A program made the position numbers and the translations under genes. Under the pieces are notes generated by a model that did no database searches, was not told the DNA's origin, and saw only the letters and a list, made by a program, of their open reading frames with translations. Source: a virus. From it: a DNA stretch of 64,000 bases. Below, piece by piece: positions 1-64,000 of this stretch (its first letter is position 1; every line of letters starts with the position of its first letter). The DNA lies in the IMG/VR virus record IMGVR_UViG_3300046782_000218, positions 1 through 64,000 of that record; one strand, 5' to 3'.

Positions 1-175
1 AAGTGCTGTTATCGACCGGGCGTAGTCCACTTGGGCGGATACTGCGCGCCGTCTTGAGTCCATCGATCCGGACTGTGCGTGACCGGCGTTGGTGAGGTCG
101 TCAGTCCTTTGACCAGCACTGAAACGCCGAAACATACAGACAGAGTCAGAAACGCCACGCTGATTTTGAGCTTCA

Positions 176-934
176 TCACAACCCTTTCGCCAGCTTGGGC
201 CACGCACCCATTGGCCACGATGTGCCGCACTTTGAGCACCGGATGCTGACAGACCCCAGCCGGACAGACAGCAGGTTTCGGCAGGGAACACCATCGGTCA
301 ACGTCGGACAGTGCCCGAGCTGCAGTTTATGCGCAGCCTTAGCGTCAGGGTCGGTGGGGTCGATGATGCGCTTGCATTCGGTCACCAGACGCTCTACGTC
401 CTGCCGGAATTCACCAAAATCATCTCGGCATTCGGCTGCCCAAGACAAACTGGCCAGCAGAGCATTAATGGCGATGTCCAGCTGACCCAACACGAGCTTA
501 TCACCGACAATGTGCGAGATCGCAGGACCTGACCACACCACCCGCTGAAATTTGCGAGCAACGTGCCAGGTGTTGACCCAAAACCGCAAGGTAGCAACGG
601 CTCCGCTTTCCGCCGTCAAGCTCACTGCGTTAACGTTGAGAGGGGCAGGTGCCTCAACTCGCTTAGCGGACCTCTCGGACCTGCCGAACGAGGTCAACTC
701 GTAGGCACCTGCCCCCATACCGATCAACGTCGCGTAAAGACCGTGTTCACCGCCCAGAGTGATTAGCTTGCGCTCGATGTCTTCCTCACACACCGGACAC
801 ACTGACCGATTAAGCTCGACGTCTGAACGGCCCATTGACCGGTGACACGATGAGCAACGCACGTTACGCCATCCGGCTGTACGGAGGGAACTGCCGGACC
901 AGCGCTTTGGCCAGCTGGCGCGCTTGAAACGCAT
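176..934 (-). CDS. Hypothetical protein with Cys-pair (Zn-finger-like) motifs; true start probably nearer 835
   Basis: CPVC, HCP..PC and CSKC motifs in the ORF track; the 5' part overlaps the end of the NERD gene. Confidence 0.55.
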   Translation of the reverse strand: MRFKRASWPKRWSGSSLRTAGWRNVRCSSCHRSMGRSDVELNRSVCPVCEEDIERKLITLGGEHGLYATLIGMGAGAYELTSFGRSERSAKRVEAPAPLNVNAVSLTAESGAVATLRFWVNTWHVARKFQRVVWSGPAISHIVGDKLVLGQLDIAINALLASLSWAAECRDDFGEFRQDVERLVTECKRIIDPTDPDAKAAHKLQLGHCPTLTDGVPCRNLLSVRLGSVSIRCSKCGTSWPMGAWPKLAKGL

Positions 935-1592
935 TGGGCCGACCGTCCTGAACGGCCTTCAACGTGCTGACCAAGTTAGCCTGCTCGATCACGTAGAAGA
1001 ACTCGTTAACCGCGATCCACCCGGACGGATGCCGATGCCGGTCAACCGTGGCTCCGTCGAGAACCAGAATCGACACTGCCGGAACACCCAGCAGGTCGCT
1101 AACCCGGCTGGTCTCCCAAGCGATGGTCTGCACCGACCGGTCTTGATTCCACGGGCCGTAGAACAAGCTTTGGCCCTTCATGTACACTGGGGCGTTCTTG
1201 GCGTGCCAAGCCTTGGTGTCGCCTACCACTACACCGCGACCGGAAGGCATCACCCAAACGTGGTCGAGGTTGGCTTTCGACTTCGGTATCGACAGATCAT
1301 CGTAGAGTCGCCAGCCGGTGCGTCGAAGGCCACGCACCTTGCGGCTCGTCCGTCGTTCTCCGTCAGCCCCTTGTCGCCAGCGGGCACCCGCCGCACGCAC
1401 CCCACGAAAGCCCGGAACGGCCCCTCCGAGCGCTCCGAGGACGGCCCCCGCTACTGCGGCCCCTGAGCCGCCCACGGAGCCCACGGCACCCCCTCCGGCG
1501 GCTGTGATGAGCACCAGCTTGCCGGATTTTCTGATGTGTTCGTTGGTGAGCTGCCTGGCCTTGGCCCTGGCAGAGGACCCAGCTCTGTTCAT
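864..1592 (-). CDS. NERD-domain PD-(D/E)XK nuclease with N-terminal Gly/Ala-rich hydrophobic segment
   Basis: GWRLYDDLSIP..ANLDHVWV..GVVVGDTKAW and G..GE..T signature; AGGAGG RBS upstream. Confidence 0.8.
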   Translation of the reverse strand: MNRAGSSARAKARQLTNEHIRKSGKLVLITAAGGGAVGSVGGSGAAVAGAVLGALGGAVPGFRGVRAAGARWRQGADGERRTSRKVRGLRRTGWRLYDDLSIPKSKANLDHVWVMPSGRGVVVGDTKAWHAKNAPVYMKGQSLFYGPWNQDRSVQTIAWETSRVSDLLGVPAVSILVLDGATVDRHRHPSGWIAVNEFFYVIEQANLVSTLKAVQDGRPNAFQARQLAKALVRQFPPYSRMA

Positions 1593-1617
1593 TTTTTGAC
1601 CTCCTGGACTTTGCTAC

Positions 1618-1657
1618 GCGACGACCCCCCGGCTGGTCCGACTGCCGGGGGGTCGTT
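1618..1657. terminator. GC-rich hairpin after the 1675-2289 gene
   Basis: ACGACCCCCCGG ... CCGGGGGGTCGT inverted repeat. Confidence 0.55.
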
Positions 1658-1674
1658 CGGTTGTTGGGAACTGC

Positions 1675-2289
1675 TCAGAAGAGCGACTCGTCGTCGGAGC
1701 CGTTGGCGTCCGCGTCGGCCTCGGCCGGAGTGGTGGCCGCCTGAGCCGCAGCCTTGGCCGCCTTCGCGGCGTCCGCCTCCGCCTTCTTCGCGGCCTTCTT
1801 GGCAGCGGCCTCGGCTTCACGATCGGCCTTCTTGGCAGCGGCTTCCTCCTTCTTGGCCGCCTTGTCCGCCTCGGCCTGGGCCTTCTTGGTGTCGCGGACC
1901 TCGGCCTTCGCGGCCTTGTCGGCGAGCAGGGACTTGGCGCGAGCGATGCCGTCGGCGACCTTGGGGCCGAAGCCGTACTCGTTGGCCGCGTCCTGGGCGG
2001 ACATCTCGACGTCCTCGCCGTCCACGTTCTTGTAAACCGGGATGTCGGTCGCGCCGAGCTTGATGAGCTGGGACTTGAGCTTGGCGTCGTGGCCCGGGGC
2101 GAAGTTGCCGTTGGTGGTGGCGGTGCAGGGGACCAGCTCGTCCAGGACCGCGCTGTCACCCTCGCCGACGATCTTGCTGTACAGGCCGCACTTGCACTTG
2201 ACGGGAACCTTGGGCTCCTTGACCGGGGTCGCGGGGGCTTCGACCTCGTCGGTTGCGGCGGTCTCGTTCTCGACGGTTTCGGTGCTCAT
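1675..2289 (-). CDS. PGHDA-motif Zn-binding protein with Ala/Lys-rich tail (paralog 1)
   Basis: CKCG..C..FAPGHDAKLKSQLIK; ATG at 2289 after AAGGAG; own promoter at 2342-2371. Confidence 0.75.
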   Translation of the reverse strand: MSTETVENETAATDEVEAPATPVKEPKVPVKCKCGLYSKIVGEGDSAVLDELVPCTATTNGNFAPGHDAKLKSQLIKLGATDIPVYKNVDGEDVEMSAQDAANEYGFGPKVADGIARAKSLLADKAAKAEVRDTKKAQAEADKAAKKEEAAAKKADREAEAAAKKAAKKAEADAAKAAKAAAQAATTPAEADADANGSDDESLF

Positions 2290-2341
2290 TGGGCTTTTTC
2301 TCCTTGGTAGGAATTCACTGTATGTCCTGCGGTATGCTCCG

Positions 2342-2371
2342 ATTCTATCATAGCAACCGGGGGTCACGCAA
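2342..2371 (-). promoter_or_regulatory. sigma70/HrdB-type promoter with extended -10
   Basis: TTGCGT-N18-TAGAAT with TG before -10 on the minus strand; member of a repeated family. Confidence 0.75.
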
Positions 2372-2380
2372 GTGATTCGT

Positions 2381-2878
2381 TCAGGCTGCCAGAGCCATGC
2401 CGCTGGCCGCCCAAATCAGGTTGTCCGACGCGTCCCAAAGCAGGTCGGCCAGGTGGCTCAGGCCGTGAGCGTCAGCACGGTCCGCCCGGTCCGCGAGACG
2501 GTCCGACAGGCTCTCAGTGATCTCGATCGGACCCAACTCGGCCAGTTCGTCGGACACTTCGCGACGGTTGGCCTCGTTCTCTTCGCGAGGAACGACGAAT
2601 CCCATCCGGTGGATCGTGTAGAACAAGATGCGATCGATGCGGAATGACCGCTGTTCGCCGGTCTCACGGTCCATCGCGATAACTCGAATGTCGCCAACCT
2701 CGCTGACTGCCGCATCGAAAATCTCGATGGTTCGCACGGTCTCCACCAGACGGCCGGTCTTGCGGCCGGTGACCTCGTCTTTCTCCTCCTTGAGCGCCGT
2801 GATGGTTACGGCGTTCTTGCGGTCCATTGCGCGCAGCAGGTCCACCAGGGTCTTGTGCTGGTTGATTGCTTTGCGCAT
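2381..2878 (-). CDS. Stand-alone WYL-domain protein
   Basis: RTIE...VIAMDRETGEQRSFRIDRI matches the WYL core R.FR.DRI; promoter at 2918-2946. Confidence 0.75.
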   Translation of the reverse strand: MRKAINQHKTLVDLLRAMDRKNAVTITALKEEKDEVTGRKTGRLVETVRTIEIFDAAVSEVGDIRVIAMDRETGEQRSFRIDRILFYTIHRMGFVVPREENEANRREVSDELAELGPIEITESLSDRLADRADRADAHGLSHLADLLWDASDNLIWAASGMALAA

Positions 2879-3270
2879 GATGTCCGCCTCCGGGTTGTTC
2901 TCTGTCCTTGTGGTACTATTTTATCATGGGACAGGGCCCAGCACAATTCACGGCTTGCGTCGGTTTCGGAACAGGACAACTACCCCGTTGATGATAATAG
3001 CCAACGCAGTTAGCCAGCACGCGGCTCCGTACATCAAGCAAAAGAATCTGGTTTGATCACTGGTCATTGACGTTACCTCTCATTGCACGTCTGTGCCCCC
3101 ACCCGACACGGGTAAGGGGCAACAGCGTGGGGGCCGATCAGTGCTTGCGACTGACGGCTTCGCGGATCTTGGCCGCTTCTCGGTCGAAGGCTCGGCTGAT
3201 CGCCGAGTAGACTCCGATTCCGAGCGTCAGAACCGCCAGCAGAGCTAGCAGCAAAACGACGGGGTTCACG

Positions 3271-3519
3271 TCAATTCACCTCCTCAGCGTTGTCGAAAAC
3301 GGCTGTTGACCACACGAAGTTGACGACCTCGACCATGTTGGGATCGTAGTCGGTGTTGGCCAGTGCCCACTCGATGGCGGACACTTCCAGCTGAGCCTCG
3401 TTGAACAGGCCGTTAACGGTGCCGGAATTTTCCACGTGCGCCAACGCCAGTTCACCGTACTCGTTGCTGACGCTGAGTTCGGCGTGCCACACGAACTCGG
3501 TGATCACTCGGCCGTCCAC
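3271..3519 (-). CDS. Small acidic hypothetical protein
   Basis: GGGGAG RBS, GTG start, TGnTAGAAT -10 near 3553. Confidence 0.55.
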   Translation of the reverse strand: MDGRVITEFVWHAELSVSNEYGELALAHVENSGTVNGLFNEAQLEVSAIEWALANTDYDPNMVEVVNFVWSTAVFDNAEEVN

Positions 3520-3602
3520 GGTTTCTCCCCTGTATGTCCTGTTGTTAGTACCATTCTAACACAGGACGGCCCCCGGGGGAATTCCCCCGGGGGCCGTAAC
3601 CG

Positions 3603-4298
3603 TCAGTCAGCGTCGATCACGAAGTGCTCGTAGGCCACGGAGTAATCGGCCTTCTCAATGGTGGAGCTGCGAAGCTCGGTCTTGTCACCGAGCCACGCCT
3701 TGGCGTTCTTGGTGAACGTCTCCAGGTCGGTGCCGAAGCTGTATCCGATCGGCTCGTGGCTGTTCTTCTGGCCGTCCGACTTCTGCAGGTTCCTCATCAC
3801 GGCGCGCGTGGCCGGGTCCTCGCCGATCCGCGCGGTGATCGATTCCGCAAAGCGACGCTGTTCGCGGCTGATGCCCTCCGCTACCTTCATTGTGATCTTG
3901 TCGCCGAATTGCCTCGCGGCGTCCAGCGCGTGCTCGTGGCCGCCCATCATGTTACCCTTGGCGTTTCCCCACGCCCGGATCAGGAATCCCTTAGCCTTGG
4001 CGTCATGGCCGGGGAGGAACTTCCGGCCTTTGCCCGGGGTGCGGGTGACGTCGCAACCGGTGTGGTGGAGCACCCCGGCACGGTCCCGATATCCCAGGGT
4101 CGCGCACCCGCACACCGTGGCCTCGGCAAGGTCGGTTACCTTGTAGTCAGACCATCCGCTGGCCGTGGTGTGTGTGAACGCGGGGAGGAACTCCACGTGG
4201 ACGATCTCGCCGACCGGGGTCAGGGAGGGCTCGCTGCGAACCCAACCGATCTCGCCGTTCGGGGTCTTGACCACGGTCCCGATTTCCAGCATCTCCAC
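3603..4298 (-). CDS. PGHDA-motif protein with SH3-like N-terminus (paralog 2)
   Basis: CGC..HTGC..FLPGHDAKAKGFLIR; AAGGAG RBS; promoter at 4329-4358. Confidence 0.7.
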   Translation of the reverse strand: MEMLEIGTVVKTPNGEIGWVRSEPSLTPVGEIVHVEFLPAFTHTTASGWSDYKVTDLAEATVCGCATLGYRDRAGVLHHTGCDVTRTPGKGRKFLPGHDAKAKGFLIRAWGNAKGNMMGGHEHALDAARQFGDKITMKVAEGISREQRRFAESITARIGEDPATRAVMRNLQKSDGQKNSHEPIGYSFGTDLETFTKNAKAWLGDKTELRSSTIEKADYSVAYEHFVIDAD

Positions 4299-4414
4299 CA
4301 GCTCCTTCGTTTCCGTCCTTGTAATAAAATTTTATCATGCCACAACGGGGAAACGCAAGTCCCCTCGCCCGGTCGATCTCGGGCGAGGGGACGTCTTGCG
4401 AAGCGCGGATCGGG

Positions 4415-4819
4415 TCAGCCGACGTGCGGGTTGCTCTTGTTGGCCGCTACCTGGCGCACGAGGTCGGCGATCAGGTCGGCCAACGTGGCGTTCGGTCGGT
4501 TGGACACCCGGGCCTGCTCGGCTCCACTGGAGTCTTCCGCGACCAGATCACCGTACCCGTCCGCCACCACGGTCATGACGTGGAACCCGCCGTTGCCCGC
4601 GTTGATCGTCATGGGCTGCACCTTCACGTCGGTCGCCTTGACCGCGTGCGGGCTAAACTTGTCGGCGAGAGCCTCAGCCAGGATCTCGTTGAGGAGGTCC
4701 GCCGGGCTGATCTCGCGCGCTGCGGCTACCTGCTTGACGATCTGGGCAGTTGCCCCGGTCAGCCGTCCGTCGAAGTTGACGAACTGCAGAAAGTCGGGGA
4801 TGGGCTGGATGTCGGCCAC
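4415..4819 (-). CDS. Hypothetical protein in its own promoter/terminator cassette
   Basis: GAGGAG RBS, promoter 4864-4893, hairpin 4360-4392 downstream. Confidence 0.6.
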   Translation of the reverse strand: MADIQPIPDFLQFVNFDGRLTGATAQIVKQVAAAREISPADLLNEILAEALADKFSPHAVKATDVKVQPMTINAGNGGFHVMTVVADGYGDLVAEDSSGAEQARVSNRPNATLADLIADLVRQVAANKSNPHVG

Positions 4820-4911
4820 GGTGGTCTCCTCAGGTCGGGGCGGGGGGTCCCGCCGTTAGTACCATTCTACCACATCGCCCCCGGGTCACGCAACCCGGGG
4901 GCCGGAAGCCC

Positions 4912-5046
4912 TTAGGCCAACTCACCGTCGCAGTCGTCCCACACCCGGTGGTTGGCCGCCGCGTCGTCGCGAGCGTCGTCCAGGTCCGTGGACTCGGCGG
5001 TAAGGACGGTTCCGCACTCCTGGCAGGTGAACCGGAACTCGTTCAT
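4912..5046 (-). CDS. 44-aa Zn-finger-like microprotein (absent from the ORF track)
   Basis: Hand translation MNEFRFTCQECGT...HRVWDDCDGELA; GGAGG RBS; promoter 5076-5105. Confidence 0.6.
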   Translation of the reverse strand: MNEFRFTCQECGTVLTAESTDLDDARDDAAANHRVWDDCDGELA

Positions 5047-5145
5047 TTTGGGCCTCCGTCGTCGTCGTTAATACCATTCTATCATGGCAACCTGGGTTGG
5101 CACAAGTTGGCGGTCCGCCCGAACTCTGGCGGACCGCCGGTCAGG

Positions 5146-5373
5146 TCACAGCGGGAGGATCTGGTCCTCGGTAACGTCGGTCCGGCCCTCGTCTCCGTAC
5201 CCGTAGAACTCGGATTCGGCCCCGCTGATCTCTCCCCCCAAGCCATCGAGGTCCAGGTCCACCCCAACCATGCGGACGCCGGTGAACAGGTCCACGTACC
5301 ACGCGACCACGGTGGCCTCTGCTACCTCGCCGAAGTAGTCGACGCGCACCTTCTGACCCTTGGTGAACGGCAT
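5146..5373 (-). CDS. Small SH3-like hypothetical protein
   Basis: MPFTKGQKVRV...VTEDQILPL; GAGAGG RBS; promoter 5418-5447. Confidence 0.55.
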   Translation of the reverse strand: MPFTKGQKVRVDYFGEVAEATVVAWYVDLFTGVRMVGVDLDLDGLGGEISGAESEFYGYGDEGRTDVTEDQILPL

Positions 5374-5568
5374 CGGGTGTCCTCTCGTTAGGGGCGGGGT
5401 TCCCACCCTGTAGTACCATTCTACCACGGCACCCCGGGTTGGCACAAGCTGGCGACACGAGCCCACGGACGGCCGTCCCGCGACCTGGGAGGGGCTGGTC
5501 GGTACTCTGGGCCCCCGGGCACGCCGGAGCCCCCCGGTGACGTCACCGGGGGGCTCGGCGGGGGTAGA

Positions 5569-5775
5569 TCAGTGCCGCGTGATCTCGGTCGCGGTCCAGG
5601 TCTCGTCCCGGTCATTTCGCGCGCTGCGCGTGTCCAGTTCCTGCTCGGCCACCCGGCCAATCTCGGCCAAGGTCCCCTCCCGGTCGGCCTCCAGCTCGGC
5701 CAGCGTGGTGTCCACGTGTTGCACGTTGGTTCGACCGGTGGAAGAGGTCAGCTTCACGGAGTGGGTGATCTTCAT
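5569..5775 (-). CDS. Small hypothetical protein
   Basis: MKITHSVKL start after AAGGAG; promoter 5829-5858; hairpin 5527-5557 downstream. Confidence 0.55.
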   Translation of the reverse strand: MKITHSVKLTSSTGRTNVQHVDTTLAELEADREGTLAEIGRVAEQELDTRSARNDRDETWTATEITRH

Positions 5776-5979
5776 TAGGGTCTCCTTGGGGCCGGTGGTT
5801 GGGGGGTCGTCCCCCAACCTCTAATAAAATTATACCATACAACAAACGGTCTGCACAAGTCACCGGCGTGAGGTCTTCCGTAGGGCATCCGGCAACCTAT
5901 CGCAGGCTGGCCGATATTGTGGTACTCCAGACACGCCCGAGCCTCCCGGAATGGTCACGGGAGGCTCGGGCGGGGGTTG

Positions 5980-6558
5980 TCAGACGGTGCGCAGGACCTC
6001 GTACTTCGTGGTCTCCTTGCGGGTGTGGCCGTCCTTGGCCAGGTAGTAGAAGGTGCCGTCCTTCTCGATGCCCTTGTACTCCCACCGGCCTACCTTCGCG
6101 ATGACCTCGGGCTCCTCGGCCGGGGTCGGGGTGTTCTTGGCCTTCTTGGCGTCGCGGGCAATCTCGCGCTGGATTCGGGCCTCCTCGCGCTTCGCGGCCT
6201 TGGCCGCCTTGGCTGCAGCCTTCTCGGTGGCGGTCGCGATGCCATTGGCGACCATGTAGCCGAAGTCGTACCGGTTGGCATGGGTCTGCGCGTCAGCGGA
6301 GACGCTCATCCCGCCCTCGGTCCGGCGGATGTCCGCGCCGTTGATCGTCGCCATCTTGATCAGGAAGCTCTTGAGCTTGGCGTCGTGGCCGGGGGCGAAC
6401 GTGTTGCGGGTCGTCGCGGTGCAACCGGTCGTGAACTCGGCGTCCCAGGTCAGGTCGCCGTCCTCGGTGTCGCGGACGTTCACCAGGACGTCGTACTTGC
6501 TGCACTCGCAGGCGATGAGGTCCTTGACAGTTGCGGCGGGGGCGGTGGTCTCGGTCAT
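5980..6558 (-). CDS. PGHDA-motif protein (paralog 3)
   Basis: CEC..GC..FAPGHDAKLKSFLIK, AKAAK-rich helix; AAGGAG RBS; promoter 6606-6635. Confidence 0.75.
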   Translation of the reverse strand: MTETTAPAATVKDLIACECSKYDVLVNVRDTEDGDLTWDAEFTTGCTATTRNTFAPGHDAKLKSFLIKMATINGADIRRTEGGMSVSADAQTHANRYDFGYMVANGIATATEKAAAKAAKAAKREEARIQREIARDAKKAKNTPTPAEEPEVIAKVGRWEYKGIEKDGTFYYLAKDGHTRKETTKYEVLRTV

Positions 6559-7016
6559 TTCAGGCTCCTTCGGTCGGTGGGGCCGGAGCCCCTGTCGTTA
6601 ATACGATTTTATCATGCGACCGATAACCTGCGCAAGTACCCTTGACCGTGTGATTTGTGTCACACAGCTGACCCCCCGCCCAAGCTAACCAAGCGGAGGG
6701 TCAGTTTGACCGCTTAATCATTCATCGTCTCCAGCGGGGAACGGCTCATCGTCCTTCTTTCCGCACCAGTCGCACATCATGTCACCCCCTCACCACTCCG
6801 GCTCTGACATGATCTGGCTGAAACAGGGGCCGCAGGTGTTGGTGATCAGCAATTCGCGGTCGGCGGGGGTGAGGTACGGGAACGCGTCCTGCGCGAGCTT
6901 GCCGTGAAGGAACGCGTCGTAGTCGTCTGCGTAGACGTTGATGTTCTTACGTACCTCACACTTCGGGCTGACATCGGCAACGCACTTGATAGATACGGCG
7001 ACCATTGGGTCTCTCC

Positions 7017-7385
7017 TCAGTTGTGGCTTCGAAGTGACGGAAGGTGGTTGAGTTGCAGGATGTGGCAACTGGCGTAGTGACCGGCGGCTGGACCAACCCA
7101 TATCGGGATGTCCGGACCATCGACCCACGGAACCAGCCAGGTGGCTGTCAAGCCAACCGCCAGCGTGGTTCGGACGATCGGAATCATTACCTCGGTGCGG
7201 AAAGTGTACCACACTTCATTGGACTGAACACACCAGCCGCACACGCCGCAGCGGCCGGTCTTGCACCCCCGCTCAAGGTCCCAGGCAAGGCCGTGAACCA
7301 ACGAATTTACTTGCTTGGCGGCCAGCGTGTGAGTCGCCGAGCACCGGAGGACCTCGTCCCCCATACCTACGTGAAAATGGTTCAT
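7017..7385 (-). CDS. Hypothetical Cys/His-containing protein
   Basis: GGAGG RBS; CKTGRCGVCGWC. Confidence 0.5.
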   Translation of the reverse strand: MNHFHVGMGDEVLRCSATHTLAAKQVNSLVHGLAWDLERGCKTGRCGVCGWCVQSNEVWYTFRTEVMIPIVRTTLAVGLTATWLVPWVDGPDIPIWVGPAAGHYASCHILQLNHLPSLRSHN

Positions 7386-7435
7386 GGTTCCTCCGTCCGG
7401 CCCCCGCGTCTACGACGACGCGGGGGCGGTCAGGG

Positions 7436-7606
7436 TTACGGCTTGTGGAACAGCCCGGGATCGGGTGCGGGGGCGTTGGCGATGTCGCTTGCGTGCTCGT
7501 CCTCGGCCACCACGTCAGGAGCCGCGTTAGCGCCAGACCAGGCGACGCTGTCGAAATACTCGGCAGCGTCGGCGTCGTCCTTCGGTACCGGGTCGTACTT
7601 GGCCAT
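7436..7606 (-). CDS. 56-aa acidic microprotein (absent from the ORF track)
   Basis: Hand translation MAKYDPVPKDDADAAEYFDS...; GAGAGG RBS; promoter 7651-7680. Confidence 0.55.
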   Translation of the reverse strand: MAKYDPVPKDDADAAEYFDSVAWSGANAAPDVVAEDEHASDIANAPAPDPGLFHKP

Positions 7607-7650
7607 GCCGGTCCTCTCGTCGGTCGGGGTCTTGTCTCCCCGTTATCTCT

Positions 7651-7714
7651 ATTCTATCACGTGATACCGGTCATTCACAATGGATTGTGCCAACTCAGCG
7701 CGGGATGATAGAAT
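7651..7714. promoter_or_regulatory. Back-to-back divergent promoter pair
   Basis: Minus: TTGTGA-N18-TAGAAT (7651-7680); plus: TTGTGC-N18-TAGAAT (7685-7714). Confidence 0.75.
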
Positions 7715-7744
7715 GTTACTAACACTGAGAGATAGGGGCCAACC

Positions 7745-8017
7745 GTGGCGAAAAAGACGATACTTCCTCCGAGGCTGATCGAAGTTGAGGGGCAGACGCT
7801 CTACCTGTTTCCCTCGGAGAGCTATCCGTATCAGAGTGTCAAACTAACTCTGAACGCGTCCAAGGCGCTGGGGTTCAAGCGTCGAGTGTCGCGGAGCGGG
7901 TGGGTCAGCCTGCATCAGGTGTACAAGAGCGGCGGCATCGAATGGGTCAAGGTGTTGACACTCGCCGACAGTTCCAAGTACCTGGTTCCGGACAGCACCA
8001 TCAAAGCCAAGCCCTGA
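7745..8017 (+). CDS. Basic hypothetical protein; the only convincing plus-strand gene
   Basis: Own promoter 7685-7714; hairpin at 8024-8061 shared with convergent purB. Confidence 0.65.
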   Translation: MAKKTILPPRLIEVEGQTLYLFPSESYPYQSVKLTLNASKALGFKRRVSRSGWVSLHQVYKSGGIEWVKVLTLADSSKYLVPDSTIKAKP

Positions 8018-8023
8018 ACAACG

Positions 8024-8061
8024 CGACGCCCCCCGCCGGAGTCAACAAGGCGGGGGGCGTC
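8024..8061. terminator. Hairpin between convergent genes
   Basis: CGACGCCCCCCGCC ... GGCGGGGGGCGTCG perfect inverted repeat. Confidence 0.7.
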
Positions 8062-8072
8062 GGCGTGTCTGA

Positions 8073-9431
8073 TCATTGGTTAGTGACACCCAGCATTCGA
8101 GACAGCCGGTCGAACACGTGGTCGGTGTTGCCAACGGTCATCCGACATACTTCGTGAAGCTCGACCCAGTTCGGGTTGAACTTGGTGTCGTCTAGGTCTC
8201 CAGTCTTGACGCGGTGACGAGCTTCTCGGGCGACTTCGGCGGCCAGCCTGCTGCCCGCGTCGCAGTTGTCCACAGCTGCCTTGACCACGTGCCAGGCGTC
8301 CATGGGGTCGAGACCTTTCTCAACTAGCCAGGTCCTGGCCGTTGCACTCATGACCTCTGGCTCGTGGTCATACGCGTTGGCCGACATGCGGTCGGCGCGC
8401 ACTTCAAGAGTGCCGATCAGGCCGGTGGCCTTGTTGACCATGGTGTCGAGCAGGATCAACGCGGTAGGCAGCGCGATGCGCTCTACGCTGCTATGACTGA
8501 TGTCGCGTTCGTGATGCAACGCGATGTCTTCCAGCGTGGGGCCGACCTGAGCACGCACCAACCGGGCCAAGCCGGACAGATTCTCGCTAACGATCGGGTT
8601 GCGCTTGTGCGGCATGGCCGATGATCCTTGACGACGATCGGCCCCACCTTCGACCAGTTCGCCGACCTCAGTTCGCATTGACAGACGGACCTCCATGGCC
8701 AGCGACTCGATGACCGCTGCAGCCTGCGCGCAGGCGTACACCAAGTGCGCGATGGAATCGCGGAACACTACCTGCGTGGCCGTTATCGGAGCACTGACCG
8801 AAGGTCCGAGCAACAAATGCGCGAACTTGGCCTCGTCATCGTGGCTGATCCGCTTGTAGTCGCCAACCGGGCCGGACAGTTTGGGGGTAACGGCTTCGGC
8901 ACCGGCTCGTCGAAGTAGGCTGTGAGCCCGCACCATGGCAAACGTGACGTCGGCGACCTTGTACCCCCAGGTGGTAACCTCGGCAGCTTGTCCGTGCGTC
9001 CGGCCGATGCGAAGCGTGTTGCGGTGTTCGAGGGCGTGACCCGCAAGTGCCCGTACCAGTTTGTCCATCCGGCGGTCGATGACGGTCCACGAGTTGGCTA
9101 TGGCCAACGACATAGCCGAATCGACCAGGTCCGAGCTGGTCATGTTCCGGTGAACCCACCCATGAGCCACGAGGTGCATGTTACGTCGCCACGCGGCCAG
9201 GAACGCCATCACGTCGTGACCCGTCGTGGCCTCTTCCTCGGCTACGGCGTCCGGGGTGGGCACCTGAGCCCGTGCCATGGCTTCCGTGGCTTCGGAGGAG
9301 GCTCCCTGGGCCTTCGCGGCGGCAATCTCCACCCTAGCCCAGTCGCGATACTTGGCCTGTTCCGACCAGATGGCCGCCATCTCGCGGCCAAGATACCGCT
9401 TGGGCACCGGAATTTGGTCGAGCGTGTTCAT
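8073..9431 (-). CDS. purB: Adenylosuccinate lyase (fumarase/ASL superfamily)
   Basis: RY..EM..IWS, T.HDVMAF, VH..MTSSD, GRTHGQAAE.TTWG, GSSAMPHKRNP signature, LHHERDISHSSVER. Confidence 0.95.
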   Translation of the reverse strand: MNTLDQIPVPKRYLGREMAAIWSEQAKYRDWARVEIAAAKAQGASSEATEAMARAQVPTPDAVAEEEATTGHDVMAFLAAWRRNMHLVAHGWVHRNMTSSDLVDSAMSLAIANSWTVIDRRMDKLVRALAGHALEHRNTLRIGRTHGQAAEVTTWGYKVADVTFAMVRAHSLLRRAGAEAVTPKLSGPVGDYKRISHDDEAKFAHLLLGPSVSAPITATQVVFRDSIAHLVYACAQAAAVIESLAMEVRLSMRTEVGELVEGGADRRQGSSAMPHKRNPIVSENLSGLARLVRAQVGPTLEDIALHHERDISHSSVERIALPTALILLDTMVNKATGLIGTLEVRADRMSANAYDHEPEVMSATARTWLVEKGLDPMDAWHVVKAAVDNCDAGSRLAAEVAREARHRVKTGDLDDTKFNPNWVELHEVCRMTVGNTDHVFDRLSRMLGVTNQ

Positions 9432-9885
9432 TGCTGTCCTGTCTTGTCGTCAGCTTCGGTATTGCCGGTTTGCAGGTACTGCACCGTGTCCTCTCGGACC
9501 TGTTGGGACGGCTCGCTGTTGTCAAGCTGAGCACACGCCCACTGTGACGCCGCAAACTCAAGCGCGGTAGCTTCCTTGACCACGTCAGCCCTCCTGTGTC
9601 AGATATTGCCGGATGTCTGCCAGGTCGGCAGCGGCCTGCTCAAGCTCCGCTGCCGTCTGGTCGGCCTGCTGGCTGAACTCGTCCTCGGTCACGCGTTGCC
9701 CAGGTCGTACCACAGGGTGTGGGCGGCTTCCCTGGCGTCGTCGATGGCCTTACGGAGGTTGTCCCGTTGCGTGGTCATCTCCTCCAGGTCGCTGCGGAGC
9801 TGGTCCCGCTCGTTCTCCAGGTCGGAGACGTCCCCCCGCAGGTCCCCGATGATGGTGTTGGGGTCCTCTTCCGAGTAGCTGGCCA

Positions 9886-10224
9886 TCAGAAACTCACTCC
9901 CATCAGGAAGAACTTGCCGCTGACGCTCTGGTAGATCTTGACCGGGACGCCGTCCACGAACACCTGGTCCGCCGAGGAGGAGCCCACACGGTCCGTGATG
10001 TCGAAAGTGTCGCTGAGGTCCGACAGCCACAAGACCTCGGTGTAGTTCTCCCCGGAGTAGTCGCACTTGTTGACGGCCAGCTCGATGTCCCCGGCAGCTT
10101 CCTGGATCTTCTCCAGGGCCGCTATCAGGTCGCCGATCCTGGCCGCACGTTCCGACTTGTGCGGCCAGACGTTCGTCTCGGGGTCGATGGAATCCTTGTC
10201 GCGCCAGCGACGCTCTGTGGCCAC
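9886..10224 (-). CDS. Hypothetical protein, first gene of the operon ending in purB
   Basis: AGGAGG RBS; promoter TTGTAC-N18-TAGAAT at 10278-10307. Confidence 0.6.
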   Translation of the reverse strand: MATERRWRDKDSIDPETNVWPHKSERAARIGDLIAALEKIQEAAGDIELAVNKCDYSGENYTEVLWLSDLSDTFDITDRVGSSSADQVFVDGVPVKIYQSVSGKFFLMGVSF

Positions 10225-10312
10225 TGCTGCCTCCTAAGCTTAGGGGACCGTCCGGGCTGGACGGTCCCCGTACTACCATTCTACCATGGGGCGTGTAGCT
10301 GGTACAAGCTTC

Positions 10313-11236
10313 CTAGCGTCCGGTGGACCCGAACCCGTTGGAGCCCCTGACCTTGTCCCGGGTGTTGCCCCACTTGGCGTTGAAGCCGAGGGCAGCGGTC
10401 GGGAGGAGGATGATCTGCGCGACCCGCTCACCAGCCGCCACCGTGACCGGCTCGGTGCTGAGGTTCTGGCAGCCCGCGAACAGGACCCCGGTGTAGCCGT
10501 TGTCGATGATCCCGGTGGACACGAGGAGCTTCCTCGCGCGGAGCGTGGAAGACCGGCCGGTGATCATGCCCCACAGGCCGTCCGGGAGGTCCACGGCCAC
10601 CCCCGTGGGGACGTCCACGAACTCACCCGGCTGGATGGTGGTGTCCTCCAGAGTGTACAGGTCGTAGCCCGCGTCGTCGTCGTGCCCCCGGGTCGGCAGC
10701 TTCGAGTTCACGTTGTACGCCTGGAAGATCAGGTCCCACGAGGGCTTGCTCTCGATGGAGGGAACCCGGCGGACGGACTTCTGCAGCTCGCCCATCAGTT
10801 CCGCTCGGCGCTGCAGCCAGTCGGCGACGTCGTACCGAGCGTTGGACGTCTCGGGGCTGACTACCAGTACGTTGGCATCACCGGCCCACCCGCTGATGGC
10901 CCAACTGTTGTTGGTCTCGTCGGTGGCGATCACCACGGGGGTGCAGTTGTTGCGGGCACGCTCGACCTCGGCCGGAACCCCGTAGGTCACCACGCCAGAG
11001 GGCAGGTACGCAAACAGCGCGTGGGCAGCGTCGAGCGCGAACTCGTTGATCTCGCTGATGAACCCGGCAGGGTCACCCTGACCCGGGATGAAGGCGCCGC
11101 CAGGCAGGTAGGTCGACCAGCCGCTCTGGCTCATGGCCTGCTGCAGCTCGCACAGGAACTGAACGTGCTTGTGGTTAGGCTCCGTACCGTAGTCGAGCGG
11201 CTGGGCCCAGTACAGGAGCTTGCTCGGGCTATTCAT
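10313..11236 (-). CDS. N-deoxyribosyltransferase/NMP-glycosidase-like domain fused to a trimeric dUTPase-family domain (DutZ-like)
   Basis: C-terminal dUTPase motifs DAGYDL, GRSS, GIIDNGYTG, ERVAQ, RGSNGFGSTG; N-terminal LYWAQP..TYLP..INEFALDAA..TYGVPAEVERA...PVV resembles the NDT/Rcl fold. Confidence 0.8.
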   Translation of the reverse strand: MNSPSKLLYWAQPLDYGTEPNHKHVQFLCELQQAMSQSGWSTYLPGGAFIPGQGDPAGFISEINEFALDAAHALFAYLPSGVVTYGVPAEVERARNNCTPVVIATDETNNSWAISGWAGDANVLVVSPETSNARYDVADWLQRRAELMGELQKSVRRVPSIESKPSWDLIFQAYNVNSKLPTRGHDDDAGYDLYTLEDTTIQPGEFVDVPTGVAVDLPDGLWGMITGRSSTLRARKLLVSTGIIDNGYTGVLFAGCQNLSTEPVTVAAGERVAQIILLPTAALGFNAKWGNTRDKVRGSNGFGSTGR

Positions 11237-11509
11237 CGGGTTTGACTCCTACCTAGTTGGATGGGCTGCCGGGCGGGGCGATTACCCGCCCGGCAGGGTG
11301 TCACGGAGTGTGCAGCTCGGTGTAGACAGTGAACTCAGAGCCCTCGTCGCCGCTGTCCTTCCAATCGGACTCGTCGACGTCCAGGGCCTTGCCTCGGGTG
11401 ATGAACAGCTCCCCGGGGTACCGCTCGATGGCTTTGCCCACCGCCAGCGCCTCGGCCGATGTCATACCCTGCTCGACCAAGAACGCCAGGAACTTCATCT
11501 CGCCCCTGG

Positions 11510-12037
11510 TCACGGCCACTGCCCGTACTGCCGGATGAATTGGGCCATGGCCGCGTAAATCATCAGGTCACGAAGCGTGTCAACACTGGGCGCGACTCCC
11601 CGGATCATGGCGTCGGCCACGCGCTGCATCTTTCCGTATGCATAGACGAAGCAGCCGAGTTCGAGCGCTTCGGCCGGTTCGACCTCGCGCCCCTGGCCTC
11701 GGGCGTACAACCTGCCCATGGCCGCCAGCGAATTGGAGCCGTACTCCCTGGCCTTGGCCGCGATGGTGGGAGCCTCGGTGGCTACCAGCTTGGTCCACCA
11801 CTCGTCGAACTCCACGGGGCTGATGCCCAGTTCCCGCCGTAGTTCCGCCTCGGTCAGGGCTTCCGGCACTCCCACCCTGAGAGGGTTAACCATCGTTCTG
11901 TCCAGCATCTCTTGGAGCTTGGCCCGGTTGTCCTCCGCCGGACGGGGGCCGGGACCTCCGCAGGACGGGCAGTTGGGGACTCCGAACACCGGCTCGGTCG
12001 GGTGTCTCGGGTCCGTGCATTTGATGCGTTCGGTCAT
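11510..12037 (-). CDS. DUF1599/Nmad1 all-alpha NTP pyrophosphatase-like protein (putative MazZ role)
   Basis: KAREYG ... GKMQR ... DTLRDLMIYA pattern; directly downstream of purZ. Confidence 0.7.
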   Translation of the reverse strand: MTERIKCTDPRHPTEPVFGVPNCPSCGGPGPRPAEDNRAKLQEMLDRTMVNPLRVGVPEALTEAELRRELGISPVEFDEWWTKLVATEAPTIAAKAREYGSNSLAAMGRLYARGQGREVEPAEALELGCFVYAYGKMQRVADAMIRGVAPSVDTLRDLMIYAAMAQFIRQYGQWP

Positions 12038-12049
12038 GTTGCCATGCTC

Positions 12050-13153
12050 CTATCGGAGGAAGATGCCAGTGGCCGGACCGGTGCCCACGAAGTTGACGTG
12101 GGTGCCGACGTTGGCCTGAGTGATGCCGACGAGGGACGCCAGCTGACGCGCCGTGTCGTTGTCTACCCGACTGGCGTCGGAAACGCCTGCCAGCTTCGGA
12201 ATCAGCGTGTCGACCATGGTGAGAGCCAGCTTGACGCCGATGCCGCCGTTGTCCTCGACGGCGTTGCACACCATCTCGTTGTCCCACTCGCCGACGCGGC
12301 GAACCTTGTTGGTGACCGTGGTGCGCTCCTCCGGCAGGCCCAGCTCTTCCCAGGTGGTCTCACCCTTGAGGGGACCGGAATTACCGGCCACGCGGATCGG
12401 CCGGACACGAGCCGCCAGCCACACCTGGAGCTGGTCGACCGAGTCGTGCCAGGGGCTGAGTCCCGCCATGGCCAGGAAGTCGATGGCCCGGCAGTCGGAC
12501 GAGGTGCACTGCGGGTACATCCCGGCGTGCGTTCCGAGTCCGTAACCCTGCGTCCCCTCGATCAGGACGGAGTAACCCTGTCGGAGCTGGCCGTACATCC
12601 ACGGGGCGGAGTCGAAGTCGCCGCCGAACAGCTCGGCCTTGCGCCACACCCGGTCGGCACGAGCGGCGCCGATGCCCTTCGCCGTCGAGCCCAGTCGCTT
12701 GACCAGGTCGGATTGCTGCTCGTCGAAGATGTGGTGGGGCTTGAGCAGTGTCGCCGATCGGTCCACGGACAGCCGACTCGACACGTCGTATCCCGCGCGG
12801 TCGAGGGCGTCCTTCTCGGCGTCGAGCACGGCCAGGTCGACCTCGGATCCGGCCGCGATCACCAGATGCGCGTTACGGTTGCTGACCGCTGCGACCGGCA
12901 CGGACCGCAGCTTCCACAGGTGCGCCGTACCGTCGGGGATGGCGACGCCGTCCAGGTTGGTCATGACCACGTGATTGGTCTCGTCCGGCTTGCACCCCGG
13001 AGGGCACTTGCCCACTACGGTGTGACCCGCGTTCGGTCCGGCCACGCGGACGGCCACCAGGTGGGCCTCCCGCTGCGACAGCTGGTCAGCAACAGAACCC
13101 TTTCCCTCGCTTCCCAGTTGACCGCCAGCCACTACGATGAGCTTTCCGCTCAT
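12050..13153 (-). CDS. purZ: PurZ (PurZ0-type) N6-succino-2-amino-deoxyadenylate synthase, a PurA paralog
   Basis: GGQLGSEGKG (Ser where PurA has catalytic Asp, GDEGKG), GPNAGHT, GSTAKGIG, IEGTQG, YPQCTS, RVAGNSG, ERTTVTNKVRRV, LTMVD; short archaeal-type length (367 aa). Confidence 0.88.
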   Translation of the reverse strand: MSGKLIVVAGGQLGSEGKGSVADQLSQREAHLVAVRVAGPNAGHTVVGKCPPGCKPDETNHVVMTNLDGVAIPDGTAHLWKLRSVPVAAVSNRNAHLVIAAGSEVDLAVLDAEKDALDRAGYDVSSRLSVDRSATLLKPHHIFDEQQSDLVKRLGSTAKGIGAARADRVWRKAELFGGDFDSAPWMYGQLRQGYSVLIEGTQGYGLGTHAGMYPQCTSSDCRAIDFLAMAGLSPWHDSVDQLQVWLAARVRPIRVAGNSGPLKGETTWEELGLPEERTTVTNKVRRVGEWDNEMVCNAVEDNGGIGVKLALTMVDTLIPKLAGVSDASRVDNDTARQLASLVGITQANVGTHVNFVGTGPATGIFLR

Positions 13154-13187
13154 TCTGTACCGCCTCTCTGTGTTCTGGTACTACACT

Positions 13188-13217
13188 ATTGTACCATGCC
13201 CCGCACACCCGGCACAA
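13188..13217 (-). promoter_or_regulatory. Promoter of the purZ operon
   Basis: TTGTGC-N18-TACAAT with extended TG. Confidence 0.7.
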
Positions 13218-13226
13218 GCCGGGCTG

Positions 13227-13721
13227 TCATTTGGCGTTACCCTGACGCACCTGCTTAACCCAGAAATATCCAAGGCACTCGCTGTCCTTTGAGTGACCTC
13301 CGTGGCCGTAGCTCTTCCAAGCCCGGAGCGGCATCTGCGGCGGCATGAAGGCCATCGTCTTGTACAGCTTCTTGTGGTGACCAGCAAGATACCGCCGCAT
13401 TGGCACTGCGGTACGGCGACAGATGTGCTTCATGGCACCGATGAGTTCCGAAGTCTGGAACTCCGACCCGATCTGCTGCCCCATCAGTTCGCCGTAAAGC
13501 TGAAATTTCTCGTACACTACCAGATCGATCTTGCCAGCGTCGGTAACCTCGATCAACATGTCGACCATACGGTCCGGCGTGGTCTCCCATGACCGCAGAC
13601 ACTGGTCCCCAGACCAGGTGGTTACTCCCACGTGAATGTCCCCAGGGTCAATGGACGTCCAGCGGTCCGGCAGCAGGTTGGGCAGCGGGAACTCGAGCGG
13701 GTCGTTTATCACTGTATCCAC
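13227..13721 (-). CDS. RuvC-like Holliday junction resolvase
   Basis: SIDPGDIHVG, VVYEKF, ELIG, H..DS acidic residues of the RNase H fold. Confidence 0.75.
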   Translation of the reverse strand: MDTVINDPLEFPLPNLLPDRWTSIDPGDIHVGVTTWSGDQCLRSWETTPDRMVDMLIEVTDAGKIDLVVYEKFQLYGELMGQQIGSEFQTSELIGAMKHICRRTAVPMRRYLAGHHKKLYKTMAFMPPQMPLRAWKSYGHGGHSKDSECLGYFWVKQVRQGNAK

Positions 13722-15079
13722 CCAAACACGAAGATTACGGTGCCGTCATCTTTTCGGGACGGCATCCAACCAGTTGACTCGTCCGCTTTGACTCGGTACA
13801 CCGCTTGTTTAATCTGGCTAGGGGGCTCTCCCGGTTTGGGGGCTAGTAGGCTCATCTCTGGGAACACCGGGCAGCAGTATTGAGACGATGGGTGGATTAC
13901 CCCCGGGTACTCGACCACGGTGCCGTCGAATGGGCCTCCTACCAACTCCGCACGGTCGTTCATCACCACGCCTGCTCTGACGGGATGTGGATGTAACGGA
14001 GAGCGTTGCCGTCCGGGGTAAGTCGGATGCTGGCCTGGCCAACCTCTCCCGGGACCATGTCAGGCCGGTAGAGGGCTATCTTGAGATCCGACAGGTTTAG
14101 TTCCGCGTTGAACGGGGCGCTAAGGCCCTGGTCCGGAACTGCAATCGCCCCGTCGTGCATAAGGGCCCATCCTGGCAGTTCGTACCGGTCGCCGTCCATC
14201 GGCCCACCGATGAACTCGGCCATCTTGCCCGCCAGGTGAAAACCCCAGTTGATGTTGGTCACGGAAGGTTCCTCCAATCCAGGTCCAGGCAGTACGCGGC
14301 CTCGACGGCCTTGCCCCAGTGCTCGGCGTCCGGGTGCTGGTAGTCGTAGCAGTTCAGGCACGGGCAACTGAAACCCGCACGGACGACGCGCCGCAGCTGT
14401 CCGAACGTATCGAAGTTGCTGGCCGCCACCGCGTCCGCCATCTGCTTTTGGAGGTCCTCCGTGGTGATCTCGATGATCTCGATCTCGTCGCTCATCAGTC
14501 GGTTCCTGTCAGGAAGGGGTTCATTTGGTCGCCCCTGCGGGGGTGGTCAGGCCGGTGGATCTTGTGACACTCGCATTCACAGTTGCAGCAGTGCGAACCG
14601 CGAGGGCAGTGCCGAGGGCAACCGGCGTGATTGCCCTCGGCACACTCGGAGATCAATCTCGCCACTGTCGCAGTCTCCACCGTCGGGTGCTGTGTCGGCA
14701 GCGGTTCCATACCCAGGTTACCGTGCCACACCGGTGACAATACCAGCGCAGACTCATCGCCTACGTCCCGGGCAGTCACCCGCTCGGTGACCCTGCCGGA
14801 TGGTCTTGCACGCCTGCGGCGGGTGCTGGGTGCAGCTGTTGGCCACTCGGTTTCGAGCAACCAGACCGCACGGCTCCTGAGTGCACGGGCACTCGTCCTC
14901 CAGCTGGTGACTGTCCCAGCTCCGGCCGATGTGCATCACGTCGTCCGAAGTTAGCCCCGGACATGTAACGTCCGGCTCGTTCTCCTCGGGATACTCCGCG
15001 TACGGGTTCCATAGGTGCTTGTGGTGTACGTCCGGATTCGAGCACTTGACCATCAGTCTGCCTGCGCTGTTGTCAAACA

Positions 15080-17391
15080 TCAGTGCTTGTCCCTCCAGCG
15101 ATCCGGGGAAATCCCCCAGGTCATCGTGCGGCCTCTGACGTTGAAGTATTTCTGGAACTCACGCTCACCGATGGCTGACACTTGTTCAGCTTCCTTGCGC
15201 CCTGCCTCGTCGGCTGTGTGCCTAGTCACCAGGCTGTCGTGTATCTGCAGCAACAGAACGCCAGGCATCTCGCGTTCAACAGCCAGCATCCATTTAACCA
15301 TCCCCCTCGCCAAATTACCTTGAATCACCTGGTTTACCGCGCTGTTGGTCTTCTCGCTGGGGCTGTACCAGCGTCGCCAGCCATCCAGCATGGTCAGATA
15401 CCCACACCCGCCCTGCCAGCGGGTGACCTTCTGGGTTGCCTGGTTGGTCAGACGCCGGAACTCAGGGTATTCGGTGAAGAAACTCTCCATTGCGTCCTTG
15501 GTGGCCTGCATCGAAATCGGTACGCCGGATGCGGCCTCGATCTGTTCCATCAGTGCCTTGACGCCACCGCCGTACAGGATGCCGAACGTGCCTCGCTTGG
15601 CTGCGTTACGCAGGTCGTAGAATTGCGGGTGGTCGGGGTCGACGCCGAACAACGCTTTGGCGTTCATCGCGTGCAGATCGGCCCCGGAGTCGAGGGCGTC
15701 CCAGAGCTTGGTACTGCCCGCGATTACGGTAACCACACGCATTTCGCCGGTAGCGAGGTCGTGCTCGTACAGGTCGTACCCGGGCTCATCTCCGATGATG
15801 CTCCGGATAGGCTCCGTGTCTTCCGGGATGAGTCGTCCGTGCGGGATGGCCTGGGCCTGCCAGCGGCCCACCGCGAGCCTCCCAGATACCGTCCCGCCCT
15901 TTCCGTCGCTGGCCCGGTCGAAATCGCCCTTGGTCTGCTTGTATCGAGTCCGGATACGACCATCCTTGCCGGTGCGCTTGGCCCAACCGGTATACCACTT
16001 GGAGTCGGAATTCCGGTTCTTGGTCCAGGCCATGAACTCCTGAGCCCACGGTCGCCCTTCGCTGACCAGTTTTCGCAGCTCGGTCAGGTCCAATTGAGGC
16101 TGTCGGGTCTTCTCGGTCCGGCTGGTCGGCTCCAGCCCCATGCCGTTCTTCCCGCCACATTCCGGGCACGACTTCTCGCACACCGTGGGGAACGTCAGAT
16201 CTTCCGCCCACGGGTCACCGCCACCGGGTGCAGGAACCTGCACATCCGCAGACCGGCTGCACGTCGGGCCGTAGTAGAACCGTTTGGCCTGCGCGATCTT
16301 GGAGGGATCGAACGGCATCACAGCTGCGATCTTGCGGTTGCGGACGCGAAGCTTCGCACCCTCGGCCAGCGACCGATCTACCGCGTAGTAGACGCCTCGA
16401 CGCTCCATGCGGTAGAGCGTGGTCCGAAGCTCCATCTCGTCCTTGACCAGATCCCAGAACTTGGGCAGTACCTCGCCGTTGTCAGCGCACGCCAGCTGAT
16501 ATTCCTTGAGACGCGCGGTCAGCTGGGTGTCTTTGGCCGCGTACTTTGACATCGCTCCGGCCCAGACGAGCAGATCGTATCGCTTGGTCATCTGAACGCC
16601 GACCTTGGAAAGCTCGTCTTTCAGTTCCTCGGCCTCGGTGCCCTCGTCTTCACCCCACAGCCGCTTAGCTGTTTTCTTGAGGGCAGCCGGTTCGAGCGGG
16701 TCGATGAGCTGTTTCTGAATGACCAGGGTGCACCAGATGGCGCGACGCCGAGTAGCCGGGTTGACCGGCGGCTCCAACGTAGGTTCCATCATGTTGAGCC
16801 GCTGGGGTTTGTTCAATTCCCAGGTACCCGGCTCACTGTCAGGGTCCCACGCCCCCCAGCCGTCCCAGATTTCGGGGTTGCTCCCTGCACCCGCGCGCAG
16901 ACCGGCTGCGAACATCGGCATATCGTGGATCGAGTTGTGCATGGTCAGGTTGTCGCGTCGGTCGAGCCATGCGATCAACTTCGCGTACTCGGTAGCGGGC
17001 AGGTTGGGTGCCGCGTCCGCCATGGTGATATCGCGGCCGAGGACCTTCGACATAGCGGCCAGGATGCGGTCCTGCTCGGCCTGGTCGATGATGGCGAATT
17101 CGGCATGACCTGTCTCCGGGTCAACGGTCGGCTTGCCCGGCTTGCCGATGAGCGGCCCCTGATCGAACGGCCACGCGAAGTCGAGCAGTTCGTTGGTCTC
17201 GGGGTCGCGGAAGCTGAGCGACACCACCGAAATTCGGGCCTCAGGCTGCGGCGGATTGTTTCCCGATTTGAACGGCTCACCGTCTCGAAAAAGGCCGGAC
17301 GCTAAGAGCCCTCCGTGTCGACGCTAACGTCCCACCCCGAGGGGAGTTCCGGCAGCTCGACGTCACCTACGCGGGTGAATTGGAGAGTCAT
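15080..17391 (-). CDS. Family A DNA polymerase (DpoZ candidate) with 3'-5' exonuclease; as given, interrupted by an 8-nt insertion at 17298-17305
   Basis: ExoI VDTEGS|GL, ExoII MHNSIHD, ExoIII YAAKD, motif A HDLATGEMR, motif B RNAAKRGTFGILYG, motif C QIHDS; the upstream fragment 17391-17306 joins in frame to the 15080-17227 ORF if GACGCTAA is removed. Confidence 0.88.
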
Positions 17392-17920
17392 TGGCATCAC
17401 CTACTTTCGTGTGAGGGCACGCGCCGTAGGCGTGCTTAGCGAAGTTGCAGTTGTGGCACAGAGTTTGGAACCCCTCAGGGTACCCGTTCTTGTTTAGCCA
17501 CCGGTAGGTTACCAGAGATCCGCCGCTAGAAGCTTTACCCCTGATCTCCTCCCGGTGTACGTTACCATCATTGTTTACATGGTCTATGCAGAGAAATTCC
17601 TCATGGCTTTCTCCGCAACAAGCGCACAATAGCCCGTATGCGTCCAACGCTGCCTTGCGGTACCGATAATGACGGTATTTGGCACCTCGGCGCATGTTAG
17701 CTTTTATGGACTCATGCTGCTCGGTGGTCATCTGTGACCTGCGCCACGTGGCTACGTTTTCTCGGTTGCAAACACGGCACACCCAAACCTTGCCGTTGTG
17801 GTACGCGTTCTCCTCGGTGCGAGGGTGTCCTTTCTGGCACTCTTGGTCCGGCGTTACCCCGCAGTAACACGATTTAGCCCGCTGGCCCCGCCAGACGTGC
17901 TCGTGTTGTTCTGTGGTCAT
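17363..17920 (-). CDS. HNH endonuclease with Zn-finger modules
   Basis: CQKGH..EN..CRVC; CACCG..LCIDHV..GFQTLCHNCN; promoter TTGACA-N17-TAAAAT at 17928-17956 implies a near-leaderless start at 17920. Confidence 0.8.
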   Translation of the reverse strand: MTTEQHEHVWRGQRAKSCYCGVTPDQECQKGHPRTEENAYHNGKVWVCRVCNRENVATWRRSQMTTEQHESIKANMRRGAKYRHYRYRKAALDAYGLLCACCGESHEEFLCIDHVNNDGNVHREEIRGKASSGGSLVTYRWLNKNGYPEGFQTLCHNCNFAKHAYGACPHTKVGDANDSPIHPRR

Positions 17921-18469
17921 ACCCCCTATTTTATCATACGGGGGACTCTGTGTCAACTACATGCGTTTAGCCGAAGATCGTCACGAAGATCAGCCCGAGG
18001 ACGGCCACCAGGCCGATCACGGCCAGCCCGAGTACCATGAAGCTGTCGGCCAGCGAGGCCAGCACCTTGGCCACGGCCTGGGCCTGCTGCAGGGCGGAAG
18101 GTCGAGCGGGCTGGTTGATGACGGGCCCAGGAACTCCGGGGCCGGTGCGTATCAGGGTCATTTCATCCACCTATGAATTGGGGGCACTATTCAAGTTGAT
18201 GAATAGCGCCCCCAGTAAAACACGTCAAATAAACCTGACGCAAGTCCTACGGTGTCACCCGAACAGGTGATGCCAGGCCAGCGCGGTGCCGATCGTAAGG
18301 AACCCGATGGATGCCAGCAGCGAGACTGCCAGTACGGCCAGGAACCCGGCAACGTTCTTGACGCCGGTCCAGACCTTGTTGGTGGGGGGATTGAAGGTAG
18401 CGCATCCGCCGCAGCAGGCGCACCTCGGGCTAATCTGGACCAGAGGCTCGGCTACCTCGGTCATGGTGG

Positions 18470-20248
18470 TCATGGGTTCACTCTCCGGGTGTGGGTGCTG
18501 AACTTGCTGATGTGACGGGTGAGCGGGCTTTGACGCCACCGCAGATTATTGGCCCTGCTGTCCGCTATGTATACCCTGCCGTTGTCTTCAACGGTCCTTA
18601 CCAACCTACCTATGCCCTGGGCCAGGGTCTGCAGCATCGAGTCTGCATAGACCTGCCGACCGTGGATCTTCTCGATAGCCTTAACCTCGAGGGTTGGCAC
18701 CCCCCACGGAAGCCGGTAGATGATCACCTGCCGGAGTGCATGGCCGGGAACGTCTACGCCGGTCCACATCGAGGTCACTCCGCCCATCACCGCGTGGCCG
18801 TGCTTCTTGAACTGCTCCAGGCACTTGGCGGTGTCTTGCGGGTCGGACGACTGAGCGAATACCGGGACGTTATGCTTGAGACCCTTGGCCACGTGCGGCA
18901 TCACCTCGTTCAGGTCCTTCCACGAGGTGAACAGAATCAGGGTGCCGCCCCCGCCGTTCTCGTGCGACCGGCCGCACATGTCGTTGACAGCCGCGACAGT
19001 TTCTTGCACTCGGTCCCAAGCCACCTTGGGGTCATTGCCTCGGTGACGGCTGATGGCCAGCGTGGACCGCGAGAAGTCGAACGGAGTACCGACGTCCTCC
19101 AGTTCGGCGGTAGGGGTGCCCATCCGGCGCGGCAGGGTCTGCGGAACGGTCCCCGACACCAGCAGCGACGGCTGCTTGTTCAGGATGTCGCGGAAGATGA
19201 ACGAGGAGTCGACGCACGTGGTGTTCAGTGCAGGTGCCAGATCTTTGGACCCTTCGACACTTTCCATGGTGATGGTGCTGATGAACCGGCCTTCGGCCTC
19301 GTCGGCGTCCGCGAAGTCGAGGAATCGCTGCTGAGCCCGCATTTGTTTCTTGAGAACTCGGGCCAGCGCATGGTCCTTCTCCTCGACCGCCCAATCGAGC
19401 TGACGTTCGAGGGCATTCACGGCCTCGGCCGCCACCTTGACGATGTCGGCCAGCCGGGGGTCCTCGGTGTCAATGGCCATCTCGCGGTGAAACTCGTTCA
19501 GATCCTTGGTGACGACATCGACCCACGCCGACAGTCCCTCCACCTCACGGAACACGGCGCTGTTGCGCTTGATCTGGTCCGACATGCACGACCGGCCCAC
19601 ATCGTCCAGCGCGTGCGCCTCGTCCACGAACAGGGCACCGAACTCGGGCAGGAGGCCAACGGCCCCGTTGGTGAACCCGAGAACGCGCCAATCCCAGACC
19701 AGCATGTGTCCGTTGGTGATGATGACCTCGGCCTCAGCGGCTCGCTTGCGCGCGATCTGAACGGCGCACTTGTCGCCCATCTTGTCGTCGCAGTCGCCGG
19801 AGCAACCCCACGAGTTGTCAAGGCCGTGTTGGGCCCATTCCAGCTTGCCGCCCTCGACCAACTTGTCGAAGGTGGCGATGGGGTCGCGCTCCTGCGACAT
19901 TTGGAAAGACGCGGTGCACAGGTAGCGGTTCCGGCCCTTGAGATACTCGAACCGGCCCCCGGTCGTCTTGGAGATCTTGGGGGCGTCCTGTTCGACGTAC
20001 TGGTTGATGAGATTGTTGGTAGGACACACGATCACCGAGGGCTTGCGATCTGCGGAGGTCCTGGCAGCTTCCAGAGCGGTGCACAACAAGGCGTATGACT
20101 TGCCTGTCCCGGTACCGGCCTGCACGTAGGTTGCTTCACCGTCTGCCAACACTTCTCGGGCAAACTGTACAAGCTTGGTCTGTTGGGGCCGAGGAGACAA
20201 GCCCATCGATTTCAAAGCGTCTTCGAAGATGTTCTCTCCGAACTTCAC
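18470..20248 (-). CDS. DinG/Rad3-like SF2 helicase
   Basis: QAGTGTGKS, LKGRNRYLC, VDEAH, SGT, ILFTS, GVDVPG, QGIGRLVR; GTG start after GGAG; promoter 20322-20351. Confidence 0.9.
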   Translation of the reverse strand: MKFGENIFEDALKSMGLSPRPQQTKLVQFAREVLADGEATYVQAGTGTGKSYALLCTALEAARTSADRKPSVIVCPTNNLINQYVEQDAPKISKTTGGRFEYLKGRNRYLCTASFQMSQERDPIATFDKLVEGGKLEWAQHGLDNSWGCSGDCDDKMGDKCAVQIARKRAAEAEVIITNGHMLVWDWRVLGFTNGAVGLLPEFGALFVDEAHALDDVGRSCMSDQIKRNSAVFREVEGLSAWVDVVTKDLNEFHREMAIDTEDPRLADIVKVAAEAVNALERQLDWAVEEKDHALARVLKKQMRAQQRFLDFADADEAEGRFISTITMESVEGSKDLAPALNTTCVDSSFIFRDILNKQPSLLVSGTVPQTLPRRMGTPTAELEDVGTPFDFSRSTLAISRHRGNDPKVAWDRVQETVAAVNDMCGRSHENGGGGTLILFTSWKDLNEVMPHVAKGLKHNVPVFAQSSDPQDTAKCLEQFKKHGHAVMGGVTSMWTGVDVPGHALRQVIIYRLPWGVPTLEVKAIEKIHGRQVYADSMLQTLAQGIGRLVRTVEDNGRVYIADSRANNLRWRQSPLTRHISKFSTHTRRVNP

Positions 20249-20664
20249 TGCAACTCCGATCGTTCGTTTCGTTTGTGGCGCGGCCCAAAACCGGGGCCGA
20301 ACGGCTGACGTATCTTCTACCATTCTACACTGTCTGACCCCGTCCGGTCAAGCCGGACGGAGCGTTGTTTAATAGTCGGGATAGCTGTCCCACTGGGGGT
20401 GGTTGGCGTGCCACGGCGGGAGGGCCGAGAGGGGGTCTTCCTGGGCCTGGGAGCCCTGGGGTGGCCCTGGGGCCCCCGGAGCGGCTCCCATGTTCTCCGT
20501 GGTGCCCTCCTGCGTCACGGCGGGGCCCTCCTGCTCCAGTGCCGCCAGGAGGGCCCGCGTGCTGGCCAGTGCGGTATCTACCGCGTCTGCCAGGTTTCTT
20601 ATCGCTTGTGTTACTTCCGGGTTGATCTTGATGACCACGTCAACAGTGCGGAGACGATCGGCCA

Positions 20665-21015
20665 TCAGGCGTCGGCCTCGACGTCCGTGTCGATGTCCAC
20701 CAGGACGTTATCCTTACCCATGTACCGGGCGTGAATGCAGAAGCCTTCACCGTTCTCGGCCTTGCGGCTCGTCATCTCGAAGCCAGCCCAGTAGGACTGC
20801 TCACGCAGACGACGCCGGACGACGCCAGCGGACTTGATGCTGGTGTGACCTTCGCTGATCACGGCCCACTGGCCAGGGTGGTCGGTACGAAGCTTCTCGG
20901 CCAGCTCGCGGCGGTGACGCGCCAGCTCGGTCGAGTTCACCTCCGCACTGTTGAGCGGTCGGGGGTTACTGAACTGGATCTCGTCGCTTCCCATTTTGCT
21001 GTATCCTTCTGGCAA
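20665..21015 (-). CDS. Small putative DNA-binding protein
   Basis: LAEKLR..PGQWA...G FEM..R...IHARY pattern common in actinophage proteins; promoter 21054-21083. Confidence 0.5.
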   Translation of the reverse strand: MPEGYSKMGSDEIQFSNPRPLNSAEVNSTELARHRRELAEKLRTDHPGQWAVISEGHTSIKSAGVVRRRLREQSYWAGFEMTSRKAENGEGFCIHARYMGKDNVLVDIDTDVEADA

Positions 21016-21339
21016 GAGTGTGTGCCGAGGATGGCACAGTGCACGGTGTTCCCATTGTACTATGTGGGGGCCGATCGAGTCAATGTATCTTGACCGACTG
21101 CCCTAAAGTTCATCAACTGGCTCCCCGCGCAGAGCCCGCAACACCTGGTCCTTGTAGTACACTTTGAGGATTCGCCTTGCGGCGGCTTGCTGCTCCTGCA
21201 TTTCACGATACTGAGCGGCGTGAGCTTCCCTTAGTTCCAACTCGGCTTTCAAGGCATCCGCTCTGATTTGAGCTGCCAATTCGGCTCGTCGCATCTTCTC
21301 GTCACTACTCATGGCACCATTCTACCATACAGATACCTC

Positions 21340-21772
21340 CAGGAGGAACACCACTGCCGGAGAGACGCCGGGCCCCCCGGGGCCAGATAGACTGGCTAGC
21401 CAGTATGGGTGGGCGTAAAAAAAGAATTCACAGAGGGTGTTCCGGTGTTCCTATATATCTCTCACCCCCTCTGACCGGCCAGAAGACAGGAACACCTATA
21501 GTGTTCCGAGTAGTGTTCCTATATAAAAAAAGGGGTGTTCCCGGGGGGTTCCACGGGGGTAGTTGTGTGTATACAGTGTTGGTACGTTTTCTGTTTATTC
21601 TGTTTATGAGGAACACCAGGAACGCCCTGCGGAGCACCCCCGGGGTGTCCCCTCGCGGGGTATATTGTTGTACTGTTCCTGAGACCCCGCCAGCGGCCGG
21701 TGTTCCCGGCTCTTGACACGCCGCTGCCCCCTCTGGATGTACTCGGAGGGGGCAGTGTTCCCGGCTCTTAAC
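21340..21772. repeat. Probable replication origin: non-coding, AT-enriched, repeated GTGTTCC/GGAACAC
   Basis: At least 9 copies in both orientations, ATATAAAAAAA tract, 15-bp direct repeat GTGTTCCCGGCTCTT near 21700 and 21756; directly downstream of the primase. Confidence 0.6.
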
Positions 21773-21773
21773 G

Positions 21774-24551
21774 TTAGTTGAGGCTGCTCCGGTCGATGAT
21801 CACGGCCTGAGCACGAGTAAGCTTGCTGGGGTCGCGAACTTCCTCGGCCCCCACCTCGATGTTGACTCGGGTGAGGATCGATTGGGCAATGTGGTTCGGC
21901 AGACGCCTGTAGCGAGCTTTCGACCTCTTGACACCGGAGTCCGAGTTGGCTCGGTCGATCTCCATCATCGTCCAGTCAACGCCGCGTTCACCTGCCTTAC
22001 CTCCGACCATGCCGAGGCGGGCAGCCTGGTCTTCAAGAGCAGCCGCCGTTTCCGTGCGATCCGACACCTTGCCTCGGCGGTGCTGGTTCCACCACACCGC
22101 CAAATTCTCGGTGTGCACCCAGATGTGGTCGGCCTGATCCGCACTACCTGGAGCCGGTCCAATCAGTACCGGCGTCGGTACCCCGTAATGAGGAGCCCTG
22201 TCGGCACGGATCGGCCTGGCCATCGGCCCGATTACCGTCAACACCTCGGGAATCAGCTTCATGGTGAGAGCGTTCTCATCGCCCGTGTCCTTGACACCCG
22301 TTGACCATTCGTCCACTCGCTTGATGTGGGTATCGTCTCCGGTGATGTCGGCCAAGATCCTGGCTCCCACCCGCATCACGGCCATCTTGTCGGCATGACG
22401 CCCAGAGCTGGCCGAGTTGGATCGCGTGCGCAGTTCAGAGAACTCGGGCAGCCTGGCCTCAGCGTACTTGAGGATTAGCTGCACCAACGCCCCTGAGAAG
22501 ACGGTCAGACCCTCGCTGGTGTTATACCGGTCCATCATGTCGAGGACGTCGTCCCACTGGGGCTTGCTCGGGTCCTTCTTGGATTTACGTCCCTTGGGGT
22601 TGGGCAGCCCCATGGTTACGATTCGGTCGGACAAGGCTTTGTCTTCCAGCAGGCTAGAACCTTCCATAGAGATCCAAACCGGTGCCAGCAGCCGTGACTT
22701 TACTGTGGACAGTTTGTCCTCGCCGACCTTATCCGCCGCACCTTCGACCGTGGCCTGACGCAACAGCTCCTTGATGTTGTCCACGTTGTCTGCGTCGTCA
22801 ATGTGGACAGGAGCACCTCGATGGGCTGTCATCGCGTTGCGGATGCTAGCCATGGTGCCGATGCCGCCCTCTTTGGTGCGGTTGCCGAACAGCTGGTGGA
22901 TGAGTTGCGCGAACCCCTTGGACTTGCCCGACTCGCTGGCTGCCTGCACTAGGAAAATCGGGAACAGCGACGACTTGCGCACGAGCTGGCCCTTAATGAC
23001 ACCAGCCACCATCCACGAAGTGAACACCGAGGTGAACGTCTCATCGTGGAACGTCAACACTTCGCGAAGCACCGACCTGGTCTCGTGCTCCGGCCGAGCG
23101 TGGCCGTAGAAATGGTCAACCAGGTTATTGTTGGCCAAACTGCGTGATGGCCGTACCTTCGGGTTGATTGTGATGTTGTCCTTGGTGATGACCCCTTCGT
23201 AAGTAACGAACCCGGCGGCTTGGTCGTCCCAGCCGAGGTGATCGATGACCCGGCAATCGACCGGGTTCTGTGATCTCATGAATCGCTGCAGCCGTACGCC
23301 CGGTGATCCGTGAGCGTCCCGGTCGTCAGTGAAGAACAGCGAACACTGATAGCCAGCCGCCCACGCCCGGAGAGCCGACGTGCTGATCAGAGTCTTTGAC
23401 GGAAGGTCGATGTCACCGAAGATCACGCCATCATCTCGGAGCAGATCAACCACCCAGATGGTCTCTCCGTTCGAGGTGTTGACGCTGGTGGCTGTGACCT
23501 CGAAGTCGCTGAAAGTTACGATCTCGACTTCCTTGCCCTTCTTGGACACGAAGTCACGCCGGGTAGCATACCCGATCTTTCCGTCAGTGCGAGGGAACAG
23601 ACCTCCCGGAGCCATCGACATGGGATTGCCGTAGTTCTCGGCCGGAGACTCGTCGGCCTGCGGTTCCGCTGCGCTGATATCAGGTGGCCTGAACCCTTTG
23701 TTAGCGCGTTCCTCGGAATCCAGCCGCCAAATGCGGTTGAGTTTCTCCAGCACGACATTACGACCGATGGGCTGGTCCGACATGGCGTCGATGGCCACAG
23801 CCAATTCAGCTGCGTCGTCTCGGGTAAGACCGTCCTTCCCGTGGGCGACGGCCGACAGTTTACCAATCAGTTGGGTTACCCAGTTGTCTCCGCGACCTGC
23901 ATCATCGGACGGCAGCCTGGCCAGGTCGGCGATGGTGACTCGCGGTTTACCATTTTGAGACCAGGGCAGATTTTCCTTCCGCAAGCACTCAGGGGCATCA
24001 AGCAACTCGCCGTCAACCCACTTGTAGTCAAGGCCGCTACGGTGACGCGAAGGAGGTAGAACTACACCCCCACCATCGCCCCGAAAGTCGTAACCCATCG
24101 AGTTGTCGGAGTGTCCAGGCCACGGACGGTTGTCGTTGTCGGCGATCCGAAAATGAAGATGGAACTTGGTGCCGCCGTCTCGACCGGTACTGACCTTGAG
24201 CGCACGGTCGAAAATGTCGTCGCCGATCAGCTCACGCCACTTGTCAACAGCATCGTTGCCGTCGAGGTCGAGGACAACGCGCTTGGACACCTGGCCCGTG
24301 GCTACCCACAAACCTTGAGCCGGGAACGTAGAAGTGTCGAAGACGCGAGCAAGATCCGGCCACGTGGGGCGGCCAATCTTGATCCAATCTTCGCCCCACT
24401 GAATCCCCGACTGTCCGGGGTGTTTGTTGCCCAAGTTGAGGGGAAACACCTGCAGCCCCTGTTCGGCGTACAGTCTCCACTGTTCCGTGAACTTGGTGAC
24501 TTGAACCGAAGCCGCTTGCGCCCCTGACCCGTCTACTGTATTCTGGGACAC
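21774..24551 (-). CDS. Bifunctional primase-polymerase (Prim-Pol, AEP) fused to a helicase-like P-loop domain
   Basis: GLQVFPL..KHP, VVLDLD, FHLHFR, DFRGDGGGVVLPPSRH.SG..Y.W; ASESGKS and VHIDD Walker-like motifs. Confidence 0.88.
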   Translation of the reverse strand: MSQNTVDGSGAQAASVQVTKFTEQWRLYAEQGLQVFPLNLGNKHPGQSGIQWGEDWIKIGRPTWPDLARVFDTSTFPAQGLWVATGQVSKRVVLDLDGNDAVDKWRELIGDDIFDRALKVSTGRDGGTKFHLHFRIADNDNRPWPGHSDNSMGYDFRGDGGGVVLPPSRHRSGLDYKWVDGELLDAPECLRKENLPWSQNGKPRVTIADLARLPSDDAGRGDNWVTQLIGKLSAVAHGKDGLTRDDAAELAVAIDAMSDQPIGRNVVLEKLNRIWRLDSEERANKGFRPPDISAAEPQADESPAENYGNPMSMAPGGLFPRTDGKIGYATRRDFVSKKGKEVEIVTFSDFEVTATSVNTSNGETIWVVDLLRDDGVIFGDIDLPSKTLISTSALRAWAAGYQCSLFFTDDRDAHGSPGVRLQRFMRSQNPVDCRVIDHLGWDDQAAGFVTYEGVITKDNITINPKVRPSRSLANNNLVDHFYGHARPEHETRSVLREVLTFHDETFTSVFTSWMVAGVIKGQLVRKSSLFPIFLVQAASESGKSKGFAQLIHQLFGNRTKEGGIGTMASIRNAMTAHRGAPVHIDDADNVDNIKELLRQATVEGAADKVGEDKLSTVKSRLLAPVWISMEGSSLLEDKALSDRIVTMGLPNPKGRKSKKDPSKPQWDDVLDMMDRYNTSEGLTVFSGALVQLILKYAEARLPEFSELRTRSNSASSGRHADKMAVMRVGARILADITGDDTHIKRVDEWSTGVKDTGDENALTMKLIPEVLTVIGPMARPIRADRAPHYGVPTPVLIGPAPGSADQADHIWVHTENLAVWWNQHRRGKVSDRTETAAALEDQAARLGMVGGKAGERGVDWTMMEIDRANSDSGVKRSKARYRRLPNHIAQSILTRVNIEVGAEEVRDPSKLTRAQAVIIDRSSLN

Positions 24552-26230
24552 GCGTATCCCTCCCCGGGTGGCTAGCAGTATGGCCGCTGCTTCACCCGAT
24601 AGCGGTGCTATTGACGCCCCCGGTGATTACTGTGAGGTACCCCGGGGGCGTCGCTGTGTTATCAAGCTTTCTCGCTAGTGGTTACCCGGAGACCCTATCG
24701 TACCACGAGATGCGGCTCTCGCACAACGATACTACAATCTTAGCGGACTGCTTGCGGATACCGCGACGCTCCGTGGCCCCTGGGAGCGCCTCTCTCCCCC
24801 ACCCCGGTACTCGGTGCCCAGCACAGGGGGAGAGGTCGCGGGAGACCCCCTCCCGCGTCGCGGCGGTACCAGCGCGCCCCCTGGCCCTGGTGCGGGCGGA
24901 GGGGGCGCGCTGGAGAGGGCTGGAGTCACTCAGGGTCGGCAGAACCGCCCTCCCGGATTTCCGGGAAATTGCGATTGAATTCGTTGATCAGGTGTTCGAC
25001 CTCATCCGGGCTTACCGGCTTGATGACCCTTAGCAGTCGTTGATCGGGAGTCGGCTTGGGCATCAGGTTGAACCTCTCTTCTGAGGTCAGCGCGTGCCGC
25101 GTCTGGGTGAGAGTGTCCGGCCGATCTACCCTGACGGCATCTTCCTGACGACTGTAACCCCAACCGGCCCTTCGAAAATGTCTCATCGCGAGATCTATCA
25201 CCTTGGACTCCAAGGACGATATCAGCACGCCGTTGAGGGTGTACCTGACGCCGATACACACGACAACCGACCGGCCGAACACCGCCTCTACCTCCTGGAA
25301 CACCTTGGACAACACTGGGGCAGACTCGATGATGGAACGAGAGTACGTCATGCCCTTAGTAAAACACTCCTGTTGCGCAGCCGTCAATTACCCTGTTCGC
25401 TCGGGCCAATGCCAGGTCCGGCTCTGCTTGGTGACCTCGTCGTGACACACCGCGCGTAGGCTTACGCACTTGGTCGGCAGCATCACGTGCAACGCCACCC
25501 ACTCGGACCCCTCGACGCTTGGAATGATCTCTTCGTCGGGAAGGAAATTACCCTCTTCCCAAATTCGAGTGATCACTGCGGCTCGGCAGTGCGTTTCTCT
25601 GACCTGAATGTCGGTGTCCACAAAGTGGACCATGCGGCCTACGCTCGGTGTCATCGGTTCCACATTCCCGAAGCGATCTCGATGGCCAGGTCGTACAGCA
25701 TTTTGCGCTCCACCTCGGCGTCGTACCGATCCTTCTTTTCCTTGTCATTCATGTCCGGACTCATCTCCTGGCACCTGAACCAGAAGTCAAGCGTCGTCTC
25801 CCAGCAGTCCAGTTCCATGGGGTGGTAGTCTCCGTGCAGGAGGCAATACCCCGTCGCGGTGTCGGTCTTCATAGTTCATTCCTCGTCGTGCTCAGTGACG
25901 GCTCTGCGCAGTATGTCCTGACAGTGGGTGGTGGCCGTGCGGATCTCCAGGATATCAGCCCGCTCGTTCCAGTACTTAACCCGCTCCGCCAATTCTTCAA
26001 ACAAGCCCCGACGTTTCTTTGCCCACTGCGTCAGGCGCCGGTTTTGACTTTCCAGGTCGGATACCCGACTTTCCAGCTGCGCTAGTTGTTCCAGCCCCAG
26101 CCTAAGCCGAGTGGCCTCGTAGCTACTGAGCTTGTCCCGTTCTGCTCGGTCGGCCAGCGCCCTCATTTGCTCCATGGTTACCGGCACGTTTTCCCGTGCG
26201 CTTGGCTCTTCCCAACCATCCGCCCACGGC

Positions 26231-26530
26231 CTAGCCTTCTTGGGCACCGAGCGCCTCCTTGCGACGCTTGCTGATGATCTCGCCCATCTTGTGCATGTCC
26301 ACCGGGACGGCCCCCGACCGTATTGCCAAAACGCGTTTGGTCGGTACGATGTCGTAGTGCCAGGTGACGCCGTCCTTGTTCTGGAACCATGACCGCTTAA
26401 GCCCGATCAACTCGGCCATTTCGTGCAGCTCGTCCATAGTGTCAGCGGTCATGTGACACCATTTGGCGTGACCCAACAGCTGTTTGACCGTGTCCCCGTA
26501 GTCCACGATTTCGTCAACGTATACCACCAT
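26231..26530 (-). CDS. DUF4031 family protein
   Basis: MVVYVD..WCHMTADT.DELH.MA..IGLKRSWFQ..HYD....KR..AI..GA. Confidence 0.8.
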   Translation of the reverse strand: MVVYVDEIVDYGDTVKQLLGHAKWCHMTADTMDELHEMAELIGLKRSWFQNKDGVTWHYDIVPTKRVLAIRSGAVPVDMHKMGEIISKRRKEALGAQEG

Positions 26531-26612
26531 GTTGATGCCTCCAAACACGGCCGTGGCCGCCGTCTCCGGGGGGAAGAGAGCGGCGGCCACGGCGTCAAGG
26601 GGTGGTGGAACC

Positions 26613-27122
26613 TCAGAAAAGCGGTTCCTCGGTCGAGCCGCCGGTCACGGTGTCGGCACCGGGAGCCTCAGCGGGGTCGATCTTGCGCGGGCTGACGCCC
26701 AGGGTCTTGAGGGTCTCGTCGTCCGTGCCGGTCGGGCCGTCCTTGGGCAGCAGGCTCTCCAGGTTGTTGGACAGCTCGCCCATCCGGGCACCCTGGCCGA
26801 TGATCTGGTGGCCGACGACGCCCCGGACCTGACGGCCGATCAGGTCGTCGGTGTTCGTGGTGGTCGGGACCTCGAAGGCCGCGAAAACGGACTTGAGCCG
26901 GAAGAACGCGGCCTCGCTGAGCGAGGTGTTCTCGTAGAACCGGCGACCGGCGTTCTTCTGGCCCTCGGGGACGTCGAACCTCCACGACCAGTACGGCCCC
27001 TTCTGGCCCTCCTTGACGGTGACCTCGACGAGCTGCAGGAGATAGACCCCCGGGTCGAGGAGGGCGAACCCGTCCTCGGCGTTGTTGACCTTCTCGGCGA
27101 TGGTTTCGTTGAGCTGAGGCAT
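26613..27122 (-). CDS. DUF669-like ssDNA-binding protein
   Basis: F.LL.PG.Y...L.EV..K.G..GPY..W.F; acidic tail ending LF; follows the AAA_24 gene; promoter 27205-27234. Confidence 0.75.
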   Translation of the reverse strand: MPQLNETIAEKVNNAEDGFALLDPGVYLLQLVEVTVKEGQKGPYWSWRFDVPEGQKNAGRRFYENTSLSEAAFFRLKSVFAAFEVPTTTNTDDLIGRQVRGVVGHQIIGQGARMGELSNNLESLLPKDGPTGTDDETLKTLGVSPRKIDPAEAPGADTVTGGSTEEPLF

Positions 27123-27251
27123 TGACTGCGCTCCCTGATGTGTGCTAAACTTGGCTTGACGGATGTTTTCTGCCCGACTGTCCCCGGGCCGGGGTTGTTC
27201 TACCATCCTACCATGCCGTGTGTTCTGTGCACAATTACTGCACGTTACCGG

Positions 27252-28106
27252 TTAGGTAGAAGAGATCGCCGCGTTGGCGTTGGTACGAGCGCGGTAGGCT
27301 TCCTGGTACGGGTCCCCGGGAACGTCGCCGTCCTCGTTGACGTACTGCACGACCCTGTCGAACGTGGGGTTGACGAACGTGGACGGGAACACCCCGTACC
27401 GGTCCTTGCCACGGAATCGACCGGTGGGCACGGTGCTGGCCACGAACCTGGACAGGTCGCCGTCCTCGGTGTCCTCCTGACGGGTGCAGAACACCGCGTC
27501 GACGTAACCGATCAGGTCGGTGGAGAACGCCGGAGTAAGCGCCGGTCGGTAGAACACGCCGCCCGCGTCGTTGTCGACTTCCCGCTTGTCCAGGCAGACG
27601 AACGCCACATGGCACGGAAGGTCACGGAGACGACGGGCGACCCGTCGACACATCTCCGTCATCTTGCCCTGCTCCTTGATGTCCACCTCGAACGGGTCCA
27701 CGATCATGGTAGCCGCTCGCTTGGCGTTGCGCGTGTCCACGATGTCTTCGATGAACCGCTTCTGCAGCTCGGTGAACGAGTCGATGATGATGCCGACCAG
27801 CCGGTCCGCCGGATCGAGGTCGCCAGCCGCCAACTGCTCGGCTTCCTTGATCAGCTTGGCTTCCATCTGACCGGTGAGCTTGTTCATGGCGTCGAAGTTG
27901 GAAACCGGGTACGGGTGGATGTTCTCCACCGGTACGCCCATTCGCCGCAGGGGCCTCTTCTTGAGACCCGACTCGCAGTCGATGGCAACCACGTGGCCGC
28001 TCAGCTTGGCCATGTGAGCCGCATCGGTGCTCTTACCGGAACCGCCAGGCCCGAAATACAGGGCGTTGACGTATTCCTCCGTATCCGCCAGAGACGGAAG
28101 TGCCAT
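27252..28106 (-). CDS. AAA_24 / Sak4-like ATPase (single-strand annealing recombinase)
   Basis: LYFGPGGSGKST, IDCESG, IIIDSFTELQ, GYVDAV, GKDR; ATG at 28106 after AAGGAG (the ORF-track extension to 28337 overlaps RNA elements). Confidence 0.85.
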   Translation of the reverse strand: MALPSLADTEEYVNALYFGPGGSGKSTDAAHMAKLSGHVVAIDCESGLKKRPLRRMGVPVENIHPYPVSNFDAMNKLTGQMEAKLIKEAEQLAAGDLDPADRLVGIIIDSFTELQKRFIEDIVDTRNAKRAATMIVDPFEVDIKEQGKMTEMCRRVARRLRDLPCHVAFVCLDKREVDNDAGGVFYRPALTPAFSTDLIGYVDAVFCTRQEDTEDGDLSRFVASTVPTGRFRGKDRYGVFPSTFVNPTFDRVVQYVNEDGDVPGDPYQEAYRARTNANAAISST

Positions 28107-28156
28107 TGTTTGATTCTCCTTCATCCTGCAAGACACCGGTATTTCTACCGGCCGCG

Positions 28157-28219
28157 TGCGGTAAGGGAACGTCGAATCCCTACCCAAGTGTACTAGCCTG
28201 GGTGCGAACCTGCTACCGC
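28157..28219 (-). ncRNA. tRNA-like element lacking a D arm
   Basis: GCGGTA/TACCGC-A acceptor; ACCCAGG-CTAGTACA-CTTGGGT hairpin; AGGGA-TTCGACGT-TCCCT T-like arm. Confidence 0.45.
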
Positions 28220-28273
28220 CGTTCCGACCCCTGATCAGGGGGTCAGTCCAAGAGACCTCTGCAGCGGTCTCCG

Positions 28274-28338
28274 TGGTGTGGACGGGATTCGAACCCGCGC
28301 CTCCGATGCCTCGGTGCTCTGCCATTGAGCTACACACC
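28274..28338 (-). ncRNA. tRNA-like element with the anticodon arm reduced to CCGA-GGCA-TCGG
   Basis: GGTGTG/CACACC-A acceptor, TA-GCTC-AATGGCA-GAGC D arm, GCGGG-TTCGAAT-CCCGT T arm. Confidence 0.8.
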
Positions 28339-28473
28339 CGTCAAGTGCCCTCGACGTTTACCATTTCCTGCTGGTTAGGCTAGGAAACTTTGACGACCGG
28401 TAGAGATGAACACCAACTCCGTCGAGTGGGGATCGATTAGGAGACTTTTACAGTGCCACCTCTACCAGCGCCG

Positions 28474-28583
28474 TGGACAGGTGAGGACTTGAACCTCGTC
28501 GGCCCGATCGCCAGCTCCCGTGTTTGCAACACGTCGACTGAGACCGTCCTTTGCCTGATGGCCCGACCTACTGGGCCCTGCCC
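28474..28583 (-). ncRNA. 110-nt tRNA-like element with expanded core; contains a CGTG-TTGCAAA-CACG hairpin (GCA, Cys-like loop)
   Basis: GGGCAGG/CCTGTCC-A acceptor; GAGG-TTCAAGT-CCTC T arm. Confidence 0.55.
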
Positions 28584-28730
28584 TTGATTGAGTTGTTTTG
28601 ACGTGGCGGCTCCGGTGTCGTACCGACTTTGACGTCGGGCCGGAGCCGCCATCGGGCGACTTTCTTGCACCACCCGGCAAGGCCAATCCGGGTCCCGGGG
28701 CCGGTCTGCCTAAACAAACCACCCGGTGCG

Positions 28731-28797
28731 TGATGTGAACGGGATTCGAACCCGCATCCCCGATGCCTCGGTGCTCTTGCCGTTGAGCTATCACATC
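28731..28797 (-). ncRNA. tRNA-like element with the anticodon arm reduced to CCGA-GGCA-TCGG (second copy)
   Basis: Perfect 7-bp GATGTGA/TCACATC-A acceptor, GCTC-AACGGCAA-GAGC D arm, GCGGG-TTCGAAT-CCCGT T arm. Confidence 0.85.
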
Positions 28798-29052
28798 GGC
28801 CGGATGCCTCCGGCTTTTACCATGCCCGCGTGTTAGGCTGGGCAGTCTGTGTCAGTGCGGGTGGCCGTCCTCGCGGGCGGGCTGGTCCTCCCACTGCGGC
28901 GGGGCCTCGTCGTCGGTCTCCTCGTGCTCGTCGCCCTTGACGATGCTGCCGGTGATCTTGAGCTTCATCGACTACCCCAATTCCCGAGGACCCTGTGCCC
29001 TCGTTCTGCGCCCATTCTATCATGGGAGGGGTTGCTCTGTCTACCCCTGCTG

Positions 29053-29307
29053 TCAGCCGGTCTTGGTGAGCGTCTTGCCCACCTCAGGCGCGGTCTCCAG
29101 CGCCTTGCGGATCGCGGCCTCGCGCCGCTTGGTCACCGCGATGTTCCAGCGCGCCGAGTAGATATTGACGCACTTCGAGCAGTTGTCCGGGCTGTGCCGG
29201 TCACCGCAAACGCGCTTCTTCCACGCCTTGCCGTTCCGGCGGTTGGAGTTGCTACCGGTCTCGACCAGCTTCTTCGCGGGTGCGGCCTTCTGCAGCGAAT
29301 TCGCCAT
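29053..29307 (-). CDS. Small basic Cys/His protein inside the RNA array
   Basis: GAGGGG RBS; promoter TAGACA-N18-TACAAT at 29339-29368; C..H...C..C. Confidence 0.6.
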   Translation of the reverse strand: MANSLQKAAPAKKLVETGSNSNRRNGKAWKKRVCGDRHSPDNCSKCVNIYSARWNIAVTKRREAAIRKALETAPEVGKTLTKTG

Positions 29308-29371
29308 TGCTAATCCCCTCGTCGTGTCCTGTGCCCCTATTGTACCACGGGGGGTGTTGTGCTGTCTAGTG

Positions 29372-29451
29372 TGGACTCGACAGGATTCGAACCTGCAACC
29401 GCCGAGGTGGTGCCTCGGTCAACCAGCGTCTACCAATTCCGCCACGAGTCC
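29372..29451 (-). ncRNA. Leu-type tRNA-like element without a normal anticodon arm
   Basis: GGACTCG/CGAGTCC-A acceptor; TGGCGGAATTGGTAGACGC Leu-type D arm; CCGAGG-CACCA-CCTCGG hairpin; GCAGG-TTCGAAT-CCTGT T arm. Confidence 0.8.
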
Positions 29452-29638
29452 CGCTATTAAATTATGCCTTTGTGTAGTTGGTTTACCGGTCCACCGAGCA
29501 CCACCGTCCCCACGTAAAATGCTCGGTGGACCAGACCTCGGGCAGGGACCCCGTTACCCGAGGGGCGGGAGTCACTCGACGGGGGGGACGAGATCTTCCC
29601 TGCTAGTGGACGGTGGCGCGCACAACCGGGGGTCTGCG

Positions 29639-29738
29639 TGGTCGTATCAGGAATCGAACCTGCATTGCCCTACGCTGGTCCTTCAACGATTTCCCGGGTT
29701 AGTTGGGCTCGGGTGGCTTACCATTAGCCGAAACGACC
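29639..29738 (-). ncRNA. 100-nt tRNA-like element with enlarged anticodon and variable regions
   Basis: GGTCGT/ACGACC-A acceptor; GGCT-AATGGTA-AGCC D arm; CAGG-TTCGATT-CCTG T arm. Confidence 0.65.
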
Positions 29739-29873
29739 TCGGTATTTAATTAGCTCCGGTCCTGCCTCAAGGGAGAACGGACGGAAAACCCTTGAGGCAG
29801 GACCGGACCGGCTGCTCGCGGTTTGGTAGCCAGAGACTTGCCCTACCGCGAACTCAGGGGCACCGAACCCCAG

Positions 29874-29998
29874 TGGCGGCCAGAGGAATCGAACCTCCAC
29901 TTGAGACCCCAACGGGGAGAGAGTCTCGTGATCTCGATGCTGGCGTTTCAGGTGGGGTTCAGGGGGCCCCAACGCCTTGATCGAACCAGACAACCGCC
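29874..29998 (-). ncRNA. 125-nt tRNA-like element: acceptor and T arm around a non-tRNA core
   Basis: GGCGGTT/GGCCGCC-A acceptor; GGAGG-TTCGATT-CCTCT T arm; internal GGCGTT/AACGCC and GAGAC/GTCTC stems. Confidence 0.55.
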
Positions 29999-30072
29999 TT
30001 GCTTTTCGGAAAACCGGCCGGAACGCCATCATCGCCGTTCGAAACGTCCGGCCGGTCCCCCTTCGCACCCTT

Positions 30073-30387
30073 CTAGGGTACCATACCGTTTGCCTGGCTG
30101 TCAATCCCTCCGGGACGCCAGCCGCGCACCTCCTTGGCAGCAGCTCTCCAACCGTCCTGCCACTCGCCGTATCCATCCTGGTTGAACCGACTGAACAGCA
30201 TCTCGGCCGCTCCGTCCACCGCCTCGGCCTGCCCGCTGGCGAAAGCCCGGTTCAGTTCCTCCGCCACCGCCTCAGCGATACGCTTGGTCTTGAACTGCAG
30301 AACCGAGATCTTAACGGTCTTGCCGTTCTCGTCCACAATGTCTATGGGGTGGGTTGCCCCACGAGCATTGACCTGATACTGTCTCAC
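30073..30387 (-). CDS. Hypothetical protein heading the RNA array
   Basis: GGAGG RBS, GTG start; promoter TTGCTG-N18-TACAAT at 30422-30451. Confidence 0.55.
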   Translation of the reverse strand: MRQYQVNARGATHPIDIVDENGKTVKISVLQFKTKRIAEAVAEELNRAFASGQAEAVDGAAEMLFSRFNQDGYGEWQDGWRAAAKEVRGWRPGGIDSQANGMVP

Positions 30388-30461
30388 TCGCTCATCCTCC
30401 GGTCTGTCCGTTCTGTGCCCTATTGTACCATGCGGGTTGTCCCGGCAGCAAGTAGGGCGGA

Positions 30462-30962
30462 TCAAGACGCGAGAGCCCAGGCTTCGTTGTCGGGAACTGC
30501 CCACACCGGATACCGGCCTCGCCGATAAATCAGGGTGGGCACACCGGATTTGACCGATCGGTGAATGCAGTCCCAGGTACCGTTGGAATGCTCCTGCCAC
30601 ACAAACCCAAGCGTGGCGAGGGGATGCTCGTCAACCATCCGCTGGTTGCGGTAGTTACCTTGAGCAGGACAGAAGTCGGACACACCGTTCCAACGGCGGT
30701 GCCTCGGGGTGCAGGTCGGCAAGCACGGGTCCGACCACCGAGCCTCTACTCGCTTGACCCGAACGCCTTCGTAGTACCGGTTCACCGCCCAGCCGTCCGC
30801 CAAGTTGTCGGCTCCGCTACGGTTCTTCCCGTGCATCACCGTCATTAACGTGAACGGACCAGCCACTACCAGCGAGCAGTACGCTTCCCACAACGCGTTG
30901 TCCAACATGCCAGGGTCAGCCCACGTCCTGCTGCCGGTAACCAGTATTAGTGCTTCGCTCAC
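30462..30962 (-). CDS. SLOG (YspA/DUF2493-like) family protein
   Basis: ILVTGSRTWAD, VMHG..GAD..A..WA, GNYRNQRMV, SNGTWDCI. Confidence 0.85.
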   Translation of the reverse strand: MSEALILVTGSRTWADPGMLDNALWEAYCSLVVAGPFTLMTVMHGKNRSGADNLADGWAVNRYYEGVRVKRVEARWSDPCLPTCTPRHRRWNGVSDFCPAQGNYRNQRMVDEHPLATLGFVWQEHSNGTWDCIHRSVKSGVPTLIYRRGRYPVWAVPDNEAWALAS

Positions 30963-30982
30963 GGTTCAGACCCCCTCACGGG

Positions 30983-32929
30983 TCAGTGTCGGGTGTGATC
31001 GATCTCCCAACCGGTGTCGAGCAGGAACCGCTCTTCCCGGTCGTCCCCCAGCTTACGGCCGGTGAGGCACGCCTCGCGCATCGAGCACATGCGCTTGCAG
31101 CGCTCGGCGTCCGGGTGTCGGGTGTGCTTGTTCGCCTTGGAATGCAGGTACCTGGCCGTTTCCAAGGTCTCCTGCAACAGCGTGCGGACCTCCTGGTCTG
31201 TGCGGTTGGTGGGGACTCGGGCGAACCTACCATCGATCGGCTGCGGCTTAGGCTGGGCACCCGGCTTGAGGCCAGCGGCCTTGTCGGCGTGCCATTGAGC
31301 CACGACGTCCGGATGATCACCCTTGTTCCGGGTGGTCCGCACGCCGTTGTACAGGCAGGCAAAGATGTTCTTGTCGAGCAGATTCAAGGCACCTTTGTAT
31401 ACGCCGAACTGATCGTGGAAGTCGAGATCCTGGGTGTCCCCCGGCAAGTTGGCTGCACTGTTGTGGGTCATCACGCCGTTAACCGCAAACAGGCTATCAG
31501 CGGCTCGGACTTCCAAGTCGGTACACGCTCTCTCGCCTATCGGTTCAACACTTACTACCGACAGCCGTTCTTGCAGAGAAGCCTTAGACCGCTTCCACCG
31601 ACTTAGTTTTTCCTCATGATGGTACGGTGCGGGGAAGTCACTCGGAAACCGCATTTTGACTTCCCAGTTGGGGGCACCTACGCCGCCTTGATACTTTGGT
31701 CCCTTGTTACACCAAACGGTTGCCACCCCGCCCAGTGATTCAACCAGCTTTATTACATCATTGGCCAGCTGCTTGGAACCTGTCTGGTACAACGGGACAC
31801 CCTTACGGTGAGATCCGTCCGTATCCATCAGTCCACGAAGCAGCTCCAAGCGCTGATTAAATGACCCCAGCAGGTATCCGGACGGGATGAACTTATGGGG
31901 GCCATCCGACCCGTGCAGTCCCAGAGACTTTACCACGTCCCCTAGGGTTCCTGCCAGTCGGTACGTGTCCGCTTTGGTCGGGTGTTTGTACACGCCGGAC
32001 ACGTAGCTGCCCTCGGGCAAAGCAGCTTTAACCCGAGCCACGGTCCCCGGGTGATTCTTAGTGAATGTTACGGGCAGAGAAGTGAACCCGCCGTCCCCCA
32101 ACAGCGCTCCTAGCAAGTAGGGGTCTAGTTGGAAAGTGCGTTCCGGCCGGTCGGACCTCGGAGACTGCAACATCCGGTAGGTCACTCCGGAAGCAACGTT
32201 AGCAGCCATTTCGGCTGTAGTGATCTCTTCACGCACATACCGGCCGGTATGCACTGACCTGTCTACGGGCCACACGTGGTCTCCGGAACACACTACTTCA
32301 ATCCCGTTTCGCAGAGTGACCAGGTAACAGTCAAGCTGAATGCTGCGGCTAGCTGCGACAACCTCAGTCCAGGTCCCATCGGATGACAGCACCAGGTCTC
32401 CAGCCGTTACGTCGCCGATGCGTGTCTTACCGGAGAACGTCTGTATGGGCGTATCGTCACTCAGGCACTTGTGATCCCACACCCAGCGGCGACCGGTCAT
32501 CCGATGTTCGGCCACCAGGTCAACGCCGCCCTTGAGGGTGAATCCGGACAGCCGACCGCTGGCCGTCCTGAGCGGTACTTCGAACCGGTATTCGACCGCG
32601 AGGATCTTCCATTCCTCATCGACGCCGTAATGTTCGACGTACCCTTCGAACATCCACCTTACCAGATCGATGGTGTCAGGGTCCTTGCCGGTGGCGGCCA
32701 GATCGGCGAACACCTGGTCAACCGACGACATGGCCACGGCCTTGTTGCCCGGAACCCGTAGCAATGATCGGTACCAGGTCTCCAACACGAGGTGGAACAT
32801 GGACCCCTTGGCGAGAGGGCCGGTTCCGTCGTTCTCCTTGGTCCACCTTTGGGCGTATGTCCTCCAGTGATAGTGGGGGCACATCCTACCGCGTTGGATC
32901 TCGGAGTAGCTAACCGTTACTGTCGACAC
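30983..32929 (-). CDS. Cas4/RecB-like PD-(D/E)XK exonuclease containing an intein
   Basis: SYSEI..CP, GSMFHLVLE, AVE, GGVDLV, VWDHK|S, QFGVY, C..MC.MR.AC (1+3 Cys, Fe-S pattern). Confidence 0.88.
   Translation of the reverse strand: MSTVTVSYSEIQRGRMCPHYHWRTYAQRWTKENDGTGPLAKGSMFHLVLETWYRSLLRVPGNKAVAMSSVDQVFADLAATGKDPDTIDLVRWMFEGYVEHYGVDEEWKILAVEYRFEVPLRTASGRLSGFTLKGGVDLVAEHRMTGRRWVWDHKCLSDDTPIQTFSGKTRIGDVTAGDLVLSSDGTWTEVVAASRSIQLDCYLVTLRNGIEVVCSGDHVWPVDRSVHTGRYVREEITTAEMAANVASGVTYRMLQSPRSDRPERTFQLDPYLLGALLGDGGFTSLPVTFTKNHPGTVARVKAALPEGSYVSGVYKHPTKADTYRLAGTLGDVVKSLGLHGSDGPHKFIPSGYLLGSFNQRLELLRGLMDTDGSHRKGVPLYQTGSKQLANDVIKLVESLGGVATVWCNKGPKYQGGVGAPNWEVKMRFPSDFPAPYHHEEKLSRWKRSKASLQERLSVVSVEPIGERACTDLEVRAADSLFAVNGVMTHNSAANLPGDTQDLDFHDQFGVYKGALNLLDKNIFACLYNGVRTTRNKGDHPDVVAQWHADKAAGLKPGAQPKPQPIDGRFARVPTNRTDQEVRTLLQETLETARYLHSKANKHTRHPDAERCKRMCSMREACLTGRKLGDDREERFLLDTGWEIDHTRH
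31460..32467 (-). mobile_element. Intein (336 aa) with LAGLIDADG homing endonuclease
   Basis: Starts CLSDDTPI, block B CSGDHVW, YLLGALLGDG and LLRGLMDTDG, ends NGVMTHN followed by Ser. Confidence 0.92.
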
Positions 32930-32992
32930 TGTCGTCCTTCGTTAGATGTGGGCACGTTCCGCCGTTAAGATGCTTACCCAGAGTTCGCTTGT

Positions 32993-33472
32993 TCACGACA
33001 GCCGACCAGCAAGCTTGGCCTGCAGCTTCGGGCTGTCAACCAGCTCGGCAAGAGCATCGTCCCGAGACTTGGTGCCGGAGGTTACCTCCTGCTGCAAACG
33101 GCTCAGAAGCTTGGCGTCGTGACCGGGCCGGAACCGTCCTCCGCAAGTCTCCCCGCAGCCACACCCGCAGGTGCCCCCAGAGGCTCGTCCCGACGTCGTA
33201 CGGGGGCTCCGGGGCGCTCTCGTAGCCGCCCGGGTCCTCAGTGCCGTGGTGGCCGTCGTAGGCGCGGAGAGGGGCCCTTCCGCCTCACGGCGGTTCTCGT
33301 TCTCTGCGTGCACCTGCGTGGCCTGGTAGGCGTGGCTCGGCGTACCGCATTCCTTGCCCGGGTACCCGCAACGGCACGCGCTACGGAACTTTACCCCGTA
33401 CATCTCTGGGGGCCCCGGAACGTGTTTGATGTTGGGATCGATCTCCCTAGGCAGAATCGTGGGGACCGTCAT
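32993..33472 (-). CDS. PGHDA-motif protein (paralog 4) with an extra N-terminal Zn finger
   Basis: CRCG..H; CGCGCGETCGGRFRPGHDAKLLSRL; AGGAGG RBS. Confidence 0.75.
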   Translation of the reverse strand: MTVPTILPREIDPNIKHVPGPPEMYGVKFRSACRCGYPGKECGTPSHAYQATQVHAENENRREAEGPLSAPTTATTALRTRAATRAPRSPRTTSGRASGGTCGCGCGETCGGRFRPGHDAKLLSRLQQEVTSGTKSRDDALAELVDSPKLQAKLAGRLS

Positions 33473-33483
33473 GGGCCGACCTC

Positions 33484-34068
33484 CTATTCTCCAGTGGTAC
33501 TGTGCAGTCTATCATGGCCTTGCCCCGTGGGCAAGTTGTCCTGTTTGTGTCCCGTAACCGAGGCCCATATCCGGCCGTGCCAAATCCGGGATACAGTGGC
33601 GTGCGATACCCCAAACTGAGCAGCCACCTCGATACGCGTTGCCGTTCCTTTGAGCCTGTACACTGCCAACGCCTGTCCGGCTGACAGCCTGGCTTGGCTG
33701 CTGGTCTTCTCGAAGCTCCGATGTGCAGGACTAATGCACCGATAATCGCCGCAGGTCAGCGTCGTATACTGGTCGTTTATCGCGGGAAACCATTCATTCA
33801 TCATCCACCAGAACGCGGAATGACGAGGGCTGGTTTTGCTCGGGCCGCGTGACCGGCAGTCGAACACCGGATACAGCGCACCGTTTTTGCGCTTGTTGAA
33901 CCGACCGACCCACACCCAGCAGCCGTCAGGAGTTCTCTCAACTCGGGACAGCCAGCTGGCCCTAGGTCCTTCCAGTTTCTTGAACGTCAGTCGGTGCATA
34001 TACGCAGGCCGAGCGGTCGGCCGGGACACTATCGCCCAAGCCGACCGCTCCGTGGTGGGAAACGCCAT
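33484..34068 (-). CDS. Degenerate HNH (His-Me)-like protein with C-terminal HTH
   Basis: DGCWVWVG, TCGDYRCISPAH, VAAQFGVSHATVSRI. Confidence 0.7.
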   Translation of the reverse strand: MAFPTTERSAWAIVSRPTARPAYMHRLTFKKLEGPRASWLSRVERTPDGCWVWVGRFNKRKNGALYPVFDCRSRGPSKTSPRHSAFWWMMNEWFPAINDQYTTLTCGDYRCISPAHRSFEKTSSQARLSAGQALAVYRLKGTATRIEVAAQFGVSHATVSRIWHGRIWASVTGHKQDNLPTGQGHDRLHSTTGE

Positions 34069-34820
34069 CAGATCTTTCCCGCGCAAACCGGGCCCATACC
34101 GCGCTCGATCGATTCCTCATCAGTAAGCAGAGCGGCACACCTTACACACCGCCCGTACAGCTTGCCGAATTCCCGGGCCTGCTCCATCGTCATCCGGTCA
34201 GCCGGGGCGATCTTCCGCATGCCGCCCACGATCCGCTCGAAGAACCACTCGTCGCCGTCCTGCGTCAGCTTCTTGGCGTACAGTCGGCCGGACCCGTGCA
34301 CCGCGCGCTGCACCTTGTAGATGTCGCCGTTCGCGGTCTTGTACATGCCCTCCGTGACCTCAGCCACGGGCTCGTCAGCAACGACCTTCTTCTTGTACGG
34401 CCACGGCTGGCTCAGCATGTGCTCCCGAGCGGCGTCCACGTCGGCCATCTTCATCGCCCCAAGGAACGTCTCCAGCTCCTGGCCGAGATATTCCGTGATG
34501 TTCTTCGCGGCGGCCAGCTTGCGGATCATGTTCTTCTGGGGCTCGCTGGCCTCACGGTCGTTGCGGCGGGGGGTTTTCGAGGTGCCGAACCCGTTGCCGG
34601 AACCCTGCGGGCGGGGGGCGGTGGAGGCAACCGGCGTGCGGTGAGCCGCCGGACGGGCAGTCTGGGCGGTGAGTTGGCCGAGGACGATTTCCATGCCCTT
34701 GCGGAGGGTGCAGGGCTCGTTGGCGGTGCAGCACCCGGCGTCGTGCACCTGCAGACCCTCGCGGATCATCGTGGCCTGCTCGCTGGCTTCGGCCTTGGTG
34801 TTCGGGATGATGACCGGCAT
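34068..34820 (-). CDS. Protein with C-terminal DUF6011-like Zn ribbon
   Basis: YGRCVRCAALLTDEESIERGMGPVCA; AGGAGG RBS; promoter 34852-34881. Confidence 0.7.
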   Translation of the reverse strand: MPVIIPNTKAEASEQATMIREGLQVHDAGCCTANEPCTLRKGMEIVLGQLTAQTARPAAHRTPVASTAPRPQGSGNGFGTSKTPRRNDREASEPQKNMIRKLAAAKNITEYLGQELETFLGAMKMADVDAAREHMLSQPWPYKKKVVADEPVAEVTEGMYKTANGDIYKVQRAVHGSGRLYAKKLTQDGDEWFFERIVGGMRKIAPADRMTMEQAREFGKLYGRCVRCAALLTDEESIERGMGPVCAGKI

Positions 34821-35097
34821 TTTGTCCTCCTGGTGTCTCGCTGTTGATACTATTTTATCATGCCCAGGAGTGCACGCACAAGTCGGCCCCCGAGATCGTG
34901 TTGATGAATCTCGGGGGCCGACCGTCAGGTTAGTTCGCGTTGCCACCGAGGAGGCATGTCGTCTATCTCGGTGTGCAGCTCGTCCGCGTTGGCCCAGGTT
35001 CGGACGCCCCACGTTCCGGTTTCCTTGTCAGCGTCTGCCGTGACGCCAATCAGGCATTTCCGGAGCTTGCGGGCCACCACCTTGGCCTGTTCCTCGG

Positions 35098-35583
35098 TCA
35101 CCACAGCCTGCCGTAGTAGGCGTGGCGGCCACCGCCGAGATACTCGCTAATCGGAGCGTATACGACGCGGTAACCTCGATAGGAGCCGGAGTTGGCGTTG
35201 ATCATCCAGGACTTGCCCGACCAGTACCCGGCGTAGATACCGACGTGGGTAATGCGGCTTGACGAGTAGCCGATGGCCACCAGGTCACCGACCCTGCGGT
35301 AGCTCCACGAGATGTGATGCATCGAGTTGTACTGGGACTGCGCCGTTCGCGGCACCGCATGACCCGCGTGTCCGAAGGCGTAGTAGGTCAGGCCGGAGCA
35401 GTCGAAGCGGTACGGACCGGCCGCGCCGTACTGATACGGGTAGCCGTTCTTGCTCTTGGCGATGCTGTATGCTTTGGTCTCGATCTGGGTCGGGGTAAGG
35501 GCCGACGAGGGCGTGGCTTCGGCCATTCCCAGAGCCGTCATCATTGCGGTGGCGACGGCCACGGTAACAAGCTTACTGTTCAC
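35098..35583 (-). CDS. Secreted NlpC/P60 peptidoglycan endopeptidase
   Basis: Signal peptide; GYPYQYGAAGP..FDCSGL, PRTA..Q, GDLV, THVGIY. Confidence 0.9.
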   Translation of the reverse strand: MNSKLVTVAVATAMMTALGMAEATPSSALTPTQIETKAYSIAKSKNGYPYQYGAAGPYRFDCSGLTYYAFGHAGHAVPRTAQSQYNSMHHISWSYRRVGDLVAIGYSSSRITHVGIYAGYWSGKSWMINANSGSYRGYRVVYAPISEYLGGGRHAYYGRLW

Positions 35584-36315
35584 GATCAGATCTCCAATGT
35601 GGGACTACTGGGGGGCAACACTGAACCTGCGAGCAGCTCGGCCTTCCTCTCGACGTGCCTCGTTGCGGTCCATCCGACGCTCGATGATCTCGGTCTGATC
35701 GAACTTCTCCTGGGCCACGTTAGCTATCCTTGGGGTCTTCCGCGTGGAGTTCCCACGCGTGGTATCGGAACCAGCCGTCGGTCCAGGGCTGCGGGTCGAA
35801 CTTGGTCCTCGGCTCGTGGTGTACCGGATTTTGCAGCCCCCACACCGGCCGGATGACCTTGCCCGCAGCCGCTGCTTTCACCAGCTGCCGGGTGTTGGGA
35901 CCCTTGCCCTTGAACGCTGCTCGGTACTCCATCGTCGCCATACCCCTAGTAAAACATAGGCTTGCCCCAGGCGCAATCCCCCAGATACACCAGCAGCCGG
36001 GGACCCCTCGACGGAGCCCCCGGCTGCTGGGTTTATCAATGTGATACGGTGAACATGACGAGATCGAACCGGCCGATCAGCTTCCACACTTCGTTCAGCT
36101 CGCCGAACAGTCCCTGGATCTTGATCACCTGGAACGGCTGATTGGCACGGCCTCGGTAGAACCGTACTGTGCCCTCGCCGTACACGTAGTTGGTTTCGAT
36201 CTCGATGGGGCTGTCAGGCGCGATGAGCAAGTTGCGCCATCGGCCGTACTTGACCTGTTCGAAATCCACTCCGTTGAGCACGTTGACCAGATCGGTCATA
36301 TGCTGCTGCACAAGC

Positions 36316-36609
36316 TTACACCGCGACGCGTTGGTGTCGGTGTCCGCTGTTGCTGTCGCCACTCGGTTTCCCATCCTGCTCGAAGACATTGACACGGAGG
36401 AAACGACCGAACGCGGTCTTGCCGGAAACGTACGCTTCGAGAGCTTCCTCCGGGTCGAGTCGGTACTCATGGACGATCCGGCCGAGTAGTTCCCGACCGG
36501 GAAGACGGCCCCCGGACTTGATCCGAGACACCGTGGTGAAATGACATCCCACTCGGGCAGCGAACTGCCCCAGCGTGACCACTTCCCTACTCATTTCCAT
36601 GACTGCCAT
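36316..36609 (-). CDS. XRE-family HTH regulator
   Basis: TLGQFAARVGCHFTTVSRIKSGGRLP. Confidence 0.75.
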   Translation of the reverse strand: MAVMEMSREVVTLGQFAARVGCHFTTVSRIKSGGRLPGRELLGRIVHEYRLDPEEALEAYVSGKTAFGRFLRVNVFEQDGKPSGDSNSGHRHQRVAV

Positions 36610-36645
36610 GGTACCATACCCCTTGTCTACGTAGCAATGGTGTAT

Positions 36646-37164
36646 CTATTCGATCGACTCCAGCAGTTCGTACAGGCTGGATGGTGCGACATACCCAGGC
36701 CAACGGTTGTTGGTGAACAACCGGTAACCGGCGTCGAGGTAGCACTGATCCACGATTTGGCTGCAGATCATGTGCTTGGAACTGGCGATGTATCGTTTGA
36801 GGCCCGGTGCCGGTAGGTGCAGCCGATGAGCGACCATGGCCCCGTAATCGAGGAAGCTGTACGGTACGCCAATGTACCCTTTGGCAGCGCTTACGATAGC
36901 TGCGCGCTGCTTGTCCTCGTCGGTCCAGTCCCGAAGCTTGCCCGAAGACCACAGAATCTCGCGATCACTGTACTCGGACAACAAGTTGAACTGTGCACCC
37001 CCCGGCATGGCCTCGACCACATGACCATCACCGACGTACACAAAAGCGTGTTCCAGATCACGGAACGTACCGTCATACGCCCACTGGCCCAGCCGGATGG
37101 CCAACCCGACACCGCCCGTTATGCGGGTCAGACCGAAGTCTCCCAGTTTGAGTGCGGTTTTCAC
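36646..37164 (-). CDS. Permuted papain-like amidase (YiiX/YaeF-type NlpC/P60)
   Basis: GDF, EHAFVYVG..VVEA, AKGYIGVPYS, MICSQIV (His before Cys). Confidence 0.8.
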   Translation of the reverse strand: MKTALKLGDFGLTRITGGVGLAIRLGQWAYDGTFRDLEHAFVYVGDGHVVEAMPGGAQFNLLSEYSDREILWSSGKLRDWTDEDKQRAAIVSAAKGYIGVPYSFLDYGAMVAHRLHLPAPGLKRYIASSKHMICSQIVDQCYLDAGYRLFTNNRWPGYVAPSSLYELLESIE

Positions 37165-38027
37165 GGTGCGGCCAGGAACGCGTGCCGGTGGGCCAGGCTG
37201 GTCAGGCTCTTGATGCCGGGATAGCCGTTGGCGTCCTTGCCGGAGTATCCGAGCTTGTGCTGCCATCCAGCGTACGCCGAAACAGTCATGCTGCCGAACG
37301 ATCCGTCAACCCATTTGGATGCCAGCAAACCCTCGGCGTTTAGCGCGTGCTCCACGATCTTGACCTCAGAAGCAAAGGTCGTGTGACCTTGTGGAGCCCT
37401 GGGGTCTCTGGCCGCCGCTGCCAGCAGATGCGACAGGTGGACCGTAGGGAGGACTACCGGCGACGCTGGGCGCGGGTACTGCCCGAAGTCGGTGGTGTGG
37501 GCGTAGTCGATGTCGGCTTTTCCGCCCAGCGCCGTTCCCTCTTGGGTGATGTTGGCATGAACCGACCACACGCCGTTGGACCACGCCTGAGTTTGCCACA
37601 GGTAGTGGATTCCTGAGGCGTGCGCACCCTCCATGATGCGAACTCCGCCGTATGCACCGACACGACCGATACCGATCTGTCGGATTACGCCCTGGAAATA
37701 CGGCAGCACGCTGGCCCAGGACGTGTCTTCGTCCACCGCGAAGTACAGGACGTGGTTCGGGGGAAGCCCAACCGCTGCCCGCTGAGCATCGGCACTCTGG
37801 GCGTCGGTGACGCCTCCGCTATATCCGACCGTGGCTCTTCCCGCGCTGGTTTCCCAGATTGTGACGAGGCCCAAATCAGCAGCGTGGTAGGCCGTCACCT
37901 CGTCCTTGTGCAGGTCCTTGGAGTCGTCCCGAGAGAAGTACCGGGCCACCCAATGCGCCCCGGTTGCCTTGATGTCCGCGACACTGGGACGGTCCCAGGC
38001 CAGATCCAGGCCCTTGACAGATGTCAT
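37161..38027 (-). CDS. Endolysin: DUF1906 (GH25-like) domain plus peptidoglycan-binding domain
   Basis: VARYFS, LVTIWE, LYFAVDED, GAYGG, WQTQAWS; VDGSFG..T..AY..WQ..LG. Confidence 0.88.
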   Translation of the reverse strand: MTSVKGLDLAWDRPSVADIKATGAHWVARYFSRDDSKDLHKDEVTAYHAADLGLVTIWETSAGRATVGYSGGVTDAQSADAQRAAVGLPPNHVLYFAVDEDTSWASVLPYFQGVIRQIGIGRVGAYGGVRIMEGAHASGIHYLWQTQAWSNGVWSVHANITQEGTALGGKADIDYAHTTDFGQYPRPASPVVLPTVHLSHLLAAAARDPRAPQGHTTFASEVKIVEHALNAEGLLASKWVDGSFGSMTVSAYAGWQHKLGYSGKDANGYPGIKSLTSLAHRHAFLAAP

Positions 38028-38032
38028 CAGCG

Positions 38033-39064
38033 TTACTTTCCTTTCGCTGCTCGCCAAGCGGAGAACGCCGCGATGAGGTCGACGTCCGGGTCTCCCGTGG
38101 GGGTCGGAGATGGGGGGACAGGGGCCGTGATCAGGTTGGGAACCGTTACGTCACCCTGTTGTGACAACAGCCAGGTGAGTTCGTCTGTGGTGACGTAACC
38201 CCAGCCGTCGAGGCCCCAATCGGTGTCCCACGAGTTCGGGAACCAGTACCGCCCGGTTTCCAGCTCGAACCTCGGCAGCTCCAGCTCGTGGCCGCCAGCC
38301 TCTCCCGAGTTCTTGTCCACCTTGATGTGACCGTCCGAGTCGGTGTTAAACATGGAGTTCATCCACACCGTGCCGACGATGACAGGGCCCTTCTGGAGAG
38401 CCGAGTTGACTGCTGCCAGGCTGAACGCGTGTGTGTATTTGTCGGCCAGGCCGAGGGCGACCAGCGCTTTCGCAACTCCCAGGCCGGATGAGCCGGTGTC
38501 GGTGGGCGGATACTGACCGGAGAACGAGTCGAGGATCGTGGCCAGTGAGTAGAGCTTCACCGCGAAGTCTTCGTTGAGCTGATGAACACCGGCCGCAAAC
38601 ACGCCGTGTGAAGCTGCAGCACCCGCAGCGCTGACGGTGACCGAGGTTGTAGCTGTGCGATTGGCGAAATCGGTGCCTAGCAGTCCCGTTGCCGCGTTGC
38701 CGGTGCACGACCCGAGGTTGCCCTGATTCAGGATCGGTATGCGCCTGGTCCAGTTGACCGAGCTGACAGCACCTTTCGGCAACACCGGTTCTGCGAAGGC
38801 CACCGACCGAGAGTCGTGGTTGATGTGTCGGCCAAGCCGCAGCGTGGCGTAATTGGCTTCGGGCAACCGGCGGTGGTTCGGGGTGTTCGTCTCTTCCACG
38901 GGCGGAGTCTCCTCGTTGCTGTTCTGTTCTTTGATCAGGTGGTGCAGTCGGCCAATATGCCGCCGCATCAACCAGTGGTGCAGCCCGACCAGGGGCACCC
39001 AGAGTAGGTTAGCTTCCAGGTTTGGCCAGACTTGACCCCAACTAGCTAGCGCCGACGACATCAT
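38033..39064 (-). CDS. Papain-like (C1) cysteine protease; probable internal start at 38899
   Basis: [27 protein letters not shown]; GAGGAG before GTG at 38899. Confidence 0.85.
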
Positions 39065-39073
39065 CCCCTACTT

Positions 39074-39421
39074 TCACATTTTCTTGAGCTGGAGTATCGC
39101 CAGTACGACTAGCAGAACTGTCAGCAAAGTGGGAATGGACCACCTGCGCCACTCCGTGGTTTTAGACGCTACCTTGTCTTCTACCTCTTCGGCCTTGACA
39201 ATCCCGTCGATTCGGGTGCGTTCGTGATGCAGCCGAGCGTCCAGGTCACGGACATCTCGTTGGAGTTGGCTGGTGATGCTCAAGACCTCTTCGCGGTCAG
39301 CTTTAGCCGTGAGCTTGATATCCAGCCGGTCGATAGACGACTTGATTTCCCCCAACAGTTCCTTAACACTGTAACTGACTACACTGCTGCTGTCCCGATC
39401 TTCGTCGTGCGGCTGGGGCAT
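39074..39421 (-). CDS. Coiled-coil protein with C-terminal membrane anchor (holin-like, lysis block)
   Basis: C-terminal hydrophobic helix; GGAGG RBS; position before lysis genes. Confidence 0.55.
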   Translation of the reverse strand: MPQPHDEDRDSSSVVSYSVKELLGEIKSSIDRLDIKLTAKADREEVLSITSQLQRDVRDLDARLHHERTRIDGIVKAEEVEDKVASKTTEWRRWSIPTLLTVLLVVLAILQLKKM

Positions 39422-39503
39422 CCTATTGCCTCCACCCCCTTCTAGCGTAGTGCATATCATTGACTAACCTCACCCCCCCTGGGGCGAGAGCTGGAGGTCG
39501 GGC

Positions 39504-41822
39504 CTACAGGATGACGACTCCGTTGGCCTGAGCAGTAACGGAGTCGTAAGTTATCTGGGACACCGTGGCGAACGGCTTCACTGTCTCCGGAGACAGTTGC
39601 ATCACTACGTCGGAGAAGAACACCGTGTTGCCAGCGGCAGGAGTTGCGATCTCGGTGGGCGCCAAGGTGGCCGACGCTGCCGTCAGAGGGGCCTGATACA
39701 GCTTGGCCACGTTGGTCCAGGTGGCAGCCGTTAGAGACACGATGGAGCTGCTGGTACTGATGAACCCGCCAGCGCTGTTGTACCAGTTTACCGACAGCGA
39801 GAAGTTGGCGTAGCCGCCGGGGGAGTAGAACCACCCATTGGGGGCTATCCAACGCTCGGTACCCAAGGCTGCGTTGCTGCTGCCGATTGGGATCTTCTCC
39901 GACTCCGCGTAGGCGATGCTGAAACCGCCCGTGGGGGTCAGCAGACCGGAGAACGGGAACCCACCGTGAGTCTGTGCCGCCGACTGCACGAAAGTGCCAT
40001 TGTGGGCCGTCCACGAGGTAACGCCGCTGGTGAACGTGGGGTTTACGTTCAGCGCGTCGTTGGGCTGGGTGGTTGCTTCCAAGTACCCGATCGGCCGACG
40101 CAACTCGTCATACACGGTGGTGGTTACTCGGGCGGCCCGGTTGGAGGTGTACGCCGATCCGGTGTTGCTGGGGTCTTCCCAGGTGTGGTGCACCGAGTTG
40201 CTGACCGAGGTGTCGTATACCGACATCGGCATCGAGTTGCCCGCCGAGTAGGTGGACCAAGAGTTGGCGTTCCTCAGGCTGGACCGGGCATCGGTAGGCA
40301 AGCCAGCCGCGTTGATGCCGTAGGAAAGGTAACTAGACGCGCTTTCCGACTTGTTCTGTTGCAGCACCACGTGGTACGTTCCGCCGTTGGTCAGCCCTGT
40401 GGCGTAAAGTGGCACCGAGATCATCGGCACCGGGGTTAGCGTGGTGGCCTCGTAGTACTGATTTACAGGGTACAACCCGATCATGTCATACGAGCCGTCA
40501 CCGTTGCTGAACGCGCCCACCTGTGCATTGGTGGTGTGAGGCCAGGTTGTGGACACCCAGCCGTCAGCAGGTCCCGCCACGTCGTCGAACGTCAGCACGT
40601 TCACGTTGTTTGCCGGTAGCACCGGGTTTCCCACCAGCACCATGGCGCGGTCCGTGGTGGCCAGGTTCCATCCGTTTTGAGCGTCAGTGTACGCGGAAGG
40701 AAGAGAAGGAGCGGTCTGCCACCCGCCAAGCGACCCATCAGGGTATATCCTGGAATAGTACGTGGACGACAACCTCGCTCCGCCGTTGATGAACCCGCCC
40801 GCTACCACCAGCCAGGTGCCTATAACTTCGGCGAAGCACAGGTCAGTGCCCTGGAGCAGCGGCGCACAGGTCACCCAAGGCCCTATCTGGCCGTTGGTTA
40901 TAGTGGCGGAATAGACCGTGTCCACCTGGGCGTTGGCCGCGTTGGACCCCCCGATTACGTACACGAAACTGTCGTTCCAGGTAACCATTTCTGCGGGAAC
41001 GAGCGCCACCGGTAGCGGGGTTTGAGCGCTCCATGACCCCATTGCTCCGGTGGTAGGGTCCCAGCTAGCCACGTACACATTCTTGGTTGCTGAGGCCAGC
41101 GTGGTCCCGGTAGTGCCCCCCGCTGTCAGCACCAGACTGGAGGTGGTAGTGGACGCGGGCTGTGATATCCCTATGGGGAGGCTGGGCTGCGGTATCGGGA
41201 GATCAACCGATCCAGTGCCGGTGTGCTTGGTGGAGGTTACAACGCTTGCCGCAGCGCTGGTGCTCGGGTCTGCACCGCCCGCACTAACTATGAAGTTCCC
41301 CGAGGTGGTGGCAGCAGAGTCTATCGAGTTGCCCCCGCTGGTCGAGTTGGCGGACACCCAAGGCTTCTGTGTTATTCCCCCCGTCGTGTACATCGTGTTG
41401 GACTTGGAGGTGGCCAGCGGGGCGCCATCGGTTATTCCGTCCGGCGCGGCCAGCGCGTTTATCCACTCCTTGGGGATCATCGTGGACGACAGTACGTTGG
41501 TGATGTCCGGGTTGCCGCCGGAGTCTGGGTACAACGTTACCAGAAGGTCGGCGCCGTCACCCACTGGCAGGAGTGGCAGGGTAACCCGCCCAACCGAGGT
41601 TCCACTTAGGACGAACGGCTGGTCGAAGTCGGAGGTGTTCCCCAGATTTATCCACGAGAAACCGCCAGCGGAGCCGTTGGGGGTGAGCACCTGGGTGCCC
41701 TGGTAGATCGGGTACGCAACGTGAGTGCCCAGCTCTTGGTCGACCTGGTTGGCCCGGTTGGTGGCGGTGAGGTCGCCCGGTAGGCCGTTTTTGGCTGCCT
41801 GCCAAGACGGGGTAGTGTTCAC
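39504..41822 (-). CDS. Minor tail / receptor-binding protein with Kelch-like propeller and carbohydrate-binding-like domain
   Basis: Repeated YVIGG/VAGG..W...LP units; NPTF.SG..SW..W.N.G.FIS CBM-like C-terminus; N-terminal P.WQAA shared with 42317-43069. Confidence 0.7.
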   Translation of the reverse strand: MNTTPSWQAAKNGLPGDLTATNRANQVDQELGTHVAYPIYQGTQVLTPNGSAGGFSWINLGNTSDFDQPFVLSGTSVGRVTLPLLPVGDGADLLVTLYPDSGGNPDITNVLSSTMIPKEWINALAAPDGITDGAPLATSKSNTMYTTGGITQKPWVSANSTSGGNSIDSAATTSGNFIVSAGGADPSTSAAASVVTSTKHTGTGSVDLPIPQPSLPIGISQPASTTTSSLVLTAGGTTGTTLASATKNVYVASWDPTTGAMGSWSAQTPLPVALVPAEMVTWNDSFVYVIGGSNAANAQVDTVYSATITNGQIGPWVTCAPLLQGTDLCFAEVIGTWLVVAGGFINGGARLSSTYYSRIYPDGSLGGWQTAPSLPSAYTDAQNGWNLATTDRAMVLVGNPVLPANNVNVLTFDDVAGPADGWVSTTWPHTTNAQVGAFSNGDGSYDMIGLYPVNQYYEATTLTPVPMISVPLYATGLTNGGTYHVVLQQNKSESASSYLSYGINAAGLPTDARSSLRNANSWSTYSAGNSMPMSVYDTSVSNSVHHTWEDPSNTGSAYTSNRAARVTTTVYDELRRPIGYLEATTQPNDALNVNPTFTSGVTSWTAHNGTFVQSAAQTHGGFPFSGLLTPTGGFSIAYAESEKIPIGSSNAALGTERWIAPNGWFYSPGGYANFSLSVNWYNSAGGFISTSSSIVSLTAATWTNVAKLYQAPLTAASATLAPTEIATPAAGNTVFFSDVVMQLSPETVKPFATVSQITYDSVTAQANGVVIL

Positions 41823-42301
41823 GAGGTCGCCAAACTGACCAGCACCAGGCCAAACCGGAAGGTGGTGATGGTGATGGTTCCGCCCGAGTTCTGGTTTGCA
41901 TACACCTCGATGTAGTCTCCGGCTTGAAGAACTTCAAGGCCGGAGCACACGGCAGCCACGTTACCCACGCTTCCTGCTACGGTGTTAAACTTGGTGTTCG
42001 TGATGGTCACGCCGTTTACCTCAATCTGGGCGCGGCCCAGATTGGTCGCCCCCAGAGCGCCTGGCCACACCATAGTGCCGGAAACCTGATAGGTGCCGCC
42101 CACTATCGCTGTTACCCTGGATGGGTTGGTACCAGAGGACCAGGTTATGTTGCCGCTTTTGGACAGTTGGGTAGTCAGAGGCAACGCGAAGTACGTGGAC
42201 GCGTTAGACGCCAGAGAAGGAGCACCCGACAGGTTTACCATGGGGGGGTTGCGCAACGCGGCTATCTGCGCCGCGTTCAGCACTTCAAGTGTGGTGGCCA
42301 T
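41819..42301 (-). CDS. Minor tail protein, C1q/TNF-like beta domain
   Basis: GGTYQVSG..L.AGDYIEVYANQNSG. Confidence 0.6.
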   Translation of the reverse strand: MATTLEVLNAAQIAALRNPPMVNLSGAPSLASNASTYFALPLTTQLSKSGNITWSSGTNPSRVTAIVGGTYQVSGTMVWPGALGATNLGRAQIEVNGVTITNTKFNTVAGSVGNVAAVCSGLEVLQAGDYIEVYANQNSGGTITITTFRFGLVLVSLATS

Positions 42302-42316
42302 GCTGTTCCCTCCCGG

Positions 42317-43069
42317 TCAGGCTATCGACGCCAGCATACCGCTGCTGTACGTGTAGGTTCTGAGAGACTGCAGGTACCCGGTGGCCGTCTGACCGGCAGT
42401 GTACTCGGCGTACGTGGATATCTGCTGGGTTGCGTTGTACGTGGTGGCTGTCCAGCGAGCGCCGGAGTCGTCCCAGGTGCTGGTGAGCAGCCCGGTAGCC
42501 GACTGGTCGAAGACTCGGTACTGGAACCCGTAGGCTTGAGCGGCCCAGGTGGTTCCGTTGGCAGAAGTAGACGCGCCGGACGCCTGGTTGGATCGGTACC
42601 AGTTGTAATGGTCCGTTCCGTTTCCGGCCGCCGGAGTGACCAACCAGTACGTAGTGGACGCCGTCAACCCGCTGACCGGAAGCGGGTAGATGATCGGAGT
42701 GTTCAGGACAGCCGTGGTGGCGTACTCTAGTGTGATGGTGACACTAGCCAATGGGGCTCCGGTGGGAGCGCCGCCGGAGTTTGCGTACAGCCGCAGCGTG
42801 GTAGGGGCCAGGTTGGCAGCCGTAACCGATGCTGTTCTCACCGGCACGATCACGTAGCCGATTTGCGTCTGACCTACCGCTGTAGTGAATGATTCGGCCA
42901 ACCAGGTGCCGCTGGTGTTGGTGGAGGTGGCGCCAGCGGTGGCCTGGGCTGCGGTCTGGGTGGCCGCGTACAAGACCGTGGACGCGTGGCCGCCAAGCAA
43001 CTGGTTGACGTGACCGGCTAGCGGGGGCTGCCCGCTGGTGGCGGCTTGCCAGGTAGGTACGATCGGCAC
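42317..43069 (-). CDS. Minor tail protein
   Basis: Thr/Ala-rich beta protein; LYANSGGAP and GLT..TTYWLV similar to 39504-41822. Confidence 0.6.
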   Translation of the reverse strand: MPIVPTWQAATSGQPPLAGHVNQLLGGHASTVLYAATQTAAQATAGATSTNTSGTWLAESFTTAVGQTQIGYVIVPVRTASVTAANLAPTTLRLYANSGGAPTGAPLASVTITLEYATTAVLNTPIIYPLPVSGLTASTTYWLVTPAAGNGTDHYNWYRSNQASGASTSANGTTWAAQAYGFQYRVFDQSATGLLTSTWDDSGARWTATTYNATQQISTYAEYTAGQTATGYLQSLRTYTYSSGMLASIA

Positions 43070-43070
43070 G

Positions 43071-43628
43071 TCACACTCCCGATATACTGAACGTAGCCTG
43101 CAGAATCAGGGTGTCCGACGTGGGCACGCTGACCGTAGGCGAGAAGGCCCAGTGGTCCAGCAACACGCCAGCGGTGATTACCGAGGTGTCATCGGAGCTT
43201 CCGTTGGCGAACACTCCGGCCTCCGTTACCGTCCAGGTGGACACAGGGGACGGGAAGTAGAACAGCCAGGTGACCTCAGACCCGAGGGTGGACGTTGCCG
43301 GGGACGACGCTCCGGCGCCTACCGGCTGCCTGCCCAGCTCACTGAACAGCAGCGTGTCGGAGGCAGCTACAGTTCCGGCTCCGGAACCTACCGCGCCCCA
43401 CAGCGGGGTTAGGTAGGTGGGCTGGGTAACACCCTGGCTGGCTGCCACGTCCTGGATTCCCGACCACACCAGGGCTGAGGCCAGCACTGTCAGGCCCGCA
43501 GTGCACATGATGTTGTTGCCTTCTCGACGGTCCCGGATCGATCCGTCTGGCTTCACCACCGTGACCGACAGCCTGCCGTGAATCCCTATCAGCCCCGACG
43601 CTTTTATCCCCACGTGAGAGCCCCCCAC
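43071..43628 (-). CDS. Minor tail protein
   Basis: N....G...GSG....DT.L.SELGR, TVTEAGVF pattern of tail fibre-base proteins. Confidence 0.6.
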   Translation of the reverse strand: MGGSHVGIKASGLIGIHGRLSVTVVKPDGSIRDRREGNNIMCTAGLTVLASALVWSGIQDVAASQGVTQPTYLTPLWGAVGSGAGTVAASDTLLFSELGRQPVGAGASSPATSTLGSEVTWLFYFPSPVSTWTVTEAGVFANGSSDDTSVITAGVLLDHWAFSPTVSVPTSDTLILQATFSISGV

Positions 43629-43831
43629 ACTCCGGCGTCGTACACCGAGTTTAGTTGCACGGTTGTAGCCATCGAATCGGCCATTGACGCGGTTTCGTCC
43701 GTTTCGGCGAAAACTCCCAGCCCGTTTACGATGGCGTCACTGCCGATGTTGGCTGTGGATTGGTCGTTTAGAGTGCCCAGCACATCGACCAGGGTATAGG
43801 GCCGGAATACTCCGGGCACTGTGTACTCCCA

Positions 43832-45241
43832 TCAACTAAACAGCCTGATTCCCTTGAGGCTGGCCTGCCGGTACCCGCCTGCCCCGAAGTTAATCGAGTT
43901 ACTGATCACCAGGAAGGTATCATTGATGCCAGGCAAGTAGCTGTTGGTGGAATCAGGTATGAACTGGTTCACGACTTGACACGCTTCACCCGCTCGCACC
44001 CAACCGGCCCACGACTCGTCGGTGGTCCACGTCAGTCGCTCAGCCGGGAATGAGTATTCCTGTCGTTCTCGTTGGGCCCGGCTGAGTGCCATCGGCACCG
44101 TAGTTAGGCTTGTGTCGTTTATGTACTCGCCAAAAACGCCGTTGTTAGGCCCAGTGTACTTAGCCTGCGACGAGAAGTCATTAACCTGGGCCACCACCGG
44201 CACCTGGTAGTCGTACCAGAGCCGAATCACCACGCCCTGCGCGGGTGTCAGGGTGGTGCTGGTGAGGAACCATCCTCCGACGCTGTTCTGAGTTATCTGC
44301 CACTTGCTAGAACTTGGTGCGCTACCTGCGCTGACCAAATCCACGGGGGTCTTAGTCCCGTTCACTGTCAGCGCGGGGGACCCACTAACCGTGTACCGGA
44401 GAGGCCACGACTGCTGAGCCCCGTTACCCTGCCAAGTGTCGGTTGGTGGGTTTTTGGTGCTACCAAAAGACACGGTCTGGGTGGCTCCCTGTACCAAGAT
44501 CCGGTTGTACAACGAGGTGCCGTCCCACTCGTAGCCAAAACTTCCGTCTAGCATAAAGTGGCCTTGCGTGGCTGACCCACCCGTGCCGGTGGGCGCGGTG
44601 GTGAAAGTAACTCCGGAACTTTGCGCCGATTGAACGTCGAAGAAGTGTAGCGCCAGGTTTTCGTCTACGTACCAACCGTACGGGATGGCCTGTCCGGCCA
44701 ACTGAGCTAGCTTGCGCCACGCACCCGACAGGCTGGTGTAGTTCAGCACGAAGCTGGCCAACTGCGGCCCGGGACTGACGAATCCACCGTTGGCCACGGT
44801 GTCGGCTGTGATGCCGCAACCGGCCTGCTGAGTCAAGGCTATAACTATTTGGTCCACGGTCTTGCCATAGAACACGCCGTGTACGATGCTTTTGTCAGCG
44901 TAGAACGTGAAGTCGGTACACTGCAACGACCACTCGTTGCGGGTGGGGGCGGTTACGGAAAACTGAGGGTTATTACACACCCCAGCGAATAGGGTGGTGG
45001 AGATGCTGTTGTCCACCAGCTTTACCACTGACAGAGCCGGTATGTTTACCGTTGGGCTGCCGGTGCCGTAGTCGTCGACCAGCGGCATTGTCGCCGTGTC
45101 GCCCTGTCTTCCGAAGTTTTGCGTGATGATTGGTGTCTGGGCGGTTCCCGACCAAGCCAGTTTGCTGGTGTAGTTGGTCGGGGAACCGCCCGGCGGCGTG
45201 ACGGTGAAAGTCAGGTTAGGTGAAGCTACCGGACCAGGCAT
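43832..45241 (-). CDS. Tail hub / baseplate protein
   Basis: Directly follows the tape measure; WYVDENLALHFF, YNRILVQG. Confidence 0.65.
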   Translation of the reverse strand: MPGPVASPNLTFTVTPPGGSPTNYTSKLAWSGTAQTPIITQNFGRQGDTATMPLVDDYGTGSPTVNIPALSVVKLVDNSISTTLFAGVCNNPQFSVTAPTRNEWSLQCTDFTFYADKSIVHGVFYGKTVDQIVIALTQQAGCGITADTVANGGFVSPGPQLASFVLNYTSLSGAWRKLAQLAGQAIPYGWYVDENLALHFFDVQSAQSSGVTFTTAPTGTGGSATQGHFMLDGSFGYEWDGTSLYNRILVQGATQTVSFGSTKNPPTDTWQGNGAQQSWPLRYTVSGSPALTVNGTKTPVDLVSAGSAPSSSKWQITQNSVGGWFLTSTTLTPAQGVVIRLWYDYQVPVVAQVNDFSSQAKYTGPNNGVFGEYINDTSLTTVPMALSRAQRERQEYSFPAERLTWTTDESWAGWVRAGEACQVVNQFIPDSTNSYLPGINDTFLVISNSINFGAGGYRQASLKGIRLFS

Positions 45242-45244
45242 CCG

Positions 45245-47959
45245 TCACATCCTAATGTGTGTTCCGCCAGCGGGCAAGGTGCGCGTAGCCAGCCGGTTAC
45301 CGATCTTGTTGACCAGGGCGTCCATGTCCCTGTCGGACATAACCTGAGATCCGCGAAGGTCAAGGTAAGTTACGTTTCCGCCACCTCCTGCTCCGCCGGA
45401 CAGAGCGGCCAGCGACGTGCCGGACATCCGGATGCTAGACCCAGACGCTTGTCCGGCTATAGCGTTGGTGACGTGGTGCATGGCCTGAGTGGCCAACGGG
45501 GCGTTGTCCATCATGCCTTTAGTAAGCATCTTGATGATTGTTCGGCCGCTCAGCTCGGGGCTGCCGCTACCGGAAAGCGGGCCTTCCTTGACTGGCGAGT
45601 GGGGCAGGTGGTTCCAAATGGTGCTAGCCACATTGCTGATGATGTCCTTCACCCCGCCGATCATAGACTTCATCCCGCCGATCAGGCCCTTGATGACGTT
45701 CTGGCCAGCGTCCCACAGCAGCGTACCGAACCCGGATGCGGCGTCCTTGATGGCGGTTACGGCGTTGCTCATGGCGTCGCTGGCCAGCTTCTTGAGGTCC
45801 TTCCAAGCCTTACCCCAGTGGCCGGTGATGACGTCCAGAACGACGGTGATGAAATCGCGGATGTAGTCCACCCAGAACTTAATCACGTTGCCGATGTTGG
45901 TCCAGATCATTTTGGTGGCGTCGCGGATGAAGTCCCACGTGGTTATGAAAGCCCGCTTCCAGATGGTCAGCATTGGCTTAAGCACCACGTTCCACCAGAC
46001 GGTAACTATCACCTTGCAATAGTCCCATAGTGCGTGCCAAACCTGCTTGACCTCGGACGCATTGGTCTTCCACCAGCTCTTGAACCCGTTCATGACGGAC
46101 CGCAGTTTGCCCATCACGTCGGTGGAGAACCACTGCACCACTGCGCCAACAGCTTGCCAAGCGCCCACGAACACGGTCTTCATGAACGTGCCGATATCGG
46201 CCAGGATGGTGCGGAAGGTGCTGAAATGTGTGTAGCAGTAGTACACGCCGAGGGCCAGGGCAGCGATGGCCAGGACTATCAGGCCCACCTCGCTGAACAG
46301 CACCGTGACCACGGCCGTGATGGCAGATATGGCCAAGGTGAGCACACCCAACGCTATCGCGCCGATCAGGATGTACCTGGTCAACGTCTGGTGCTTGGCG
46401 ATCCACTGTGTTAGCGGCACCAGCATTTTGGCCACCTCGCCGATGATCCGGGTAACCACCGGCAGCATCACGGTGCCCAGTTCCACACCTGCGTTGTGAA
46501 TGGCAGCCTTGGCCTGGTCCACCTTGAACCCCATGGTCTCCTGGATCTCTCCGAAGCCCTTGACGTCCTGGCCCGCCTTAGTGGTGGTGCCCGCCATCTG
46601 GTTGATGATGTCCTGAGTGGCGGCGAAGTTCTCACCCGTGGTTCCAAGTGCTGCGTTGGCACCCGCTGCGGTGCCGACCAGGTTCTTTAGTGCCGCCGCA
46701 AACTCGGGAGTGCCTTCCTTGCCCGCCTTGGTAGCTAGGGTGGACAGGTACTGCATCGCGTCGCTAAGGCCGTTAGGCCCGTGCAGCTTCTCCCGCAGTG
46801 TCTTGGTCGACCCACCGAACTGGTCTAGCGCCTTCTTCATGGTGTTGGTGGGGTTCAGCAGGGAACGCAGCGCCTGGGCCAAGTTCATGGCCGCTCGGCG
46901 CGCGGTGAAGCCGTGGTTGGTCATTTCGGCCAGGGTAGCGCCTGCGTCGTTGAAGCTGATGCCTGCAGCGCTGGCCGCCGGGATGATGCTAGCGAATGCG
47001 CCGGAGAATTCCTCCAGGTTGGTCTTACCGTGCGAGATGGCCACAACCATCTTGGAGGTGACGTCAGCCGCCGCACCCGCCTTGAGGTGGTAGTCAACCA
47101 GGACGTCGGTCAGTGCCTTGGACACGGTAGTGACGTCGGCACCCTCGGCCTTGGCGCCTTGAGATGCGGCCTTGAGGACCTCCAGGCCCTGTGCGGCGTG
47201 GTACCCGGCGGCCTCGACGTAATACATCGCCTTGGCTTCCTCGTTGGACGAGGTGGCCGTCTCGTTGGAGATGTCCAGCATGCCCTTGCGGACCAGCCCC
47301 AGCTTGCTCATCTGCTCGCCAGCGGAGGTCACCAAGCGGGTGGTGAGAGTCTGGTACTCGGTGGCGGCCTTGATCGACTCGTAGGTGATGGCAGCAGCTC
47401 CGGCAGCGACGAACAAGCTGCCCTTGTGTGCTGCAGACGCTGCCGCAACCATCCCGCGTTGTGCGCTGGCCAGCCGGGTAGAAGACGCTGCGGCGGCGTC
47501 GGTCCGGCCGGTGGCGGCGGTAACTGCAGCGGCCTGGCTGGTCTCAGCGTCTCGCAGCCCTCGGGCCGCTGCAGCGGCTTCCCGCTGAGCCACGTTGAAC
47601 CGGTTTATGGCAGCTACTTGGGCATTGAGTACCTCGGCGTCGGTTTGGCCGGACGCTGCCACCTGACGCTGAATGTTGATTAGCTGTAGTTCAGCCTCAG
47701 CTTGAGCCCGAGTGGCCGCCTCCAGTTTGGTTCTGGAAGCAGACACTCGGGCGTTGGCCACGTCGAGAGCGTCAGCGCCGGAGGCAGTCCGCAGCATGCT
47801 CTCGTCGATGATGGTTCCCGCTTCGGCCGCCGTGTCAGCGGTGGCTCTGGCGGTACCAGCGAAGTGCTGGAAGGACTCGTCTACCCGGCTCATTATCTCG
47901 GAGGCCCTGTCGCGGGCTTCCAGTACCGCCAGGATGGTGAATTCCTCAACCCCGGGCAT
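45245..47959 (-). CDS. Tape measure protein
   Basis: 904 aa, Ala-rich helical, TP901-like core, TM segment, Trp-periodic repeats, LPHSPVKEGPLSG. Confidence 0.92.
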   Translation of the reverse strand: MPGVEEFTILAVLEARDRASEIMSRVDESFQHFAGTARATADTAAEAGTIIDESMLRTASGADALDVANARVSASRTKLEAATRAQAEAELQLINIQRQVAASGQTDAEVLNAQVAAINRFNVAQREAAAAARGLRDAETSQAAAVTAATGRTDAAAASSTRLASAQRGMVAAASAAHKGSLFVAAGAAAITYESIKAATEYQTLTTRLVTSAGEQMSKLGLVRKGMLDISNETATSSNEEAKAMYYVEAAGYHAAQGLEVLKAASQGAKAEGADVTTVSKALTDVLVDYHLKAGAAADVTSKMVVAISHGKTNLEEFSGAFASIIPAASAAGISFNDAGATLAEMTNHGFTARRAAMNLAQALRSLLNPTNTMKKALDQFGGSTKTLREKLHGPNGLSDAMQYLSTLATKAGKEGTPEFAAALKNLVGTAAGANAALGTTGENFAATQDIINQMAGTTTKAGQDVKGFGEIQETMGFKVDQAKAAIHNAGVELGTVMLPVVTRIIGEVAKMLVPLTQWIAKHQTLTRYILIGAIALGVLTLAISAITAVVTVLFSEVGLIVLAIAALALGVYYCYTHFSTFRTILADIGTFMKTVFVGAWQAVGAVVQWFSTDVMGKLRSVMNGFKSWWKTNASEVKQVWHALWDYCKVIVTVWWNVVLKPMLTIWKRAFITTWDFIRDATKMIWTNIGNVIKFWVDYIRDFITVVLDVITGHWGKAWKDLKKLASDAMSNAVTAIKDAASGFGTLLWDAGQNVIKGLIGGMKSMIGGVKDIISNVASTIWNHLPHSPVKEGPLSGSGSPELSGRTIIKMLTKGMMDNAPLATQAMHHVTNAIAGQASGSSIRMSGTSLAALSGGAGGGGNVTYLDLRGSQVMSDRDMDALVNKIGNRLATRTLPAGGTHIRM

Positions 47960-48182
47960 GTCCGGCTCCCTTGGGCTGCCTAGCCGCCTGCGCGGTTTCT
48001 TCCCTGGCGATCATTTCGATGTAAGTCAGATAATCCTCCACCTCTCGCCAGGGCCGTTTCAGCAGGTCGTCACGTCGTAGGCCGAGCTGCTTCCACAGTT
48101 CCCGTTCGAGCAAGAACGTGCCCAGCGATGACGGTGTGCCTTCCACCGTCGTTCCCATCCTGATGGTCGCCGACACCGCCAT
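47946..48182 (-). CDS. Tail assembly chaperone, downstream (T-like) frame
   Basis: Overlaps 48070-48549 in the +1 frame and abuts the tape measure start. Confidence 0.6.
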   Translation of the reverse strand: MAVSATIRMGTTVEGTPSSLGTFLLERELWKQLGLRRDDLLKRPWREVEDYLTYIEMIAREETAQAARQPKGAGHARG

Positions 48183-48549
48183 CAGGAAACTGACGCTTTT
48201 CCGGACCCGTGGCCGGTTTGTTGCTGTCGTTGATGATGGTGAACAGTCGGTCGAACTCGATGCCGGGCATGCGCTTGACGTTGGCCATCGTCACGTCCCA
48301 GACGGTGCCGTCTTCCTCGTCCAGGTTCCAGGCGATGATGGACGCCAACACCATCTCCTGACGGAACGTGGTGGTGTCCATTTCGATCTGGACACCTCGG
48401 TCGCCGTCCACGTGGCCGCTGGTCAGGGCCCTTTCCGCTTGTTCCTTGTCCCCCTGGGACAGTACCTCTCGGATCTCTACCCAGTACCCAGAACCCTCGG
48501 AGCCGATCGGAACCCTGCGGGTGCCGGAGTAGGCGGAAAGGAATCCCAT
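48070..48549 (-). CDS. Tail assembly chaperone (G-like)
   Basis: Between tail tube and tape measure; SIIAWNLDEEDG. Confidence 0.75.
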   Translation of the reverse strand: MGFLSAYSGTRRVPIGSEGSGYWVEIREVLSQGDKEQAERALTSGHVDGDRGVQIEMDTTTFRQEMVLASIIAWNLDEEDGTVWDVTMANVKRMPGIEFDRLFTIINDSNKPATGPEKRQFPDGGVGDHQDGNDGGRHTVIAGHVLARTGTVEAARPTT

Positions 48550-48562
48550 CGCAGCCTTCTTT

Positions 48563-49999
48563 CTAGTACGGGAGGTAAACGCTGTTGTTGATGATCGCGC
48601 GAATCGTGTACTGATTCGCGCCGCTGAGCGGGCGGCTGGCCTCGTAGGTGAGCGTGGACATGACCACGTCGTCGATCTTGAGATCGTTCGCGTACTTGCT
48701 CAAGGCGATCTGCGGCATCTGGATGTCGATGGTGCCGCCGTTGGCCGGGTGCACCAGGGTGAAGTCCAGGGCGCCCAGGGTGCCGTTGGCCATGCGGCTG
48801 AAGTCGCCGTAGGTGGCGTCGTTGAGGCTGTCGAACACCACATCGAGAGCGCCACTGGTGTGGATCGTGAGCGGGGTGATGAACGAGGGTCCGTGCTGGC
48901 CGGAGTAGGTGTACGTCTCCTTGAGCCCGTTGTCCACGCTGACACTGATGTTGCTGGCCTCAGTGCGCAGCGTGCCGTAGATGGACAGGTTGGCCTCGGC
49001 GAAGACGTAGGGCATCTCGTCGACTATGTTGATGCCGGTCGGGCTGCCCAGGATGGCCACCGACTGGCCGGAGATGTCCAGCGACATCTCCACGGCGGTG
49101 TTGCCTACGGGAGCCTTGAGGTCCCACTTGCCGACCTTACACCCGGCAAACTGGAGGGACTGAAACCCGCCGATGTTCTTCTCTACCGTCAGGGACGACA
49201 ACGTGTTGGCCTGCGTCACGGTGTGCGTGAACGGGGTCGACACAATGATGACCTGAGCTGCCGATGCGTGGTTGAACGTCAGCGGCGAGTCCAGGGTAAG
49301 TGTGTTGGTCACCACGTTGGTAACCTTGCGCACCTCGGACGTGATGCCGCCAGCCACCGTGTTGACGTCGATCTGGATGATCGTTCCGGTGACGATGCCG
49401 GTGGCCGAGGTGACATCGGCTGTGGACGTCGGAGCGGTTATCGGGGCCGACAGGGTGGTGGTGGTTCCCGTGACAGCCGGGTCCAGGGCGGCGTGCGCGT
49501 ATGTGAACGCGTCCGGCACCGTGACGACCGATCCGACCAGGTTGGAGATCAGCCGAGCTTCTCGGGTGCTGCCCGACCCGATGATGATCTCCTGGCCGAT
49601 GGCGAATCCGGTGGGAGACGTCAGCGTGGCGGTGAAGGTGCCAGCGGCTGCGGTTCCGGTGATCGTAGTAGACACCGGGGTGGTGATGGTGCCGTAGACG
49701 CCCCACCCGACAGCCGAGTCAGCGCCGATGGACGCTACGGTGACTTCCATGGCGTTGGACGGGAAGATCGGGCCGGTCACGGTGCCGGTGAACTTGGCCT
49801 CGCCGTACAGGTTGTAGATCTGCTTGTCTCGCACGCCCTGCATCAGCGCCGGAGAGAACCAACCGGGGTCCTCCTCCATGGTGTTGGACGCCATGGGCAG
49901 GAACGTGTTGGCCGCTATCGGAGTGCCGAAGGTTGTCTCCTTGGCGAATCCGGTGGCGGAAAGAGACCCGTACTTTTCCAGGCTCGTGGGGTATGCCAC
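48563..49999 (-). CDS. Major tail tube protein with two inserted beta-rich repeats
   Basis: G.AKETTFGT, SLTVEK..F.GCKV; repeated TT.S...G...G..I.I....E.R.....T.....FNH units. Confidence 0.8.
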   Translation of the reverse strand: MAYPTSLEKYGSLSATGFAKETTFGTPIAANTFLPMASNTMEEDPGWFSPALMQGVRDKQIYNLYGEAKFTGTVTGPIFPSNAMEVTVASIGADSAVGWGVYGTITTPVSTTITGTAAAGTFTATLTSPTGFAIGQEIIIGSGSTREARLISNLVGSVVTVPDAFTYAHAALDPAVTGTTTTLSAPITAPTSTADVTSATGIVTGTIIQIDVNTVAGGITSEVRKVTNVVTNTLTLDSPLTFNHASAAQVIIVSTPFTHTVTQANTLSSLTVEKNIGGFQSLQFAGCKVGKWDLKAPVGNTAVEMSLDISGQSVAILGSPTGINIVDEMPYVFAEANLSIYGTLRTEASNISVSVDNGLKETYTYSGQHGPSFITPLTIHTSGALDVVFDSLNDATYGDFSRMANGTLGALDFTLVHPANGGTIDIQMPQIALSKYANDLKIDDVVMSTLTYEASRPLSGANQYTIRAIINNSVYLPY

Positions 50000-50311
50000 A
50001 GACCTCCTCAGCGGTCGATGTCGTCAGCAGAACCGCTGCTGTCGGTCTTGGCGGCTGGCCGCTTGCGGATGGGGGCGTCCCGGGGCGGGACGGGGGTCTC
50101 TGCGACCTCGGACGGCGTGGCGGGGCTCTCGGCCGTAGGCAGCTCTTCTAGGCCCTCGGTGCCCCCTTCTACGGCTTCTACGTCCGTCCGGTGTATCAGG
50201 CGATCAATGTCGTCATCAGACACCCAGAATTCCTGGCCGGGTTCGACGGTTCCTATCGGAGGCGAAAGGAACGTCACGGTTTTGTCTCCGGTGTACCTCA
50301 GCTTCACAGTG

Positions 50312-50770
50312 TCACCTTCTCCTGAACTCGGCCAGCATGGCATCTCGGTACTGCTGCCGAAGTGACGGCATCATCGGCATCATCGCTCTGCGCGGGAACG
50401 GATCGGGCCTGGTGCCCGGGTGATTAACCCGTTTGGCGAAACGGCCGTGGCCGTCCCTGCCCGTCCAGTGCAGCGCTTTGGCGCGTTTCGCTTCGATGAT
50501 GTGAGGAGGGGTGCCATTCAACACATATTTGGCGTATGGTACCGAGGTAGTGAAGATCACCGACACGCCGAGCATCGAATGGGACATGGTCCGATAGATG
50601 ATGCTGTCTCGCAGCCTACCACCCTCCGGACCAGGAGCCACGGGGGCAAACTGCTTGAGCACCATCCTGCTCCGAGGTGCAGCCTGATTGGCCCAGGTAA
50701 CGGCGGCTCGCTGCCACTTGAACCCGTGGATCGGGTTGTTTTCGGTTCCGGACACCATGACGCTGATCAT
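50312..50770 (-). CDS. HK97 gp10-like neck/tail completion protein
   Basis: APV..GRLRDSI, PYAKYV..GT.PH.I, VNHPGTRP.PF. Confidence 0.75.
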   Translation of the reverse strand: MISVMVSGTENNPIHGFKWQRAAVTWANQAAPRSRMVLKQFAPVAPGPEGGRLRDSIIYRTMSHSMLGVSVIFTTSVPYAKYVLNGTPPHIIEAKRAKALHWTGRDGHGRFAKRVNHPGTRPDPFPRRAMMPMMPSLRQQYRDAMLAEFRRR

Positions 50771-51249
50771 ATCTGCACCGCCTCGTACACATCGAGCCCG
50801 ATCCTAGCAGTGTAATACAACATCCGGAGAGTGGACGGAGTACGTTCCGGCGGATATTCCAGCTCGAAGTCCTCGCCGATGGCCAGAATTTGCGACACCA
50901 CACCGGTTGTTGGGTCGGTGATGAACAGCGGCATCGTTGTCGTCCAAGTCTTGGTCATCACCGCATCAACAATCAGCGGGAATTCTTGATCGACGCTCGG
51001 CTCATCAGGCATCGTCTCCCACGACAGATAGACGTCAACCATCCAGTTCAGGCGTTTGAATCCGGGGCCGCGAGGAGCCGACTGCCGCATACCGCGAAGT
51101 CGGGCCCCGTAGATGTACGCCTTGGGTCGGTCGATGTCCTCGACGGTGGGGGGCGTGATGTACGCCTCCAAATTTCGGTCGAGAGCTGGAATGGGAAGGT
51201 CAGCCAACAGTGACTGCACGTATATCTGTACCGAGTTGAGCGGCATCAA
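50767..51249 (-). CDS. Putative tail terminator
   Basis: Size and synteny only. Confidence 0.45.
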   Translation of the reverse strand: MMPLNSVQIYVQSLLADLPIPALDRNLEAYITPPTVEDIDRPKAYIYGARLRGMRQSAPRGPGFKRLNWMVDVYLSWETMPDEPSVDQEFPLIVDAVMTKTWTTTMPLFITDPTTGVVSQILAIGEDFELEYPPERTPSTLRMLYYTARIGLDVYEAVQI

Positions 51250-52268
51250 ATCACCCGCTTGTACGGCTTGAGCAGTTCCTTGTACTGATCCATCAGATCC
51301 TCGGTTCCGTGGCCGCCCACGGTTTGCGATCCAGGCAGGTTCTGAATCGACACCGACGTGATGCCCGCGTCGAGAGCCTGGGTAGTGGCCGCCAACGTGG
51401 CCGCCCAGATTACATCAGCCGGAAGGGACGACACCAGTACCGTAGCCGGGTTGCCTCCGTTGTGTCCGAACATCAGAGGTTCAGCCAACTGCAACGTTCC
51501 GGGACCGGCCGGAGCCGTTCCGCCACCATTGGGCAAAACCGTTGGGTTGGTGGCCGTTACAGATAGTACGTTTATCACCTCGGTGGATGATCCGTCGTAG
51601 ATGAACGCTGCGGCTCCCGTGAACCCAGTTACGTTGTCAACCGTCAGCGTCGTAGCTCCGGCCGTAGCATCGGACATAAGGCCGCTGTGAGGCCAGCCGT
51701 TGACGTACGAGCAGGCAAACCGGAAGCCGTTCCGCCCAAGAGTCCACCCGGCAAACCCTGGAGCAATGAGAATAGACTGACCACCGGCACCGCCAGAACC
51801 CGAGGGTACGTTAGACCCGTACACGCCGATCACTGGGTTTTCGATGTCGGTCATCGTCGGAGGAACTTGGTTCCACTGCCGAGGGAACGTGCCGTTGGGC
51901 GAAATCTGTACGGCCAACACCTCGGTAACAGGCCACCGGCTTAGCACCCATCGAATATTTCCGGTGCCCTGCTCCAAATTGATCCGAAAATCGCCCGGTC
52001 CGGATCGTTGCTCGTTATCGACCGTGGCTCTCAGCGCCTGGTTGCAGTATCCATCAACGATCGTCGTAGCTCGCCAGCAGATGTTCTGTTGTTCCGCCAA
52101 CTGGTCGGCTGTAGACGCCTTGGGAAACGGGATGATCGACCAGCTGATGCCTGTAGGAGCGTTGCTGATGATGTTGGGGGTTATGTAGGGAGTAGCGATA
52201 TACCCTCCTCCTTGGCCAGCCGCCGAGCGCATTGAGAGCACAACCAGCGCTCGTTGGTCGAGTCCCAT
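51246..52268 (-). CDS. Head-tail adaptor-like protein with a beta insertion
   Basis: AT..VDGYCN, SY..GW, LPADV..A, ELLKPYKR. Confidence 0.6.
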   Translation of the reverse strand: MGLDQRALVVLSMRSAAGQGGGYIATPYITPNIISNAPTGISWSIIPFPKASTADQLAEQQNICWRATTIVDGYCNQALRATVDNEQRSGPGDFRINLEQGTGNIRWVLSRWPVTEVLAVQISPNGTFPRQWNQVPPTMTDIENPVIGVYGSNVPSGSGGAGGQSILIAPGFAGWTLGRNGFRFACSYVNGWPHSGLMSDATAGATTLTVDNVTGFTGAAAFIYDGSSTEVINVLSVTATNPTVLPNGGGTAPAGPGTLQLAEPLMFGHNGGNPATVLVSSLPADVIWAATLAATTQALDAGITSVSIQNLPGSQTVGGHGTEDLMDQYKELLKPYKRVI

Positions 52269-52388
52269 GTCCCGTGTCGGTCACAGAATGACGATCGGCA
52301 GCTATCGCAGTTCCCGACCGGAGGGCGTCCCCGTTGGGGGCACAACTTGCACGAATTCCGGCCCCTCAACGGGTCACCTCCTTCGGCG

Positions 52389-52928
52389 TCAGCTGCTGGC
52401 GGGAGGCTTGCGGGCAGGTGCTGCTGCCTTCTTGGCCGGAGCCGGTGCCTGCTTGACAAGGGGCGGGGTGTTGTCCGGCGCCACCAGCATCGACACGCCG
52501 CATTCCGGGCAGAACTTGGTGCCGGTCGGAACCACGTGGCCACTCGGGCACTCCTCGGTGGTGGGTCCGGTCTGACCCTGGAGAGTACCACCGGTCATGA
52601 TCTGAGCCAACTGCTCGATGGCCTTGGGAAGGTCGCCGAGCTTGGACAGCTCCTGAATGGCGTCATGGGTCGAGTTCTCTCGCTGACGCTTGCCTGCGCG
52701 CTGGTCGGATTCGCGCCGCATCTGCTCGTCGGGAGTCTCGGGGATGTCGTCCGGGTGCCCCGCCCAGTGCGGGTCACTGCGAAGGATGTCTTCGCAGGGG
52801 CCGCAGGTCAGAGCCCAGATCTTGTCAGGCGCACCCTCGCGTACGGGTCGGCTGTGAGTTTCTCCACAGCCTCCGTGCTGGGGCGAAATCGAAACGCCCA
52901 TCACGTCGCTACGAGCGTAAGCGGTCAT
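52389..52928 (-). CDS. Zn-ribbon protein in the head module
   Basis: CGETH, CGPC, CPSGH..KFCPECG. Confidence 0.6.
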   Translation of the reverse strand: MTAYARSDVMGVSISPQHGGCGETHSRPVREGAPDKIWALTCGPCEDILRSDPHWAGHPDDIPETPDEQMRRESDQRAGKRQRENSTHDAIQELSKLGDLPKAIEQLAQIMTGGTLQGQTGPTTEECPSGHVVPTGTKFCPECGVSMLVAPDNTPPLVKQAPAPAKKAAAPARKPPASS

Positions 52929-52958
52929 CGCAACCTCATTTTCCTACTTGTCAAGCGC

Positions 52959-53237
52959 TTAAACAGCGCGAGTCGGTTCCCCGCAGCGGGGGCAGATCTT
53001 GTTCCAGGCATTCCACAGCCGACCACACGGGTCGCACCGTTGGCCGTTCTTAGTTCCGAAAGAGACGGCACCCTTGGCCTCTACCAGGCCGGTAGACCCG
53101 AACTGGCCACGGTTGATAGCGGAAGCGTGACGGTCATCGACCGTAATCGATCCGCCGGGTCGAGACGCCGTGTACTTGGTGCCGTCCTTGCAGTCGAACC
53201 CAGAACAGCCGGGGGGTAGCTGAACCTTCACGCTCAC
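52959..53237 (-). CDS. Small Zn-ribbon protein
   Basis: CDPCG..CPRCG. Confidence 0.55.
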   Translation of the reverse strand: MSVKVQLPPGCSGFDCKDGTKYTASRPGGSITVDDRHASAINRGQFGSTGLVEAKGAVSFGTKNGQRCDPCGRLWNAWNKICPRCGEPTRAV

Positions 53238-53249
53238 TGCGCGACTCCC

Positions 53250-53543
53250 TTACTGTGCGGTTGATATGAACGCGCCGACCGGAGTCGGACCGGCAACCGA
53301 TCCGATGCCGTACAGGGTGACACCCTTGGAGCCTACGAAAGTGGTCAGAGTGACAGACTGGCCGCCCACTATGGGCGCTCCGTTGGCCGTGGTGACGTTG
53401 GCGGAGGTGCCTATGTACACGATGGTGGTGCTGGCTGCCCCTACGGTCAAGGTGACGCTGCTGGCCCCTGGAGGAACGTCGCAGATCTTGACGGCAGACG
53501 CCGTCACGGAAGCCTGATACGCGGTTATGGCCACGGAGGTCAT
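53250..53543 (-). CDS. Small beta-rich virion protein (paralog C)
   Basis: VYIG...VT..NG.PI..GQSV. Confidence 0.55.
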   Translation of the reverse strand: MTSVAITAYQASVTASAVKICDVPPGASSVTLTVGAASTTIVYIGTSANVTTANGAPIVGGQSVTLTTFVGSKGVTLYGIGSVAGPTPVGAFISTAQ

Positions 53544-54025
53544 ACCCCGCTGACCACGCGCACCGCGCCGTTGTTGGAAGCACTGAGCTGGCCGAAAGTT
53601 ACGCCGGTACCGTGGTCGAAAGCCAGAGCAGACACGACCACGCTAGTGCCAGTGGACCCAGCACCTACCGTGACCACCTCGGTGCTGTTACCGTCCTGGA
53701 CCACTACCACCATGCCGTTGGTGTAGCTTGCGCCGCCGGAAGCCACGGGGAGGGCGGTACCGGTGGCCACCACACTGCCGGACGTTACGCTGGTGGGAGC
53801 CTTGACTGCGCCTGCACCCGACACGGCGTAGATGGACTGCGCCACGGACGGCAGGCTGATCTCCTGGTTGGGCGCCAGGGGGAACCCGGTGGCCGACGTC
53901 ACACCGGTCTGACCGAGGTACACAGTCACCGGGCTGGTGTTGGTGATGATGAAGTTCTGGGCGTTCGCCTGCGGAGCAAAAACCAGAACCGGAGCCGTGC
54001 CGACCGTTGCGGTCGAGGTCGCCAT
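53540..54025 (-). CDS. Small beta-rich virion protein (paralog B)
   Basis: IITNTS..TVYLG..VT..TGFPLAP.Q.I...IYAV. Confidence 0.6.
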   Translation of the reverse strand: MATSTATVGTAPVLVFAPQANAQNFIITNTSPVTVYLGQTGVTSATGFPLAPNQEISLPSVAQSIYAVSGAGAVKAPTSVTSGSVVATGTALPVASGGASYTNGMVVVVQDGNSTEVVTVGAGSTGTSVVVSALAFDHGTGVTFGQLSASNNGAVRVVSGV

Positions 54026-54089
54026 ACTGTAGCCTTTCTTGGCCAACGCCCGACCCCCGCACACCAGGGGTCGGGCTGCTGCGGGCGGA

Positions 54090-54410
54090 CTAGTCGACGA
54101 CGTTGCCGGTGGCGAAACCGGCCTCGATCGTGGTTGTTCCGGACGCGGTGATGGCGTACACGTCGCCGAGGGTGTTGCCCTTGACGTACTTGTAGCCGTT
54201 GATCACGATCTGCTGGCCGGGAGCCAGCCGCAGGCCGGTGACGGTCACAGCCGCGATGCCGACGAAGCAGGTCGTGGTGCCGGTGTTGATGATGGTAAGG
54301 TCAGTCAAATTGGCACCTGTGGAGTACAGGGCCGAGGTGGTGTCGAACACCTTGGTCGCCGAGTTGGTGACGGTGGTGTTCTGCACCGTAGATGCAGCAA
54401 AGATGGCCAT
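54090..54410 (-). CDS. Small beta-rich virion protein (paralog A), possible capsid decoration
   Basis: IINTG..TCFVG..VT.TGLRLAPGQ.I...VYAI; directly after the capsid gene. Confidence 0.6.
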   Translation of the reverse strand: MAIFAASTVQNTTVTNSATKVFDTTSALYSTGANLTDLTIINTGTTTCFVGIAAVTVTGLRLAPGQQIVINGYKYVKGNTLGDVYAITASGTTTIEAGFATGNVVD

Positions 54411-54497
54411 GCCGCTGGTTCCTCTCTACACGAGCCGAAGGAGGGCAACCGGGCGACCTGCTCCACCCTCGAAGAGCAGGTCGCCCGGTAGTGTGCG

Positions 54498-56324
54498 TCA
54501 GCTAAACGGGGTGACGTCGCTGACCTGGAGGCCCTGGATCAGGCCGGAGTAGAACGGGGCGTGGCTGACCAGCGCGCCGTACATGAAGATCGAGTAGCGG
54601 AACGTAGCGTCGATGACGGGCCAGGCGATGGACACATAGTCCTGCACCATGGTCATCTCCCACGCGTTGGCGACGTTGGTCCACGTCTGCGGGAGCTGGT
54701 AGGTCATGAGCATCGCCGTGCCCTGGGTGAGCCACGGGTGGACGACGAGCTTGAGCACCGACCGGGTGATCGGGTTCTGGAACTCGGAGACCGCAGCGCC
54801 GACGCGAACGCCGGGAACCTCGGACTGTTCCAGGAACAGCCGGTAGTTCGTGGCCGAACCCTGCGCGATCACGTCGTTGGACAGGCGCATGATGTCGCCA
54901 CCATCGCCGACGATCTCGGCCGGGTCGGCACGGAACGCACCCGGGTTGTTGCTGCTCTGGTTCTCCCACAGGGAGTCGAGCGCGGTGTACAGAACGTTGT
55001 AGTTCAGGTGGCTGGCCGCCGACGGGTTGTAGTACCCGCCCTGCCATCCCGAGGGGTAGATGCCCGAACCGGCGGACTTGCCCGCCAGCGTCGGGATGAT
55101 GCCCTCCATGCGGGTCGGGGAACCCGTGGTGGTGTCGGAGGTCGGGGGGATCGGCTGGGTGGAGAGAGCCGCCGCGCCCTGCAGGGTGTACTTGACACCG
55201 CCCACGCCGGTCGCGAAGCGGTACCAGTTGGTGCCGTCCGTCGAGGTGTAGATGTTGTAGGTGAGAGCACCGGTCGAGGGGCCGATGGTGAGGTCCACCA
55301 CCTGGCTGGCCGCTACGGTGGTGGCGGTGGACGCCGAGGGGACGGTCTCGCCGTAGTAGTTCGCGGCGGTGACCTTGACCGAGGTGACCGAGGTCGCCAG
55401 CGCGGTTTCGCCGGAACCCGCCGCGCGCACGACTGCCGACACGATGGTCGGAGCGGCCAGCGTGGTTGAGGTTGCCGCCAGCATTTGGTATTCCTCGCCG
55501 AGCATCATCTCCTGCAGGAGGATGAGGTTGGCGAGGGCCGACACGTCCTCGAAGCCCTGACCGGCGAACTGCGCCAGCCACGACAGCGATTCCGTCAGAC
55601 CGAAGAACCGGTAGGGCACGTTGATCGTGACCTCGGTCTGGCTGCCGGACTGCGGGAGGTTGAGCGGCCACGAGGTCATGCTCGGGTTGCCGGTCTGGAC
55701 CAGCTCGGGGATCGAGATGTCGAGCACGCCCTGACCGCCGGTCTGAGAACCGGAGATGCCCGTGAACACCTTCTCGATACGGCTGGTACCCTGACCGGCC
55801 GGTCGCGGAAGCTTGTTCCGGAATACCGTGTACATCGGGTAGATCAGCCGGGACGGAGCCAGTAGGTCGAACGGGACCAGGCCGGAGACCGTGCCGATGC
55901 CGAGGTTACCGGCAGTGAACGACTTCAGCGCGTCTGCACCGCCCGGCATGTTGCCGAGGACCTGGGAGAGCTGCTCTCCGAGCGACGGGGTGTTGAGCGC
56001 GGTCTTGAGGTAACCGAACTGGTTGAGGAAACCCGGGTTCAGACCCTTGACCACGTCCGACTTGGCGTAGAACCCGCGCTGCGTCTCTGCCCGCAGGTCC
56101 ATGGCCGCCTGGTGCGACTTGGTCATGATGGCGACCGGGTCGGTCAGCGGCTCGTTGCCGCCACCTGCATACCCGGCACCCTTGACCATGAACGGCATGC
56201 GAGCCTTGAGCATGTCGCCCGAGTGGTTGTAGCGCGTGGATTCCGCCTCAGCGGCCTTCACGACCTGTCCGGCCTGAGCAGCCGGGGCAGCCGGGGCAGG
56301 GTCCATGGTGAGGATGTCAGCCAC
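54498..56324 (-). CDS. Major capsid protein (608 aa, with inserted beta/FN3-like domain)
   Basis: Follows the protease; AAGGAG RBS; strong GC3 bias; FDL.AP...IYP....RN.LPR..GQG; hairpin 54449-54489 downstream. Confidence 0.8.
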   Translation of the reverse strand: MADILTMDPAPAAPAAQAGQVVKAAEAESTRYNHSGDMLKARMPFMVKGAGYAGGGNEPLTDPVAIMTKSHQAAMDLRAETQRGFYAKSDVVKGLNPGFLNQFGYLKTALNTPSLGEQLSQVLGNMPGGADALKSFTAGNLGIGTVSGLVPFDLLAPSRLIYPMYTVFRNKLPRPAGQGTSRIEKVFTGISGSQTGGQGVLDISIPELVQTGNPSMTSWPLNLPQSGSQTEVTINVPYRFFGLTESLSWLAQFAGQGFEDVSALANLILLQEMMLGEEYQMLAATSTTLAAPTIVSAVVRAAGSGETALATSVTSVKVTAANYYGETVPSASTATTVAASQVVDLTIGPSTGALTYNIYTSTDGTNWYRFATGVGGVKYTLQGAAALSTQPIPPTSDTTTGSPTRMEGIIPTLAGKSAGSGIYPSGWQGGYYNPSAASHLNYNVLYTALDSLWENQSSNNPGAFRADPAEIVGDGGDIMRLSNDVIAQGSATNYRLFLEQSEVPGVRVGAAVSEFQNPITRSVLKLVVHPWLTQGTAMLMTYQLPQTWTNVANAWEMTMVQDYVSIAWPVIDATFRYSIFMYGALVSHAPFYSGLIQGLQVSDVTPFS

Positions 56325-56363
56325 AGACTTCTCCTTAACATTATGGTGTAGCGGGAAGGTGGT

Positions 56364-59030
56364 TCAGGTGGTGGGCAGCCCGCGCATCTTGACGAGCGCG
56401 TTCCAGGCAGCTTCCCGCTGCGCCGGGTCAGGGCTGGCGCGGAACTGAGATTCCAGTTCGCGCATCATCATCATCTGGGTCCGCTCTGCGGTCTCAGCGA
56501 CTGTGGCAATGCCGGTCAAACCGGCAGACTTGGTGACCGGATTCTGTCCGGCCCCCTTGAAAGCAGCGACCCGGGGGTCAGGCAGGTCACCCAGAGCATC
56601 GACGTTCTTGGACAGGCTGGCGACCTGCTCACTGAGCGAGGTTACCTGCTTGAGCAGTTCGGTGATGACCGGGTCCTGCGCGTGTTCGGCCTTGAGAAGC
56701 TTGGCCTTCTTGTGCTTCTTGGCCTTGGGCTCCGCGTTCTTGCCGACCCCCATGGGAGCGGGCCGAGCGCCGACCGGAGGAGTTCCCGCGAGTCCCGGTG
56801 CCACCATGGGGCAGAGGTCGGGGAATGTCTGGGAGATGTGGTCGTGCATGCTTCGCATGGCGTTGGCTGCCGCGTTGCGAATCGAAGACGCGTACTCGAC
56901 ACGGCTGATGATGCCGGTGTTCTTGTTGGACGGGCTGTCCGAAGCGTGGCCTCCGGCGAGGTACCCTCGGGTGTAGTCGCTGGCGTCCATGTGTCGAGTG
57001 GGCACGTTGGCCGTGTTGGGGCCGCTGGCTCCCGGACTGTTGTCCGCGTGACCGGCCGAGATGTACGGACGGTTGAACTTGGACGGGCTTAGTTCGGTGG
57101 GCGTCGGGAAGGTTGCCGGGCCCTGGTTCGCGTCGCGGAATGCCTTGTGCGATTCGATCCGCAGATCGTTGATGACCTCGTCACCGGCCATCTTGAGCGT
57201 GTCGGCCTCCTGCCAGAGCGCCGTTGCCTTGGTCGCCTGTTCCAGGGTGCCGCCCGTGGCTGCGTCCAGAGCTGCCGACTGCCAGTACCCGAGGTCCATG
57301 CCGCTGACCTTGAACGAGGGGTGAGACTTAGCCACGTCGTCCGGGTGGTACCCCGCGCACAGAGTGTCGTGCAAGGCAGCCAGGTCGTAGGGGACACCGA
57401 TCGTCTTGATGCGGGTCAGCGACTTCATGGCCGCCGTGTCCGGGTCGGTCGGCAGACCAGCGTCGTGTTCGAGCGCTTCCACCGCTTCTCCGTCCGGCTC
57501 ACGGTGTGCAGGCACCGGCTTGACGTCCGATGCACCTTCACCGACCACGCCAGCACCCGGGGTAGGCTTTCCCGCCTTGTTGTTCATGCCCTCGTACCCC
57601 GGGTTCTGCTTTCCGCACCTCGGGCAATACTTCTCGTCGTCGTCCAGCTCGCGACCGCACCCGAGGCAGTTGAAGTCGTGCCCCTTCTGGGCCTTCATGC
57701 AACCGTCGCACCCGCAAGTGCACCCAGTCTGGCACGAGCAATCGGGACCGCAACCGCAGTCGCACTTGTTGGCCGCCTTCACAGCCGACATGTCGTTGCC
57801 GCACTCCGGGCAGAAGTTGTGATCAGCATCGATATTGGCACCGCAGCCAGCGCACATGCACTTGATCTTGTCGCCCTTGACGGCCGTGGAGTCCTCAACT
57901 CCCTTGGCCATGGGCAGGCCCGTGCCGCACTTGTCGCACTTACGGAGCTTCGAGTCAGCGTGGAACGACTTGCCGCAGTTGGGGCAGTCCTTCGCACCCT
58001 TGGTTGACTCGGCCGGAGGCTGGTGTTCACTGGAGAACGTCGGGTGCGCTCCGGCGAACGGGGAAGAGCCGCCGCTCATCTCGTCAGCCTTCTTCTTGCG
58101 CTTGTCCTTCTTCTTCTCGACCAGCGTGTCGGTCGTAGATTCTCCCTTCCAGCTCTCCGGAAGCTCTTGTACGAACTCCGGTCCGAGTCGCCTCGCAATC
58201 CGGATGATGTTCTCCTTGAGCTTGTCCGAACTGTAGTTGTCCGTACCTGCCCGACCGATCGAACTGGCCGCGTCGGACACATCGCCCGGCTTGACGATCG
58301 GGAACGATCGGTCACGTCCGGCAAAGTTGGCCGCCGGGATCTTGTCCCGGTCCACGCCACCGCCAACGCTGGGGTCCATCTGGCGCTTTTCCGCCAGCGC
58401 ACGATGTTCGAGCAGCTTGGCCAGATCAGCCGGGCTGAACGTCGAGTGGGCGGGAAGCTCGACGGTCTTCACATCGTCGGCTGCCTTCTGGATGAGCGTA
58501 CTGTTGCCGAACACCTTGCCGACCCATTCGGCATGGCCGTCGTCGCCAGCTGACTTGACCAGTTGGATGCCGCAGTTCTTGTTGGCCGGACGATCCACGA
58601 GGCTGATCTCGACGATCTCGCCGCCGACGATCCGGCCACCTCGGGCCACAGAATCCCGGACGATCTTGGGCCGAGCGATGCCGACCGAGTACGCTCGGAG
58701 AGCACCCTTCTCGACCAGACGCTTGGCTACCGGTTCGATCACCAGTGATTTTACCCAGGTCTCTCCGTCGCCGCCGGAGTTGACCTCGATTCCCACGCCT
58801 GCCGGGTCTCGCTGGGCATTGTGCTGAACACGTACGTTGGCTCCACTAGACAGCCAATCGGCGATGGCCTTGGAACTGAAATCCGGGTCAACGATCTGTT
58901 CGTCGGAGTCCACGCTGCCGTCAGTGGCCTTGCCGTAAACCAGCAGGTCACCATCGGGGGTGGTCTCAGTCTTCTCGATGGGGAAGCTGACGTAGGTCAG
59001 CTCCGAATTGGGCGTTAGAGTCGCAGCCAT
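56364..59030 (-). CDS. HK97-type prohead protease fused to Zn ribbons and a scaffold-like tail
   Basis: VYGKAT..DSDEQIV, QH, GALRAYSVG, EISLVDRPAN. Confidence 0.88.
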   Translation of the reverse strand: MAATLTPNSELTYVSFPIEKTETTPDGDLLVYGKATDGSVDSDEQIVDPDFSSKAIADWLSSGANVRVQHNAQRDPAGVGIEVNSGGDGETWVKSLVIEPVAKRLVEKGALRAYSVGIARPKIVRDSVARGGRIVGGEIVEISLVDRPANKNCGIQLVKSAGDDGHAEWVGKVFGNSTLIQKAADDVKTVELPAHSTFSPADLAKLLEHRALAEKRQMDPSVGGGVDRDKIPAANFAGRDRSFPIVKPGDVSDAASSIGRAGTDNYSSDKLKENIIRIARRLGPEFVQELPESWKGESTTDTLVEKKKDKRKKKADEMSGGSSPFAGAHPTFSSEHQPPAESTKGAKDCPNCGKSFHADSKLRKCDKCGTGLPMAKGVEDSTAVKGDKIKCMCAGCGANIDADHNFCPECGNDMSAVKAANKCDCGCGPDCSCQTGCTCGCDGCMKAQKGHDFNCLGCGRELDDDEKYCPRCGKQNPGYEGMNNKAGKPTPGAGVVGEGASDVKPVPAHREPDGEAVEALEHDAGLPTDPDTAAMKSLTRIKTIGVPYDLAALHDTLCAGYHPDDVAKSHPSFKVSGMDLGYWQSAALDAATGGTLEQATKATALWQEADTLKMAGDEVINDLRIESHKAFRDANQGPATFPTPTELSPSKFNRPYISAGHADNSPGASGPNTANVPTRHMDASDYTRGYLAGGHASDSPSNKNTGIISRVEYASSIRNAAANAMRSMHDHISQTFPDLCPMVAPGLAGTPPVGARPAPMGVGKNAEPKAKKHKKAKLLKAEHAQDPVITELLKQVTSLSEQVASLSKNVDALGDLPDPRVAAFKGAGQNPVTKSAGLTGIATVAETAERTQMMMMRELESQFRASPDPAQREAAWNALVKMRGLPTT

Positions 59031-59038
59031 AAGGCCCC

Positions 59039-59206
59039 CTAATTGTCGGTCGACAGCACGTCAGCGACCGTGTCCACGATGTTGTTGACAGCGTCAACAA
59101 CGGAAATTCCCGCTGCATCGGCCGCTGCCTGGAGGTCCGACAGGGTAACGTGCCTGTCGTCACCATGACCAGCCTCGGGCTTATGACACCCGCAGCTCAG
59201 GCACAT
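59039..59206 (-). CDS. 55-aa MCxSCGC microprotein (absent from the ORF track)
   Basis: Hand translation MCLSCGCHKPEAGHGDDRHVTLSDLQAAADAAGISV...; GGAGG RBS; fills the gap before the protease. Confidence 0.65.
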   Translation of the reverse strand: MCLSCGCHKPEAGHGDDRHVTLSDLQAAADAAGISVVDAVNNIVDTVADVLSTDN

Positions 59207-59416
59207 ATTGCGCTCAACCTCCCGGGTCAGTCGTCTTCGTCGTCAGGTGGCGCAAGCTCGGTGTAGAGCAGCGTACGGGCCACCCATCGGTCATTTTCGA
59301 CCGGCAGTATGTAGCCAGCCCTGGTGTACGCTGCTCCGTGTTTGAACTTCACCTTTATGCCCGCGTCAGTGCATTTGTTCAACACGTCGGCAAGAGCAGT
59401 TAGCAGGGCAGCAGCG

Positions 59417-62400
59417 TCAGTCGCCGAGGATTCCCCGATAGACTCGCGGCCAGTCACCAGCCAGCTCCTCACGAATTGCCGGGTTATCTATCATGTCCTG
59501 CGGGGACCACCAGGCCAGAGCCTCGACGCTGTCACCGTCCGGATCGTCCGGGTTAGTTACACTGTCGAATCGGCCATCAAATATCGGCAGCTGATCCTCG
59601 TGGCTGATGAGGAAGATGAACCCTGCGTAGACGCCGTTCTCCGACAGCCATTGGCCGACCAACTTGGCGTCTTCCGGGAATATCATCCCGGTCTCTTCGG
59701 ACCATTCCCGAGTTGCTGCGGCTTGAGGCAGTTCGCCGTCTTCCAGGCACCCGCTTGGGAATTCCCAGCTACCGGCTGCCGGGTCGTCCTCGTCGTACGC
59801 TCGTTGGAGCAGGAGCACTCGTTCTGTGTCCTCGGCCACCACGCAGACACCGGCCGCTTTCGGACCTTCTGACTTGTCCTGATAGGCGTACTCGCTGGTT
59901 CCGGCGTCACCCTCAGTGCGCTGATACGAATGGGTTTCGTCCCAAGGGCCGTCCTCCGTGGGAACCTTGCCGACGTACGCCCTGACGGGTTTACCCACGA
60001 GCCGAGAAGCCAGGGCACGGTGGTGCCCATCAACAATTACGGCCTTGGACCGGCCTGGCTTCTCGACCAGCAGGATCGGCCGGAGATCCTCGCCATCGGC
60101 GAGTTTCCGAGCGAACTTGGCGACCTTTTTGGGCTCGTGGCTGGCTGCCCACGACTTGACATCTTCGAAGTCGATGTCCTCCGTGTTGACCTCTTCTGGA
60201 CCCCGCCACGGAATGGACGGTATCCAGGTCAGAGCGTGCGCCGGAAAATCGTCCTTCATGCTGTCCATCGGGCCGCGCCACGCGACCTGGTCAGCTCGCC
60301 CGCAATGCGGACAACCCGCGTCGTGCATCGTTGGGTCACGGAACATTTCGTCACAGTTGGGAGTGCCTTCATCAGACGGATAGAGAGTTCCGCTTGCGTC
60401 ACATCGGTAGCACTCGTGCCCGGTAACGTGTTCGCCCGTTCCGTTGCAGCAGTCACACAATGGACGCGCGTTCTTGTGCACTTCGGCGTCAATGAATAGA
60501 CCGCATATAACACACCTACTGCCAGCCTTAGGATTGCCAAACGAGTGGGCTACGTCCTGGGCGTCACCGGCTGTTCCGTCAATACCAGCTGCCAACCGTT
60601 GACGATCGCCGTCGTCTCCTGACGCCTCGTCTGCGCTCTTGGCGTGATAAATACCGTCAGCGTCGTGCGGAGCTAGGAACGGGCCGCCTCCGCCTGCCGG
60701 GTTGGACCAGGGCTTGACACCCTCTTCCGTCCAGAACTCGACGCCGTTGGTGTCAACCCACCTGGTGGCCATGGTCTGCCGGGCGGCTTCCTTGTAGCTA
60801 ACGCCCTCGTTCAGGAGCCGATAAAGCTCCAAGGTGTCGCCTGAGGTTACACTACGCTTGTTCCAGTCTTCCGGGGCGAGACCCTTGCTGAGGTGCCGAG
60901 CCAACGCCTCCATCTCGGAGTAAATCGTTCGGTACTTGGTGCTGGCCAGCAGGTCGCGATGGCTGGGGGGATTCGATACCGATGACAAAAACTGCTTGCC
61001 GTCGTCCGCTGACCCTCCGTGCAGAGCCTGCATTTCAGCCGTGTGGGTCCGGTAATAATCGGTCTCGGCCTGTTCCGACTGTGCCGGTTGGCCGTACCGA
61101 GTGACCTCGTCTTCCCGCTTGATGTACTCCAAGCTGCAGTTACAGTTTGGGCCACCGAGGCAGAAACCACCGAAACCGCTGTCACCCGGGTACCCAGGCA
61201 GACTGTCGAACGTGAACACCTGGCCGTCGCGGTTGACACACAGCATGCAGTTTTGTTCTACTATGCCGATGTGCCAAATGATGTCGTAGTCGCCGGAAGC
61301 CTGAACGGTCTTACCGAACGCCGCGTTATACGCCGCGATGAGAGACCGGCCGTAAAGGGCAAGACGACTCTTGAGCTTAGCCAGCGGGGTGGTTGAGTCG
61401 CTGCCGGACAGGTCCTTGAACAAACCCATCAGGAACGGTCGCTGAGATTCGGCCCGTGTACGGGCGTCGCTGGACATGTCAACCGCAGTAACTGCAGCTT
61501 TGGCCGCTGTGTGGTCGTGCTTGGCGTCGCGAGATGCAGCGCTCATCACGGAGTCGTAACCAGCCGCCAAGTGCTGCACGGCCAGGTCGGTGGCGGTATT
61601 GGCGTCGAACACTCCGTCCTGGAACTGACGAACCAATCGATCCAATGACGCAACTACACGGGCCGACGCTGTGTCTACCCGGGTGCCCCGCCGTGCCTGG
61701 TGGCGTGCTGCTGCCGGGTGCGGGGGCCGTGTGGTCTTCTGTGCCCCCGTCGTGACGCGGGAGGGGGCCGAGGAGGCACTCTCATGCCCCTCTGCGGCCT
61801 CATGCCCGGGAGACTGGGCAGAGGTCGCGGGAGACCCCCCCGGAGGCTTCTGGCCGCCGGGAGCTGACGAACCACCGCCGGGCGTAGCCGGTGCTCCCGG
61901 CTTGGGCGGACGTTCGCCGATACCGGCAGCAGCCAGAATGCCCGCTTGCCGAGCCTTCGAAGCTTCGTCCAGGGTGACAAAGCCGGTGGTTGTGGTGGAC
62001 CATCCAGGGTCGGACGTCTCGGGCAGCCCCCAAGGCTGCAGATTGAGTTCCTCGCGCGCCTCGTCAATCGACCGCAGGCCCGTGCTGACCTGTCTGGCCA
62101 GCATCTCGGTACGGGTGTTCTCGTCCTCTTCCTCGGCCTGACCTTCGAAGATGAACTGCATATCTTCTTGGCCGCAGATGCCCTGAATCACGGCGTTGAA
62201 TATGTCAGACAGGAAATTGAGAGTTGGCTTGGTGGCCTTGCGCTCCGAGATGGAGCTTGTCATCTTGGACATCTGGTTGGCCGCGCCGGGTGACTGCGTG
62301 GTGCTGACCTTGGGGGAAATTCCCAGCTCCATCGGCATAACGTCGAACGCCATGCACACCTGGTTCATCACCACTTCGTCAAACTGGTCAGCAATCTGCG

Positions 62401-63586
62401 GGGGCCGCTGAGGGTCCACCTTGCTGCCAGCCGGAAGAACCAGGATTTTGTGCTTCCATGCCGGGTCGCCAGCGATTGCGTTAAGCGCATCCTGTAGTTC
62501 CCGGATCTGGTTCGGTGTCATGGCGTTTGCGTCGCCCGGAGAAACGTACACTGCCGGAACAGTGCCTTCGCGGAAGTAATCGAGTTGATAACCTTGCTTC
62601 TGCAGACCGGCCATCACTGGGATCAGTGCACGTTCGATGGGCGGGAATCCGTACGGGGTCCATCTCCTCGGAGTCATCGGCAGGTAGACCATTTGGTCAG
62701 CCTTGAAACTGGCGACCTCGGCCCCAGTCAACCCGCCGTATTCGAGGTCTCTGTCCGTGACCAGGGTCATCAGGTCTACGCGAGGAACACCGTACAGGAA
62801 CTGCTGATAGGCCGGAGCCGGGGGCCGAGGGGTCTCGCCGTGCATGCCGAGCAGCGGCCGGATGGTCTGACCGGACAGCAGCGACAGTGAATCGAGATCG
62901 GACCCGAGCAGGCCGCGACCCTGGTTCTTGGCCCACTTGTTCCGGAACAGCAACGACAACGCGTCGAACACGAACACCTCTTCCATGAAGGCGTCGATGA
63001 ACGTGTTCCACGAGAAATAGTCGGGGTCCGGCTTCTTGAAAAACTTGACGGCCTGAGCCTTGCGTTCCCCGAAGTCGCGCATTGCCTTGGGGTCGCCCCG
63101 CATCGCTTTCGACGCTTCCTTGGTAGGCATGATGTCCCACTCAAGCGACCGAATCTCGGACTTCCGAAGTTGAATCGCTGCTCGGGCCACCGAGTACACG
63201 TCGGCCAGCGTACGCAGAGTGTTGAAGTCCGCCAGCTTGATGCCCTCGGAGCCAGGCTGGCCGACCGGAAGGTTCCACCCAACCTCGTACTGGAACAACC
63301 GGGGGTCAGGGAGGTTAGACCCCTCCGACGGTGCGTCTACCGGGACCGGAAGAATCGGACTGAACGGGCCGAAGGCGCCGTCTGTGAAGGTGTCCGCCGG
63401 GCGAGGAAGATACGACCGGTACGCACTGGACCAAGTGCCGGAGGAGCCCCCGGCGTCCAGCTCCCTGGCCAGCGGCGACAACGGGGCCGACCCGATCCCC
63501 GGCAGCCCCTGGTTGGCCGACGTAGGGCTCTGCTGGCCCGGTATGGCCTTGATGCTGCTGATTATCGACCCTCTAGCCACGGTCAC
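59417..63586 (-). CDS. Portal protein fused to MuF-like, Zn-finger, ParB/Srx-like and NUDIX domains
   Basis: Portal: PYGFPPIE, YFREGTVP, FDV.PMELG, SIDEAREEL.L.P; MuF-like: W....NC..C...DG.VF..PNCNC.L; ParB-like: PILL..IVDGHHRALA; NUDIX: WEFPSG..E.GE....AA.RE..EETG. Confidence 0.88.
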   Translation of the reverse strand: MTVARGSIISSIKAIPGQQSPTSANQGLPGIGSAPLSPLARELDAGGSSGTWSSAYRSYLPRPADTFTDGAFGPFSPILPVPVDAPSEGSNLPDPRLFQYEVGWNLPVGQPGSEGIKLADFNTLRTLADVYSVARAAIQLRKSEIRSLEWDIMPTKEASKAMRGDPKAMRDFGERKAQAVKFFKKPDPDYFSWNTFIDAFMEEVFVFDALSLLFRNKWAKNQGRGLLGSDLDSLSLLSGQTIRPLLGMHGETPRPPAPAYQQFLYGVPRVDLMTLVTDRDLEYGGLTGAEVASFKADQMVYLPMTPRRWTPYGFPPIERALIPVMAGLQKQGYQLDYFREGTVPAVYVSPGDANAMTPNQIRELQDALNAIAGDPAWKHKILVLPAGSKVDPQRPPQIADQFDEVVMNQVCMAFDVMPMELGISPKVSTTQSPGAANQMSKMTSSISERKATKPTLNFLSDIFNAVIQGICGQEDMQFIFEGQAEEEDENTRTEMLARQVSTGLRSIDEAREELNLQPWGLPETSDPGWSTTTTGFVTLDEASKARQAGILAAAGIGERPPKPGAPATPGGGSSAPGGQKPPGGSPATSAQSPGHEAAEGHESASSAPSRVTTGAQKTTRPPHPAAARHQARRGTRVDTASARVVASLDRLVRQFQDGVFDANTATDLAVQHLAAGYDSVMSAASRDAKHDHTAAKAAVTAVDMSSDARTRAESQRPFLMGLFKDLSGSDSTTPLAKLKSRLALYGRSLIAAYNAAFGKTVQASGDYDIIWHIGIVEQNCMLCVNRDGQVFTFDSLPGYPGDSGFGGFCLGGPNCNCSLEYIKREDEVTRYGQPAQSEQAETDYYRTHTAEMQALHGGSADDGKQFLSSVSNPPSHRDLLASTKYRTIYSEMEALARHLSKGLAPEDWNKRSVTSGDTLELYRLLNEGVSYKEAARQTMATRWVDTNGVEFWTEEGVKPWSNPAGGGGPFLAPHDADGIYHAKSADEASGDDGDRQRLAAGIDGTAGDAQDVAHSFGNPKAGSRCVICGLFIDAEVHKNARPLCDCCNGTGEHVTGHECYRCDASGTLYPSDEGTPNCDEMFRDPTMHDAGCPHCGRADQVAWRGPMDSMKDDFPAHALTWIPSIPWRGPEEVNTEDIDFEDVKSWAASHEPKKVAKFARKLADGEDLRPILLVEKPGRSKAVIVDGHHRALASRLVGKPVRAYVGKVPTEDGPWDETHSYQRTEGDAGTSEYAYQDKSEGPKAAGVCVVAEDTERVLLLQRAYDEDDPAAGSWEFPSGCLEDGELPQAAATREWSEETGMIFPEDAKLVGQWLSENGVYAGFIFLISHEDQLPIFDGRFDSVTNPDDPDGDSVEALAWWSPQDMIDNPAIREELAGDWPRVYRGILGD

Positions 63587-63595
63587 CTCCCTCGC

Positions 63596-64000
63596 TTATC
63601 GCTTGTACCAGGACCAAACTGTACTTACTCTCGCTGGGAACAGGTTGACGCTACTCCACTGCGCGGGAAGAGACGCCGTAGCAGCTCCGTCAATGGTCTC
63701 TCCAGCCTGAGCCGCCACGGTAACCGCGTTGGCACTGGCGTCGATCTTCTTGACAGTGTACACGTTGGGGGTCCATGCTGCGCTGATCAGCGTTATGGTT
63801 ACGGGACCGGCGGTGGCGTCCACCAAAACCGTGTCGTCCAGCACCGTTACCGTGTAGTTAGCAGAGTGTACGTTGGAGACGAAACCCTGCTGGCCGTTGA
63901 CTATCTTCAACCCAGTAGGGTTGGTGACGGTGATGGTGTCCACGCTGACCAGACCCACCAGGTTGATTTCTCCCAGTAGAGCGGCCAACCCCGCACCGGA
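63596..64000 (-). CDS. Small beta-rich virion-type protein, 5' end probably outside the window
   Basis: ANYT...D..VLVDAT.G.VTITL...VKKIDAS.N.VTV....GETIDG. Confidence 0.55.
   Translation of the reverse strand, partial: SGAGLAALLGEINLVGLVSVDTITVTNPTGLKIVNGQQGFVSNVHSANYTVTVLDDTVLVDATAGPVTITLISAAWTPNVYTVKKIDASANAVTVAAQAGETIDGAATASLPAQWSSVNLFPARVSTVWSWYKR

What the first reader, a model, noticed from the sequence alone, without database searches (positions are those of the whole stretch)
28274..29451. Anticodon loop replaced by the same GNRA tetraloop hairpin; shared ACCGAGGCA motif
Seen: the elements at 28274-28338 and 28731-28797 differ in acceptor stem, D loop and variable region but share an identical 4-bp CCGA-GGCA-TCGG arm in place of the 5-bp/7-nt anticodon arm. 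GGCA fits the stable GNRA consensus. The Leu-type element at 29372-29451 also has ACCGAGGCA shortly after its D arm. Inference: a conserved nuclease-resistant cap or protein-binding tag.
Basis: partly seen in the sequence, partly recalled or inferred. Interest (0 to 1): 0.7.

Follow-up and report, generated by a model that had tools for sequence, protein, structure and literature searches.

The report
Sealed-anticodon tRNA look-alikes in phage
An uncultured soil phage carries no normal tRNA gene but a cluster of six tRNA-shaped RNA genes whose codon-reading loops are closed, zipped or replaced, so they look like selected tRNA mimics, probably cutting signals for tRNA-trimming enzymes, and not like decoders or broken genes.

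Summary
On the minus strand, 28274-28338 and 28731-28797 score as tRNA in Rfam (45.3 and 54 bits). Both have a 4-bp CCGA/UCGG stem capped by GGCA where the 17-nt anticodon arm belongs. GGCA is GNNA, not GNRA, so that part of the title is wrong.

- **Setting:** the two elements lie in a 1.8-kb island of six T-arm-bearing tRNA look-alikes. The phage is an 89-kb actinophage record, rated 99% complete, with no canonical tRNA.
- **The "tRNA-Leu":** its GAG is predicted to be locked in a hairpin. That hairpin becomes the shared arm if five bases are removed.
- **Larger modules:** the two mini-tRNAs are paralogous ~110-nt modules. Each has two leader hairpins with conserved loops, one of them also GGCA, and compensating stems.
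- **Other DNA:** the same arm sits in an unrelated complete 41-kb phage with a different acceptor stem. A variant in a soil RNA library changes the loop-closing pair A:U to G:C. Cultured Streptomyces and Microbacterium phages hold similar short-arm elements between genes.

Best reading (0.42): they are selected non-decoding mimics that serve as RNase P/Z cutting signals. No RNA ends were seen. This scan noted such mimics before on other DNA.

The parts
28274..28338 (-). T6: 65-nt mini tRNA look-alike. It has a 6-bp acceptor stem with one unpaired C, a D arm, the sealed arm CCGA-GGCA-UCGG, a T arm and discriminator A. No CCA is encoded.
   Evidence: Rfam tRNA 45.3 bits. Not called by ARAGORN. 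MFE fold.
28339..28356 (-). T6 leader hairpin 2: 7-bp stem CGUCGAG/CUUGACG capped by GGCA, directly abutting the 5' end of T6.
   Evidence: One of only two sense-strand hairpins in the 89-kb genome with 5 or more bp and a GGCA loop. Fold -9.2 kcal/mol.
28363..28388 (-). T6 leader hairpin 1: stem UUUCCU/AGGAAA with the conserved loop AGCCUAACCAGC, followed by the linker AUGGUAAA.
28474..28549 (-). E5: 76-nt element with a tRNA-type acceptor stem (GGACGG/CUGUCC), a T arm and discriminator A. The D and anticodon arms are replaced by other hairpins.
   Evidence: T-loop motif hit. Sequence and folds. Not matched by Rfam tRNA at E<=1. Structure parsed by eye, so it is weak.
28731..28797 (-). T4: 67-nt mini tRNA look-alike with a perfect 7-bp acceptor stem, a D arm, the sealed arm CCGA-GGCA-UCGG, a T arm and discriminator A. 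No CCA is encoded.
   Evidence: Rfam tRNA 54 bits. The MFE fold is the cloverleaf. A variant in an RNA library carries compensating changes.
28799..28814 (-). T4 leader hairpin 2: 6-bp stem GCCGGA/UCCGGC capped by GGCA, 1 nt before the 5' end of T4.
28823..28844 (-). T4 leader hairpin 1: stem GCCC/GGGC with the conserved loop AGCCUAACACGC, followed by the linker AUGGUAAA.
28852..28968 (-). Small acidic ORF (38 aa) between promoter-like site P2 and the T4 module.
   Evidence: Sequence. No Pfam hit.
29014..29043 (-). Promoter-like site P2: TAGACA, 18 nt, TG-n-TAGAAT.
   Evidence: One of five such sites in the genome.
29053..29307 (-). ORF of 84 aa, basic, with GC3 of 0.92. It has no homolog and no family.
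29339..29368 (-). Promoter-like site P1: TAGACA, 18 nt, TG-n-TACAAT, directly after T3.
29372..29451 (-). T3: 80-nt look-alike of tRNA-Leu. ARAGORN reads anticodon GAG, but the GAG lies in the stem of the hairpin CCGAGG-CACCA-CCUCGG, and position 33 is C.
   Evidence: The sealed fold scores -29.8 against -16.5 kcal/mol for the decoding fold, and the hairpin pairs have probability 0.99.
29456..29464 (-). AT-only box TAATTTAAT, 4 nt upstream of T3. It is promoter-like.
   Evidence: The pattern TAATT[AT]AAT occurs only twice in the 89-kb genome, both times just upstream of a tRNA look-alike.
29486..29534 (-). Long terminator-like hairpin between B2 and T3.
   Evidence: Fold.
29639..29738 (-). B2: 100-nt tRNA look-alike with a canonical D arm and T arm. 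A 40-nt insert sits inside a 3-bp anticodon stem.
   Evidence: Rfam tRNA 31.3 bits against a cut-off of 29.
29744..29752 (-). AT-only box TAATTAAAT, 5 nt upstream of B2. It is promoter-like.
29755..29807 (-). Terminator-like hairpin of about 19 bp between A1 and B2.
29874..29998 (-). A1: 125-nt element with a 7-bp acceptor-type stem (GGCGGUU/GGCCGCC), a T arm and discriminator A. Three internal hairpins fill the rest.
   Evidence: T-loop motif hit. The MFE fold closes the acceptor stem. No Rfam tRNA match. Weakly supported.
27252..28106 (-). Sak4/RecA-like recombinase gene, the first gene after the RNA island.
   Evidence: PHROG 124, E = 6.7e-29. tblastn.

Best explanation
The two elements are selected, non-decoding tRNA mimics. 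They belong to a six-member island of such mimics placed between the exonuclease and recombination-replication genes of an actinophage.

Each mimic keeps the parts that tRNA-processing enzymes read: the acceptor stem, the T arm and, in four of the six, the D arm with its GG. The codon-reading end is closed in T4 and T6, zipped in T3, expanded in B2 and replaced in E5 and A1.

Inferred mechanism: the island is transcribed with the neighbouring small genes. Host RNase P cuts at the 5' end of each mimic. RNase Z cuts after the discriminator, because no CCA is encoded. The upstream RNA then ends in the GGCA-capped hairpin that abuts the cut. The downstream RNA starts with its own hairpin. The message is thereby split into separately stabilised pieces. 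The sealed arm keeps the excised 65-67-nt RNA out of decoding and leaves no anticodon loop to be cut.

Shown: the structures, their conservation and compensating changes, their positions, and the absence of a decoder. Inferred: transcription as one unit, the cuts, and the stabilising role of the flanking hairpins.
For: 1. Shape without decoder. Rfam tRNA matches 4 elements, at 54, 45.3, 40.1 and 31.3 bits, and none is a canonical tRNA. The record is rated 99% complete. ARAGORN finds only T3, and T3's anticodon is predicted to be paired with probability 0.99.

2. Selection on structure.
- T4 against T6: acceptor pair 2 changes A:U to G:C. In leader hairpin 2, three of six pairs change on both sides and one changes to G.U, while the GGCA loop is unchanged. 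The stem of leader hairpin 1 is wholly different, while 10 of 12 loop bases are kept.
- The copy in L148 differs from T4 on both sides at 6 of 7 acceptor pairs, all still paired. Its core is 94% identical over 52 nt.
- A contig from an RNA library differs from T4 at 4 places and at none in the 68 flanking nt it covers. Two changes turn A30:U35 into G:C, one turns G43.U59 into A:U, and one lies in the D loop.

3. Placement between genes.
- In the complete phage G001 the sealed copy and a second odd tRNA look-alike flank a TerD-like gene. Each starts 6 nt after a stop codon and is followed by the same leader with a GGAGAG ribosome-binding site. That phage's 4 canonical tRNAs are clustered 7 kb away.
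- Streptomyces phage Yara has an unannotated copy between a UUCG hairpin and the ribosome-binding site of gp57.
- Microbacterium phages Clock, Alakazam and Nebulous share an identical 67-nt short-arm element between a covarying hairpin and DNA polymerase I.
- Hiyaaviruses keep a covarying tRNA look-alike in the same slot upstream of Sak4.

4. Flanking hairpins. GGCA hairpins end 0 and 1 nt before T6 and T4, and a hairpin starts 2 nt after T6.

5. Phage bias. The short-arm pattern gave 18 loci in viral contigs against 5 in 185,579 prokaryote genomes.
Against: - No RNA 5' or 3' ends were seen. The only RNA-library evidence is read-length contigs, which cannot show ends and may derive from DNA.
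- A pure cutting signal needs no fixed sequence in the sealed arm. Yet the 12-nt arm is identical in T4, T6 and an unrelated phage, nearly shared with T3, and GGCA recurs in the leader hairpins.
- B2 and T3 look like separate units, each preceded by a terminator-like hairpin and an AT-only box. That fits free-standing small RNA genes better than punctuation.
- T6 has only a 6-bp acceptor stem with an unpaired C.
- E5 and A1 were parsed by eye and do not match Rfam tRNA.
- The two window copies are paralogs, so their shared features count only once.
Confidence: 0.42

Rival explanations
1. The elements are trans-acting tRNA-shaped decoys or sponges. They are made as stable small RNAs and bind a host or phage tRNA-binding factor without being consumed. 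Candidates are a tRNA-targeting defence nuclease, a modification enzyme, a synthetase or EF-Tu. T3 may be charged with leucine but cannot decode.
For: - The sealed arm is conserved at sequence level across unrelated phages.
- The tertiary-core bases are kept: U8, A14, the GG in the D loop and the UUCGAAU T loop.
- B2 and T3 each follow an AT-only box found nowhere else in the genome, and each box follows a terminator-like hairpin.
- Six different mimics sit in one island of a phage that has no decoder.
- T3 keeps the D arm and A73 of a Streptomyces-phage tRNA-Leu.
Against: - An RNA without an anticodon loop cannot be a substrate decoy for a nuclease that reads that loop.
- No tRNA-related enzyme or RNA-binding family was found among the 89 ORF translations scanned (29 with PHROGs, 60 with Pfam).
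- The copies in G001, Yara and Clock are packed between a stop codon or hairpin and the next ribosome-binding site. No promoter-like site of their own was noticed there, though no promoter scan was run on those loci.
- No abundance data exist.
Confidence: 0.25
2. The GGCA-capped hairpins are cis-acting protein-binding sites. They could resemble boxB in antitermination or act as a translational operator. On this reading the tRNA-like body is a scaffold, and the roughly 110-nt modules are composite riboregulators of the genes downstream.
For: - Both modules keep the loops and linkers (AGCCUAAC..GC, AUGGUAAA, and GGCA twice) while the stems covary.
- The only two sense-strand hairpins in the genome with 5 or more bp and a GGCA loop are the two leader hairpins.
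- The modules lie upstream of the recombination and replication genes.
Against: - The leader part was found in no other contig: 0 of 72 matches to AGCCTAAC-N5-12-ATGGTAAA in viral contigs precede a tRNA look-alike.
- The copy in G001 has no GGCA leader hairpin.
- The evidence rests on two paralogs.
- No candidate binding protein is known, and the nearby 84-aa basic ORF has no homolog.
Confidence: 0.15
3. The elements are decaying tRNA genes. A deletion removed the anticodon loop, the gene then duplicated, and the copies have no function.
For: - T4 and T6 are clear paralogs.
- T6 has lost acceptor position 7.
- T3 resembles a phage tRNA-Leu at 76% identity.
- Related Hiyaaviruses hold a normal tRNA-Glu nearby.
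Against: - Compensating changes occur in the acceptor stem, the sealed arm and the leader hairpins.
- The same arm occurs in an unrelated phage with all 7 acceptor pairs intact although 6 have changed.
- The element is 100% identical in three Microbacterium phages while the neighbouring hairpin varies.
- All four differences in the environmental variant preserve the structure.
Confidence: 0.08

Closest known systems
Canonical bacterial and phage tRNA (Rfam RF00005)
   Same: Acceptor stem, D arm with GG, T arm with UUCGAAU and discriminator base. The elements score above Rfam's cut-off.
   Different: There is no 5-bp stem with a 7-nt anticodon loop. T4 and T6 have a 12-nt sealed hairpin instead, T3's anticodon is paired, and B2 carries a 40-nt insert. 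ARAGORN does not call T4, T6 or B2.
tRNA-like processing signals: plant mitochondrial t-elements (PMC1920247, abstract seen in the listing) and the mascRNA element at the 3' end of MALAT1 (recalled, not read here)
   Same: These are tRNA-shaped structures without a working anticodon, embedded next to mRNA ends and cut by tRNA-processing enzymes. In the recalled MALAT1 case, the upstream RNA is left with a protective 3' structure.
   Different: Those cases come from organelles and eukaryotic nuclei. Cleavage is shown there and not here. The elements here lie in a phage, as an array of six, and two of them share a fixed sealed-arm sequence.
Phage tRNAs with altered anticodon loops that evade host anticodon nucleases (PMC10264068; abstract in the listing, term search)
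   Same: Phage-encoded tRNA genes whose anticodon region departs from the host's. Actinophages are included.
   Different: Those tRNAs remain decoders with 7-nt loops. A term search of that paper for tRNA-like, pseudo, truncated, shorter, decoy and non-canonical gave 0 hits.
Irregular tRNA polycistrons and allo-tRNAs from soil metatranscriptomes (PMC5389517, passages read) and tRNA-Other of Bacillus cereus (named in that passage)
   Same: Arrays of non-canonical tRNA-like genes from soil, possibly charged but not used in translation.
   Different: Those RNAs have anticodon loops and 8/4 or 9/3 acceptor branches, and they are attributed to bacteria. The elements here have a 7/5 or 6/5 branch and no anticodon loop.
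Features labelled tRNA-OTHER or tRNA-Undet(nnn) in actinophage records, such as Microbacterium phage Clock gene 38
   Same: A short-arm tRNA look-alike of the same kind, placed between genes of the replication module.
   Different: That is only an annotation label with no stated function. The same element is unannotated in Alakazam, Nebulous and Yara.

Membership tests
tRNA (RF00005), as a decoder | Cloverleaf with acceptor, D and T arms that scores above the family cut-off | tested here: met
   54, 45.3, 40.1 and 31.3 bits against a cut-off of 29.
tRNA (RF00005), as a decoder | A 5-bp anticodon stem with a 7-nt loop, U33 and a free anticodon | tested here: not met
   T4 and T6 have a 4-bp stem with a 4-nt loop. 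T3 has C33, 3 of 5 stem pairs, and its GAG is paired with probability 0.99. B2 has a 40-nt insert.
tRNA (RF00005), as a decoder | Aminoacylation and use on the ribosome | not testable with these tools
   Requires charging assays. By eye, no G3:U70 is present in any of the six.
GNRA tetraloop | Loop sequence G-N-R-A, with a purine at position 3 | tested here: not met
   The loop is GGCA, with C at position 3. In the energy model it ties with all the best-scoring loops and has no special bonus.
tRNA-like processing signal (t-element or mascRNA kind) | tRNA-shaped fold without a functional anticodon, kept by selection | tested here: met
   Compensating changes between the paralogs, in G001 and in the variant from the RNA library.
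tRNA-like processing signal (t-element or mascRNA kind) | Embedded in a longer transcript next to coding regions | tested here: inconclusive
   The positions between genes fit. No transcript maps exist, and B2 and T3 look like separate units.
tRNA-like processing signal (t-element or mascRNA kind) | Cleavage by RNase P and RNase Z at its borders | not testable with these tools
   Contigs cannot show RNA ends.
tmRNA | tRNA-like domain together with a tag reading frame, and alanine identity (G3:U70) | tested here: not met
   ARAGORN with the tmRNA search found none. Rfam gave only a 9.9-bit tmRNA fragment. No G3:U70 is present.
Bacterial Y RNA (YrlA) with Rsr | A Ro-binding stem and a neighbouring Rsr/TROVE gene | tested here: not met
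   No Y RNA family in Rfam matched at gathering score. The 29 translations scanned with PHROGs gave no Ro-like family, and the 60 scanned with Pfam gave no TROVE family. Short ORFs were not all scanned.

The most novel reading that the evidence does not exclude
The GGCA-capped hairpins are a specific recognition code. They occur twice in each module, with a 5-nt-longer form in T3 and the same arm in an unrelated phage. A dedicated factor would read GGCA on a G+C stem presented by a tRNA-shaped scaffold. The modules would then form a new class of composite tRNA-like riboregulators or inhibitors. For example, they could block a tRNA-directed host defence or time the switch to the recombination and replication genes. 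On this reading they are more than generic cutting signals.
Probability: 0.15. Interest if true: 0.8.

Novelty: new variant of a known kind. Interest (0 to 1): 0.6.

Why it matters
- **Phage tRNA counts.** Phage tRNA genes are usually read as codon supplements or as escape from anticodon nucleases. Here a near-complete phage carries six tRNA-shaped genes and no decoder. An unrelated phage keeps its real tRNAs in one cluster and its sealed look-alikes elsewhere, between genes. Part of what gene finders score as phage "tRNA" or "tRNA-Undet" may therefore be a separate kind of RNA element that uses the host's tRNA-processing machinery for another purpose.
- **Testability.** Similar elements lie unannotated in cultured Streptomyces and Microbacterium phages, so the question can be tested at the bench.
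- **Annotation.** The tRNA-Leu(GAG) call in this genome should not be counted as a decoder.
- **Literature.** I found no paper describing sealed-anticodon tRNA mimics in phages in four full-text searches. The library lacks most subscription journals.

Tried and rejected
The exact 17-mer GAGCACCGAGGCATCGG gave 9 loci in viral contigs, and 0 of 9 are tRNA-like. All are chance matches in G+C-rich sequence.
- **Phage blastn.** megablast and blastn of the region against 50,697 phage records found no match at E <= 1e-5.
- **Sak4 in viral contigs.** No relative was found.
- **Sealed arm plus T loop.** The exact pattern gave 1 locus in metagenome contigs. That locus, L150, has 36% G+C, no clear acceptor stem and could be chance. 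The pattern gave 0 loci in genome contigs.
- **Leader motif.** AGCCTAAC-N5-12-ATGGTAAA gave 71 loci and 72 matches in viral contigs, none next to a tRNA look-alike.
- **Flanking proteins.** ORFs from six short-arm loci (L148, L136, L139, L144, L145, L138) gave no tblastn hit to this genome. G001 has no Sak4 match.
- **84-aa ORF.** It has no homolog other than itself, no Pfam family and no PHROG family.
- **Origin of replication as a rival for the AT boxes.** The cumulative GC-skew minimum lies at 38,055, not in the island.
- **Multiple alignment.** The MAFFT alignment of 12 short-arm elements misplaced the variable-length arms. I therefore built no covariance model and ran no count of structure pairs. 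Pair counts in this report are by eye or from MFE folds.
- **Sequencing runs.** X2, X3 and X6 hold only short identical pieces of this region and add no variation. Parts without cover mean nothing.
- **Earlier scan look-ups.** Look-ups by place, by sequence and by a second word set found nothing.
- **Dropped rows.** I examined by eye only those with GAGC as the 3' strand of the D stem. Of the 18 loci, L132, L133, L135, L137, L143, L147 and L149 (one family) and L146 do not fold as a clean sealed cloverleaf.
Full report
**The record.** The window is part of a single 89,118-bp virus record with 62% G+C, rated 99% complete. By GC3, nearly all genes lie on the minus strand. PHROG hits give a siphovirus-type layout: tape measure, minor tail proteins and endolysin. 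These are followed by a Cas4-like exonuclease, the region in question, a Sak4/RecA-like recombinase, a primase-polymerase, a helicase and a DNA polymerase. By tblastn with Sak4, the nearest named relatives are the Streptomyces Hiyaaviruses Hiyaa, Keanu, Spocter and Galactica, at about 52-53% identity.

**The observation.** On the minus strand, Rfam's tRNA model matches 28731-28797 (here called T4) at 54 bits and 28274-28338 (T6) at 45.3 bits. In both, the anticodon arm is reduced to the 4-bp stem CCGA/UCGG around the four bases GGCA. ARAGORN calls neither element.
- T4 folds by itself into the cloverleaf with the short hairpin. T6 does so except for an alternative pairing in its T arm.
- ACCGAGGCA also lies in the third element (T3, 29372-29451). 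The 9-mer occurs five times in the window against 0.79 expected, and none of 100 shuffles reached five.
- GGCA is not a GNRA loop, because its third base is C. The nearest-neighbour model places it level with all 32 loops at -3.7 kcal/mol, because of the G-A closing mismatch.

**An island of six look-alikes.** A scan for the T-loop motif finds seven matches on the minus strand of the whole genome. Six lie between 28285 and 29895, and the seventh lies inside a long ORF.
- Over the whole record, Rfam tRNA matches four elements: T4, T6, T3 and B2 (29639-29738, 31.3 bits). Nothing else matches.
- B2 has a normal D arm and T arm, but a 40-nt insert sits inside a 3-bp anticodon stem.
- E5 (about 28474-28549) and A1 (about 29874-29998) keep an acceptor-type stem, a T arm and discriminator A around other hairpins. 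I parsed these two by eye, and they are the weakest members.
- All six have discriminator A followed by C and then a base other than C, so none encodes CCA.

**T3 is not a credible decoder.** T3 aligns with the tRNA-Leu(UAG) of Streptomyces phage Gilson. By that alignment its loop reads CCGAGGC, with C at position 33, and only 3 of 5 stem positions pair. The variable region CCUCGG is complementary to the loop.
- The cloverleaf with the hairpin CCGAGG-CACCA-CCUCGG scores -29.8 kcal/mol. The decoding fold scores -16.5 kcal/mol.
- The hairpin pairs have probability 0.99.
- Removing CCACC from this hairpin gives exactly the ACCGAGGCAUCGG of T4 and T6. The three arms are therefore related, although the D and T arms of T3 differ from those of T4 and T6.

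**T4 and T6 are parts of larger paralogous modules.** The alignment extends about 45 nt upstream of both elements. Each module has four parts:
- A first hairpin with different stems (GCCC/GGGC against UUUCCU/AGGAAA) around a conserved loop, AGCCUAAC..GC.
- The linker AUGGUAAA.
- A second hairpin with different stems (GCCGGA/UCCGGC against GUCGAG/CUUGAC) capped by GGCA. In this stem, three pairs change on both sides and one changes to G.U.
- The mini-tRNA itself.

The second hairpins end 1 nt and 0 nt before the 5' ends of the tRNA look-alikes. They are the only two sense-strand hairpins in the genome with 5 or more bp and a GGCA loop. Conserved loops with compensating stems are the reverse of what decay would leave. 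Because the two modules are paralogs, this counts as one comparison.

**The arm outside this genome.**
- I then searched viral contigs with a pattern that fixes the D arm and T loop and demands a short distance between them. It returned 18 loci.
- One of them, L148, reads GUCCCUG..GAGC-UU-CCGA-GGCA-UCGG..CAGGGAC-A. Its core is 94% identical to T4 over 52 nt. Six of its seven acceptor pairs differ from T4 on both sides, and all still pair.
- The record of L148, G001, is a complete 41,360-bp phage with terminal repeats. It has no Sak4 match, and its flanks share no protein with this genome.
- The exact arm plus T loop gave one further locus in metagenome contigs, which is doubtful, and none in 185,579 prokaryote genomes.

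**A variant in an RNA library.** A 151-nt contig from a soil metatranscriptome covers 28721-28855 and differs at four places, all inside T4. Two of them, A30>G and U35>C, change the loop-closing pair to G:C and leave GGCA unchanged. G43>A turns a G.U pair into A:U. A20>G lies in the D loop. A contig of this kind shows neither RNA ends nor transcription.

**Short-arm look-alikes as a class.** Other loci fold into complete cloverleaves with short arms and various caps: GUAA, GGAA, UUAA, GAUGA, GCAG, AACA, GUAU/UUAU and GGCA again in L017. The short-arm pattern gave 18 loci in viral contigs and 5 in the prokaryote genome collection. I ran no canonical-tRNA control, and I do not know the size of the viral collection.

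Cultured phages hold such elements too:
- **Yara.** An unannotated 66-nt element, GGACGGA..CCGG-GACG-CCGG..UCUGUCC-A, lies between a UUCG hairpin and the ribosome-binding site of gp57.
- **Clock, Alakazam and Nebulous.** These share an identical 67-nt short-arm element with encoded CCA. It lies between a hairpin whose stem covaries and the DNA polymerase I gene. Only Clock labels it, as tRNA-Undet.
- **Hiyaaviruses.** In the slot upstream of Sak4 they keep an unannotated tRNA look-alike with a 6-bp stem, a 12-nt loop and CCA. It shows compensating changes in the D, lower and acceptor stems. A normal tRNA-Glu(CUC) lies one gene upstream.

**Context and mechanism.**
- In G001 the sealed element and a second odd look-alike flank a TerD-like gene. 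Each starts 6 nt after a stop codon and is followed by the same leader, which ends in a GGAGAG ribosome-binding site. That phage's four canonical tRNAs (Trp, Asn, Asp, Ile) are clustered 7 kb away.
- In this window, two promoter-like sites of a motif found five times in the genome (T[AT]GAC[AT], 16-19 nt, TG-n-TAnAAT) precede two small ORFs that lie between T3 and T4.
- Hairpins abut both sides of T6 and the 5' side of T4.
- What all six elements keep is the half of a tRNA that RNase P, RNase Z and the CCA-adding enzyme read. That statement rests on established knowledge and was not tested here.
- My best reading is therefore punctuation: the look-alikes are cut out, and the neighbouring RNAs are left with terminal hairpins.

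Two observations do not fit simple punctuation. The sealed-arm sequence is fixed across unrelated phages, and GGCA recurs in the leader hairpins. In addition, B2 and T3 each follow a terminator-like hairpin and an AT-only box that occurs nowhere else in the genome. These points keep the decoy and protein-binding readings alive. No tRNA-related enzyme or RNA-binding family appeared among the 89 ORF translations scanned, 29 with PHROGs and 60 with Pfam.

**Literature and earlier notes.** Four full-text searches and look-ups in four papers found no description of sealed-anticodon tRNA mimics in phages.
- The nearest items were t-elements (abstract seen in a search listing) and irregular tRNA polycistrons from soil (passages read).
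- A third was phage tRNAs with altered anticodon loops (abstract seen in a search listing, plus a term search with 0 hits).
- The mascRNA comparison is recalled and was not read here.
- This scan's own notes list 29 earlier findings of anticodon-less tRNA mimics in at least 27 other genomes. They are unchecked AI notes. They agree with the class but add no independent evidence.

**Verdict.** The elements are selected non-decoding tRNA mimics. Their function is not shown. I put a cutting signal at 0.42, a trans-acting mimic at 0.25, a cis protein-binding module at 0.15 and decay at 0.08.

Noticed in passing
window 30983-32929 (-): The Cas4-like PD-(D/E)XK exonuclease ORF (648 aa) also hits the LAGLIDADG_3 and Hint_2 families, and terminase- or helicase-like PHROGs in its middle part. 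It probably carries an intein.
   Followed up: no
window 8076-9431, 10316-11236, 12053-13153 (-): These ORFs resemble adenylosuccinate lyase, dUTPase/dCTP deaminase and adenylosuccinate synthetase. From memory, this gene set recalls phages that replace adenine with diaminopurine. I did not test this.
   Followed up: no
L010 about 5853-5937 (Hiyaa); L011, L158 and L159 at the same slot: An unannotated tRNA look-alike lies just upstream of Sak4. It has a 6-bp lower stem, a conserved 12-nt loop (..CUGGCUCCG) and encoded CCA. Compensating changes occur in three stems among Hiyaa, Keanu and Galactica. Rfam tRNA did not match it in the two records scanned, Hiyaa and Keanu, at E<=1.
   Followed up: partly
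L231 1194-1263 (Clock), L238, L239: Three Microbacterium phages share an identical 67-nt short-arm tRNA look-alike with CCA upstream of DNA polymerase I. The upstream hairpin differs through compensating changes. Only Clock annotates the element, as tRNA-Undet.
   Followed up: partly
L148 3201-3288 (-) = G001:28023-28109: A second odd tRNA look-alike (44.6 bits; ARAGORN reports a 4-base anticodon) has a 6-bp stem around a 15-nt loop. Together with the sealed element it brackets a TerD-like gene. Hiyaaviruses also bracket TerD with a tRNA and a tRNA look-alike.
   Followed up: partly
L026 (viral contig, 8 matches): Eight tandem repeats of about 125 nt each end in the same T-arm-bearing unit.
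   Followed up: no
L015, L033, L046, L050, L051, L053, L058, L073, L075, L115, L116, L124, L127, L130: A recurrent family in viral contigs has a D arm and a T arm with only 15 nt (CCACAAGCAGAGGUC or close variants) where the anticodon arm and variable region belong.
   Followed up: no
window 29456-29464 and 29744-29752 (-): These are the only two matches to TAATT[AT]AAT in a genome of 62% G+C. Each lies 4-5 nt upstream of a tRNA look-alike and just after a long hairpin.
   Followed up: partly
window 30462-30962 (-): A protein of the YspA/SLOG family (PF10686, 36.7 bits) is encoded just upstream of the RNA island.
   Followed up: no
run X7, record 15: A 159-nt contig from the RNA library, at depth 11.8, matches the shared T-arm region at two places 119 nt apart. 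This hints at a related tandem of tRNA-like units. I could not read its sequence.
   Followed up: no
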